DNA of 64,000 bases, taken from the human T2T-CHM13v2.0 reference genome, Homo sapiens. The notes beneath the pieces are model-generated. The model worked only from the letters and a program-made list of their open reading frames with translations, had not been told where the DNA came from and searched no databases. Where the stretch lies: the NCBI RefSeq assembly GCF_009914755.1, contig NC_060935.1; one strand, written 5' to 3'. Shown here one piece after another: positions 1 to 64,000 of this stretch (positions are counted from its first letter, which is position 1; each line of letters begins with the position of its first letter). Made by a program: the position numbers and the translations under genes.

Positions 1-505
1 GGAATATAAATCATGCTGTTATAAAGACACATGCACACGTATGTTTATTGCGGCACTATTCACAATAGCAAAGACTTGGAACCAACCCAAATGTCCATCA
101 ACGATAGACTGAATTAAGGAAATATGGCACATATACACCACGGAATACTATGCAGCCATAAAAAATGATGAGTTCATGTCCTTTGTAGGGACATGGATGA
201 AATTGGAAATCATCATTCTCAGTAAACTATCGCAAGGACAAAAAACCAAACACCACATGTTCTCGCTCATAGGTGGGTATTGAACAATGAGAACACATGG
301 ACACAGGAAGGGGAATATCACACTCTGGGGCCTGTTATGGGATGGGGGGAGGGGGGAGGGAAAGCATTAGGAGATATACCTAATGTAAATGACAAGTTAA
401 TGGGTGCAGCACACCAACATGGCACATGTATACATATGTAACAAACCTGCATGTTGTACACATGTACCCTAGAACTTAAAGGGTAATTTAAAAAAAAGAA
501 AGAAA
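1..505 (+). mobile_element. L1PA 3' end (ORF2 C-terminus, 3'UTR, A-tail); continues upstream of the window
   Basis: L1PA 3'UTR with G-rich tract (343-360) and ...catgtaccctagaacttaaa, followed by an A-rich tail at about 490-505. Confidence 0.95.
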
Positions 506-1289
<784 letters not shown>

Positions 1290-2095
1290 AAGGTCAGAAA
1301 ATGCAGATAAATACACAAAAATTAGTTGCATTTCTATGTGGTAGCAATGAACAGATGGACAACAAAATTAAAAATGCAACCCTACTTAACAATCAAGAAG
1401 TAAAGAAGAAAGACATAAATACTTAGGTATAAAACTAACACAATATGTATAGAATTTGTATGTTGAAGAAAACAAAACACTAATGAAAGAAATTAAATAA
1501 AATCTAAGGATATGGAAAGACATACTGTGCTCATGGATTTAAAGGCTCAGAATAGTATAAATATGTCAATTCTTCCCAAAGTGATATATAGATTTGATAG
1601 CTGTCCTACCAAAATCCCAGCAAGGCTTTTTTTGTAGATATAGAAAATGTTCTTTTAACATTTAAATGGAGAGCCAAAGGAAATATAGTAACTAAAACAA
1701 TTTTTAAAAAGAAGAATAAAGTGGGAGGAGTCACTGTATCCTATTTCAAAACTTGCTGTACATACATTAATCAAGACTATGTAGTACTGGCAGAATAGAC
1801 ATGTGGATCAATGGAGCAGAATAAATAACCTAGAAATGGAAGAACCCAGAAGTAGACCCATATAAATATGCCCAACTAATTTCTGGCAAAGGCACAAAAG
1901 CGCTCCAATGGAGGAAAAATAACCTTTTCAGGAAATGGTGCTGAAGTAATTGAACATCCATAGGCAAAAAATAAAATAATAATAAATAAAAATAAAATAA
2001 AATTGAACTAAGTCTTACATTTTATATAAAAATTTACTCAAAGTGAATCATGAACTTAAATTTAAAACATAAAACTATAAAACTTTTAGAAAAAT
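1290..2095 (+). mobile_element. Old L1M (L1MC-like) ORF2 fragment
   Basis: Degenerate homology to the L1 ORF2 3' region (e.g. gacatactgtgctcatggatt, gtagtactggcagaatagacatgtggatcaatggagcagaata). Confidence 0.8.
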
Positions 2096-2154
2096 GACTT
2101 ACAGGGAAGGGAGAAGGGATCAAACAAGGGCCTTGGGATTAAGGTCTGCTCAAG

Positions 2155-2767
2155 TTTGGAAAAGAGTTAGTTCCTTAAAAAGTTAATCATAGAGTCACCA
2201 TATAGCATAGCAATTCTACTCCAAAGTATCTACACAAAAGAAACAAAACATATGTTCACACAAAAACTTGTACATGAATCTTCATAACAGCCTCATTCAT
2301 TATCACCAAAAGGTATACCAACAACCAAAATGTCTATTAAATGATAAATGGATAAACAAGCTGTGGTATATCCATTAAATAGGATATTATTCAACTATAT
2401 AAAGAAATAAAGTGCAGATTCATCCTACAACATGGATAAAGTTTGAAAACATTATGTTAATTAAAAACACAGGCACAAGGGTCACATATTATATGATTAC
2501 ATTTATATGAAATACCCAGAATAGGCAAATTCACACAGGCAGAAAGTAGATTAGTGACTATAAGAGGGCAGGAGGAAGAAAAGATGGAGAGTGACTGCTA
2601 ACAGTTATGAGATTTCTTTTAGAGAAATTAAAATGTTCTAGAATTTAGTAGTAAATTCCATAGTGGTGACAACCATAAAAAATCTTAGGAATATACTGAA
2701 AAAACTGAACTGTACACTTTAAAGGGATAAATTTTGTGCTATGTAAATTATATCTAAATAAAAAAAC
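2155..2767 (+). mobile_element. L1MB-type 3' end
   Basis: L1MB 3'UTR hallmarks (ggtcacatattatatgattacatttatatgaaatacccagaataggcaaat; aactgtacactttaaa...ttatatctaaataaaaaaa). Confidence 0.8.
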
Positions 2768-3423
2768 CACATATGAAACTACTATATGACCCAGAAATTG
2801 CACTTATGAGCATTTATTCTAGAGAAATGAAACCTATATTCACACAAAAACCTGCACGCTAATGTTCATAACAGCTTTATTCCAATATCCCAAACTGAAA
2901 ACAACCTGGTATCCTCCAATGGGTGAACGGTTAATCCACTCACTGTGGTACATCCATACTATGGAATACTACTGGCAATAAAATAGAAGGAACTATTGAT
3001 ATATGCAACCCCATGGATGAAACTCCAGAGAATTATGCCTAGTAAAGAAAGCCAATATTCAAAACTTACATACCTCATAATTCCATTTATATAACATTAG
3101 TACAATGACAAAATTGTAGAAATGGGGAGTAGATTCGTGATTGGTAGAGGTTCAGAATGGGGAAGGGAGGTGTAGGACAGAAGTGGATATGACTATAAAA
3201 GAAAAACATGTAGGATTCTTGTGGTGGTAGCAATATTTTTTCTATTGACTGTATCAATGTCGATATCCTGGTTGTAATATTATACTATAGTTTTGCAATA
3301 TTTTACCATTTAGGGAAACTAGGTAAAGTATACATGAGATATCTCTATTATTTTTTACAATTGCATGCAAACCTATAATTATCCCCAAATTAAAAAGCTT
3401 AATTTTAAAAAACAAAAAAGAAA
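2768..3423 (+). mobile_element. L1MC-type 3' end
   Basis: tgactgtatcaatgtcgatatcctggttgtaatattatactatagttttgca...ttatccccaaattaaaaagcttaatt is typical of the L1MC 3'UTR. Confidence 0.8.
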
Positions 3424-3685
3424 TCTCTGAAGTCAGTCTCTGGAGATATTTGCCAAGTAAAATTCAGTGCAAGAATGGTAACATTCTAAAACATAACCAT
3501 GACCTGCTATCTCTCTCTCTCCCTCTTCCCACCTGTCTCCCTCTCTTTCTTATGTTCATCATACTTCCACTAGAACTGGGCTAAGTGTCTGGCTAGGTCC
3601 TAGACAATAAGGTTACAAAAACAAATGAGCTGAGTCCTGTCTCCTTTAAGGAGCTGCTCATAATCTCTCTTGGAAGAAACAATTA

Positions 3686-3820
3686 GGCTGGACTTGGTGG
3701 CTCACGCCTGTAGTCCCATCACTTCGGGAGGCCAAGGCGGGCAGACCACTTGTGGCCAGGAGCTCAAAACCAGCCTGGCCAGCATGGTGAAACCTCTTCT
3801 CTCCAAAAAAAAAAAAAAAA
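3686..3820 (+). mobile_element. Alu left monomer (FLAM-C-like) with poly(A)
   Basis: Left arm only, then an A16 tail; imperfect TSD gaaacaatt (3676-3684) / ggaacaatt (3826-3834). Confidence 0.9.
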
Positions 3821-4629
3821 GAGGGGGAACAATTGACAGGTATAAAGATTCCTTTGACCTAAGGAAAGAGATTAGTTTCTGTCATCTTGAGAGATTCATC
3901 TCCAGTTCTGGGGCAGAGAGGGGCATCCATGATATATCACTTGTTCTTGATTTTAAGGAATCTTTCAACTATTTAAACTGCATTCCCAATAGTTCATTTG
4001 ATGCCAAAGAGCAAACTGTGGCAAATTCTTTTGAGCGGTTAACATTCTTTACTTATGAGCTATGCATTCTTTGCTGACAAGATTAGGAAATTTCTTTTAC
4101 TGAAGTAACTTTCTGAAATGATTCCCCATTAACACGTTATCTGTCATTTTTGTTTTTATTATTTGTCGTTTTTTAAATCCACAGGCAGAACATAAAAATC
4201 TGATTATACTTTCTCTCATAATTTAGTGCTAAGTTCATATTTTAGATGGCAAAGTAGTAGATTTCATGACATGAAACCTCTGTTTGGGTTTTTATTTTGC
4301 CTCTATTTGAGGCTGCAAAAGCTCTATCTGTTTAATAATACTTTTGCATTTTTGTTTGTCTTTCTTGTCTGATTTTAAACCAAACCAGAAGAGTTTTGGG
4401 TTTTGTTTTCTTTTGTTGTTTGTCAGATTTACTGATTTCAAACTAAAAACACTATGTATTTTATTAGGATTCATTACTTATTTGTTTCAGGTCTTTTCAA
4501 AGCAGTTAACCAGTGTGGAAAGGTGGATAACTTTGGGACCAATATGCCAGGCTTATGTAATTTGAACCTGTTTTCTAATCTGTGAAATTGGAATAATGGT
4601 TAAGTCTGTAAGAATTCATTTGAACTCGA

Positions 4630-5813
4630 AGTTGATTGAAAATTTAAATATAAGACCTCAAACTATAAAAACTCTAGAAGAAAACCTAGGAAATGCCCTT
4701 CTCAACACTGGCCTTGGAAAGACTTCATGATGAAGACTTCAAATGCAATTTCAATAAAAACAAAAATTGATGACTGGGACCTAATTTAACTAAGAGCTTC
4801 TGCACAGCAAAATAAACTATCAACAGAGTAAACAGATAACCTACAGAATGGGAGAAAATATTTACAAACTATGCATCTGACAAAGGTCTAATATCCAGGA
4901 TCTATAAACAACCTAAACAGATCGATGAGCAAAAAACAAATAATCCCTTTGAAAAAATGGGTAAAGGACGTAAACAGACACTTATCAAAAGAAGATCTAT
5001 GAGTGGCCAACAAACATTTAATAGTGTTCATAATCACCAATCATCAGAGAAATGCAAATCACAACCATAATGTCTCACACCAGTCAGAATGGCTATTGTT
5101 AAAAAGTAAAAACAAACAAACAAAAAAAAACCCAGAAATATTGGCAAGACTATGGAAAAAAGGGAATGCTTATACCCCATTAGTGGGAATGTAAATTAGT
5201 TCAGCCACTGCAGAAAGCAGTTTGGAAATTTCTCAAAGAACTTAAAACAGAGCTACCATTTGACCCAGTGGTCCCATTACTAGGTATATATCCACAAGAA
5301 AATAAATCTTTCTACCAAAAAGACACATGTACTTGTATATTCACTGCAGCACTATTCACAATAGAAAAGACATGGAATCAACCTTGGTGCCTATCAATGG
5401 TGGATGAGATAAGAAAATGTGGCACATATATACCATGGAATACTACATAGCCATAAAAAGAATGAAATCATGTCCTTTACAGTAACATGGATGCAGCTGG
5501 AGGCCATAATCTTAAGCAAACTAACACAGGAACAGAAAACCAAACACCACATGTTCTCATTTATAAGTGGGAGATAAACACTGAGTACACATAGACATGA
5601 AGATGGGAATAGACACTGATGACTACTAGAGGGAAGAAGAAGGGAAGGAAGAGTGAGTTGAAAAACTACCTGTTGGGTATGATGCTCACCACCTGGGTGA
5701 TAGAATCAATTGTACCCCAAACCTCAGGATCACATAGCATACTCATGTAACAAACCTGCACATACACTCCCATAACTAAAGAAAAAGTTAAAAATACTTT
5801 TAAAAATAAAAAA
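4630..5813 (+). mobile_element. 5'-truncated L1 (L1PA15/16-like) ORF2 end and 3'UTR
   Basis: ORF2 C-terminal homology (ORF 5268-5450 region, [12 protein letters not shown]) and 3'UTR ttgaaaaactacctgttgggta...aacctcaggatcac. Confidence 0.9.
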
Positions 5814-6184
5814 GATTCATGTAAAGTGTGTAGAAATATACCTAGCATTAAACTGTACTCTGTAAATCTTAGCAGTGCATATATTATCCCAGTTGCATTG
5901 CAGACATAACCATTTGGGTTATATCATTTTAGTCACGTAACAGTTAAGTAGATGCAAGGAAGGCATCTTTTTAGGAAGGAAAGCAGCTTGTCATTGCTCA
6001 CAAATATCTTGACTGTAATTTTATCTAATCTTCAAAGAATCCTCTACAGGTAAATTGCACTTATAATTTTTAAAGCATTCACATCCACATAATCTGCTTT
6101 AGTTACACACACTTAAATGGTCTCTGAAGTCAGTCTGGTTCTCCATTTCACAGACATCAAAGCTATACTCAGAACAATGAAGAA

Positions 6185-6497
6185 GCCTGGGCGCGATGGC
6201 TCATGCCTGTAATCCCAGCACTTTGGGAGGCCGAGGCGGGCGGATCACGAGGTCAGGAGATCGAGACCATCCTGGTTAACATGGTGAAACCACGTCTCTA
6301 GTAAACATACAAAAACAAAATTAGCCAGGCGTGGTGGTGGGCACCTGTAGTCCCAGCTACTCGGGAGGATGAGGAGAAAGAATGGGTGAACCCGGGAGGT
6401 GGAGCTTGCAATGAGCTGAGATCACGCCACTACACTCCAGCCTGGGTGACAGAGTGAAACACCATCAAAAAAAAAAAAAAAGAAAGAAAGAAAGAAA
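6185..6497 (+). mobile_element. AluY-type element
   Basis: AluY diagnostics gagatcgagaccatcctgg and ggagcttgca; poly(A)/(GAAA)n tail. Confidence 0.95.
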
Positions 6498-7048
6498 TGT
6501 TGTCAAGATGAGAGTCTCAAATGTGAAAGAGCTTGAACTGGAACTCTGGCACTACACCCTTCCACCACATCTCATTTATTTTGTCTAAATGAAGAATTCA
6601 TGTTTTATTTTCAAAAATGAGGAATCTGAGTCTAATGAAAATATCCTTTTTTTAGTGACTTTATTTCTTATATGCCTCATCAAAGAGTGGAAATATAGTC
6701 TGTGTCTTTCAGAATTTTATCTGGTCAAACCTGCTTGAGATGTTCTCTCTCCTTTGTATATGCAGCTTGGTTATTTTGTCTTTTAAGATACAGCTAAATG
6801 TCTCCATCTTCCATAAAGGCCGCCTTAATCATCCTAATCTGAACTTGTACTACTCTTTTGTCTATCCAACTAGCTGGGCATTTACCCTATGCTTCATTTT
6901 ACTGGGTATTTACTCTATGCTTCCCATTATGTAAATTGTTATACATCTTTTTGTGGTCATGCCTGTCCCTTCAATTTGACTATTAATGTCCTTGTGCACA
7001 AGGATCTGTGCATAGCATAGTACTTGGTTCAAACAGGTGTATAGTTCT

Positions 7049-7102
7049 TTGATGATGATGATGATGATACTGATGATAGTGATAATGGTGACAATAATGA
7101 TA
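7049..7102 (+). repeat. Imperfect (GAT)n microsatellite
   Basis: gatgatgatgatgatgatactgatgatagtgataatggtgacaataatgata. Confidence 0.85.
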
Positions 7103-7907
7103 TTATCTACTATAACCTCTCCATTGGTATTCTCACCATGGCTGTGATCCTGGAAAGCAATACTTAATTGGTTGGTCACAGATCATTCATATATTCACCT
7201 GTGTTCATTAATTTGACCAATATCGTCTGAGACTACGCTATTTGCCAGTCCCTATCTACACACCAGTGTTAGGAAGACAAAGAAGCCCTAAATTCAGGGA
7301 CTTACATCCTAATGGAAAAGACAGACTTGAAAAATAAGCATAATAGTATATTTCAGGTGATATAATAGAAATATTACTGAGATGGCAAAAATGAGGGAAA
7401 CAGTTCTGAGTTATTTACGGAGAGAGAGGTGGGTTCAAGAAAATCTTCAAAGAGGAGGTAGAATTTGAGCCAAGTATTTAAAGGTGAGTAAGTGGAACAA
7501 ACTTACTAATGTCTGCTTTTGGAACTTACTAATTTTCTGCTGTTGGAAGCAAATATGCCCCAAGCAAGTATGCTTAAAAGACCACTCGTTTAAAGTGCCT
7601 GAAGCTAAAACAGAACTGGAGATTTTTGACATTCAACTACTGGAGTAGGAGGTAATGGGATGATCTACTTTAAAGAAACAAATTATCTGTTATTTGGAGA
7701 AGTTACTGTGAAATGAGTTGGAATTGCGTCGAGATTATTGTGGCCTGCTTTTTTAGAAGAGGGGTTTTGTCTATGCCACTGTGTGGGATTCTAAAGAGCT
7801 CATAAAGAAAAATAGATTTGCTTTGCATTGGAGACTTTCAGATACATAGTGTATAGATTGGTTTCATTCTACACTAGTAAGCAAAATCTCCATATAATTA
7901 ACACTTT

Positions 7908-8208
7908 GTCTGAGCAGAGTGGCTCATGTCTATAATCCCAACACTTTAGGAGGCTGAGTAGGGAGGATCGTTTGAGGCCAGAAATTCAAGACCAGCCTGG
8001 GTACCATAGCAAGACCACATCTCTAGAAAAAAATTAAAAACTTATCTGGACTTGGTGGCTCAAGCCTGTGGTCCTAGCTACTTGGGAGGCTGAGGTGGGA
8101 GGGTTCCTAGAGCCCAGGAGTTTGAGGCTGCAGTGAGCTATGGTTGCAGCACTGTACTGCAGCCTGGGTGACAGAGCAAGACTCTGTTAAAAAAAAAAAA
8201 AAAAAAAA
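7908..8208 (+). mobile_element. AluJ
   Basis: AluJ diagnostics (gggaggatcgtttgaggccag, gagcccaggagtttgaggctgcagtgagcta) and poly(A). Confidence 0.95.
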
Positions 8209-9186
8209 GATATTTTATTCAACATATATTTGTTGAGCACCTATTCTGTGCCAGGTACTATTACAGCAGCTAAAGCTCCAGCAATGAACAAAACAAATAA
8301 AAATAATTGCCCTCCTAAAGTTTATATTCCAGTAGGAATTAATTGACAGTAAGAAAATAGATAATTTACAGTACGTTAGAAAGTGAAAGTGCTATAGAGA
8401 AAAGTAAAAAGTAGGTAAAGAGTATCAGATAGGAAGCATTTTTCAAGTTGCATTTTTAAGTAGATTGATTAGGAAAGGTCCCACTCAGAAGGGAGGAATC
8501 AACCCCAAATTTGAAAGGGATGAGAGTTCAAGCAACGTAAATATCTGGGAGAAGAGAACTCCAGACTGAGTAAAGAGCATGTACAAATGCCCTGATGTGG
8601 GAGTATGCTTGGCACAGTTCAGAAAAAAAATAAATAAGGAGGCCAATGTGGCTGGAATGTAGATGAGGGGAAAATATGAGGTTATCAAGGTAACTAGGGG
8701 ACAGATTGTGCAGAACTTTTACGTTGTTGTAGGTATGCCGGATTTCACTCTGAGTAAGATGGGGAATCATCGGAACTTTAAAGCATGTTCTGTCTTATGT
8801 CTCAATGTGATGACTCAGGCTGCTTTATTGAGTGATGAAGAGCAAGGATAGAATCAGAGAGAACAGTTAGAAGATGTTTTTCAATAATTTAGTTGAGAAA
8901 TAGTGTGGCTTGGTCCAGAATGGTAGCAATGGTAGGCAGTAATGAGAAGAGGCCAGAATATGAATGTAGTTTGAAAGGAAAGTCAATAGGATTTGTTAAT
9001 GGATTAGATATATGGTAGCAGAGAAAGGAAAAAGTAAAGAATTGACTCCAAGGTTTTGACCTGATTTACTACTTGCTATTATCAAAGTGGGGAAGACTAT
9101 GGAAGAAGCAACTTCTGAGATAAGATGAGATTTTGGACCTGTTATATTTGGGATATATTTATTGGACATTCAAGTAGAAATGTTGA

Positions 9187-9477
<291 letters not shown>

Positions 9478-9777
9478 TGAAGACGGTGTCTAAAGTCATG
9501 AGCTTGGAAGAGATCACTGATTAAACAAGCTTAAGTAGAGAAGAGAGTCCTGGGGTGTCTCACCATTTTGAGGTTGTGAATATGATGAGGAACCAGCAAG
9601 GGAGTCTGATAAAAAGTATCCAGTGAGGTAGGAGGAAAAGCAGAAGTGTGTGGTGTTCTGGAAGCCAAGCAAAAAGAAGTTACAGAGGGAGCAATCAGCT
9701 GCATGAGTAATGAATCTTTGTACTTAACAAAATGATAATCATTAGTAACCTGACAGGAAGAGTGTTCAGTATGAAGT

Positions 9778-10130
9778 TGTATTAGTCCCTTCTCACACTG
9801 CTATAAAAAACTACCTGAGACTGGGTAATTTATGAAGAAAAGAGGATTAATTGACTCACAGTTTCACAGGCTGTATTGGAAACGTGGCTGGGAGGCTTCA
9901 GGAAACTTACAATCATGACGAAAGGGCGAAGGGGAAGCAAGCACCCTCATCACCTGGCAGCAGGAGAGAGAGGGAGTGCAGGGGAAAGCACTACACACTC
10001 TATCACAAGAACAGCAAAGGCTAAGTCTGCCCCCATGATTCAATCACCTCCCACCAGGCCCCTCCTTCAACACATGGGGATTACAATTCAACATGAGATT
10101 TGGATGGGAACACAGAGCCAAACCATATCA
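9778..10130 (-). mobile_element. MaLR solo LTR (MSTA-like)
   Basis: Termini tgtattagtcc...aaaccatatca; 5-bp TSD gaagt/ggagt. Confidence 0.9.
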
Positions 10131-11859
10131 GGAGTAAAGGGGAAGAAAACCTGAATAGATTGCGTTTAAGAGAGAATGAGAGCAGAGAAATTGGAGACAG
10201 TGAGTATACACAACTCTTTTAACCAGTTTTCTTTAAAGAAATCAGATAAATGGAATTAAAGTTAGAAAGCATAATATTGGTTGTTTCATGTGTTTGTTTT
10301 TAAGATAACCTTATCCTGAATATTATATTTTTTATAATATAAAAATATTATATCCCAAAAATCTGTAATTTCATTTTCTTTATTGAAAGAGTAAAAACTA
10401 TATGCAGAGTAGAGACAGATAAAAATATGGGTACCTATAAGTCACTGGGTTCATCGGTAAAAAATTTAACATTGTAAGGGATTGAATTCCTTTGGAATAA
10501 TTTTATTCTTAATTTAGCCAAGGTTGAAATTGACCAAAATGTAGCCTGCAAATTGACAATCAAAGTGGAGACTCAGCAGTGATTAGCCAGGTTGATTTTA
10601 CTCTTAGTAAACATTGTCAGCTTAGGGATAATACTATAATAATTTGGTGGCCAAGCTATGAAATTTTGATCATTTAAGACTTCACATTTAATTTAAGAAT
10701 TATGCTTGGAAGAATCACAAAATAGAGGGCTAAAAGTAACTTTGAAGAGGATTTAATTTAACGTGCATGTTTTATTAATTGGTAACTCGAACCCTGAAAA
10801 TTAAAATGACATGCCTGAAGTCACAAAGCCAGCCAAGACTAGAACTCAGAACTCAGTTCTTATGATACCCAGAAAAAGGGCCCATTCTAATGTCTCAGGT
10901 TCATTCCAATCTTGGATGATACCCTATTGATGCCTAACAGCAGCCACACATGTATCAATATACATGGCAATTTTTCATAAAAAATAAACATTTAAAAATG
11001 TGCTGATTTAGCTGGTAAATACTGAAGTCCACATCTTCTATTGCTTGCCCCTTCAGTCTGCAGCTGAAATAAGGAATTAATGGCCAGGGGCTCTCAGTTT
11101 CATTCAGTATGTACATATAGATCATCTTCTGTATGCCAAGAGGCATCTAAGAGGAATATGAGGAATTTTGTACTTTCTTAGGGCTTATGTCACCTGAGGA
11201 CAGGAGAAGGAAGAAGGGGACTGGAAATTATGGGTACAGATTGCACCTTCATGTGCAATCCCTCCTGAATCTCACCACAGTTAGGTGGAATAGGGATAGT
11301 CATTCCCTTTTCATAGATAAGGAAACTGAGATTAAGCAAGGTTAATGGAGTTGCTCAACATCAAAGCTTTCCAATACAAACCTTACTGAATGTAGGGATC
11401 ATGCAATTTCCAGGCTTACTCAATGGGGAACTGGAGCCTAATACTCTATAAGGTCAGGGTAGGGGACTCTCCTCTGGGAAACTATGGTTTGGAGGAAATA
11501 AAAAGAAAGGGTGAAGAAAGAATTATCATACAACAGAAGATTCAGTATCTTGAATGTGTCTTCACTTAGTAGTCCAAAAAAGGAGTGATACGATGTCTTC
11601 TGCCTGCCTGAGTAGAGTGGGAGAAAGAGGGAATGGAAAGGCCTGACAGTTACTCGGTGGGATTGTTTCTATCCTAGAAACTGTGAACTAATTTTCATGA
11701 TGCCACAAAATTGCATAGACATTTTTAAAGAAGTTGGTGATGAATTTTACACTGAGAAACCTAGAATGTGGCGACATTGCTCTATCTTTGGAAAAGTTAG
11801 ATTTCAGTAACATGAAGAGAAATGGATTCAAATAAATGAACTTCAAATTCAGTAGTGGA

Positions 11860-12100
11860 AAACAGACTGGATTCAGAATCAACATTACCTAGATTTTGGT
11901 CCTACCTTTGCCACTTACTAGCCCTGGGACAAACGGCAAGTCACTTAAGCAGGACTCTGAGTCCTAGTTTCTTCATCTTTAAACTGGATATTAATGATAA
12001 GTTCTGCCTCACATAGTCCTTGAGAAGAACAAATAAGATAATGCATATAAAAGTGGTTTAAAAAGTCTTCAGTGTCATACAAATCTTAGTTATCATTCTT
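11860..12100 (+). mobile_element. MIR
   Basis: MIR core ctttgccacttactagc...gcaagtcacttaa..ctctgagtcctagtttcttcatctttaaactgga. Confidence 0.75.
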
Positions 12101-12902
12101 ATATGCATTCTTACATTTTTTATTTCAATAATCTGGGGATTACAGGTGGTTTTTGGTGACATGGATGAGTACTTTCCTGGTGATTTCTGAGATTTTAGTG
12201 TATGCATCATCTGAGCAGTGTAGACTGTACCCAGTATGTAGTCTTATGTCCCTTACCCCTCTCTTAACCTCTCACCACCAGGTCCCTAAAGTCCATTATA
12301 TCACTCTATATGTCTTTGTGTCCTCATAGCTTAACTCCCACTTATAAGTGAGAACATACAGTATTTGGTTTTTCCTTCTTGAGTTACTTCACTTAGAATA
12401 AAGAAGTAATAATGAAGAATAATCTGGGGATTACAGGTGGTTCAGGTGGTTTTTGGTTACATGGATGAGTACTTTCCTGGTGTTTTCTGAGATTTTAGTG
12501 CATGCATCACCTGAGCAGTGTAGACTGTACCCAGTATGTAGTCTTATGTCCCTTACACCTCTCTTAACCTCTCACCACCAAGTCCCTAAAGTCCATTATG
12601 TCATTCTATATTTCTTTGTGTCCTCATAGCTTAACTCCCACTTATCAGTGAGAACATACAGTATTTGGTTTTTCATTCTTATTTCACTTAGAATAATGAA
12701 GTGAAATGAGTTACTCTAAGTGAAAAAACTCAAGAATGAAAAACAAAATACTGTATGTTCTCACTTATAAGTGGGAGTTTCACTTAGAATAATGAAGTGA
12801 AATAACTCAAGAATGAAAAACCAAATACTGTATGTTCTCACTTATAAGTGGGAGTCAAGCTATGAGGACACAAAGACATATAGAGAGATATAATGGACTT
12901 AG

Positions 12903-13200
12903 GACATGGATGAAGCTGGAAACCATCATTCTCAGCAAACTCGCAATGACAAAAAACCAAACACCGCATGTTCTCACTCATAGGTGGGAAGTGAACAATG
13001 AGAACACTTGGACACAGGAAGGGGAACATAACACACCGGGGCCTGTTGCGGGCTTGGGGGAAGGAGGAGGGATAGCATTAGGAAATATACCTAATGTAAA
13101 TGATGAGTTAATGGGTGCAGCACACCAACATGGCACATGTGTACATATGTAACAAACCTGCATGTTGTGCACATGTACCCTGGGACTTAAAGTATAATAA
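12903..13200 (+). mobile_element. Short 5'-truncated L1PA4/5-like 3' end inserted in L1PB #1
   Basis: gacatggatgaagctggaaacc...ttaaagtataataa; host sequence agaataatga occurs on both sides (12690-12699 and 13594-13603). Confidence 0.93.
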
Positions 13201-13545
13201 ATATATATATATATATATACACACACATATATATACATATATATATATACACATATATATACATATATATATACACATATATACACATATATATACACGT
13301 GTATATATATACACGTGTATATATATACACACACATGTATATATATACACACATGTGTATATATATACATGTATATATATACACGTATATATATACATGT
13401 GTATATATATATACACGTATATATATACATGTGTATATATATATACACGTATATATATACATGTGTATATATATATACACGTATATATATACATGTGTAT
13501 ATATATATACACGTATATATATACATGTGTATATATATATACACG

Positions 13546-13592
<47 letters not shown>
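13200..13592 (+). repeat. (TA)-derived alternating purine/pyrimidine minisatellite with a 32-bp higher-order unit
   Basis: Unit acacgtatatatatacatgtgtatatatatat starts at 13381, 13413, 13445, 13477, 13509 and (partial) 13541. Confidence 0.95.
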
Positions 13593-13596
<4 letters not shown>

Positions 13597-15641
13597 AATA
13601 ATGACCTCCAGCTCCATCCAAGTTGCTGCAAAAGCCATTATTTCATTTCTTTTTACAACTGAGTATTATTTCAGGATGTATATATACCACATTTCCTTTA
13701 TTCAATGGTTGGTTGATGGGCACTTAGATTGGTTCCATATCTTCGCAATTGTGAATTTTGCTGCTATAAACATGCATGAGCATGTGTCTTTTTCATATAA
13801 TGACTTCTTTTCCTTTGGGTGGATACTCACCAATGGGAATGCTGGATTGAATGGTAGATCTACTTTTAGTTCTATAAGGAATCTCCATACTGTTTTCATA
13901 GTGGTTATACTAATTTACATTCACACCAGCAGTGTAAAAGTGTTTCCTTTCACCACATCCCTGCCAACATCTATTGTTCTTTTTTTTTTTTTTGGCTTTT
14001 TAATTACAGCCATTCTTGCAGGAGTAAGGTGATATCTCATTATGGTTTTAATTTGCATTTCCTTGATTATTAGTAATGTTGACCATTTTTCATATTTGTT
14101 GGCTGTCTGTATATCCTCTTGTGAGAAATTTCTATTCATGCCCTTTGCCCACTTTTTGATGGGGTTATTTGTTCATTTCTTGCTGATTTGAATTCCTTGT
14201 TGATTCTAGATACTAGTCCTTTGTCAGATGTGTAGCTTGGGAATATTTTCACACACTCCATGGATTGTCTATTTACTGATTATTTCTTTTGCTGTGCAGC
14301 AGTGTTTTGGTTTAATTAGGTCCCATTTATTTATTTTTATTTTTGTTGCATTTGCTTTTAGGGGCTTAGTCATGAATTCTTTGCCTAGGCCAATATCTAG
14401 AAGAGTTTTTCTAATGTTATCTTCTAGGAATTTTATGGTTTCAGTCCTTATATTTAAGTTTTTGATCCACCTTGAGTTGATTTTTGTATAAGGTGAGAAA
14501 TAAGGATCCAGTTTCATTCTTCTATATGTGGCTTGCCAGTCTTCTCAGCACCATTTATTGAATAGGGTGCCCTTTCCTCAGTTGATGTTTTTGTATGTTT
14601 TGTTGAAGAGCAGTGGCTCTAAGTATTTGGCTTTGTTTCTGGGCTCTCTATTCTGTTCCATTAGTCTATGTGCCTATATTTATACTGGTACCATACTGTT
14701 TTGGTAAGTATAGTCTTGCAGTATAGTTTGAAGTTGGATAAGGTGATGCCTCCAGATTTGTTCTTTTTGCTTAGTCTTGCTTTGGCTATGTGGGCTCTTT
14801 TTGGTTCCATATGAATTTTAGGATTGTTCTTTCTAGTTCTGTGAAAAATGATGATGGTATTTTGATGGAAATCACATTGAGTCTAGATTGCTTTTGACAG
14901 TATGGTCATTTTCACCATGTTGCTGCTTCCTATCTATGAGCATGGGATGTGTTTCCATTTGTTTGTGTCACTTACAATTTCCTTCAGTAGTGTTTAGTGT
15001 TGTCTAGTTTTCCTTATAGCACTCTTTTAACTCCCTGGGTAAGTGTATTTGTAGATATTTAATTTTGTTTGCAGCTGTAGTAAAACACATTATGTTCTTG
15101 ATTTGATTGTCATCTTGCTTTTTGTTGGTGTATAGCAATGCTATTGATTCATGTACCTTGATTTTGTAGCCTGAGACTTTACTGAATTAATGTATCAGAT
15201 CTAGGAGCCCTTTGGATGAGTCTTTAGGGTTTTCTAATTATATGTTCATATCATTAGTGAACAGCGACAGTTTGACTTACTCTTTTCCAATTTGGATGCC
15301 CTTTTTTTTTCTCTTGTCTAATTCCTCCAACTAGGACTTCCAGTACTATGTTGAATAGAAGTGATAAAAGTGGGCATCCTTGTCTTCTTGCAGTTTTCAA
15401 TAGGAATGCTTTCAAATTTTCCCCATCCAGCATAATGTGGGCTACAGATTTGTCAAAATATGGTTTTTATTACTTTGATGTAAGTCCCTTTTATGCCAAT
15501 TTTGTTGAGGATTTTTTATCATAAAGAGATGCTGGATTTTATCAAATGCTTTTCTGCATCTATTGAGATGATCATATGGTTTTTATTTTTAATTCTGCTT
15601 ATGTGATGTATCACATTTACTGATTTGTGTGTGTTAAATCA

Positions 15642-15764
<123 letters not shown>

Positions 15765-17752
15765 CTATAGTTTTATTTATTTATTTTTTGTTATGTCCTT
15801 TCCTGATTTTGGTATTAGGGTGATAGTGGCTTCATAAAATGATTTGCAGAGGATTCCCTCTCTCTCTATCTTTTGGAATAGTGTCAACAGGATTGGTACC
15901 AGTTCTTCTCTAAATGTTTTGGTAGAATTCAGCTGTGAATCCATCTGGTCCTGACCTTTTTTTGTCGGCTTTTTTTTTTTTTAATTACTGATTCAGTGTC
16001 ATTGCTTATTGTTTGTCTGTTTGTTCCAGATTTCATCTAGGAGTGTTTTATGTTTCCAGGAATTTATCCATTTCCTCTAGATTTTCTAGTTTGTGCATAT
16101 AAACGTGTAAACAATAGCCTTGAAAAATCTTTTGTATTTTTGTGGTATCAGTTGTAATATGTCCAGTTTCATTTCTAATTGAGCTTATTTGGATCTTCTC
16201 TCTTTTCTTGGTTGATCCTGCTAATGGTCTACTAATTTTGTTTATCTTTTCAAAGACCAACATTTTATTTTATTTTTTATTTTTTTTGTTTCAATTTCAT
16301 TAAGTTCTGCTCTGATCTTTGTTATTTTCTGCTGGCTTTGGGTTTTATTTGTTCTTGTTTCTCTAGTTCTTTGAGGTATGACATTAGGTTGTCAATTTAT
16401 GCTCTTTCAGACTTTTTGATGTAGGCATTTAACACTGTGAACTTTAGCACTCTCAGCACTGCTTTTGCTGTATCCCAGGGGTTTTGAAAATTTCTGTCAC
16501 TATTATCATTATTATTATCACTATATTTATCACTATATTATCACTATCATTTCAAAGAATTTTTTAATTTCCCTTTTAATTTCATTGTTAACCCCAAAAT
16601 CATTCAATAGCAGATTATTTAATTTCCATGTATTTGTATAGTTTTGAGGGTTCCTTTCGGAGTTGATTTTCAGCTTTATTCTACTGTATTCTGAGAAGAT
16701 ACTTGATATGATTTTAATTTTCTTAAATTTATTGGGACATGTTTTGTGGCCTATCATAAGGTCTATTTTGGAGAATGTTCCATGTGCTGATGAGAAGAAT
16801 GTATATTGTACAGTTGTTGGGAAGAATGTTCTGTAAATATCTGTGATGTCCATTTGTTCTAGGGTATAGTTTCATTCCATTGTTTCTTTGTTGATTTTCA
16901 TTCTTGATCTGTCTAGTGCTGTCAGTGGAGTATTGAAGTCCACCACTATTATTGTGTTGCCGTCTAATGTTTTAGGTCTAGTAGTAATTACTATATAAAT
17001 CTGGAAACTCTAGTGTTACGTGCATATAAATTTAGGATTGTAATATCTTCTTGTTGGATTGATTCTTTTAGCATTAAATAATGGCCTTCTTTGTATTTTT
17101 TTTACTGTTGTTGCTTCAAAGTCTGTTTTGGTTGGTATAAGAATAGCTATTCCTGCTCACTTTTGTTTTCCATTTGCATGAGATACCTTTTTCCATCCTT
17201 TTACCTTGAGTTTATATGAACCCTTATGTGTTAGGTGAGTTTCTTGAAGTCACCAGATATTTGGTTGGTAGGTTTTTAAAATCCATTCTGCCATTCTGTA
17301 TCTTTTAAGTGGATCATTTAGGCCATTTACAGTCAGTGTTAATTTTGAGATATGAGGTAGTGTTCTATTCATCATGTTAGTTGTTACCTACTTTGTTTTT
17401 TCATTGTGTTATTGTCTTATAGGCCCTGTGAATTATCTACTTTCAGAAGGTTCTATTTTGGTGAATACCAAGCTTTTGTTTCAAGATTAAGAACTCCTTT
17501 TAGCAATTCTTGTAGTGCTGGTTTGATAGTGGCAAATTCCCTCAGTGCTTGTTTGTCTAAAAAAGAATTTATCACTCCTTTATTTATGAAACTTAATTTT
17601 ACTGGATACCAAATTTTTGACTGACAATTGTTCTGTTTAAGGAAGCTAAAGATAGGACACCAGTTCCTCTAGCTTGTAAGGTTTCTGCTGAGAGGTTTGC
17701 TGTTAGTCTGATAGGTTTTTCTTATATGTTATCTGATGGTTTTGTCTCACAG

Positions 17753-17961
17753 TGCATATATACACATATACACGATATATATACATACACACATATGTAT
17801 ATATGCATATATACACATATACATATATACACATATACATATACACATATACGCATATATACGTATACGTGTATATGTGTATATATGCATATATACATAT
17901 ACTCACATGTATATATCATTCAGTATACACGTATATACATATATACATATATATACACATA
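17753..17961 (+). repeat. Degenerate (TA/CA)n microsatellite
   Basis: About 200 bp of tatacacatatac-like repeats at the junction of L1PB #1 and #2. Confidence 0.9.
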
Positions 17962-18307
17962 ACGTTTTATTTACTCACTGATAGGCATTTGGGCTGGTTC
18001 CATATTTTTGCAGTTGCAAGTTGTGCTGCTATAAACATGCATGAGCATGTGTCTTTTTTATATAATGACTTCTTTTTATATAATTACTTCTTTTTCTCTG
18101 GGTAGATGCCCAGTAGTGGGATTGCTGGATCAAATGATAGGTCTACTTTTAGTTCTTTAAGGAATCTCCACGCTGTTTTTGATAGCGTTTATACTAATTT
18201 ACATTCACGCCAGCATGTAAAGTTGTTCCCTTTTCACAATACCCATGCCAACATTTGTTTTTTTGATTATGGCCATTATTGCAGGAGTAACATGGTATCG
18301 CATTGTA

Positions 18308-18357
18308 GTATACGTATGTAACAAACCTGCATGTTGTGCACATGTACCCTAGAACTT
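18308..18357 (+). mobile_element. 50-bp L1PA 3'UTR fragment with no poly(A) or TSD
   Basis: gtatacgtatgtaacaaacctgcatgttgtgcacatgtaccctagaactt is nearly identical to 63940-63989 and 428-477. Confidence 0.9.
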
Positions 18358-21300
18358 GATTTGCATTTCCCTGATAATTAGTGATGTTGAGCATTTTTTT
18401 TCATGTTTGTTGGCCATTTGTATATCTTCTTTAGAGAATTGTGTATTCATGTCCTTAGCCCACTTTTTGATGGGATTGTTTGTTTCTTTCTTGCTGATTT
18501 GAGTTTCTTGTAGATTCTGGATATTAGTTCTTTGTCATATGCATAGTTTGCAAAAATTTTTCTCCCACTCTGTGGGTTGTCTGTTTACTATTTTTTTCTT
18601 TTGCTGTGTAAAAACTTTTCCATTTAATTAGGTCCCACTTATTTATTTTTGTTTTTGTTGCATTTGATTTTGGGGGCTTAGTCATGATTTCTTTGCCAAG
18701 CCAATGTCTAGAAGGCCTTTTTCTGTTATCCTCTACAATTTTTATGGTTTCAGGTCTTATTAGATTTAAGTCTTTTATTCATCTTGAGTTGATTTTTGTG
18801 TAAGGTAAGACATGAGGATCCAGTTTCATTCCTCTGCATCTGGCTTACCAATTATCCCAGCACCATTTGTTGAATAGGGTGTCCTTTCCCCAACTTATGT
18901 TTTTGTTTGCTTTGTCAAAGATCATTGGCTGTTAAGTATGCAGCTTTATTTCTATGGTTTCTATTCTGTTCCATTGCTTTATGTGCCTATTTTTATGCCA
19001 ATACCATGCTATTTTGGTAACAATAGTTTCATAGTATAGTTTGAGGTCAGGTAATGTGATAACTCCAAATTTGTTCTTTTTGCTTAGCCTCACACTTTGG
19101 CTATGTGGGCTCTTATTTGGGTTCATATGTATTTTAGGCTTTTTTCTAGTTCTGTGAAGAATAATGGTATTTTGATAGGAATTGCATTAAATTTATAGAT
19201 TGCTTTTGGCAGTATGATCATTTTCACAACATTGATTCTACCCATCCATGAGCATGGGATGTGTTTCCATTTTTTTGTGTTGTCTGGTTTTTGTTTTGTT
19301 TTGTTTTTGCAGTGTTTTACAGTTTTTCTTATAGAGATCTTTTACCTCCTTGGTTAAATATATTCCTAACTATTTTATATCTTTATTATTTATTATTTAT
19401 TTTTGGAGCTATCATAAAAGGGGTTGAGTTCTTGACTTGATTCTCAGCTTGTTTGCTGTTGGTGTATAGCAGAGCTACTGATTTGTGTAGGTTGATGGTG
19501 TATCCTGAAATTTTACTGAATTCACTTACCAGTTCTGGGAGCTTTTTGAATAAGTCTTTAGGGTTTTCTATGTATATAATCATACCATTGGTGAACAGTG
19601 ACAGTTTGATTTTCTCTTTGCTTATTCAGATACTCTTTATTTCTTTCTCTTGTCTAATTGCTCTGGCTAGGACTTCCAGTACAAGTTGAATAGAAGTGGT
19701 GACAGTGGGTATCTTTGTCTTATTCCAGTTCTCAGGGGGAATGCTTTCAACTTTTCCCCAATCAGTAAAATTCTGACTGTGGGTTTGTCAAATATGACTT
19801 TTATTACCTTAAGATATGCCCCTTCTATGTGGCTTTTGCTGAGGGTTTTAATCATAAAGGGATGCTGAATTTTGTCAAAATTTTTTGCATCTATTGAGAT
19901 GATCATGTGATTTTTATTTTTAATTCTGTTTATGTGGTGTATCACATTTATTGACTTGCGTATATTAGACCATCCCTGCATCCCTGGTATAAAACTCACT
20001 TGATTTTTGCATCTGTGTTCATCAGGGATATTGCTCTGTAGTTTTTATTTTTTTAATGTCCTTTCCTGGTTTTACCATTAGGGTGATACCGGCTACACTG
20101 AATCATTTAGGATGGATTCCCTCTTTATCTTTTGGAATACTGTCAGTAGGATTAGTACCACTTCTTCTTTGAATGTATGATAGACTTCAGCTGTGAATCT
20201 GCCTGGTCCTGTACTTTTTTATTGGCCATTTTTTTAAATTACCATTTCAATCTCAATGTTTGTTATCAGTCTGTTCAGAGATTCTGTATCTTCCTGGTTT
20301 AATCTAAGGGGTTTGTATATTTCCAAAAATTTACACACCTCCTCTAGGTTTTCTAGTTTATGTGTGTAACAGTGTTCATAGTAACCTTGAATAATCTTTT
20401 GTATTTCTGTGGCATTAGTTGTAATATCCCCTGTTTCATTTCTAATTGTGCTTATTTGGATCTTCTCTCTTCTTTTCTTGGTTAATGTCACTAATGATCT
20501 ATCAATTTTATTTAATTTTTCAAAGAACCAGCTTTTCATTTCACTTATCTTTTCTGGGTTTTTCTTTTTGGTTTCAATTTCATTTAGTTCTGATCTGATC
20601 TTGGTTATTTCTTTTCTTCTGCTGGGTTTGGGTTTCGATTGTTCTTGTTTCTCTAGTTTCATGAGGTGTGACCTTAGATTGTCTATTTATGTTGTTTCAA
20701 ACTTTTTGATGTAGGCTTTTAATGCTAGGAACTTTCTTTTAGCACTACATTTGATGTATCCTGGAGGTTTTGATAGGTTATGTCATTATGAATTTTTAAA
20801 TTTCCATCTTGATTTCATTGTTGACCCAGCAGTCATTTAGCAGCAGATTATTTAATTTCCATGTATTTGTATAGTTTTGAGGGCTTCTTTTGGAGTTGAT
20901 TTCCAGCTTTATTCCACTGTGGTTTGAGAGAATACTTGATATAATTTTAATTTTTTTAAATTTATTGAGACTTGTTTTGTGGCCTGTCACATGGTCTGTC
21001 TTGGAGAATGTTCCATGTGCTGATGAATAGAATGTATATTCTGCAGTTGTTGGGTAGAATGTTCTGTAAATATTTGTTAAATCCACTTGTTCTAGGGTTT
21101 AGTTTAAGTCTACTGTTTCTTTGTTGACTTTGTATTGATGACCTGTCTAGTGCTGTCAGTGGAGTATTGATGTCCTCACTATTATTGTGTTGCCATCTGT
21201 CTCATTTCTTACGTTTGGTAATAATTGTTTTATAAATTTGGGAGCTTCAGTGTTAGGTGCATATATTTAGGATTGTGATATTTTCCTGTTGGACCAGACC

Positions 21301-23025
21301 TTTTATCATTGTATAACGTCCTTGTCTTTTTTAACTGTTGTTGCTTTAAAGTTTGTTTTGTCTGATACAAGAATAGCAACTCCTGCTCACTTTTGGTGTC
21401 CATTTGCATGGAATATCTTTTTCCACCATTTTACCTTAAGTTTATGTGAGTCCTTATGTGTTAGGTAAGTCTCTTGAAGACAGCAGATACTTGCTTGGTG
21501 AATTCTTATCCATTCTACCATTCTGTATCTTTTAAGTGGAATATTCAGGCCGTTTATATTCAGCATTAGTATTGAGATGTGAGGCACTATTCTATTCATC
21601 ATGCTAGTTGTTGTCTGAATAATTTGTGCTTTTTTCATTATTTTATTGTTTTATAGGTTCTGTGAGATTTATGCCCTAAGGAGATTCTATGTTGGTGCAT
21701 TTTGAGATATTTTTTCAAGATTTAGGACTCCTCTTAGCAGTTCTTGTAGTGCTGTCTTGATGGTGATGAATTCCTTCAGCATTTGTTTGTCTGGAAAAGG
21801 CTGTATCTTTCCTTCATTTATGAAATTTAGTTTTGCTGGATATAAAATTCTTGGCTAATAATTGTTTTGTTTAAGGAGGTTAAAGATAGGACCCCAATCC
21901 CTTCTAGCCTGTAGGGTTTCTGCTGAGAAATCTGCTGTTAATCTGATACGTTTTCCTTTATAGATTACCTGATACTTTTGCCTCACAGCTCTTAAGATTC
22001 TTTCATTTCTCTTGACTTTAGATAATCTGATGACTATGTGCCTAGGCAATGACCTTTCTGTGATAAATTTCCTGGGTGTTCTTCCAGCTTCTTGTATTTG
22101 GATGTCTACATCTCTAGCAAGGCCGGGGAAGCTTTCCTCAATTATTTCTTCAAATATATTTTCCAAATGTTTAGATTTCTATTCTTCCTTGGGAACATCA
22201 ATTATTCTTAGGTTTGGTTGTAATAATCCCAAACTTCTTGGAGGCTTAGTTCATTTTTTAAAATTCTTTTTTCTTTGCTTTATGAGGTTAATTTGAAAGC
22301 CTTGTCTTTGAATTCTGAAGTTGTTTCTTCTACTTGTTCAATTCTATTGTCGAGACTTTCCAGTGTATTTTGTATTTCTCTAAGTATGTCCTTCATCTCC
22401 AGAACTTATGATTATTTTTTATTTCTGCTGTCAATTTCTCTGGTGATTTTTCTATCCATACCGTATAACATTTTAAAAATTTCTTTAAGTTCGTATTCAC
22501 CTTTCTCTGGTGCCTCCTTGATTAGCTTAATAATTGATCTTCTGAATTGTTTTTCTCGCAATTCAGATATTTATTCTTGATTTGGGTCTATTGCTGTGAT
22601 GTTATCCATCTTCAGGTCTCTCAGCTGTGGATACCAGCACTTGCTCCGGTCAAGGTAGCAAGGGGAGTAAAGTGGACCCTGTGAGAGTCCTTGGTTGTAG
22701 TTTTGTTTAGTGTACTGGTTTTCTCGAATGCTGGTTGTGCTGGCAGTAAAGATGTCATGTGGAAAGACTCAGGACCTCTGGGTAGCCAGGATGTTACAGG
22801 TGGTGGAATAAGCTGTCGTTTTCTCTTTTCTTGGGACAGGTTTGTTTTTTTATGAGTTGCTATAATGGTTTGTGTTGGTTGGCCTCCAGCCAGGAGGTGG
22901 CACTTTCAAGAGCACATGAGCTGCAGTAGTGTAGGGAGGATATATGCTTGCCCTAGGGTCTCCTGGATAAGTATCAGTTTTCTCAAGTGATGGGCAGGGC
23001 CACAGAGCTCCCAAGAGATTATGAC

Positions 23026-23431
<406 letters not shown>

Positions 23432-24325
23432 TGAGCTCACACTCTCCTTGGGTGGGGCTTCCTGTGGCTGCTGTAGGGTATAGAAGTGTGGTTCTCAGGC
23501 TGATGGAATTACGTTCCCAGGAAGAATATGGCTGCCTCTGATGCATCATTTAGGTTTCCAGGGACGAGCAGGGAAAGCCGGCAGTGACAGTTATCACCCA
23601 GCTCCCACGCAGCCAGCAAGGATAGTACTACTTTAGCCCACCATGCTCCCCAACAGCACCGAGTTTATATTGAGGCAGCCGGTGAGTGGGGCTGGGAACT
23701 TGCCCCAGGTTACAAGCCTCCCTGCAGAGAAGGCCAGCAGGGTTTTCAGGCCCTGCTCCTCCCAGCCATGGTTTCTGTGGTCCTTTGTGCGCCAACCCCG
23801 GATTCTGCCCTGGAAAATTCACACTCAGTCGAAATCACTGCAAAGTTCAGCTGGAAGTTTCCTTCTCCCTGTGGTCTATTCCCAAATCAGCTGGCAGCCC
23901 ACCCCAAGGACCCCTGTGAGATAAAGTCAGAAATGGGTTCCCTGGGGGCTGGGAGTGCCTTCAGGGCTCTTCCCGCTGCTTCTTCTACTTTTATATTTGC
24001 TTCGCTCTCTAAATTCACCTCAGCTTTAGGCAAGGTTAAAACCTTCTCCGATGATCTGGATTTTCAGTCTTCCTGGTGAGGATGTGTGTTTGTAGGCAGA
24101 CTTTCCCTCTCACACTTTGGGTACTCATAGTTTTTTGGCTGTCTCTCAGAGAATTTGCAGCAGCAAGTCACTTCTTTCAAAGGGTCTGTGAAGTTTTTCA
24201 GTTTTCCTGGTATGTTCCTGCATTAATTCTTGGAGCAAAAGTTCACGATGTGAGTCTTCACAAACTGTTCTGTCTGTCCAAGTGGGAGCTGCAAGTCAGT
24301 CCTTCCTCCCATCCGCCATCTTCTT

Positions 24326-25940
24326 GTCAAAACTTGCCATTGCATTTTGCATTTTCTTATGCATGTCTTTCATTTCCAGAAGTTCTGATTGGGTTTTCTT
24401 TATGATATCTCTCTAGAAAATTTTACATTCATATCCTGAATTTTTCTTTTAATTTCTTTATATTGGTTTTCACATTTCTCTGGTATCTCCTTCAGTAGCT
24501 TAGTAATCAACTTTCTGAATTCCTTATCTGGTATTTCCAAGATTTCATCTTGTTTTAGAACAACTAGGGAGCTAGTGTGATCTTTTGTGGGTGTTATAGA
24601 AACCTGTTTTGTCATATTACCAGAATTACTTTTCTGGTTTCTTCTTATTTGGGTAAACAATTTCTTCAAATAGTTCTTGAATTAATTTTGATTTGACTGT
24701 GTCTTTTTTAAATTTTGTTTTTTCCCTCCTAAGGATGTGACTTTAATGTTTATAGTTTATTATAGCCTAATTTGATTCTTGGTGCTTTTAGGGATTAAGA
24801 CTATATGAGCTCCTTTGTTATAAAGAGTCTTTATATGCTGGCTTTCTCAGATGCTGGTTGTAGTAGTTATGTACTCAATGTGTGGGCAAGTTCACTGTCT
24901 CCTATGGGGTTGGAAAGGCAAGGATCTCTTGAATCTTATTCATTCCTCCATGTTGTGCACTTTATTTAATTTTTCCCCAGTATTTTATTTACTGAGTTGA
25001 TGGTTTAGGATTCAGATAAGTAGGGGAGGTATCTCTGTGCAGGAACTGTTTGTAGCTAAAGCAGGTGGGTAAATGCAATAATGCCAATGGTGGGCAGAGG
25101 TTCCAGCCTTGATGAAGGTGGCTGGGGGAGCTCTCAATTAGATGCACTGAGGTTTTATCAGGTTAAAGGGTGGGGGCTACCTCAGCTGCCTTGCCAGGCC
25201 AGCAGGAAAGCTATCTACATCACAGCCTCACTCCAGTCCCAGTGTCCCAGCTCTTCAGATCAGATAGGCACCTATTTCGGTCTGTAGGAATTTTATGTTC
25301 CAAGTAGAGAGGAATTATGAATCTGCCTCTTGTGCAAGCCTGAACTTGGGGAGTGCTCCTCCTGTGAGGATGCAATCATCCTGAATTGTTTCAGGAAGGC
25401 TGTATATAGGTGCATCCATGCTGAGTTCCCACGGGAGACGCCCCAGCTGTATTTGCAGTGGTGGACAAGGGGGAAACATGGGCCTCTTCTCTAGTACCCT
25501 TCATGAGCACTAAGGCTGCTTGCCTATTGGAGTAGAGGTGCAGACTTTCCCTGATGCACTCAGCACTGCAATTGTGTCTCTGCTGTAAGAAACTTCCTAC
25601 AGGTGAAGAAATCTGGGACTCAGGGTTTGCCATCCAAATTCTTTTGTCCCATGGGGTGTTCTTTTGATGTCGTACTCTTCCTCTTCCCCTAGGAATAGAA
25701 GCTCCTGAGAGCCAGACTACAGTGAATACTATTGCTCTTCTGGGTCTAGCCAACCAGTGGGGCTGCCACACTCAAAGCTTTTGCTGTGGAAATTCCTGAG
25801 AGCCAGACTAGTGATTATTACTGTTCTTCTGGGACTAGCCAACCAGTGGGGCTGCCACACTCAAGGCTGGTGCTGGGGAATGTCTGCAAGGGATCTGGTG
25901 TTGTAATTCATCTTCAAGTCTCCCAGCAGTGGGTACCAGC
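24326..25940 (-). mobile_element. 5' continuation of L1PB #1 (ORF1 N-terminus and part of the 5'UTR)
   Basis: ORF 24400-24669 (RRNQKSNSGNMTKQ..PKDHTSS) is an L1PB ORF1 N-terminus; the adjacent sequence is homologous to 22345-22650. Confidence 0.85.
25703..25882 (+). repeat. Tandem duplication with ~91-bp unit (2 copies)
   Basis: tcctgagagccagact...ctagccaaccagtggggctgccacactcaa starts at 25703 and again at 25794. Confidence 0.9.
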
Positions 25941-28144
25941 CCGTGTATCTTTACATTTCTGAATGCAAAATAAGGTAGTTCAAACGTACTAGGGTTATCC
26001 AGGGGTTTTTAGTTACTTGCCTTGGTTTTGAGAGCCTAGATTTGGTTTTGAGTAATCTAGAATTATAAAGTCTGTTTATAGCTTTTGCTGCTGCCACTTG
26101 AAAGAATTCCTAATTCTCAAGAGTTCTAGAACCCTTAAAGCGTGAATCATGGAGTGCTTCAGACCAAAAATGAGTTCCCAGATACTGCCTAATGCCAGAT
26201 TTAACAATGAGTATTAGATTAAATAGGCTTTTGAAAATGTGGTAGTATTTTTTAAGTGTTGTGCATTGGTCGTGAAGACTGCACTGAAAAGGAAAAATGT
26301 GGGCTACTCTTGAAAGCATTCCCTCTGAGAATAGGAAAAAGACAAAGACACCCACTATCACTGCTCCTCTTCAGCATAGTACTGGAAGTCCTAGCAAAAG
26401 CAATCAGAAAAGAGAAAGAAATAAAGGGCATCCAAATCGGTAAAGAGGAAGTCAGACTGTCCCTGTTTGCTGATGATAGGATCCTTTACCTTGAAAACCC
26501 TAAGGACTCCTCCAGAAAGCTCCTAAAACTGACAAAAGAATGCAGCAAAGTTTCTGGATATAAGATTAATGTACACAAATCAGTAGCCCTTGTATACACC
26601 AACAGCGACGAAGCAAAGAATCAAATCAAGAACTCAACCCCTTTTACAATAGCTGCAAAAATAAAATAAAATAAAATACTTAGGAATATACCTAACAAAG
26701 GAGTTGAAAGACCTCCTCAAGGAAAACTACAAAACACTGCTGAAATAAATCATAAATGACACAATCAAATAGAAACACATCCCATGCTCATGGATGGGTA
26801 GAATCAGTATTGTGAAAATGACCACACTGCCAAAAGTAATCTACAAATTCAATGCAATCCCTATCAAAATATCACCATCATTCTTCACAGAGTTAGAAAA
26901 AACAATTCTAAAATCCATATGGACCAAAAAAAGAGCCTTAATAGCCAAAGCAAGACTAAGCAAAAAGAACAAATCTGGAGGCATCACACTACCTGATTTC
27001 AAACTATACTATAAGGCCATAGTCACCAAAACAGCATGGTACTGGTATAAAAATAGGCACATAGACCAATGGAACAGAATAGAGAACCCAGAAATAAACC
27101 CAAATACTTATAGCCAACTGATCTTCCACAAAGCAAACAAAAACATAAAGTGAGGAAAGGACACCCTTTTCAACAAATGGTGCTGGGATAATTGGCTACC
27201 CACATGTAGGAGAATGAAACTGGATCTTCATCCCTCACATTATACAAAAAATCAACTCAAGGTGGATTAAGGACTTAAACCTAAAACCTGAAACTATCAA
27301 AATTCTAGAAGATAACATTGGAAAAACCCCTCCAGACATTGGCTTAGGCAAGAATTTTATGACCAAACACCCCAAAGCAAATGCAATAATACCAAAGATA
27401 AATAGCTGGGACCTAACTAAACTAAAGAGCTTTTACACAGCAAAAGGAGCAGTCAGCAGAGTAAACAGACAACCCATAGAATGGTAGAAAATCTTCACAA
27501 TCTATACATCTGACAAAGGTCTAATATCCAGAATCTACAACAAACTCAAACAACTCATTAAGAAAAAAAAAAAAAACAAGGGGGGAGAAGCCAAGATGGC
27601 CGAATAGGAACAGCTTCGGTCTACAGCTCCCAGCGTGAGCGACGCAGAAGACGGGTGATTTCTGCATTTCCATCTGAGGTACCAGGTTCATCTCACTAGG
27701 GAGTGCCAGACAGTGGGCGCAGGTCAGTGGGTGTGCGCACCGTGCGTGAGCCAAAGCAGGGCAAGGCATTGCCTCACTTGGGAAGCGCAAGGGGTCAGGG
27801 AGTTCCCTTTCTGAGTCAAAGAAAGGGGTGACGGACGCACCTGGAAAATCGGGTCACTCCCACCCAAATACTGCACTTTTCTGACCAGCTTAAAAAAGGC
27901 GCACCACGTGATTATATCCTGCACCTGGCTCGGAGGGTCCTACGCCCACAGAGTCTTGCTGATTGCTAGCACAGCAGTCTGAGATCAAACTGCAAGGCAG
28001 CAGTGAGGCTGGGGGAGGGGCGCCCAACATTGCTGAGGGTCCTGTCTGTTAGAAGGAAAACTAACAAACAGAAAGGACATCCACACCAAAAACCCATCTG
28101 TACATCACCATCATCAAAGACCAAAAGTAGATAAAACCACAAAG

Positions 28145-29161
28145 ATGGGGAAAAAACAGAACAGAAAAACTGGAAACTCTAAAACGCAGAGCGCCTCTCC
28201 TCCTCCAAAGGAATGCAGTTCCTCACCAGCAATGGAACAAAGCTGGATGGAGAATGACTTTGACCAGCTGAGAGAAGAAGGCTTCAGACGATCAAATTAC
28301 TCTGAGCTACAGGAGGACATTCAAACCAAAGGCAAAGAAGTTGAAAACTTTGAAAAAAATTTAGACGAATGTATAACTAGAATAACCAATACAGAGAAGT
28401 GCTTAAAGGAGCTGATGGAGCTGAAAACCAAGGCTCAAGAACTACGTGAAGAATGCAGAAGCCTCAGGAGCCGATGCGATCAACTGGAAGAAAGGGTATC
28501 AGCCATGGAAGATGAAATGAATGAAATGAAGTGAGAAGGGAAGTTTAGAGAAAAAAGAATAAAAAGAAATGAGCAAAGCCTCCAAGAAATATGGGACTAT
28601 GTGGAAAGACCAAATCTACATCTGATTGGTGTACCTGAAAGTGATGGGGAGAATGGAACCAAGTTGGAAAACACTCTGCAGGATATTATCCAGGAGAACT
28701 TCCCCAATCTAGCAAGGCAGGCCAACGTTCAGATACAGGAAATACAGAGAACGCCACAAAGATACTCCTCGAGAAGAGCAACTCCAAGACACATAATTGT
28801 CAGATTCACCAAAGTTGAAATGAAGGAAAAAATGTTAAGGGCAGCCAGAGAGAAAGGTCGGGTTACCCTCAAAGGGAAGCCCATAAGACTAACAGCGGAT
28901 CTCTCCGCAGAAACTCTACAAGCCAGAAGAGAGTGGGGGCCAATATTCAACATTCTTAAAGAAAAGAATTTTCAACCCAGAATTTCATATCCAGCCAAAC
29001 TAAGCTTCATAAGTGAAGGAGAAATAAAATACTTTACAGACAAGCAAATGCTGAAAGATTTTGTCACCACTAGGCCTGCCCTAAAAGAGCTCCTGAAGGA
29101 AACGCTAAACATGGAAAGGAACAACCAGTACCAGCCATTGCAAAATCATGCCAAAATGTAA
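28145..29161 (+). pseudogene. L1 ORF1p (RNA-binding chaperone) with a premature stop
   Basis: MGKKQNRKTGNSKTQSAS...NHAKM; in-frame TGA at 28532-28534 (CpG-type CGA>TGA). Confidence 0.95.
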
Positions 29162-29209
29162 AGACCATTGAGACTAGGAAGAAACTGCATCAACTAACGA
29201 GCAAAATAA

Positions 29210-33043
<3,834 letters not shown>

Positions 33044-34284
33044 ACAATGAGATCACATGGACACAGGAAGGGGAATATCACACTCTGGGGACTGTGGTGG
33101 GGTGGGGGGAGGGGGGAGGGATAGCACTGGGAGATATACCTAATGCTAGATGACGAGTTAGTGGGTGCAGCACACCAGCATGGCACATGTATACGTATGT
33201 AACTAACCTGCACAATGTGTACATGTACCCTAAAACTTAAAGTATAATAAAAAATAAATAAAATAAATAAATAAATAAAATAAAAAAAAACAAAACAATC
33301 CCATCAAAAAGTGGGCTAAGGACATTAATAGACAATTCTCAAAAGATTTATAAACGGCCAACAAACACATGAAAAAAATGCTTAACATCACTAATGATCA
33401 GGGATATGCAAATCAAAACCACAATGAGATACCACCTTACTTTTGCAAGAATGGCCAAAATCAAAAAATCAAAAGACAGTAGATGTTGGCATGGATGTAG
33501 CAATCGGGGAACACTGCTACACTGCTGGTAGGAATGTAAACTAGTACAGCAGCTATGGAAAACAGTGTGGAGATTCTGCAAATAACTAAAAGTAGAACTA
33601 TCATTTGACCCAGCAATCCCACTACTGGGTATCTACCCAGAGGAAAAGAAGTCATTATTTAAAGTAGATACTTGCACACGCATGTTTATAGCAGCACAAT
33701 TCACAATAGCAAAATCGTGGAACCAACCCAAATGCCCATTAAGCAATGAGTGGATAAAGAAACTGTGGTATATCTATACAATGGAATACTAAGCCATAAA
33801 AAGGAATGAATTAACAGCATTTGCAATGACCTGGATGAGATTGTAGACTATTATTCTAAGTGCAGTAACTCAGGAATGGAAAACCAAACATCGTATGTTC
33901 TCACTGATATGTGAGAGCTAAGCTATGAAGACGCAAAGGCATAAGAATGATACAATGGACTTTGGGGACTTGGGGGGAAAGATGGGAGGGAGGCAAGGGA
34001 TAAAAGACAACATATATGGTGCAGTATATACTGCTCGGGTGATGCGTGCACCAGGATCTCACAAATCACCACTAAAGAACTTACTCATGTAACCAAATAC
34101 CACCTGTACACCCAATAATTTATGGAAAAATGAAATAATAAAAATAAAAATATTGTCATAAAAAAAGAATGTGGGCTATTCTTAATGAAAATATGCATAA
34201 GCATACCATCAGTGTGTTGAATCTGGAATACAGGGTTGCCTTACTTGATTATATACTCCTGGCTCCTTAAAAACTTAAACTTTC

Positions 34285-34594
<310 letters not shown>

Positions 34595-34643
34595 TTAAAC
34601 TTTCCAACATGTCAGCTAAGCAACAGATGTTCCTTGGAACTAA

Positions 34644-35095
<452 letters not shown>

Positions 35096-37284
35096 TAAAA
35101 TTCTGGCTCACTTTTTCTTCTACATTAAATTGTTAGTTGCCTCTATTGTTTTCTACCTTAGTATTGCATCCATGATTGCAATGGATAAAAGATAAATTGT
35201 TCTGCTTTAATGGGTTGAAATTACTGCAGAAGGATTTGATAGTGTTTTCCTTCGTTTTTGTAACTGAAACAGATTTGCAGTAAATATACACTGTTAACAA
35301 TTTGAATAAAATGTTTTTCATTATCTGAGAGCAATTTCCATGGAACAGAGTTGAGCCTGCACCGTTCTGATTTTGTGGGCAAAGTATTTGATTAAAGCTG
35401 ACTAGCTTAGTGTGACTACCCTTTAGAACAATGAAATATTCTATGAAAAATCCACTTACTTAAGACTACCAGTGAGCTAACTGGAGTCTATTGTACAGTT
35501 TTTTGACTGAGGAGATGCCTCTTTCTGTGTGACAAGCAAAACAGGGAAGCAAAAATAAACTTCATGAGCTAAAAGTTGGCCAGATGAGACTGAGGTTACC
35601 TTGGTCAGAAATTGGGCGGTCACAAGTAAGAGAAACCACTTAATGTTACTTAAATATAAATGAGATACTAACTGCTAATAAGCAAGATGCCTTTCAAAAC
35701 AGGGACTATAACCATCCTCACATGAGGCTGGAACAAGAACTGGAAAGAATATGGAAACGAGGCAGCATATTTGCTTGTCAGCTTGGCTCCACATTGATCC
35801 TTGGATTTACATGGTCTCTTATATTTTTTTTCTTTTCCTATATTCATTTTTATCTCTCCAAAGGCCAGCTTTCTCTGGCCATTTCCACATGGACCCGATA
35901 CAGCCACCTGACAAGAAATAATGGAGCCAGTTCCTGGAGTCCTTTGTGCTGTGGTTTCAGATTTCCAGGAATTGGAAGTCTATTTAATTATCTTTGGACC
36001 TGATGGCATAGTTCTGTCCTTCAGGATCCCTGTAATTCTGAGTAAGTCCCAGAACTCCAGGGAGCAGAATAGCTCTGAGGGCTGGGTCCCAAGGAATTGG
36101 CACGGTTTGGTTAGAAAAAAAATCTTGGGAAAATTGGGAGGTCAGCATATATTCTTGGTTTCTCCCTTTGTTTCCATTTGGAGACCATTTTCTCATTTGG
36201 GGGCATCTGCTGACTCAGGCTGCCCAGAGCTTCCTCCTCTGATCCCCACCTTCTCTATGTGTCAGCAGTGGAACTTTCTGCAGACTTATTTCAACTGTAT
36301 TTATTGTTATTTGCACCTTCCTAGCCTCTTATTTATTCACCTATATTCTAAATGACATGATCTTACAAACATGGAACCTTTCGCAGTCAACAAACAGTAC
36401 CTGTTTTCAAAAGGCCTTTAAATAGTGACTCCGGTAATGAGAATGCAAGACACAAGCAGGAGGCATTTGTCAAAAGGTTCCTTCTGAGATAGCCAGGTAT
36501 AATATAAAGTACAAATCAGAGAGATTTGGATTTAAAGCCCAGCTCCACTACTTTTAGTTGTGAGAACTTAAAGACCTGCTTGGCACATCTGCTCCTGAAT
36601 TTCCAATTGTCTCTCAGCTCTACTTACTCCATAGAGTTGTTGTGTGGAATAAACGAGGTAAAGTAAACACATAAATATGTAAAATGGTCAAAGTTGGTAG
36701 GATATCAACAAATAATAATCCCTCAATCCACTGTCCTCCCATGCCCTGCACTCAACTCTCTTTACAAGGACCGTCACCTTAGAGTAAGTCCCACACAATG
36801 GGGACACCTTTAAAAAATACCACTGCCTCCTCTCTCCAGGGCAAATATTTCTCACTCATTTATGCACAGATTGGAGTATTAGAGACAGGATGTCACACTC
36901 TTCCAATAAAAGGTATAGCTGGTTAAAATTTCCCAGACAACAAAAGGATTCCAAGACAAAGAGGCACTTTGGATCTAAAAGGTATCTACTGGCATTAGGA
37001 ACAAGGAAAAACTGAAGAATCATGTCCAATGGCATTATCTTTTAATCATGGAAGACTCTTTTTATTCTTTCTAGCTATATAAACACGTTAGTCACGCACC
37101 CAAACATGACCATAATCATAACGACAATGATCATAACAACCGCTACATTTTCACCATTAATTCTGTATTTACAGTGTCAAGTATTTCACATGTCTCACTC
37201 AAAAACTCTTGGAATCATGATAGCATTTTACAGATAAGGAAATTAAGACTCAGAGCTGTCCAGTAAAAGCCTAGGGTACAAGAT

Positions 37285-37689
37285 TGTATTAAAAGATATA
37301 GAGATTTACTCTCAGCCCTTTTTCATACTGCTATAAAGAACTGCCCAAGACTGGGCCATTTATAGAGGAAAAGGTTTAATTGACTCACATTTCAGCATGG
37401 CTGGGGAGGCCTCAGGAAACTTACAATCACGGCAGAAGGCAAAGAGGAAGCAAGGCACCTTCTTCCCAAGGCGGCAAGAAGGCGAAGTGCTGAGCGAAGC
37501 AGGAAGAGCCCTTTATAGAACCATCAGATCTCATGAGAACTCAGTCACCAGCACGAGAACAGCAGAAAACTGCTTCAATTATTCAATTACCTCCACCTGC
37601 TCTCTCCCTTGATGCATGGGGATTATGGGGATTATGGGATTACAATTCAAGACGAAATTTGGGTGGGGACACAAAGCCTAAGCATATCA
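37285..37689 (-). mobile_element. THE1 (THE1D-like) MaLR solo LTR
   Basis: catactgctataaagaactgcccaagactggg...gggtggggacacaaagcctaagcatatca. Confidence 0.9.
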
Positions 37690-37904
37690 GATTCCAACTC
37701 CAAAAATGATGCTTCTAACCACTGGCAATATGTCATGCTATGCTATACTACTTCCTATGCTGCTTTCTTTGTCCCTCTTTCCTATCAAATTCTCACATAG
37801 CTACCTGGAGTTTCTAACTTCTCATAAACCCTATCTGTCAGCGGTTCTATGCAAAACCTTCAGACCCACAGGTAAGATCCAAGCCTCATCCATCTCCCAG
37901 GTCT

Positions 37905-38065
37905 AGGACCTTGCTATTCAAAGTGTGATGCTTGAATCAGCAGCATCACCTGAGAGTTTGTTAGAAATGCAGAATCTCACCCCAGGCCTCCTGAATACGA
38001 ACTGACATTTTAAAAAGTCTTCCTGGTGGTTTCTAACCATATTAAAGCTTGAGAAACAGTAATCT
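37905..38065. mobile_element. MER5-family hAT-Charlie relic
   Basis: cagcagcatcacctgagagtttgttagaaatgcagaatctc...taaagcttgagaaacagt. Confidence 0.75.
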
Positions 38066-39462
38066 GGGATATGAACCACACTGGATACAGATTATCTTAA
38101 TTGCTTGGGTATTTTTCAGTGTATTAATCTCCTTTCTGCGTTAGTCATAATACTTGATCCCTGTGAACAATCTCCACTTTGTAGCTTTTCACATTCCTTT
38201 CCTTTCCTCACTTTAGTCAGTAGCAGATTCATCTCTCTTGGAGAATTTGGTAGTTGGGAAATAATTAGATTTTGGGGGAGTCCCTTGCCTCATCCTAAAT
38301 ATAAGTTACTGTTCAGGACCTCACTTTAGAAGTCAGGCTCTCTGACTGGCAAATCCCTTGTCACTCAAAGCATAAGGGCGGTTTTTCTTCATTTGCTGAA
38401 GATGTCAGCTGCTCTGCACTTTCTCTGAAAGAAGCCCCTTCTTGTGACTTATTACTAAAAGTGTTTTTTATTTTGTTTTGTTTTGTTTTTGTTTTTTTAG
38501 AGCAAAGCAAACCACAGAAGGGGAACTCATTTAAAGAAAGAAGGTAGTAACCAAGATGCACGGGGCCTTTAACTTTGGAAAAATAAGGATTTCAAGTAAT
38601 TCTTTACTATGATGCTTTTAAGTTGATTAAAGTTGGTGCAAATAGAAGGTCAAGCGTCCATGGAGCTGGTTAATCAATTATAATAGATTACACTTGCGTC
38701 TTTAAAAAATTCTATGATTTAAAGATGTTGCCAATAGTGAGCAGAATAGGGGAGCTTCCCAGAGCCCACTCCATCTTTCTTCCTTTCATCGCAGCCCTGA
38801 TTAGAAGGCCCCAGAAAAGATGTTGAGTTAGGATTGCTAGCCCGTGACGGCCTGGGAGAGTAAAGGAGGGCTGCTGAGAGTAGTGCTTACTGAGAAGGCT
38901 AGAAATGTGCAGAGGGGAATCCTGCATGATTCGACTAATTGCCTCTCAGTATTTCACAGGGCGCTGGACTGCTAAAAGAATGGTTCTCTGGAAAGGGATA
39001 TCCTCTGGGAAAGATAAAATATAATATAGGGTTGCAAGAGGATGTACTCATTATGTGTGGTAAGAATCTTGATTACAAAACTAATACATCCTCATTACAG
39101 AGAATTGGGAAATACAAAAAAGGTCCATAGAGGGAAATAAGAATTGCACATAATCCCACTAGCCAGAATAATTATTTTATATTCGATATTTTCCTTCAGA
39201 TATACACATTTTTAAAATTCATGATAATTAGTAAATACTGTTAAAGGCAGATGGTAATGACTGCACCATATAAATGTAACCAATGTTGCTTATGTGAGAT
39301 TATTACGTTGATCATTTGGCTATTTCTAATTTCTAGCTATTAAAAGTAACTCTGTTATGAATATTATTTAACATAAATCTTTGACTATGATTATTTCCTT
39401 AGGGTAAACTTCTAGAAGTGAGATTACGGAGTGAGAGGTATGATTATTTTTAATGTTTCCAA

Positions 39463-39463
<1 letters not shown>

Positions 39464-39514
<51 letters not shown>

Positions 39515-39546
39515 ATATATGTGTGTGTGTCTCTGTGTGTGTGTAT
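39464..39546 (+). repeat. (TA)n(TG)n microsatellite
   Basis: About 18 uninterrupted TG units at 39474-39510 plus flanking TA/TG. Confidence 0.95.
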
Positions 39547-42299
39547 AGCTAACTGCTCTTTGGAAAGATTACTTTAAATTTTGGTCTCCAACAGCTGAGT
39601 TTGTTATTATCCATTGCAGCCTTATTAAATAGTATTTTTTCAGTTATAAATAATGATGATGATTAAAAAAACAAATAAACAAAAACCGAGTCAACCTGCC
39701 CTAAACAGAAAGGGGACTTACTGGTTTATGTAACTGGAGGGTTACAGCTTCGTTGGTATCCTCTTTAGATTAGTTTTATCCTCAGTCTCATTTCTCTGTG
39801 GTTATCAGATGGTTGCCAGTGTTGAACTTATTTTATACCTAGAAGGAGAAAAGATTCATTCCAAAAGCACTGATATAAGGTATTCAAATTGGCCAGGTTA
39901 AGTTAGGATAGAACATTGGGATTAAGAAGATCCTGTTACCTTGATGAGAATTAGCACTCAGGGAGCATTCTAGGGGCAGAGTGAGGGCCAAACCTACCCT
40001 TGCCATACTGTTGCTCACAGCAGCAAAGGTATATAATTGATGTTCACAAGACAACCACTATGTCCTTTACATCCTATCAAATATTGTTAGCTTTAAAACT
40101 TTACCAACGTAATAGGCAGAAATGCTATTCTACTGTAGTTTCATTTTGTATTTCATTGGTTACTATTGAGGTTTAATATATTTTTAAAATATGTATTGGT
40201 CATTTGCATATCTTCCTCAGCAAACTGATTCTTCAGGCCCTTTCCCCAATGAAATTCATTCTAAGTTATATTTAGGAGCTTAAACATGTAGAAAAGAGAT
40301 TCTCAGCCTGGCTGAACATTAAACCAATTTAGGGAGTTTCAAAAAACATGATATCATGACCTCACCTCCAAAGTTTTTCATTTAATGCATGCAGAGTATG
40401 TTTTAAAATCTCCCTGGAGATTTGAGGAATGTTAGCTTTCTGAAACACCCTTCCTCAAATTCACTTATATTTCTTTCACATTGCACATAAACTTTGCTTA
40501 TTTTACAAATCACTCTGGAATCCTACAAGATATCATAAATAGCTCTAGTAAATGAGGCACTTATTCAAATCCTAGATAAAACAGAATGAGATGAATATTC
40601 ATGACCATTTAGCATGAACTAAGTCAAGCAATCAGCAGCTTCTCTGGCAGGGTCAATGTGGCAGTACTTAAATTCACCAGAATTGTCATTGGCGGGTTCC
40701 TTTCTGATTAAGGGGAAAAGGCAAAGATGTCCCTAAGAAACCCAATCCAGGGAAAGTATATTTGTAAACAGGGAGCTTCACAGGAACATGTTCTTGTTGA
40801 GAAACAGAAAAATATTTACTTCTACTTTGGTTGTTTATGGCATTGTAGCTGTGCTACAGAAACAAATGGTGCTATGCTTGGTTTATTCCCACTCCTAAAG
40901 AGCCCAAGGAAATGTAAGCAGACCTTTCCTTTAACAAATGACAGTGCTTCTATTAAGCAGCTATTCTGCATGCATCTGCCTTCTCCATGTTTGGGGACTA
41001 ACAGAGTACTTGTTATTCCCAGGATGTGTTAAGTCAATGAAATCAAATAAGAAACTGTTCCTTCCAACACTGCACTGACAAATTGGTTGGATTTTTCTTT
41101 TTTAAATCAGAAACACCTCACTGCTTTGAATCATCAATGAGGAGAAATTGCTTCATAAATATTTCTTTTCTTGGCCATAACTAAGATGTGCTTCCTCTTT
41201 TAGTGTTCAGGAGGGCTACTAACGACTTCCTTTGACGACTAAGAGGAAAGGTAGCATTCCAACTCAGCAGTTTCTGCCGTCACCTCTAAGTGTTTTATTT
41301 GATAACTCATCATGTATACTTGGCATCTTACTTTACACATATGTCATTAATTGATCATCTTTTATTATATCCCTCAGTCTTCTTGTTGATATATCCATAA
41401 ACTGTTTGATAACTTTTATTTATCAAATAATTACAATATTTAGCATTTTAACCAAACACATAAGCACCATCTGGCAAAATAATTGCAACTATTACTAGAC
41501 AGAACCAGTGCTGAGGGATGGTTTGGTACCTTCAGGAAAAATAAGGCAAGCGTATTTTAGAGGCAGATGAGATAAGTACAGGGCATTAGGAAAGCTCTCC
41601 CCTAAAAGACAGAACCTTGTGCTTTATGTATTTTAACTTATACTTTTATTCTTCCTTGTCCAAAAGGTATAATGGAAATGTCTAGAGGACTTCATTATTC
41701 TAGAAGCCTAATTTGACCTACCAAGTCTATAGAAAATGGAATCAGTGATAGAAAGGAAATATATTTTTTGTCTCTTTGAGAGTTAATAATATAAAAATGC
41801 AGATTTTAAAAAAGTATAATCAGTCCCCAAGGAGGTTGAGCCTATCTTCACAATTTGCAAATCCAGCAAAGTGCAGCAAACTGTGAAGTTTAGCAATGAG
41901 GGAACAATCCCAACCTTCAAAGAGGCAGCGTAGTTTATTACTGTCTGAAAATTTAAATGTCAAACCACTGAGAAAGATGTGGTTGAGATTTTTCTTCTCT
42001 AGTAGACAAAAGAAAAAGTAGGCAGTAGCCTTGGTGATAGTCAACACTGTTTTTTTTCTTCTTGAAGTAGAAGGCAAAAATAAACAACTTTCTAGAGCAG
42101 GCTACTACAACTATGACCCAAAAGAGAAAAGGTGGCCCCTCAAGCTGTTAATGGAATCCCTTCTGTTCCTGCCATGTCTTCCTAGGGAGATGCCTCCCCC
42201 TTTGCCTATGTGCCCCATCCTCTTTTAGGTAGAGGAATACCACTGAAAGAGCAAGGCCTTATGAACCAAAGAAAACTTTGTACAAATTTCCATCACATG

Positions 42300-42800
42300 T
42301 ATGAAATGAGGATCATAGCTAACAGCACTGTATTGTATTTGAGAAATTTTAAGTACTATTGACACAAAAAAAGGTAGGGGTTAACTATGTGAGATGATAC
42401 ATATGTTAATTTGCTTGACCATAGTAACCATTTCACCATATATGTATTTAAAAACATTATGTTGTAGCTGGGTGTGGTGGCTCATGCCTGTAATCCCAGC
42501 ACTTTGGGAGGCCAAGGTGGGCAGATCACGAGGTCAGGAGATCGAGACCATCCTGGCTAACACGGTGAAACCCTGTCTCTACTAAAAATACAAAAAATTA
42601 GCCAGGTGTGGTGGCAGGCGCCTGTAGTCCCAGCTACTCAGGAGGCTGAGGCAGGAGAATGGCATGAACCCAGGAGGCGGAGCTTGCCGTGAGCCGAGAT
42701 CACGCCACAGCACTCCATCCTGGGCGATAGAGCGAGACTCCATCTCAAACAAACAAATGAACAAAAAATTACGTTGCACACCTTAAATATATATAATAAA
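42300..42800 (+). mobile_element. Old L1MA/MB 3' terminal fragment, interrupted by an AluY
   Basis: taactatgtgagatgatacatatgttaatttgcttgaccatagtaaccatttcacc...caccttaaatatata. Confidence 0.75.
42466..42764 (+). mobile_element. AluY
   Basis: gagatcgagaccatcctggctaacacggtg; imperfect TSD aaaaacattatgttgt / aaaaaattacgttgc. Confidence 0.96.
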
Positions 42801-43529
42801 ACTCCATCACAAACATACTATGTGACTTTGAGCTAGTTATTGATATTTTAAAACTTCGTTTTCTCAGTAGCAAAATGGGCATAAATAAACGTAGGGGCTC
42901 AAAGAATATAAAGAGGAGAAGAAAAGAGGAAAGTGAAGTAGACAGAGAAAGAGTGAGGGGCAAGGAGAGAGGAGAAAGAGAGAATAGGGTAGGGAGAAAG
43001 GAAAAGAAGAAAGGAGGATGGGCAGAAGGGAGGCAGATGGATGTTATCTTTAGGATCAAATGAAATCGTTTCTAAACCAACCTTAGTTCCCCATCTGTTC
43101 CTTTTTCCTTTGCTTCTCCCAGCCCCTCTTCCTGTATCGTCTCCTCAGGAAATTGACAACACCCAGTCACAGCCCTCCACACAGGAAGGCCCTGCCAGCT
43201 CCAGGACTGCTGATGGGTGTGGCCAAGGAGCCCATTCAAAGCACAGCATGAAGATGGCAAATGGCACTGGTCTGCTTGAATCAGGTTAACTTTGCCTGGG
43301 CTGTCTTCATTGTCAGGAAGATAGAAAATCATAATATTGTTGGGGAACCTGAAAGTAATTAATTTATCTTCTATTATTAGACTTTTATTTAGTCACTCTC
43401 TCTCAACTAAAACTTATTTTTAAATTACCATTATTATGCTCTATTGAGGAAGAAAAGTAAAACAAAACAAAAATACCTCAGCTTTTTGTTTTGTTTTCTT
43501 CTGGAAAGGAGGGGTGGCAGGGAAAATGA

Positions 43530-43975
43530 GAATAAAGGGTAATAATCTGTAGCACTTATTGAGCACTTACTAGGTGTTGTTCAGTTGTTTATGTATATAT
43601 TTTATTTCACTTTGTCATTATCATGACTTTATAAGGTAGGTATGATTATAGATCATCTCCTTTGTATAGAGACACAGCTAACACAGAGATTTAAAAATGT
43701 CCTCAATTAGACCTTGAGCTAGAAAAGTGGAGCTGGAATTGAAACCCAGACACTCTGTGTCTAGAATTCTTGATCTGTATGGTGAGAGTGGGCATGGGCT
43801 TGGAGCTGGACAAACCTGGGTTCAAGCATTAGCCCTGCCAACTAAGGGCTGAGTAACCTTGTGAATGCTACTTAAACTTCGTGAGCATTCATTTCTTCAT
43901 GTATGAAACAATATATGTAAAAACCTTTAGCACAGGGCTTGGCATAGAGTAACATTTCAAAAAATGTTAGCTAAG
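43530..43975. mobile_element. Two MIR relics in opposite orientation
   Basis: agcacttattgagcacttactagg...ctggaattgaaacccag (reverse) and aacctgggttcaagc...aaaacctttagcacagggcttggcatagag (forward). Confidence 0.7.
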
Positions 43976-45190
43976 AATAGTTTCATTTTACTATGGAACT
44001 TTCAGAAATGGCAACATTGCTTTAATTTGCTAATTTTTGTACTTTCATCACAGTACAGGCATAGTTGACATTGGAGCAATTGTTTGTATTTATTTTGAAG
44101 CATTCTTCCTTTGGAAAAAAAATTATATTCTGAAAACCTCATGCATTTGGATGAAATGGTTTCTGCTGTCATGATAAACTCCTGAATAGGATTTAAAAAT
44201 CATCCTGGAAAGAAGTAGACTGTGTACAATAATAAATTGCTACCCTATTATTCTGCTTTCTTAATACTATCTAATCCTTGTTGTTTTGTCTAGATCATTA
44301 AGAAACTGTATTTGAAGGTCTCAAAGGAAAGCAATATTGTGGGAAAAAGTAGAGTTCAAAACTCAGATACTAAAATTCTTTTTGCTCACAGACTTGAGGC
44401 ACATACGTGTTTTTTTTTGTGTTGAATATACCTGAATATATACAGGCAACCTTTGAATTTTCTTTGAAAAGGGATATGTTACAAAATAATAGCTCCATGA
44501 GGAAGCAACCTTAGACTGATACGAACCCTACAAATTCAGTTTCATAAGTGTGTACTGTTTATTGGCTTTGAGCTAGTAGGTTGAGTAAAGTGAGGGAAAC
44601 AATTTAAGTACCTTTTCTTCCTATTAATAATATGTTGAAAAGCAGTCCCAAATTTTCTAAATAACCCAGTTATTATGCCTGAATAGTATTGCAATTCTGC
44701 AATTTAAACGATTTCCTAAGATGTTTTCAATCAATGTATATTGTCTTTATACCAACTAATTCTAAAGAACCTTAGTAATTTTCATCTTTTGCAAAAAACT
44801 CTGTAGGTAGGAATAACTGGACTTCCAGCAGTGAAGTACAGGTAAAGAGAGCAGAGCAGTGAAAAGGGAATAGAAAGCCAGGCTGAGAGGCTTCGGAAAC
44901 AGAGGCTAGGGAAGGGGGTCTGGAAGAAGAACAACAGGGTGGCTTCTCTAATTGTTAGCTCCATCTCAGCCTTTTTAAAAGACCCATGACCCCAAGGAAG
45001 AAAGCAAATGGCCTCTTTTCTCCCAAACCATGTGAAAACTAAAGAGATTCTCTTTCTTCGAAAAGATTACCATGGTTTTGAGCATGCTCTGTTTCATTTT
45101 ATAGTATTTAAAAACAAAAAAAGAAGAAGAGAGGGGAGGAGGACAAGTGATAGAGGGAGAGAAAGGGGCAGGCACAGAGAAAAGGAGATG

Positions 45191-45268
45191 GGGAGGTGAA
45201 GGGATGGGATTGGGAGGGAGGGGAGGTGAAGGGATGGGATTGGGAGGGAGGAGAAGTGAAGGGGATGA
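45191..45268 (+). repeat. G-rich 30-bp tandem repeat (2 perfect copies plus partial) in a GA-rich tract
   Basis: gggaggtgaagggatgggattgggagggag at 45191 and 45221. Confidence 0.9.
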
Positions 45269-46325
45269 GGAGATATAGATGCTGCAGGATCTCTTTCCCA
45301 CTTGCTGACAAAGTAAACAGTTCCTAACTTGTTTTTGGTACTCATCAAAAACAGAAGGCAGTGATAGAAGTGGGCAAGAGTGCAAATGAGAAAAAGAGGG
45401 TGAGAGTAAAGGAGAGAGGAGGCGGCAGGGGAAATACAGGAGTGACAGAGATATGGAGAGACAGAAAGAGGAAGAGACAGGCCAACAGGATAATCACCAT
45501 TGAAATCCTTTTCTATCTTGCCTGATGAATGTTTTTAGTGGCTGTCTTATCCCACACATTGTAATAAGCCTCCAAAGGCTTCCCCACGGTGGTAGCAATC
45601 AAGACATCATTCTGGGCCAGTCCAGGAACTATCCCCATGCCTTTAGTGCATTACCAAGAAATCAGACATACAAATAACACACTCTATGTGTGTCATTTCT
45701 GGATTAGAAACATATTTTTAAAAGCAAATTTAGGAGCCAACAATCATTTTCTACTCTCAAACCAGGTGCATGGTTTATACACATGTCTTCAGAAGCAGAA
45801 TTGGTGGGACAGATAGGAAAGTCATTTCTTTTATTTATCAGAGCACATTCCTGACAGCCAGACACAGTTATGGGCAAAGACATTTGGATCCTGAGGCGAA
45901 AAGGAGAGAAACAGACCGAGAATACATGACTGCCCACTGGCTCTTCCATCATCACCCCAGAAGTGATGCAAGTCACTTCTGTTCAAATTTCATTAGCCAG
46001 AAAGATTTACATAACTATACCTAACCTAAGGGGGCAAGGAAACACAACCCTACTGGGCCTTGGTGAAGAAAGGGCCAGAATATTGATAAATAACCCTGGT
46101 AGCTGCTAAGAGGGAAATAGCCTTTAGAGAAGTATTCTGGGGAAGAGATTAGCATGTGAAAAGTCCCAGAGACAAGAGAAGGCAGAGTGTTCTAGGCTCA
46201 ACTAGAAGTTCAGAATATCTAAAGTATGGGTTTCAAAGGAAGAACTTGTGAACAATAAAGCTTGAGAGTTAAGCCATGAGAAGATCACTTACAGTCTTGT
46301 AAGCTGTATTAAATAACTTGGATTA

Positions 46326-46724
46326 TTTTTTGTCTTAAAACAACAAAGCTTTATTCTCCTGCTTCTTATCCACTGAGAGTTTTTGGAGGGCTCTGATCTC
46401 ACAAAATCCTTAGACAGGAACCCAGAATGACAGAATGTCCAGAATCTGGAATTTTTTTCATGTTTATTGTATTTTTTTGATGTTTTTACTTTTTACAAAA
46501 AAATTCTTTAAAAAAAAAAACAACAGGATACATGTGCAGAACGTTCAGGTTTGTTATATAGGTATACATGTGCCATGGTGGTTTGCTGCACCTATTAATG
46601 TGTCCTCTAAGTTCCTTCCCCTCATCCCCTCACCCTCCAACAGGCCCTGGTGTGTGTAGTTCCCCTCTCTGTGTCCATGTGTTCTCAATGTTCCACTCCC
46701 ACTTATAAGTGAGAACATGCAGTG
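46326..46724 (-). mobile_element. Short L1PA8A-like 3' end carrying a 3' transduction, inserted in an L2
   Basis: L1 3'UTR at about 46500-46724; non-L1 DNA at 46332-46450; TSD ataacttgga.t at 46313 and 46725. Confidence 0.85.
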
Positions 46725-48865
46725 ATAACTTGGAATTTTACCCTAAAAGCAATGGGAAGCCATTGAAAGATTTAAAGGTTTGTAGCAATGCAATTAGACC
46801 AGTATTTGAGAAGATACCTCCTTGGTGAATATCCTGGAAGGAAACAAGAATAAATTCATTCATTCATCAAATACAGTAGTGTATATCAGGAATCAGATCC
46901 CCGACTTAGGGGCTTGAAATACAGTGGATTCAGGGAAAGCGTGAGGAAGCTGTTGATGGCTCATATCCAGGCAAGCAATGTGAGTGCTCTGGACTAAGAT
47001 ATTAAGCTATTGGAGATAGGGATAGAGGTAAGTGGGCATATTTGAGAAAAAGTTATTGGGTGTGGATGGTGAAGAAGGGGGAGAATTCCATAAAAATATT
47101 CTTGTTGTGATTTGGTCTGCAGGCTGAATGGTGATGTCATTTGCTGAGATGGGGAGCACTGTTAATGAATAGGTGTGGGCAGGCAGGAAGTTGGATGAGT
47201 TCCATGTTGGTGTAGTATTTGAGCTTGTAACAGTTCTTGTTTTCTATTTGTTTTTGTCAGTTGGATTTGATAATGTTTTTATTCAGTTGTTTAAAACATT
47301 ACTTTTTGGCTAACCACTTGGATTTGGTGACAGGGCATTTAAAATTTTCTCTGGCTTGGACCCAGGGACTCTTCAGACTCAGTCTTTGTAGCCCCATCCT
47401 CCCCTCTTCTTCTTAGTTCCTGACTGTCAAGGGGAAAGATGGAGAAATTTGTAAGGCACTGGCCTCACCGCACTCGGGGTGGGAAGAAGCTCATTCAGAT
47501 AACTTCATCTAGTGTTCATTTAGTTCAAAGGCCTTTATACCATCTCTATTATTCACAGGTATTTATATTCAATTGCATAGTATTAAAAAGCAAAAACCAC
47601 ATTGAAATTTCAATGGCTGTGAACAACCAAGTAATGGTGAAAATGTGGAGCAAACTTTTCTTCAGTGCTCTCAGGAGTTTAAATCACATACAGACCCTTC
47701 AATGTGGTTAATCCAATGTTTGGTATGTACCCTAGAGAAACTCATGCACATGTGTCCCAGGACCCATGAGCAGGAGTACATACTGAAGAATTCTTTGTCA
47801 TATCTAAAATTGAAAAAATATCTAAATAACCAGAAAGAATAGACTGTATAAATAACTGTTGTCTATTCATAAAACAGTATATCTACAGTAATGATAATGA
47901 CCAAATCATAGCCATGATTAACCTTATAGATGATTCTCACATGTAATGATGTAATGATGAATGAAATAAGGTTCAAAATAGGCAAAGCTGCCATATTATT
48001 TAGGAATGCATACATGGGTAACAAACCACATAGAAAATTAAAATATGATTATCAAAAAATTCAGCATAGTCATTAACTCTGGAAGAAAGGTTTGAGTTGG
48101 GACAAGGAAGAGGCACCCCAGGACTTGGAGCTCTTGGGGAGCTATCAATGCTCTGTTTCTTATGAATGGAATCGACTGTGATACTTTCAGGGCGAAGAAT
48201 TAACCTAAATTTTGTTTTTGAACATTGATTCTAAACTCAAAGGTTAAATATTGCTTTAATGTGGGTCCTTTATACTGATCAAAAAAAAAAAGGTTTGCAG
48301 TGCTAGGTTTAGATGTAGAAAAGGGTACAAAGAAACGGGCTGGTGTTGGATCGCAGCAATTGGTGAGAAGACATTAATGCAGGAGGACTCTTTGACTAGC
48401 CTTGTTCTGGGGACTGACACCTCCTGCCCCTGAATCTGAGGGTAACATCCTTTTCTCACATTCTGCCTAGATGGGGCATCGTATTATTTCATTCTTTTAA
48501 CTTGGTTCTCAGTCACAGTGGCTTTTAGGGGGGTTCTTCCTTTCATCAGGGAGTGGAACATGCCCCAGAGTCACCTTCCGCACTGTATTTATGTAGAGTG
48601 ATGGCATCCTAAAAGTCTTTGTGTGGATTATGATGGCATACATTTCTTCTTTGTAAGTTTTTATTACATTTTTGTTTTCTGATAATTAATGTAATACACG
48701 AAATCTACATGCATTAACTTACAAAGGCCATAAAGACATCACATTGAATACAATAAAAGCAAGTTATAGATATGTACAGAATATCGTTTATTTTTTGGTG
48801 ACGTATTTTTATGTGAGTGTATGCACATGCCAAAGCTGAGAAACAAGTCCTGGGAAGCTAGACAC

Positions 48866-49089
48866 CAGGGGTTTTCAACTGGTGGTGATTTTGCCCCCCA
48901 GAGGACATTTAGCAATGCCTGGAGACATTTTTAGTTATCACAGCTAACAGGTGGGTGCCACTGGCGTCTAGTGGATAGAGACCAGAGATAAAACATCCTA
49001 TAGTGTACAGAATGGCAATCCCCCATCCACTCCCCAAAAAAAGCGTTATCCTGCCCAACATGTCTATAGAGCCACTGTTGAGAAACCCA
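48866..49089 (+). mobile_element. MER20 DNA transposon (hAT-Charlie)
   Basis: caggggttttcaactggtggtgattttgccccccagaggacattt...tgttgagaaaccc. Confidence 0.9.
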
Positions 49090-50593
49090 GCTACCCACCA
49101 AATTAGTAACCATGTTAGTCTCTGTGGTGGGGACTGAAAGTATAAGATATTTAGGAAGTATTTCAGCCCTATCTGTAGTGTTTGAGTTCAAATATGACAA
49201 TTTTCTTATAATTTACAAAATATTAATAAACATAATAAAGTACAAAAACAATCTGTGTGTATTACAAAACAATGGTCAATACAGAAAAAGATGAAAATAA
49301 AATGAAAACTATCTAAAATCCACTATCGAGATATCTGGTAATTTAAAAATCATTTTTTCCTATATCTGTGCACATGCAGAATTATATTTCTAAAATGATG
49401 TTAATACTCTGCATTAGGTTTAACATTTTTTCATTCACATTATAAACATTTCCCCATGTCCCATGTTTATTTATGTCAACAAATATTTCTCAAATACAGA
49501 ATTTTAAGTGGCTGTGAAACACTCAGTCTAAATGAATGCATCAGAGCTACATTTCTAAAATAAATTCAGAAATATTTCTAATAAGGCAATGTTTATATGT
49601 TTAGAATATATTAAAATGAAGACAAATTTCTGAAGCAAAGATGTTTATGAGGAGAATAAGGCATATCACAAAATACCAGCTTCAGATTTTAGTCCTATAA
49701 TAACCTTTCCATTTGCAATACTGAACAAAATTAACAGAAATTAATGGATAGCATACACATTTGAAAATAGAAATTTGAGAGCTGACTGCCAACTTTGAAA
49801 AGACATTACTTAATAATGCTGCTACAGCAAGAAGCCTCCTAAAATACAAGTAATTGCCACTTGTGGTTTAATTATTCCATTTTATCAAGAACATAGTTTG
49901 GAGCTCAAGTATGCATATTGGGTAGCGATTAACCTTCAGTAGTAACATAGAGGACATCAAATAGCTTGTTTAAGCATCTCTCTTCTTGAAATGCCACTAA
50001 AATGAATTAAATTCCAATTTCTATTCACGGATTAGAGCAAATTGCTCATTATGGTCAGGCAAATGGAGACCTTTTGACAAGTGGGAGGACTTGGAGTCAG
50101 AAGTGACTGCCAGTAAGAAGGTTTGTGACTGTGAAAAGATAGGAAGGTGAAAGAGCAAAAGCCCTTAGCAAGTGTGGGCTCCCCGCCTTCCCAGAGCTCA
50201 GCTTTCCTACACTTTGGCCACTGGCTCATTTAGCTCTGGGTGGTTTGAAAATGCTTCGAGGTCACCACCAGATTATCTTCTGCTCCATGCACTTGACTTT
50301 ACATGTCTTCAGGATAATGAGAGGATTTAGTGGAACAGCTGGAGTTTGTTTCCTAAAGTCCCATTTATTCAGAAAACAAAGTGATGAGATGATTCTGTTG
50401 AGGTAAGGCAAAATTCTGGACAGCTAAGTTCCTCTGTGGTTAAAGATGGGGACTCTGGAATCATAATCTTCTCAGACTAGCTGGGTAACTTTGGAAAAGT
50501 CACCTAACCTCTCTGTACCTCAGATTCCTCTATCTGCCCAATGGTAATAGCATTAATTTCCATGTCTTGTGATTGCTTGAGGATGAATGAGTC

Positions 50594-50978
50594 TGTCTTA
50601 GTCTGTTTGTGTTGCTATAACAGAATATCACAAACTGGGTAATTTATAAAGAACAGAATTTTATTTCCTCTCATTTCTGGACACTGGGAAGTCCAAGATT
50701 AAGACACTGCAGATTCAGGTGTCTAGTGAGAACCTGGTCTCTGCTTCCAAGATGGCACTTTGAAACCTGCATCCTCCAGAGGGGAAGCTGTGTCCTCACA
50801 TGACAGAAGGCAGAAGGGCAAGAAAGGGCAAACTCTCTCCCTCAAACCCTTTTGAAATGGCATGAATCCATTCAGGAGCAGGGATACTTCATAGCCTAAT
50901 CCCTCTTAAAGGCCCACCTCTTAATACTATCATACTGCCAACACCTGAATTTTGGAGACGCACACTCACACTGTAGCA
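50594..50978 (-). mobile_element. MaLR solo LTR (MSTC/MSTD-like) inserted in a MIR
   Basis: tgtcttagtctgtttgtgttgctataacagaata...cacactgtagca. Confidence 0.88.
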
Positions 50979-52828
50979 GACGAATATACAGAAAGCAGTG
51001 CCCTGGCCACCAGGGCATGCTCAGCCTTACAAGGTGTTATAGTTTTCTGTCTTTACTCCCTTTCTCCAAAAGTCTCAAACATCCAATTCTCCAAATGAGA
51101 AAGGGCTGTAATAAACTCAGAAGAGTGTTCTGAGATAGTGTAAAGAGAAGATCAAGGGCATTTGGGAAGGTTTCATGGAGAACACTCTTCTACCATGGCC
51201 TGTTAGCCTCTCTCTGCTCTGACCCATGCGTCTCTTGGTGGACTTGTTTTCAAGTGGCTTTTGCTCTCAGCATGGGTGAGATAAATAAATCTAGGTTGAC
51301 TTGTCCTTTCCTTCTGATTTAGGGAGGGGACAAACAGCTTTCTAACTTAGTGCTTTTAGGGAAATTGCCATTTACACACTGATTCATTTATTCAATTGTT
51401 CAATAGAAAGCATGTCTGCTCTCTGTGGCAAACACAATATCAGTAGGGGAGTAAAACGAGACTCTATTCTGGGAAAGCTTGTAGTTTGTGGAAAGAGGGA
51501 GATATTTCAACAGATCTCAACAGAACAATGAAGACTATTAACAAGCAAAACAACAATAACAACAAAATCACTGACCCCTTTCTCTATATTGCCTTTCCCT
51601 GCTTCCCTTAAAAAACAAACAAACAAACAAACAAACAAAAACCTGCCTCTTCTCATAGCTGCCGGTAAAGAAACAGAACAACAACATTTCATATTTAAAA
51701 GTTGTGGCTTACATTCAAATTGTGGAACATCTAGCAGAAATTCCTTTTGGAATGTTTAATCAAGTAACTACTGCCCCAGTCTCTCAGAATGCAACTAGTA
51801 TTCACTACTGTTGAGTCCTCTTCCCCTTTTTTGTGTTGAAAAAAAAAATATGTCAACATTAAAGAAAAAATTGAGCAGTTTGACTTTGCTACAATCTTAA
51901 GACTAAATCCAATGCTAGAAAGTATTTATTTCTGGATAAAATTCTCTATAAGTTTTTCATGATAAGTTTTCTAATTCTATTAAAGTTTTGACTATATTTT
52001 TGGTTGTCTGACCTATTTTGACTTAAGGCTGAGAGCTTTCCTAGTTGGTCTATTTGGGTTAAAATGATTCTCTTCTGGCTTATTCAGGGAGCTCTGATGT
52101 GAAGGCTGTGACTTGAAGTCTTGCCAGAAATGATAGACACTGGAATGGTACCTGGTCAAGTGTTGTGAACAAGCCCTACTCTGCTAAGATTCGTAGGCCA
52201 TGGAGTGCCTCTCCTAACAATGTGAGACTCAGACTGAACCAGATATGGAAAATATCTTAAAGAATGTTATTTATTAGGCAAGAGCACCAATATACAGGCT
52301 TAAGGACAAAAGTCCTTTCCAAATATCTTTGTCCTGGAGTAAGTAATCTTCTGAGGGAACAATAAATACATGCACACTTCAGACTTGGGAATCTGTTACT
52401 GACTTGCCTCCCCAGCTTCCACGTAGATTTCTCACATGAATGATCCATGCACATTTACCTCTAGAGGCAGGCTAGTCAGATCCGTTTGTCCTTCTTAATA
52501 ACTGAATTGTCTGAGAGGAGTAATGACTTCTGTAGTCCTTGTCCTCAAATCCCTCAAATTACTATAAATAGAGCCCTTTAGCATCCATCTGCAGGTCCAG
52601 CTTTGCTCTAGGCTCTAAAAGTATTTTTTTCCTGAATTTTGGGGGAATCCAAGGATTCCCAGGTTCTACATCATCTACTTTGCTCTGGCACCACTCTAGT
52701 CTTGTGCTACAGATAGAATGGCTGGGTTCTCACCTTGTTCTTGATCCCAAGACACTTGCAATACACATAGTTTCAGAAATTGGTTTGATAGGTTAGTATT
52801 TTGATCCAAACAGGTTTTTAGAGACTAG

Positions 52829-53175
<347 letters not shown>

Positions 53176-53419
53176 AAGAATCTGATTTCTGAATGCTAAT
53201 CCCATACTAGGGAGTTGATATCCAAAATCAATTCCTGACTGCATGCTTCATTTATCTGAGGGCCATCTACCGGTGGCCCATAGCTGTCACTACTAGTGTA
53301 TCCACCTAATATATACGACCTATTGGACCAGACCCCTCTACCCAGTCTTCTTTCACATTCTAACTGTCTGTTCATTTTTTTTCTAATTCCTTGATATTGG
53401 TATCACCTCACATAATCTG

Positions 53420-53940
53420 AAGTTTATTCATTCCAAAGTATTTATGTGAGTACCTGTGGTAAGCACTTTGGGCACAAAGCTGTATACGATAGAGTATAAT
53501 ATGTTCACAGGGCTTCTCATCTAGTAGAGGATACAGACAATGAAATGAGCAATTACAGCATGAGGAAATTAGCCAGGGGAAGTGTTGGGTGCCATGGAAG
53601 CATTCATGGGAAAACTAACATGTCCTTTGAGTATCAGATGAGACATCCTGGAGGAAGTGGTATTTAAACTGGCACCCGATGGTCAAACCAGACAACGGGA
53701 AAGAAGTGTGAGAAACGGTAAGGAGAGATTACTTCAGACAGGAAATCTAGCATAGTTGAATACCAGGGGTTGAGAAAGAGAGTGCGTGGCATATTGAGAC
53801 ACTGAAGAAAAGCTTGAGAAGCTGAGTGCTGATAGAAGCAGCAGCTTGGGGCCCAGGTCATACAGGTAAGAAGTTTGGTCTCTATAGTAACAGCATTGGG
53901 AAAGCTTTGAAGCATCTTTAGATAGGAAAGTGGCATGCCA
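53420..53940 (-). mobile_element. LINE-2 relic
   Basis: ttattcattccaaagtatttatgtgagtacctg...gcattgggaaagctttgaagcatctt. Confidence 0.7.
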
Positions 53941-54620
53941 TATGGCTGTGTAGCCTCCTAGTCCTGGCCCCCTGATCTAATAGGTACATCTTACTCGCAA
54001 TCGAAATCAGGACTCTAACGGCTAGTTATACCAATTTACCATTGGAGGTTTTGTCAAGATGGACCAGAAAAGCTTTAGTCATGCCATGTAGATATATTCT
54101 CATCTTGATAGCTAATCTGGGTGATTCCACTAAAAATCTCTCTCCTTCATTTGATGATGACAGACAATTTTGGTGCTGATAACTTTACTATTCTTTATGA
54201 TGGTTGTAAGGTGTATTTTGAGATATCAGCCCACAAAAGGCATCTTACTGTGGGAAATGCACCCAGATTGTTCTCCAGATGCCATCATCAGAAAGAAAAC
54301 ACTAAAGTCTAATTAAAATGCAGCATAGGTTGTATCACTTAGGCTTTATAATAACTATTTCCAATAACTACAGAAAAAAAGACTTACTGATAATCTATCT
54401 CCACACCCTCTAGATATCCTTATGTTTATTTTTAAATGTTGAAAGGCAGAGCAAGAGAACATGCAAGAACCCAGTCATATCTCCTTTAAATGCACAGTAT
54501 CCACTAATTAATTCATAATAAATATTTCAGAAAACCTGTTAACTCCTAGGTAGCTTATGAAGATGAATTTTTTCCCCTTCTGGAGAAAAAGTGGCCAAAA
54601 TATTAGAAGCAATTCCTAGT

Positions 54621-54920
54621 AAGAAAAACCAAACACCGCATATTCTCACTCATCGGTGGGAATTAAACAATGAGATCACATGGACACAGGAAGGGGAATA
54701 TCACACTCTGGGGACTGTTGTGGGGTGGGTGAGTGGGGAGGGATAGCACTGGGAGACATACCTAATGCTAGATGACGAGTTATTGGGTGCAGTGCACCAG
54801 CATGACACATGTATACATATGTAACTAACCTGCACAATGTGCACATGTACCCTAAAACTTAAAGTTAATAAAAAAAAAAGAAAACAATGCAAAGTAAAAA
54901 AAAAAAAAAAAAAAAAGAAA
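54621..54920 (+). mobile_element. Short 5'-truncated L1PA2/3 3' end with a split poly(A)
   Basis: Near-identical to 33000-33245; tail A10-gaaaacaatgcaaagt-A21. Confidence 0.93.
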
Positions 54921-56084
54921 GAGTTAATATAATGTGTCAGTAAGATGCTATAGTTTGCAGTGTGATAACTGTAATCTTCCTTTACTTTTCTGTTTCTAAT
55001 TTGGAGCTACAATAGATGGGTGAATTGGGTGTATGGGTGAGACATAAGCTGTTACTTTCTGCTCTAACAGATGATAAATGTGTTTTCTAGTCTGGCCTTT
55101 GCACTATCTTCTTCCCATTACTCACACACACGCACGTGCAAAAAAACAGATGTCACATAGATGGCCACTCCAATTCCTTGGGTTGTTTTAATTATAAAGA
55201 AATTTAAATAATTTCACTTACCTCCTTTATATTTTTTGAAAACAAGAAAAATATATTCAAGAAACCATACTAATTAAGAAATGCAAAACATACTTTTCAA
55301 TTCTATATTACAAAAAATTAAAGAACAGAGGAAAAAAATGAATGTACATGTATATATACATATAGAATATGTATATATGTATGCATGCCCATATGTGTAT
55401 ATATAACAGAGATGGATAGACACTGAGGGAAAGAGAATACAAGGCAGAGGGACACAGAAGAAAATCCACAGAAGTACAAGTAAAGAAAAGTAGAAATCCA
55501 GAAACCTACAGAGAGGGGCAACAGCCTGGATGCCTTTGACCTTCCTATTCACCCGGCCTGAGAACATCAGAGCAGGTGAGTGGCTGCTCTAACCACCCTT
55601 CAGTACTCCTATGACCTCTGCACCATTTGGAAATCATCCTTTCTCCAAGACAAAAATAATTGTTCTCCTTTTATTTACAAATTTAAAATGGAGAATTTTT
55701 AAAGACTTGTTCTACTTAGGAATTAAAATTCACTGAAGGCTGAGATCAACTCCAGAGGCCCCAGGTTCCCCAGACCTGTTGTCTGGGGCTCTTGGATATG
55801 CAGTGTTTCCCCTCCACTGTTTGTTGTTGTTGCCTTTGTTATTGCTCTAATGACCACTGCCTACATATTTGAGTAAAATCCTTCTCTCGAGATCTACATG
55901 TGAGACCTAAATGTATAATTTGGCCCCTTTATGCTTGTGTTTCTTCAGAATCCTGCATATTGCAATCCCCTCTCTAGCTGCAGATGAACATAACAGACCT
56001 AGACAGGATATGGTGTCCCCAGTACTTATCAAAGTACCTTGTCTGTGGTAGGTGCCAAAAAATATTTTAGGAGTATTAAATTAG

Positions 56085-56384
<300 letters not shown>

Positions 56385-56641
56385 TGTACTTTTCATTCCC
56401 ACTAAAAGACAAACCATGCAACATATAACAATTTCTGGTATTTATATTCCAGATCCTATTAATTTATGATGTTCTCAACCAAAGCTGCATACATTATATT
56501 ATGTTGATTAGTTCTTGAGATAAGCTTGGATTTGAGAGCATTTGATAGTCTCAAATATTTTTAAAGCACTAATTTGATTATTCAAGAATGTAATTGTACT
56601 TTGTTCTGCAAATATTTTTAACTTATTCTCACTTAAAACTA

Positions 56642-57107
<466 letters not shown>

Positions 57108-57559
57108 TCAGAACTCTTGCTATAACCCAAAATGCATTATTAGCCATCAGTTCCATTTTCAAGCTTCAATGCAACTTTTCTTGGCAAAGGGTTTTATTTA
57201 AGTGCTTTTTACCCTCTCTGAAAGCTGTTCTAAGATTTAAGATTAAGGTGTAGTAATGGCTTTCACTGCTTTTTTTTTTTCTGCCAACCATGAGCATCCA
57301 CATGGGAGATTAAGGAATGAACTGGAAAGGAGCCAGAATACGGCTTTTCCATTCTTCCTGCCTCCCTCATCATTCCTCTATATTTCTCTCACCTCTGTTC
57401 AGCTTTCAAGGTGAAATGAGGATGTGAGAAGGGCAGATGGATGGTGCCTGGATGGCAGTGAGTCAAATAACAGCAGAACTCTGAAGACAATGATCTTTCA
57501 TTCACTGTTTCTACAGCTAAATTGCTTTTTAGGATTCTGTGTTTCCCATAATAGCTGAA

Positions 57560-58021
57560 TTTTAAAACACATGTTTAATTGGCTTCATGTATAAGAAAGT
57601 TCAAAATGTTAATGGCTTTACATTAAAAAGTGTATCTCCCTAAAAACAATCATAAAAATAGAATTAAAAGCATGAAGGTGGGCAGTCTAGGGCAGGTCTG
57701 GTCACTCCATTCCATGATCTTCAAAACCAAGTTCTTTCTATCCATCATCTCTGCCATCTTCACCTGTCTCTTAGTCACCCAGATTAGCTGCTGGAGTTCC
57801 AGGCATTATATCTGTATTCCAGCAAGCAGGAAAGAAGAAAGGAAAGAGGACTTTTCAGATGCCCCACTAACAACTTTAGCTGGTTTCTTATTGACACCAA
57901 GCCACCAGGAAAATGTAAGTTTTTACCTGGGCATACTATAATCTGAAATATAATTAAAGTTTTATTAGTAAGGAAGAAGGGAGAATGAATATTGCATAGG
58001 CAATTTTAAGTCTCTACCACA
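57560..58021 (-). mobile_element. Old MLT1 (MaLR) LTR relic
   Basis: Terminal ttattagtaaggaagaagggagaatgaatattgcataggcaa...ctctaccaca resembles MLT1J/K. Confidence 0.6.
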
Positions 58022-59391
58022 TTTCCAAACTCCACTCCCAACACACTTAAGGCTGCCATCTTGCACAATTCTAGTTGCTCCACATTATAGTCTATGAGCA
58101 CAGAGGTAGAAATACTAGATGCATTCACCTAGTACAGATATCTTTCCCAAAGGAACGTATTTAATTTATACTTTTATATATATATTCAACATCAGAAATA
58201 ATTGATAATAACTGGTCTCATGCGATGGAATAATTGTTTCTGAAATGGTTAAGTTTTAATATGTACATATGGAACAAGCATAAATAACCATCAGATACGA
58301 CTTTGGCATGATTCTGAAGTTATCTGCCATTCTTCTATCACTACCCAGTTGGTGAAACAGAATTTTGTGTCTCATTATAATATTTCTCATCCTCTCACTC
58401 ACAGCAGATGAGACTAAAGTCTCTCCTCCTGGTGCCTTGATAATTTTTGTCATTTAATATTTATATGTATCTCATTACATATTTATCACTTACCTGTGTG
58501 ACATTTGGACTGGAAAGCTCTTGAGGAAAATAGACTACATCTTAAAGTCACAGTTCTCTGAAGACCCACAGATGCACCTCCAAAAAAGAATTACTCCTTC
58601 AGAGGGGCAAGAACTGTCTTCTCTGGTTTAGAGGTTTTAAAAATAAAAGTCCAGTGATGTTTGTTGCCATGGATCTAGCTTGTGGGGCAGCCAGTCTGAG
58701 AGATGTAGGAGAGAAAAAATGTCCCAATGGTGTACAAGCTCCTGGAGTTCCTGTCATCTCCTGCCCTTCCTTCAGTGAGCTCATAATTTTTTTAAGCTAA
58801 TATGAGTTCGGTTTTGTTGCTGTTGTTACTTGGAATTAGAAACCTGAATAATAAATAATAAAGCATGGATAATCATGTTGTAATACTATGACATCATATT
58901 CTTATATCTCTGGGTGAAAATGCTCTTTCTCTAAAGGTCACTAGACAGATTTGGACCAAAACTATCCAGATTGTTAATGCCCCAAACCCCCCAAATTTCC
59001 AGGGATTTGAGGCTACCATGAGATATACCTCATGCTCCATGGTCTCCAGAAGGAATTATCATAGAGAATGGACCTTTTCAGTTTCTAGCCTGAGACTGGA
59101 AATGTCAGTCTACCGTCAGAGATACAAAACTGAGTCAGATATGGAGAAGAGCTTTCTGTGATGGGATAGGGGTTACAAGACTCAGACTAAGCTTACAAGA
59201 TGTAGGTGTAATATATAAAGAGCACTTACATGCTTTGTAAGAGTTTTACTCTTCTGTGAGACTTTTTCAATCCAAAGCACAGTAACGAGAAGCATAACCA
59301 AATTCGAAAACCTAGGCTCCATTCTGAACATTAACGAGTTTCATGAGGCTTAAGCAACAATACCACATCTCTGATTGTATAGAAAGGGCAC

Positions 59392-59428
59392 GGCCGTGAT
59401 CGTATAGTGGTTAGTACTCTGTGTTGTG
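59392..59428 (+). pseudogene. Tailless retrocopy of the 5' half of tRNA-His(GTG)
   Basis: gccgtgatcgtatagtggttagtactctgtgttgtg matches tRNA-His-GTG nt 1-36 with one CpG transition; flanked by TSD tgtatagaaaggg(c/t)ac at 59376-59391 and 59427-59442. Confidence 0.95.
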
Positions 59429-60334
59429 TATAGAAAGGGTACAAATTCGTTGCCCAGGTACTCATTCAAAGAAGTCACAGTTTATCTAAAGTACAGTAAG
59501 ATCCAGCGTCTTCTCTCACTGATGACATTTTCACTAACAGGTGACATTATTTTGTGGTTTGTGTTTCATCTCCCTTTCTATTTTCCTCCTTACCTCACAG
59601 CCAGTTGCTAATAAATAATAAAATGAGCAAAGGCAGATAGCAAGAAAGAGAAGCAGAGGAGCAAATCGCATGAATAACCCCAAACAACACAGACTTACCC
59701 TGAGTACTCAAGAGCTGCTGATCTGCAAAATTATAGTGTATCCTAGAGAGCCTCTTGCTTTCCAAAGGCTGCAGACTCTACAGTAATTACCTAATCAATA
59801 AGTACAATCCCTTTGCATTGAGCAGATTTGCATTTTTCAGGCAGAGAAATGAGAAATAGAGTAAGTGAGGGAATTACTTTATTAAGAAATCCTTCCATGT
59901 GTACAGGGTTTTATAGCTCACGGTGAACTTCACATTCATTATCATGTTGTATTAGCCAGCAAACACTGTAAGATAGTTAGAAAAGATATAGTTATTCACA
60001 CCCAATGAAAGAGCAAACTCAAACTCACAGATGTTCTCTAGGTAGCCCTAATTCATGCACCTGGGAAGTCTTAGAGATGGGACTTAAAACCAGGACCTGT
60101 ATTCCTAGTTCAGGAGTCTTCTTATTAAATTGTCTGGCCTGAGGATCAGGAGCATTTGGCCCTTAGGTTCACTCCATTTATTTTTTTGGTAAGGTATTTC
60201 CTCTGATGATTTAATTAACATATGCCATTTATAGAGCATTTATAATACAAGTAAAGCAGATACAAATCACTCAAAACTGGAAATTGAATGCTAAAAGTAG
60301 TTTAACATGCATTTTTCTAACTTTTTTGTTGTAC

Positions 60335-60516
60335 AACAATAATAATTTTGGACACAAATATGTTAGGCACTGATCCAAGTACTTTACACGTTACCTTAAT
60401 TAATCCTTACAGTAACCATTTGAAGGAGGTACTATTATCTTCATTTTGTGAACGAAGAAACTGAGGCACAGCAGGGTTAAGAAACTTGTCCAACATTACA
60501 TAGCTACTGTGTGTGA
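60335..60516 (-). mobile_element. MIR
   Basis: ggtactattatcttcattttgtgaacgaagaaactgaggcacagcagggttaagaaacttgtccaa. Confidence 0.8.
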
Positions 60517-60619
60517 TTTAAGCTAATATGAGTTTTTTTTTTTGTTACTTGGAACTAGAGACCTGAATAACATAGCACGGATAATCATCATGTTGTAATA
60601 CTATGACATCATATTCTTA
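60517..60619 (+). repeat. Dispersed direct copy of 58791-58904
   Basis: Both copies run tttaagctaatatgagtt...ttgttacttggaa.taga.acctgaataa...atcatgttgtaatactatgacatcatattctta. Confidence 0.92.
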
Positions 60620-62189
60620 ATTTCATTCATGCTCTTAATTTCAATGATAAATAAACCTCCCACTACAAACACACATACACACACACACATATATAAGTAT
60701 ACAAATTTGGGACCATGCTCTTCATTTCTTTGGAAGGTTCTTTTTTTGATTATATATATATGTCTTGCATATTTTTACATTATTCATCTGCAGCCAAAAA
60801 GTTAATATATTCCTTGGCTTCAACTCTCAGCGGCTCCATTGCCAATAGGTCATCATACAAGTTCTTCTGCAGGGCACATGAGGCCTTGAGTAATCCAGCT
60901 CATTTATACTTGGAAACCTGCCAGTTACACTAAGGAAAAATGTAAGATCTCTTACCCATGCTGTTTTCTATACCCTGGATTTTGCTAGTTCTTTTCTCCG
61001 GAATGCCTTCTCATTTCTCTTCCTCAGTTTAACCTCTGTTAATTTTTTAAGACTCTGCTTGGGAGCCATTTCCTCCAGGAAGAATTTCTTCTGCAACTCC
61101 ACCACACTGTGAACTGAAATAGGTAAGCCTGATCTGGGCTGTCCCATGGTCCCCTTAGGACGAAGAAGCAGCTTAGGCATTCCTCAAGTGTTTGAAATAA
61201 ATCCTCTCAAGGACAAAGCCTGCCTAGACACTGCATTTGAAGTATGCCCAAGGCTCCCATAATGGAATCTAATTCTACTCTTGAGTGACCTTGTGGAGTC
61301 TTAAAGGAATCTTGAATCAGAATTTCCTTGGATTAGAAGAGATTCCTGGAAGTGGGCAGCTGGTGACAGTCCCTCTTTGCTCCTCTCCCCTCATCAGCCT
61401 GCCAAGTTTCCTGGTACAGAGCCAGTCTATGACTTAAAAGACTTTTCAAAGAGGTTTACTTCCCCTACAGCTGTGACTGCCAATAATTCTCTTTAGCTTC
61501 TTGCTTAGTGAGAATGCAAATTCCCTTTGGGGTAATACTGCTTTTATGAGTTTTCTATATCTTAGTAAGAAAGAACAGTCTAGAATAGGGTTCAGAAAAT
61601 GTAGGGGAAAACAACAGGACATTCTGAATTCTGCTGAAGGCTGACCCTTATTAGATGCCACCCTTAGAGTTGCAGCCACCAGTCCTAGGGAAGTGAGTCT
61701 GGGGTACCTGGGCCTGGAAACCCACCAGGATTTCCACGAGGGTAATCCCTACACTTTTGCCTACACGGCCAGTCAGAGCAGCCAGACAGTACCCAGAGGG
61801 TCATGTCTTGGCTATCTAATGGGACCTGCTCACAGGGTGACATTGCCTCCTCCTTCAGAACTCACATAGGGATTTCCCCTGCATCCTACACTGAGACCCG
61901 AATACTTCCAAGTGCAGTTTTAACAATGCATTATTGTCTGGAGGATTTGTTGGTTGTGAAGGATGCAGTGGCTAAGATGATAAGGAATATATCTGTCTCT
62001 CTTATGACTCCTTTGTAGGTAATGGAACGTTACTTATTTAAGTAGTATCTCCATCTTTATGAAGGGAACAGAGTCTGTCTATTACTATTTTTTTTTACCT
62101 TAACGTCCTGCTCAAAATCATAGTAGCCTTGTTACAGAAATTATTTCTCTTATGCAGATCTTTGTTTCAAGATGCATCACTGAAGCAGC

Positions 62190-62229
62190 TTATAGAAACT
62201 AGCATCCAATTATAGAAACTAGCATCCAA
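62190..62229 (+). repeat. Perfect 20-bp tandem duplication
   Basis: ttatagaaactagcatccaa x2. Confidence 0.95.
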
Positions 62230-63817
62230 AATAACCTAATCCTCAAATCTAATATCATTTCATTAATGGAAGGGCCTTGGATCAGACAGAGGCTACGGTT
62301 AGAATTAAGGTGTCTGGGGTGATATTCAGTTGTCTTATAAAGGCTGTAATGATCAAAATCAAATCATTTCACTGCCGAGTTTCTATTTCCTCCTTAGAAA
62401 AACAGGATCTCCCTCCTATATCCAAGTGCTGATGGACAACAGTTGACAAACATCCCCAAGTTGTTGCAATTATATGGTTGCCTTTTCTAGCAGCAACTTT
62501 CTTAGTAAAAGGTTCTTAGGGGCTCAGTGTGGCTAAGGTAAAATTGCCTTTCATCTATTTCTTCCTTGCTTTCCAGATAATCCATGGCTAAAATTAGTAA
62601 GGCTTAGTTCAGTAAAAAATACTGTTACAGCAGGGAGCCATGGAAACAGTGTTGGAGCCACTTCCCCTTCAGGGAGCTGCCTTTTGCAGGATATGACTTA
62701 TTGCTGATCAAATGAAACAACTCACTGCATTTGAAGCTGGGGTTTGAAATTAGTTAAAAGCACAGGCAAATCTTTCAAAAGCACCATCCTTCCCGTTTTC
62801 TTTTTCTTCTTTCATTCCATCCAGGAAAGAAAAATGTATCTCAAATTAAGTGTTGAATTTTGCTTTTGAATACAGTATGAGAAGATTAATCTACTGACCC
62901 ACCATCCTGCATTTGAGGTGTCTTTTTGGTAGTTCTAGTGGACAATGATGTTAAAGGTAATTAATGCCTTCCTCTATACATTATTTTATAGTTTATAAAA
63001 AAGCTTCCCTGTGCACTGCCACTGAAGTCTTAGGATAACATCTCAAAGGCGGAGAACATGATGAGAAAACTCCCAATCAGATGAGGAAACTGAGGCTCAT
63101 CCAGGCTTGTTGACTCAGCTTGTGACAGGAGGAAATAAGATGAAAGTTTACATCTATCACCTGTGATTCCATCCTCTGATCTCCTTGTGACTGGGGTACC
63201 AAACTGATATGACAGAGGGTAGGAAAGCTTCAAATAAGTAGAACTGACTCTCCATGGCCAGAATTGTAATTGCTTAAGTCTATATTTGGCAAACGTTCAG
63301 CTTTGCTGTGGTCAACCTCCCTGAATCTACCAGGGTCTCCCCTACCTTAGAAAGCAGAGCCCTCCTGATGCCCCCTGGGAAGAAGCCAGAATTGGGATGC
63401 TACATTCTGATCTGTTTGTCCTTTGTCCAAAGGACTCTTCCTCTGAATCTTTATTTTCTTCCAATTTCCACGACCCCTGCTTATCTGAGTTCACCCCTTT
63501 CCTCCTGGTCTCTGCTCCTCTGAGAAAGGTATCTAAGAAGTTAATTCATCTAAATGTGTTCATAAAGCCTGATGAATTAATGGATCTCAGGACAGAGACT
63601 TTTGCATTTTAACAGATACCCTAATTGCTGTGGCTTGACTTAAGGGCTCCTTAATGCAAGTTTGGTCAACTTCACCAAGGTCAGGTGTGTCAAAAATAAA
63701 ATGAGATCAGGATAGAAAAATGTCTGTAGTGTGCATACAAAAGAATAGTTCTGGAATTAGGATACCTCAAGCCAAAGTGATATGAGGCCCCACTGACAGC
63801 ACTTGCAGTCCAGTTTA

Positions 63818-64000
63818 AAAGGGGAACATCACACACAGGGGCCTGTTGTGGTGTGGGGGGAGGGGGGGAGGGATAGCATTAGGAGATATACCTAATGTAA
63901 ATGACAAGTTAATGGGTGCAGCACACCAACATGGCACATGTATCCATATGTAACAAACCTGCATGTTGTGCACATGTACCCTAGAACTTAAAGTATAATT
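63818..64000 (+). mobile_element. Very short 5'-truncated L1PA4/5-like 3' end, running off the window
   Basis: aaggggaacatcacacacaggggcctgttg...ctagaacttaaagtataat. Confidence 0.93.

What the first reader, a model, noticed from the sequence alone, without database searches (positions are those of the whole stretch)
12127..12910. Complex templated 5' junction of an L1PA insertion: ~275-bp tandem duplication plus two fold-back inversions
Seen: L1PB 3'UTR 12127-12401 is repeated at 12418-12699. The copies share unusual variants and differ by about 12 substitutions and two indels by eye. A hairpin (atttcactt-agaataatg-aagtgaaat) follows, then an inverted copy of the preceding ~65 bp (12716-12779), a re-start (ttcacttagaataatga), and a longer inverted copy (about 12796-12904). 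This joins the L1PA through a ttagga(c)/tagggac microhomology. Every round ends at the same host site (cacttagaataa), which is also the target site duplicated after the L1PA tail (13594-13603). Inference: repeated snap-back and template-switch synthesis from the free target end (Pol-theta/MMBIR-like) occurred during resolution of one retrotransposition event, adding about 500 bp of locally templated DNA.
Basis: partly seen in the sequence, partly recalled or inferred. Interest (0 to 1): 0.7.

Follow-up and report, generated by a model that had tools for sequence, protein, structure and literature searches.

The report
Jumping-gene insertion scar copied from flank
Next to a short LINE-1 jumping-gene copy lie about 500 bases that duplicate and invert the neighbouring DNA, likely written while the cut chromosome end was being rejoined during that one insertion; this is a rare but already described kind of insertion scar, here unusually elaborate and with no sign of function.

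Summary
The structure is real. An antisense old-L1 3' end is interrupted at an L1 endonuclease-type site (TT/AGAA) by a 297-bp L1PA with a 9-10 bp target-site duplication (TSD). Between the left TSD and the L1PA lie 497 bp copied from the left flank: short fillers, a 278-bp-template direct duplication, two hairpins whose loop is the TSD, and inverted copies of 64 and 106 bp. The four copies diverge star-like, 15 changes in 706 bp (2.1%), near the age of the L1PA's relatives. One derived base is shared by all new long copies but not the original, as serial re-copying of new DNA would give. Controls: 25 other insertions at the same paralogous site and 22 related L1PA ends show no flank-derived inversion. 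Fold-back and templated 5' junctions of L1 are published at about 0.3-0.6% of somatic insertions. Best reading: one retrotransposition event with iterative synthesis from the free target end. Enzyme and synthesis direction are not determined; primate orthologues were unavailable. A new, extreme member of a known kind.

The parts
12110..12394 (-). Host old-L1 3' end (L1PB-like, name recalled), left of the break; copy 1 = 12127-12404
   Evidence: 84% to best paralogues, T-rich tail at 12110-12126
12395..12404 (+). Left TSD copy (one T>A change at 12402); TT/AGAA endonuclease-type site at 12394/12395
   Evidence: same site used by other insertions
12405..12423 (+). Filler: short fold-back (3-5 nt) plus two partial re-copies of the TSD (12408-12415, 12416-12423)
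12418..12699 (+). Copy 2: direct copy of 12127-12404, entered through 6-bp microhomology AATAAT (only occurrence in 11400-12394)
12681..12707 (.). Hairpin 1: 9-bp perfect stem, loop = TSD 9-mer, apex at the nick base
12708..12715 (+). 8-bp direct copy of host 12381-12388 keeping the ancestral C
12716..12779 (-). Inverted copy 1 (template 12396 to 12333)
12778..12803 (+). Restart and hairpin 2, identical to 12682-12707
12795..12900 (-). Inverted copy 2 (template 12394 to 12289), running into the L1PA at a shared 7-bp word
12902..13198 (+). 5'-truncated L1PA 3' end (L1PA5-like by recall, not tested against a library)
   Evidence: 93-94% to best relatives
13193..13593 (+). (TA)n-type microsatellite in place of the poly(A) tail
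13595..13604 (+). Right TSD copy; host L1 resumes at 13605

Best explanation
A 5'-truncated L1PA sits in an endonuclease-type site of an older antisense L1, and the 497 bp between its left target-site duplication and its 5' end are copies of the left flank, likely written in the same insertion event by repeated priming and template switching from the free top-strand target end. Inferred order: (1) staggered nicks at 12394 and 9-10 nt downstream leave a 3' overhang equal to the TSD; (2) the end makes short fold-back and TSD re-copies; (3) it re-primes at the nearest 6-bp microhomology and copies back to the break (copy 2), likely with one C>T error; (4) it folds back at the nick base and copies the new strand twice (inversions 1 and 2, both inheriting the T), with short returns to the original template; (5) it anneals imperfectly to the cDNA end at a 7-bp shared word and the gap is closed. 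The segments, their templates and the variant pattern are shown; order, direction and enzyme (ORF2p or a repair polymerase such as polymerase theta) are inferred.
For: Segment map and junction microhomologies. All three direct rounds stop at the TSD end and both perfect hairpins have the TSD as loop and the nick base as apex, positions defined only by the TPRT intermediate. Private changes: copy 1 5, copy 2 6, inversions 2 and 2; 15 of 706 bp, 2.1% (CI 1.2-3.5), against 2.0% non-CpG mean distance of 29 L1PA relatives from their column majority and 5.8% between them. Position 12387 is C in copy 1 and 20 of 20 relatives, T in copy 2 and both inversions, C again in the 8-bp direct piece. TSD is short (9-10) against 13-19 bp in 15 of 17 scored insertions at the same paralogous site; short TSDs are enriched in 5'-truncated L1 (PMC2912911). 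Top-strand nicking during first-strand synthesis (PMC7617806) makes the primer available. Published de novo cases.
Against: The L1PA differs from its relatives' majority at 12 of 284 non-CpG sites (4.2%), twice the copies' rate; Fisher p 0.083, compatible with a younger duplication. Copy 2 has a 5-bp gap and 4 substitutions that inversion 2 lacks, so these must post-date the event. The T at 12387 could instead be a host variant that reverted in copy 1. Copying the TSD part in direct orientation needs a template across the first nick (re-synapsed right end or a replicated end), which is assumed. The junction does not keep the 7-bp word intact.
Confidence: 0.6

Rival explanations
1. Same single event, opposite direction: the cDNA 3' end invaded the left flank and was extended to the nick, then across the end (template jump or a hairpin-sealed end) onto the top strand, several times, before annealing to the overhang.
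For: Read on the bottom strand, tracts run off at the nick base and continue with the complement of the overhang. cDNA-end priming on nearby DNA is the model cited and the 'snap-back' class of R2 junctions (PMC11371274); hairpin sealing of ORF2p ends is proposed in PMC11702581.
Against: Three separate tracts copied from the original bottom strand would each need the derived T, while the 8-bp piece keeps C; one error does not explain this.
Confidence: 0.25
2. Two events: a plain L1PA insertion, then a later break or fork collapse at its 5' junction repaired by MMBIR or theta-mediated end joining.
For: L1PA looks up to twice as diverged as the copies (p 0.083). Inverted-repeat and TA-rich DNA can be fragile (recalled).
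Against: A later break would not know both nick positions; the TSD end recurs at 12404, 12699 and 12795 and partial TSD re-copies at 12408-12423. 8 of the L1PA's 14 differences occur in 3 or more relatives (relatives were picked for similarity, so this is biased).
Confidence: 0.13
3. Independent L1 fragments side by side, twin priming of the L1PA, or an assembly artefact.
For: All pieces are L1-derived, and host and L1PA 3' ends are about 80% alike.
Against: Copies are 95-96% alike and share 13 host-specific columns, against 84% for the best paralogue; inverted pieces are 96% to the host and 82% to the L1PA; 12 substitutions between copies exclude a collapsed or duplicated read.
Confidence: 0.02

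Closest known systems
L1 insertions with fold-back inversion of the 5' target flank (Nam et al. 2023, PMC10191854; passages read)
   Same: Inverted duplication directly upstream of the target site; 64 and 106 bp lie in their 52-220 bp range; attributed to extra synthesis at resolution.
   Different: Those were somatic, 3 cases (0.3%) plus 1 with twin priming; here a fixed old germline copy with two inversions, a long direct duplication and about eight switches.
Templated L1 insertions (Zumalave et al., bioRxiv 10.1101/2024.08.27.596794; section 4 read)
   Same: Local genomic template next to the site copied into the insertion (22 cases in a set of 3,598 truncated L1s).
   Different: Templates there are typically under 250 bp and modelled as cDNA invasion; here 278 bp plus inversions, total 497 bp.
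Reciprocal-end rearrangements in induced-L1 clones (Mendez-Dorantes et al., PMC11702581; passages and sections 7, 13 read)
   Same: 3 insertions with genomic inversions at the reciprocal end and 3 with nearby templated DNA.
   Different: Cell culture; their figures S9-S10 were not seen and may hold equally complex cases.
Flank-derived 5' extra nucleotides of LINEs (PMC4245944, passages) and polymerase theta / SD-MMEJ templated insertions (search listing only)
   Same: Short microhomologies, local templates, iterative priming.
   Different: Such inserts are usually a few to tens of bases (recalled); enzyme not testable here.

Membership tests
TPRT-made L1 insertion | Endonuclease-type site | tested here: met
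   TT/AGAA at 12394/5; the same site holds Alu or L1 insertions in 25 of 31 distinct loci examined
TPRT-made L1 insertion | Target-site duplication | tested here: met
   9-10 bp, 12395-12404 (1 mismatch) and 13595-13604
TPRT-made L1 insertion | 3' poly(A) tail | tested here: inconclusive
   Tail position is a 400-bp TA microsatellite
TPRT-made L1 insertion | Subfamily assignment | not testable with these tools
   No repeat library; L1PA5-like and L1PB-like are recalled labels
L1 with target-site fold-back inversion (Nam 2023) | Inverted duplicate of the 5' flank abutting the site, 52-220 bp | tested here: met
   64 and 106 bp
L1 with target-site fold-back inversion (Nam 2023) | Arises with the insertion | tested here: inconclusive
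   Geometry and divergence agree; no orthologues available
Templated L1 insertion (Zumalave 2024) | Template adjacent to the site (within 15 bp) | tested here: met
   All templates touch the break
Templated L1 insertion (Zumalave 2024) | Template typically under 250 bp | tested here: not met
   Copy 2 template is 278 bp; the paper gives this as typical, not as a limit
Twin-priming 5' inversion | Inverted piece derives from the inserting RNA | tested here: not met
   96% to host copy 1, 82% over 57 bp to the L1PA
Polymerase theta / MMBIR scar | Microhomology at switches and local templates | tested here: met
   1-7 bp at most switches
Polymerase theta / MMBIR scar | Snap-back on resected DNA at the best nearby microhomology | tested here: inconclusive
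   First filler fits a 3-bp snap-back; both full hairpins use 1 bp at the nick base although a 4-5 bp site lies about 17 nt upstream
Polymerase theta / MMBIR scar | Dependence on the enzyme | not testable with these tools
   Fossil sequence only

The most novel reading that the evidence does not exclude
The locus is a readable log of one TPRT resolution: hairpin apexes mark both ORF2p nicks on an unresected end, and one inherited copying error orders about eight template switches, pointing to ORF2p itself (hairpin priming, template jumping, untemplated addition) writing 500 bp of flank-derived DNA into the ape germline.
Probability: 0.2. Interest if true: 0.55.

Novelty: new member of a known kind. 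Interest (0 to 1): 0.28.

Why it matters
How the 5' end of an L1 is joined is still unsettled. Published fold-back and templated junctions are a handful of somatic or cell-culture cases. This one suggests such events reach the germline and persist, and that variant inheritance among the copies can order the steps; a genome-wide screen of fixed L1PA 5' ends could supply many more cases. The locus itself has no annotated gene or element nearby and no sign of function.

Tried and rejected
Site-intrinsic fold-back hotspot: rejected. Of 30 loci fetched of 33 pattern matches, 5 were not the host site, 1 had no left host within reach, 23 were resolved at once and 1 after a longer fetch; one more L1 came (3 matches, 2 already held). 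Of these 25 (20 Alu, 5 L1), none has a flank-derived inversion; 1 (L073) has short direct repeats upstream. The pre-event end has no stable hairpin (z +1.05 and -0.30). Homeology idea (incoming L1PA is about 78% alike to the host across the break and ends about 30 nt past the equivalent position): not supported, the 5 control L1s end elsewhere with simple junctions; small sample. Background: 0 of 22 L1PA relatives with an alignment end inside the locus (of 29; some ends may be internal inversion points) show flank-derived copies; the single self-hit, L016, is a second L1. Literature searches gave nothing; searches listed no paper on this locus or on a comparable fixed germline case, but the library is partial and I did not search by coordinates. 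Earlier scan findings were not available.

Full report
Observation. The window carries an old L1 3' end on the minus strand from about 12110; its best paralogues in the genome are 84% identical and it resumes at 13595-13605. It is interrupted at CACTT/AGAATAATGA. On the right the 10-mer follows a 400-bp TA microsatellite that ends a 297-bp plus-strand L1PA piece (12902-13198; 93-94% to its best relatives). On the left the 10-mer (one change) is followed by 497 bp that all map to the left flank: a 19-bp filler, copy 2 (12418-12699), a hairpin, an 8-bp direct piece, inversion 1 (12716-12779), a restart identical over 26 bp to the first hairpin, and inversion 2 (12795-12900). The hairpin junction occurs nowhere else in the genome.

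Common origin and age. Against 20 relatives, copies 1 and 2 share 13 non-majority columns and differ at 12 sites. Private substitutions are 5, 6, 2 and 2 for copy 1, copy 2 and the two inversions: 15 in 706 bp, 2.1% (CI 1.2-3.5). I left out 12714, read as part of the 8-bp direct piece, and the two 1-bp losses at the L1PA junction. The L1PA has 14 of 294 differences from the column majority of 29 relatives, 12 of 284 outside CpG columns; the difference from the copies is not significant (p 0.083) but leans towards a younger duplication. The relatives average 2.0% (non-CpG) from that majority and 5.8% from each other; they are best hits, so these figures are biased low. By recalled primate substitution rates 2% per lineage is roughly the ape ancestor.

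Geometry. TT/AGAA is an endonuclease-type site (the TTCT/A motif is named), and it is really used: 25 other insertions were resolved at the same position of paralogous hosts, mostly with 13-19 bp TSDs and simple 5' junctions. Here each direct round stops at the TSD end, and both full hairpins have the TSD as loop and the nick base as apex. A 4-bp snap-back site (5 bp with the terminal A) about 17 nt upstream was not used by them. Copy 2 starts at the only AATAAT in the kilobase upstream. Inversion 2 meets the L1PA where both donors carry TAGGGAC; the junction lacks one T and one G of the host version, so it is an imperfect anneal or a join with one untemplated base. These positions are those of the TPRT intermediate, the main argument for a single event.

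Order of synthesis. One site is informative: 12387 is C in copy 1 and 20 of 20 relatives, T in copy 2, both hairpin arms and both inversions, and C in the 8-bp direct piece. One error in copy 2, inherited by everything folded back on it, explains this if synthesis ran from the target top strand. The reverse direction, from the cDNA end round the break, fits the run-off geometry as well but needs the T three times. Reversion in copy 1 is possible but needs a parallel change at 12714. Inversion 2 lacks copy 2's other changes, which must then be later mutations. This is one site; the inference is moderate.

Known work. Nam et al. (PMC10191854, passages) report fold-back inversions upstream of the target in 3 (0.3%) somatic L1 insertions plus 1 with twin priming, 52-220 bp. 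Zumalave et al. (section 4) report 22 templated insertions, typically under 250 bp and within 15 bp. Mendez-Dorantes et al. (passages, sections 7 and 13) report 3 plus 3 such cases; their supplementary figures were not seen and may bear on how unusual this one is. Flank-derived extra nucleotides (PMC4245944), short TSDs of truncated L1 (PMC2912911), ORF2p hairpin priming, DNA-templated synthesis and template jumping (PMC10830420), R2 snap-back junctions (PMC11371274), early top-strand nicking (PMC7617806) and suppression of homeologous cDNA recombination (PMC13526784) were read as passages only. Polymerase theta papers were seen as a search listing.

Verdict. A real, old, neutral-looking scar; a new and unusually elaborate member of a described class. 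Interest 0.28.

Noticed in passing
L073 (G000:C5:174188561-174191583), about 250-150 bp upstream of the Alu tail: At the same paralogous site, a truncated Alu is preceded by about five imperfect direct re-copies of a 16-bp host stretch ending at the cut site, and the right flank has a short deletion; possibly a smaller iterative-synthesis scar.
   Followed up: partly
L055-L087: The CACTT/AGAATAAT position in antisense old-L1 3' ends is a recurrently used insertion site: 33 poly(A)-adjacent matches genome-wide against 0 for the reversed control pattern; 25 of 31 distinct loci examined were resolved insertions.
   Followed up: partly
window 12902-13010 vs 12317-12394 and 13595-13623: The L1PA landed head-to-head at nearly the homologous position of the older L1, about 78% alike across the break; a long homeologous join was available but not used.
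   Followed up: yes
window 13193-13593: The L1PA tail has become a 400-bp TA/CA microsatellite with a 32-bp higher-order unit; likely length-variable.
   Followed up: no
L089 (G000:C5:138066500-138074400): The L1 at the paralogous site contains two 1.27-kb L1 3' segments 88% alike, probably a nested L1.
   Followed up: no
L083, about 350 bp upstream of the Alu tail: Alu preceded by a long poly(A) run, with no left host sequence within 1.5 kb.
   Followed up: no
window 33851-34136, 189-487, 32949-33260, 54624-54872, 63819-63999: Other L1 3' ends in the window, 78-91% to the host or the L1PA; none is the donor of the copies.
   Followed up: partly

What the first reader, a model, noticed from the sequence alone, without database searches (positions are those of the whole stretch)
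59376..59442. Retroposed 5' half of tRNA-His with an apparent G-1 and an end at the anticodon: a possible fossil of a processed tRNA half
Seen: a 16-bp direct repeat tgtatagaaaggg(c/t)ac (59376-59391 and 59427-59442) brackets exactly 35 nt, G + GCCGTGATCGTATAGTGGTTAGTACTCTGtGTTG, with no poly(A). This is tRNA-His(GTG) nt 1-34 plus one extra 5' G; the first two TSD bases (TG) also match anticodon nt 35-36. Established: eukaryotic tRNA-His receives G-1 post-transcriptionally (Thg1/THG1L); anticodon-loop cleavage (e.g. by angiogenin) yields 5' tRNA halves; L1 machinery makes tailless retropseudogenes primed by microhomology. Inference: the template was mature tRNA-His, either a pre-cleaved G-1..G34 half or a full tRNA primed internally at the anticodon. 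The class is known, but this copy may record germline tRNA processing at base resolution. It is also a possible mis-mapping site for tRNA-half reads.
Basis: partly seen in the sequence, partly recalled or inferred. Interest (0 to 1): 0.8.

Follow-up and report, generated by a model that had tools for sequence, protein, structure and literature searches.

The report
Catalogued tRNA-His tailless retropseudogene, possible G-1
This is an old LINE-1-made copy of the first half of a histidine tRNA, of a well-described kind and already listed in a published catalogue; its one extra leading G may be the G that cells add to this tRNA after transcription, but that could not be proven here.

Summary
A 15/16 direct repeat (59376-59391, 59427-59442) brackets G plus tRNA-His(GTG) nt 1-34, with no A tail. 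The class is the 'tailless retropseudogene' of Schmitz 2004 and Noll 2015. This locus appears to be listed already in Noll 2015 Table S2 (hg19 chr11:109473924-109473959, HisGTG).

A search of the same genome found 12 tRNA-His copies that end at the anticodon. In 10 of the 11 with target-site duplications (TSDs), the duplication starts with TG, which matches nt 35-36. The eleventh runs through G36. The template therefore carried U35 and G36. It was not a half cut at U33 or G34, where published halves end. Internal priming just 5' of m1G37 is the best reading.

The G-1 claim survives two of its refuters. All 9 identical genes have C or T at -1. Two more copies carry an unmatched G at -1, against 0 of 18 Gly/Lys control copies. 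However, 4 clean copies have no -1 base and 2 have A. No primate empty site could be examined. I put G-1 at about 0.55. Interest is low to moderate.

The parts
59376..59391 (+). Left target-site duplication, TGTATAGAAAGGGCAC
   Evidence: 15/16 identical to 59427-59442. Its first two bases, TG, equal tRNA-His nt 35-36.
59392..59392 (+). Extra G directly 5' of tRNA nt 1; candidate G-1. It is preceded by C, so it sits in a CpG.
   Evidence: gap = 1, extra 'G', while the base after the right TSD is A; all 9 identical genes have C or T at this position, and this is the only exact genomic match to G plus nt 1-18.
59393..59426 (+). tRNA-His(GTG) nt 1-34, 33/34 identical to the gene (C30>T at 59422, a CpG transition)
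59427..59442 (+). Right target-site duplication, TGTATAGAAAGGGTAC. Bases 59427-59428 (TG) are the microhomology with U35-G36.
   Evidence: One search aligns the tRNA through nt 36.

Best explanation
The element is a LINE-1-mediated 'tailless retropseudogene' of cytoplasmic tRNA-His(GTG). Shown: it is a copy of nt 1-34 (36 if the shared TG is counted), starts at the RNase P-processed 5' end, has no A tail and is flanked by a 16-bp target-site duplication. Inferred mechanism: L1 endonuclease nicked the bottom strand at ...GAT/TGTATAGAAA. The freed 3' end (...CA-3') paired with U35-G36 in the open anticodon loop of a tRNA-His that reached at least G36. Reverse transcription then ran to the 5' end of the RNA. 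Pairing never extends past G36 in 10 of 11 family members. The likely reason is that position 37 is m1G, which cannot form a Watson-Crick pair and blocks reverse transcriptases; this step is an inference. The extra G at 59392 is most likely the post-transcriptional G-1 of tRNA-His, copied as the last templated base (sub-claim, about 0.55). The element has no evident function. Its practical consequence is that it is the only perfect genomic match for short reads that carry G-1.
For: Anatomy.

Class and catalogue entry: Noll 2015 main text sections 15, 16 and 18 describe internal priming in loops, target complementarity and the target consensus TT/WAAAAWW. Supplement file 2 lists chr11:109473924-109473959 as HisGTG among 9 HisGTG entries, 7 of them 36 nt long.

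Family census in the same genome: 12 copies end at the anticodon. TSDs start with TG in 10 of 11 (P = 9e-12 at 1/16 per site, 1e-9 at 0.1). L014 runs through G36 without microhomology.

Control: 16 of 16 Gly-TCC copies with good TSDs break at nt 33-38 with homology up to about A38, and 0 of 16 start with TG.

Published 5' halves end at G34 or U33. m1G37 is documented in human tRNA-His.

G-1 sub-claim: the -1 base of the 9 identical genes is C (7) or T (2), and never G. The variant gene and the pseudogenes also have C or T. An unmatched G at -1 occurs in 3 of 11 His copies: the window copy, L076, and L079 judged by eye. It occurs in 0 of 18 Gly/Lys controls (Fisher p = 0.045). Most extra 5' bases in the controls (6 of 9) match the 5' leaders of the source genes read (GAT, CG and T for Gly; T for Lys), whereas the His extras (G, A) match no His leader. 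If the junction base were part of the TSD, 5 mismatches in 11 at a 6.2% background rate has P = 3e-4.
Against: The target site (GAT/TGTATAGAAA) fits the published TT/WAAAAWW consensus only loosely.

Internal priming on a full tRNA cannot be told apart from priming at the 3' end of a fragment that ends exactly at G36. The m1G37 role is an inference and was not tested.

Against G-1: 4 family members with clean junctions (L013, L015, L017, L072) have no -1 base at all. Two have A rather than G (L014, L062). No copy has T, although U-1 is about 20% of mature tRNA-His. The G lies in a CpG and the right flank reads CA at the same place, which is what CpG decay of a 17-bp TSD would give. The Fisher test is marginal, one of its three positives (L079) was called by eye, and its controls are only two other tRNA families. 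The census is a lower bound because it used pattern searches with at most 3 mismatches.
Confidence: 0.85

Rival explanations
1. The template was a pre-cleaved 5' tRNA-His half (G-1..G34, angiogenin-type), so the element is a fossil of a tRNA half.
For: The unambiguous insert ends at G34, which is the 3' end of 98% of BT-474 5' His halves. Most family members lack the -1 base, as do more than 75% of those halves.
Against: 10 of 11 family TSDs begin with TG, matching U35-G36, which a half ending at G34 does not have (P about 1e-9 or less by chance). If a primer ending in ...CA-3' had paired with U33-G34 of such a half, the junction would show one TG, not the two observed. L014 carries T35 and G36 as insert sequence. 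With 4 of 9 copies lacking a -1 base, the family sits at the low edge of what the half pool predicts (P = 0.049). Noll 2015 found no support for truncated-RNA templates in 5S and U2 RNA.
Confidence: 0.05
2. The extra G is target DNA. The TSD was 17 bp (...GGGCACG), and the right copy lost its CpG (CG>CA) after insertion. The template then had no -1 base, like four other family members.
For: Left reads CAC-G and right reads TAC-A. CG>CA is the commonest human substitution, and the insert's own difference from the gene is also a CpG transition. Four clean family members lack a -1 base.
Against: It needs a rare CpG in the target plus decay in one copy only. The same left-G, right-A pattern recurs at L076 and L079, where the preceding base is A or G, so no CpG is involved. 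Junction-adjacent mismatches occur in 5 of 11 copies against a 6.2% TSD background (P = 3e-4).
Confidence: 0.15
3. The extra G is an untemplated base, added by the L1 reverse transcriptase at the end of the cDNA or during 5'-junction repair, and is unrelated to THG1L.
For: Extra bases at the 5' junctions of retrocopies are common. Three of the 16 Gly controls (CT, AG, GGG) have extras that match none of the leaders I read. Two His copies carry A rather than G.
Against: All five His extras are purines (3 G, 2 A) and none is a pyrimidine. No single unmatched G was seen in the 18 controls. The one cited example of untemplated addition, by a group II intron reverse transcriptase, adds A to the cDNA, which reads as T on the sense strand. 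That is a different enzyme from L1's.
Confidence: 0.2
4. The template was a tRNA-His fragment ending exactly at G36, cut between G36 and m1G37. It was primed at its 3' end, not internally on a full-length tRNA.
For: Homology with the target stops at G36 in 10 of 11 copies; only L017 has G at the third TSD base. A 1-36 fragment would give this pattern as well.
Against: Published 5' His halves end at U33 or G34, not G36. Family members with 5' leaders and other end points (L005 in the T loop, L083 in the D arm) show that whole precursors served as templates. Noll 2015 argues for internal priming in the class as a whole.
Confidence: 0.12

Closest known systems
Tailless retropseudogenes (Schmitz et al. 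2004, Genome Res 14:1911; Noll et al. 2015, Genome Biol Evol 7:889, PMC5322556)
   Same: It derives from a small RNA, starts at the RNA's 5' end and is truncated 3' in a loop. It has no oligo(A) tail, has TSDs, and the start of the TSD is complementary to the RNA at the break. A record that appears to be this locus is in Noll's Table S2, with 8 other HisGTG entries.
   Different: Nothing differs in kind. The target site is less A-rich than the published TT/WAAAAWW consensus, and the complementarity is only 2 nt, the lower end of the published 2-18 nt. The text I could read (main text, and supplement by term search) does not mention the His -1 base. Schmitz 2004 was not available.
5'-tRNA-His(GUG) halves / SHOT-RNAs (Shigematsu & Kirino 2017, PMC5238791; Pawar et al. 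2020, PMC7745994)
   Same: They cover the same stretch of the tRNA (nt -1 or 1 to about 34) and show the same 5' heterogeneity, with or without the -1 base.
   Different: Halves end at U33 or G34. The retrocopy template included U35 and G36. The element is DNA made by reverse transcription, not a cleavage product.
Classical L1-mobilised retrocopies (Alu, processed pseudogenes, tRNA copies with CCA plus poly(A))
   Same: Target-primed reverse transcription with TSDs. Two tRNA-His copies of this classical kind exist in the genome: L054 and L039, both with CCA followed by an A run.
   Different: There is no A tail. Priming is by 2-nt microhomology inside the anticodon loop rather than on poly(A).

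Membership tests
Tailless retropseudogene (Schmitz 2004 / Noll 2015) | Sequence derived from a small cellular RNA, beginning at or near the RNA's 5' end | tested here: met
   nt 1-34 are 33/34 identical to the tRNA-His(GTG) genes. The copy starts at nt 1 with one extra G.
Tailless retropseudogene (Schmitz 2004 / Noll 2015) | 3' truncation in a loop or other single-stranded region | tested here: met
   It ends at nt 34-36, inside the anticodon loop. 12 family members share this end.
Tailless retropseudogene (Schmitz 2004 / Noll 2015) | No oligo(A) tail | tested here: met
   The insert is followed directly by the TSD TGTATAG....
Tailless retropseudogene (Schmitz 2004 / Noll 2015) | Flanking target-site duplications | tested here: met
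   16 bp, 15/16 identical.
Tailless retropseudogene (Schmitz 2004 / Noll 2015) | Start of the target site complementary to the RNA at the break; target consensus TT/WAAAAWW | tested here: inconclusive
   The 2-nt TG microhomology is present here and in 10 of 11 family members. The site GAT/TGTATAGAAA matches the A-rich consensus quoted only loosely.
Tailless retropseudogene (Schmitz 2004 / Noll 2015) | Presence/absence pattern among primates (an insertion, not an ancestral sequence) | not testable with these tools
   No primate genomes are held. The flanks are unique in the genome, so no paralogue can stand in for the empty site. The locus appears only once in Noll's supplements (the Table S2 coordinate list), so no presence/absence pattern is given for it.
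Retrocopy of an angiogenin-type 5' tRNA half | Template 3' end at the known cleavage site (U33 or G34), with no dependence on nt 35-36 | tested here: not met
   TSDs start with TG in 10 of 11 copies, and L014 includes T35 and G36. Halves end at U33 or G34.
Copy of G-1-bearing (THG1L-processed) tRNA-His | G at -1 that is not encoded at -1 of the source genes | tested here: met
   The 9 identical genes have C (7) or T (2) at -1. The variant gene and pseudogenes have C or T.
Copy of G-1-bearing (THG1L-processed) tRNA-His | The G is absent from the pre-insertion target (empty site) | not testable with these tools
   No orthologous primate sequence is available. The only indirect evidence is that the base after the right TSD is A, and that unmatched G recurs at L076 and L079.

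The most novel reading that the evidence does not exclude
Taken together, the tRNA-His tailless retrocopies are a small fossil record of the 5'-end state of germline tRNA-His. About a third carry the untemplated G-1 (window copy, chr19:1.61 Mb, chr22:24.3 Mb), about 4 in 9 start at G1, and none carries a leader base. All break at U35-G36 because m1G37 limits where the L1 primer can pair. If so, retrocopy junctions report both a 5' addition and an anticodon-loop methylation on the RNA that L1 met in the germline, at single-base resolution.
Probability: 0.4. Interest if true: 0.45.

Novelty: already known. Interest (0 to 1): 0.25.

Why it matters
The element itself does not matter much. It belongs to a published class, it appears to be in the published catalogue, and it lies in gene-free DNA.

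Two small points are useful.

1. It is the only place in T2T-CHM13 that exactly matches G-1 plus nt 1-18 of tRNA-His, and the match continues through nt 29. Short reads that carry G-1 have a mismatch at every real gene but a perfect match here. Pipelines that demand perfect genomic matches could therefore assign them to this pseudogene.

2. The family-wide junctions allow a cheap test of two ideas: that L1 copies tRNA-His molecules both with and without G-1, and that m1G37 sets the priming point. Primate alignments of three loci would settle the first.

Tried and rejected
- **Empty site by proxy.** Both flanks were searched against the whole genome for paralogous copies. Each matched only itself.
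- **tRNA finders.** ARAGORN and Rfam found nothing at the locus. The Rfam hits in 59000-59800 all have E of about 0.7 or more and score far below their gathering thresholds, so I treat them as chance.
- **Schmitz 2004.** The paper is not held, either by DOI or by PMC id. Whether it comments on the His -1 base is unknown to me.
- **Leader-remnant reading of the extra G.** Rejected for His because no His gene has G or A at -1. It does explain most extras in the Gly-TCC and Lys-CTT controls.
- **DNA-level duplication of a gene fragment.** Rejected because of the exact start at nt 1, the TSDs and the absence of gene flanks.
- **Dating.** One non-CpG difference in the TSD pair and one CpG change in the insert are too few for a useful age, so I give none.
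- **L061 (chr4:173.4 Mb).** It ends at the anticodon, but no TSD was recognised. It was left out of all junction counts.
- **L078, L082, L077, L081.** These are not clear His retrocopies, or are gene-like pseudogenes, and were left out.
- **Literature.** Searches for Thg1 or G-1 together with retropseudogenes or retroposition returned 0 papers. A broader search on tRNA halves and retrotransposition (listing only) showed nothing specific.

Full report
**1. Observation**

One search shows TGTATAGAAAGGGCAC at 59376-59391 and TGTATAGAAAGGGTAC at 59427-59442. Between them lie 35 nt: a G at 59392, then GCCGTGATCGTATAGTGGTTAGTACTCTGTGTTG at 59393-59426. No A run follows.

- The repeat finder reports this 16-nt pair (94% identity) as the only close direct-repeat pair in 59200-59650.
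- A pattern search of the window's own assembly, a 3.1-Gb human genome, shows that nt 1-29 are identical to the tRNA-His(GTG) genes.
- BLAST of a full gene (L001:1501-1572) aligns the locus over nt 1-36 at 97% identity, E = 6e-8.
- The only difference from the gene is C30>T at 59422, a CpG transition.
- ARAGORN and Rfam call nothing here, as expected for half a tRNA.

**2. What it is**

The anatomy is that of the 'tailless retropseudogenes' of Schmitz et al. 2004 and Noll et al. 2015. I read the following of Noll 2015 (PMC5322556): the abstract, sections 15, 16 and 18, term passages, supplement file 2 part 8, and term searches of the supplements. The paper describes:

- 3'-truncated small-RNA copies without A tails and with TSDs;
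- truncation in loops;
- target sites complementary to the last 2-18 nt of the annealed RNA;
- a target consensus of TT/WAAAAWW.

It argues for internal priming rather than pre-cut templates.

Its coordinate table lists 'chr11 109473924 109473959 chr1.trna111-HisGTG' among 9 HisGTG entries, 7 of them 36 nt long. I ran no liftover. However, only one His fragment lies near 109 Mb on chromosome 11 in this assembly, and its length is also 36 nt. I therefore take it to be this locus. The element is thus a member of a known class and is apparently already catalogued.

Schmitz 2004 itself was not available.

**3. Family census in the same genome**

I ran four overlapping patterns with at most 3 mismatches and one BLAST search. 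I inspected the flanks. These counts are lower bounds.

*Genes.* Nine genes have identical 5' sequence. Their -1 base is C in 7 and T in 2. The variant gene and the gene-like pseudogenes also have C or T at -1.

*Retrocopies ending at the anticodon.* There are 12:

| Locus | Position (T2T) |
|---|---|
| window (L008) | chr11:109.61 Mb |
| L013 | chr7:84.19 Mb |
| L015 | chr20:10.05 Mb |
| L017 | chr10:133.12 Mb |
| L014 | chr11:17.35 Mb |
| L062 | chr5:169.88 Mb |
| L072 | chr10:21.56 Mb |
| L073 | chr19:49.44 Mb |
| L076 | chr19:1.61 Mb |
| L080 | chr20:61.73 Mb |
| L079 | chr22:24.32 Mb |
| L061 | chr4:173.44 Mb |

L061 has no recognisable TSD and is dropped from the junction counts.

*Other forms.*
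- Copies with 5' leaders, made from pre-tRNA: L005, L056, L071 and L030.
- A copy truncated in the D arm: L083.
- Two copies with CCA plus an A run: L054 and L039.

**4. The 3' junction**

In 10 of the 11 copies with TSDs, the TSD begins with TG, the same as nt 35-36 of the tRNA. In the eleventh (L014), T35 and G36 are insert sequence. By chance this has P = 9e-12 at 1/16 per site, and 1e-9 even if TG is allowed a frequency of 0.1.

As a control I looked at Gly-TCC copies: 37 dispersed loci were fetched, and 16 had a TSD score of 9 or more. In these, the TSD starts at nt 33-38, homology runs to about A38, and none starts with TG.

So the break point is specific to each tRNA, and for His it requires pairing with U35-G36. 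A half ending at G34 lacks those bases. Had a primer ending in ...CA-3' paired with U33-G34 of such a half, the junction would contain one TG, not the two seen. Published 5' His halves end at G34 (98% in BT-474 cells) or at U33. The 'processed half' reading is therefore not supported.

Homology stops at G36 in 10 of 11 copies; only L017 has G at the third TSD base. Human tRNA-His carries m1G37, which interferes with reverse transcription. My inference is that the L1 primer can pair only 5' of it. A template cut exactly after G36 would look the same and remains a minor rival.

**5. The 5' junction and the G-1 claim**

The tally comes from my ungapped TSD script, with L079 judged by eye.

| State at -1 | Copies |
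|---|---|
| No extra base; last TSD base is C, A, T, T | L013, L015, L017, L072 (4) |
| Unmatched G; base after the right TSD is A | window, L076, L079 (3) |
| Unmatched A; base after the right TSD is G | L014, L062 (2) |
| G present on both sides; uninformative | L080 |
| Ambiguous (a T-run length difference) | L073 |

If these junction bases were simply diverged TSD positions, 5 mismatches in 11 at the TSD background rate of 9/145 has P = 3e-4. Most of them are therefore real extra bases.

In the controls, extras are common, at 8 of 16 Gly copies. Most match the 5' leaders of the source genes:
- GAT (three copies) and T match the leader ...CAGAT;
- CG matches the leader ...GTGCG of the chr1:160.6 Mb cluster;
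- in Lys-CTT, T and GT match the leader ...CAGT.

No control with a good TSD has a single unmatched G: 0 of 18, against 3 of 11 for His (Fisher p = 0.045). For an unmatched single purine the figures are 0 of 18 against 5 of 11 (p = 0.0039). His leaders end in C or T, so the His extras are not leader remnants.

This pattern is what a His-specific -1 addition would give, but the evidence against must be stated as fully:
- four clean copies have no -1 base;
- two have A rather than G;
- none has T, although U-1 is about 20% of mature tRNA-His;
- the Fisher test is marginal and one of its three positives (L079) was called by eye;
- in the window copy the G sits in a CpG and the right flank reads CA, which is exactly what decay of a 17-bp TSD would leave.

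With 4 of 9 copies lacking a -1 base, the family is compatible with the published mature pools (P of 4 or more = 0.09 to 0.27). It sits at the low edge of the half pool (P of 4 or fewer = 0.049). These published pools come from cancer or kidney cell lines, not germline.

I put the G-1 reading of base 59392 at about 0.55, a target-derived G at about 0.15 and an untemplated base at about 0.2.

**6. What could not be done**

The decisive test is the empty site in an outgroup primate. It could not be run because no primate genome is held and both flanks are unique in this genome. Noll's supplements name the locus only once, in the coordinate table, so no presence/absence pattern is given for it. 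I give no age: one TSD difference and one CpG change are too few.

**7. Comparison, novelty and a practical point**

- The class is known, the mechanism is as published, and the locus appears to be in print. I rate it 'already known'.
- I found no paper linking Thg1 or G-1 with retropseudogenes (searches returned 0 papers; one search was a listing only, with nothing specific). Schmitz 2004 and the figures of both papers were not seen.
- The locus is the only exact genomic match to G plus nt 1-18 of tRNA-His, and the identity continues to nt 29. Short reads that carry G-1 fit this pseudogene better than any real gene.

**8. Verdict**

This is an ordinary, apparently catalogued tailless retropseudogene. 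The tRNA-half reading is rejected. The G-1 reading is plausible, unproven and cheap to test. Interest is 0.25.

Noticed in passing
window 59392-59421 (T2T chr11:109613392-109613421): This is the only exact match in the whole assembly to G plus tRNA-His nt 1-18. All real genes have C or T at -1. Short reads carrying G-1 would map perfectly only here.
   Followed up: yes
L005 (T2T chr2:225416284-225416340): A tRNA-His retrocopy made from a precursor. It keeps a 16-nt 5' leader similar to that of the chr15 genes and ends in the T loop (…GGTTCGA). Its TSD is GATATACCCAAATAA. It corresponds to the 57-nt HisGTG entry in Noll 2015.
   Followed up: partly
L017, L073, L076 (chr10:133.12 Mb, chr19:49.44 Mb, chr19:1.61 Mb): In three His retrocopies the target DNA just upstream of the TSD also resembles tRNA nt 29-34 (for example GCCTTTTGG against GCGTTGTGG). 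This may be chance arising from T-rich L1 sites, or it may be a role for homology on the far side of the nick. It remains unexplained.
   Followed up: no
L109, L119, L120, L113, L100 (Gly-TCC retrocopies); L126, L131 (Lys-CTT): Extra 5' bases of Gly and Lys tailless retrocopies match the last 1-3 leader bases of particular source genes: GAT and T for the L001 gene, CG for the chr1:160.6 Mb array, and T and GT for Lys-CTT. This points to templates with very short leaders and may allow individual source genes to be assigned.
   Followed up: partly
L113 (T2T chr10:22508504-22508535, minus strand): This Gly-TCC retrocopy has a perfect 22-bp TSD. The right flank after the TSD reads TGGCGTTG, which looks like the start of another Gly-TCC copy.
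   Followed up: no
L054 (T2T chr1:112431752-112431830): A full-length tRNA-His copy with CCA and an A-rich tail. It has A, not G, before nt 1, and a degenerate TSD. A CCA-bearing template without a visible G-1 would be one more data point, but it is too decayed to score.
   Followed up: partly
window 59379-59388 / 59430-59439 and 59572-59581: A 10-nt stretch of the TSD (ATAGAAAGGG) has a perfect inverted match (CCCTTTCTAT) 132-183 nt downstream. This is probably chance.
   Followed up: no
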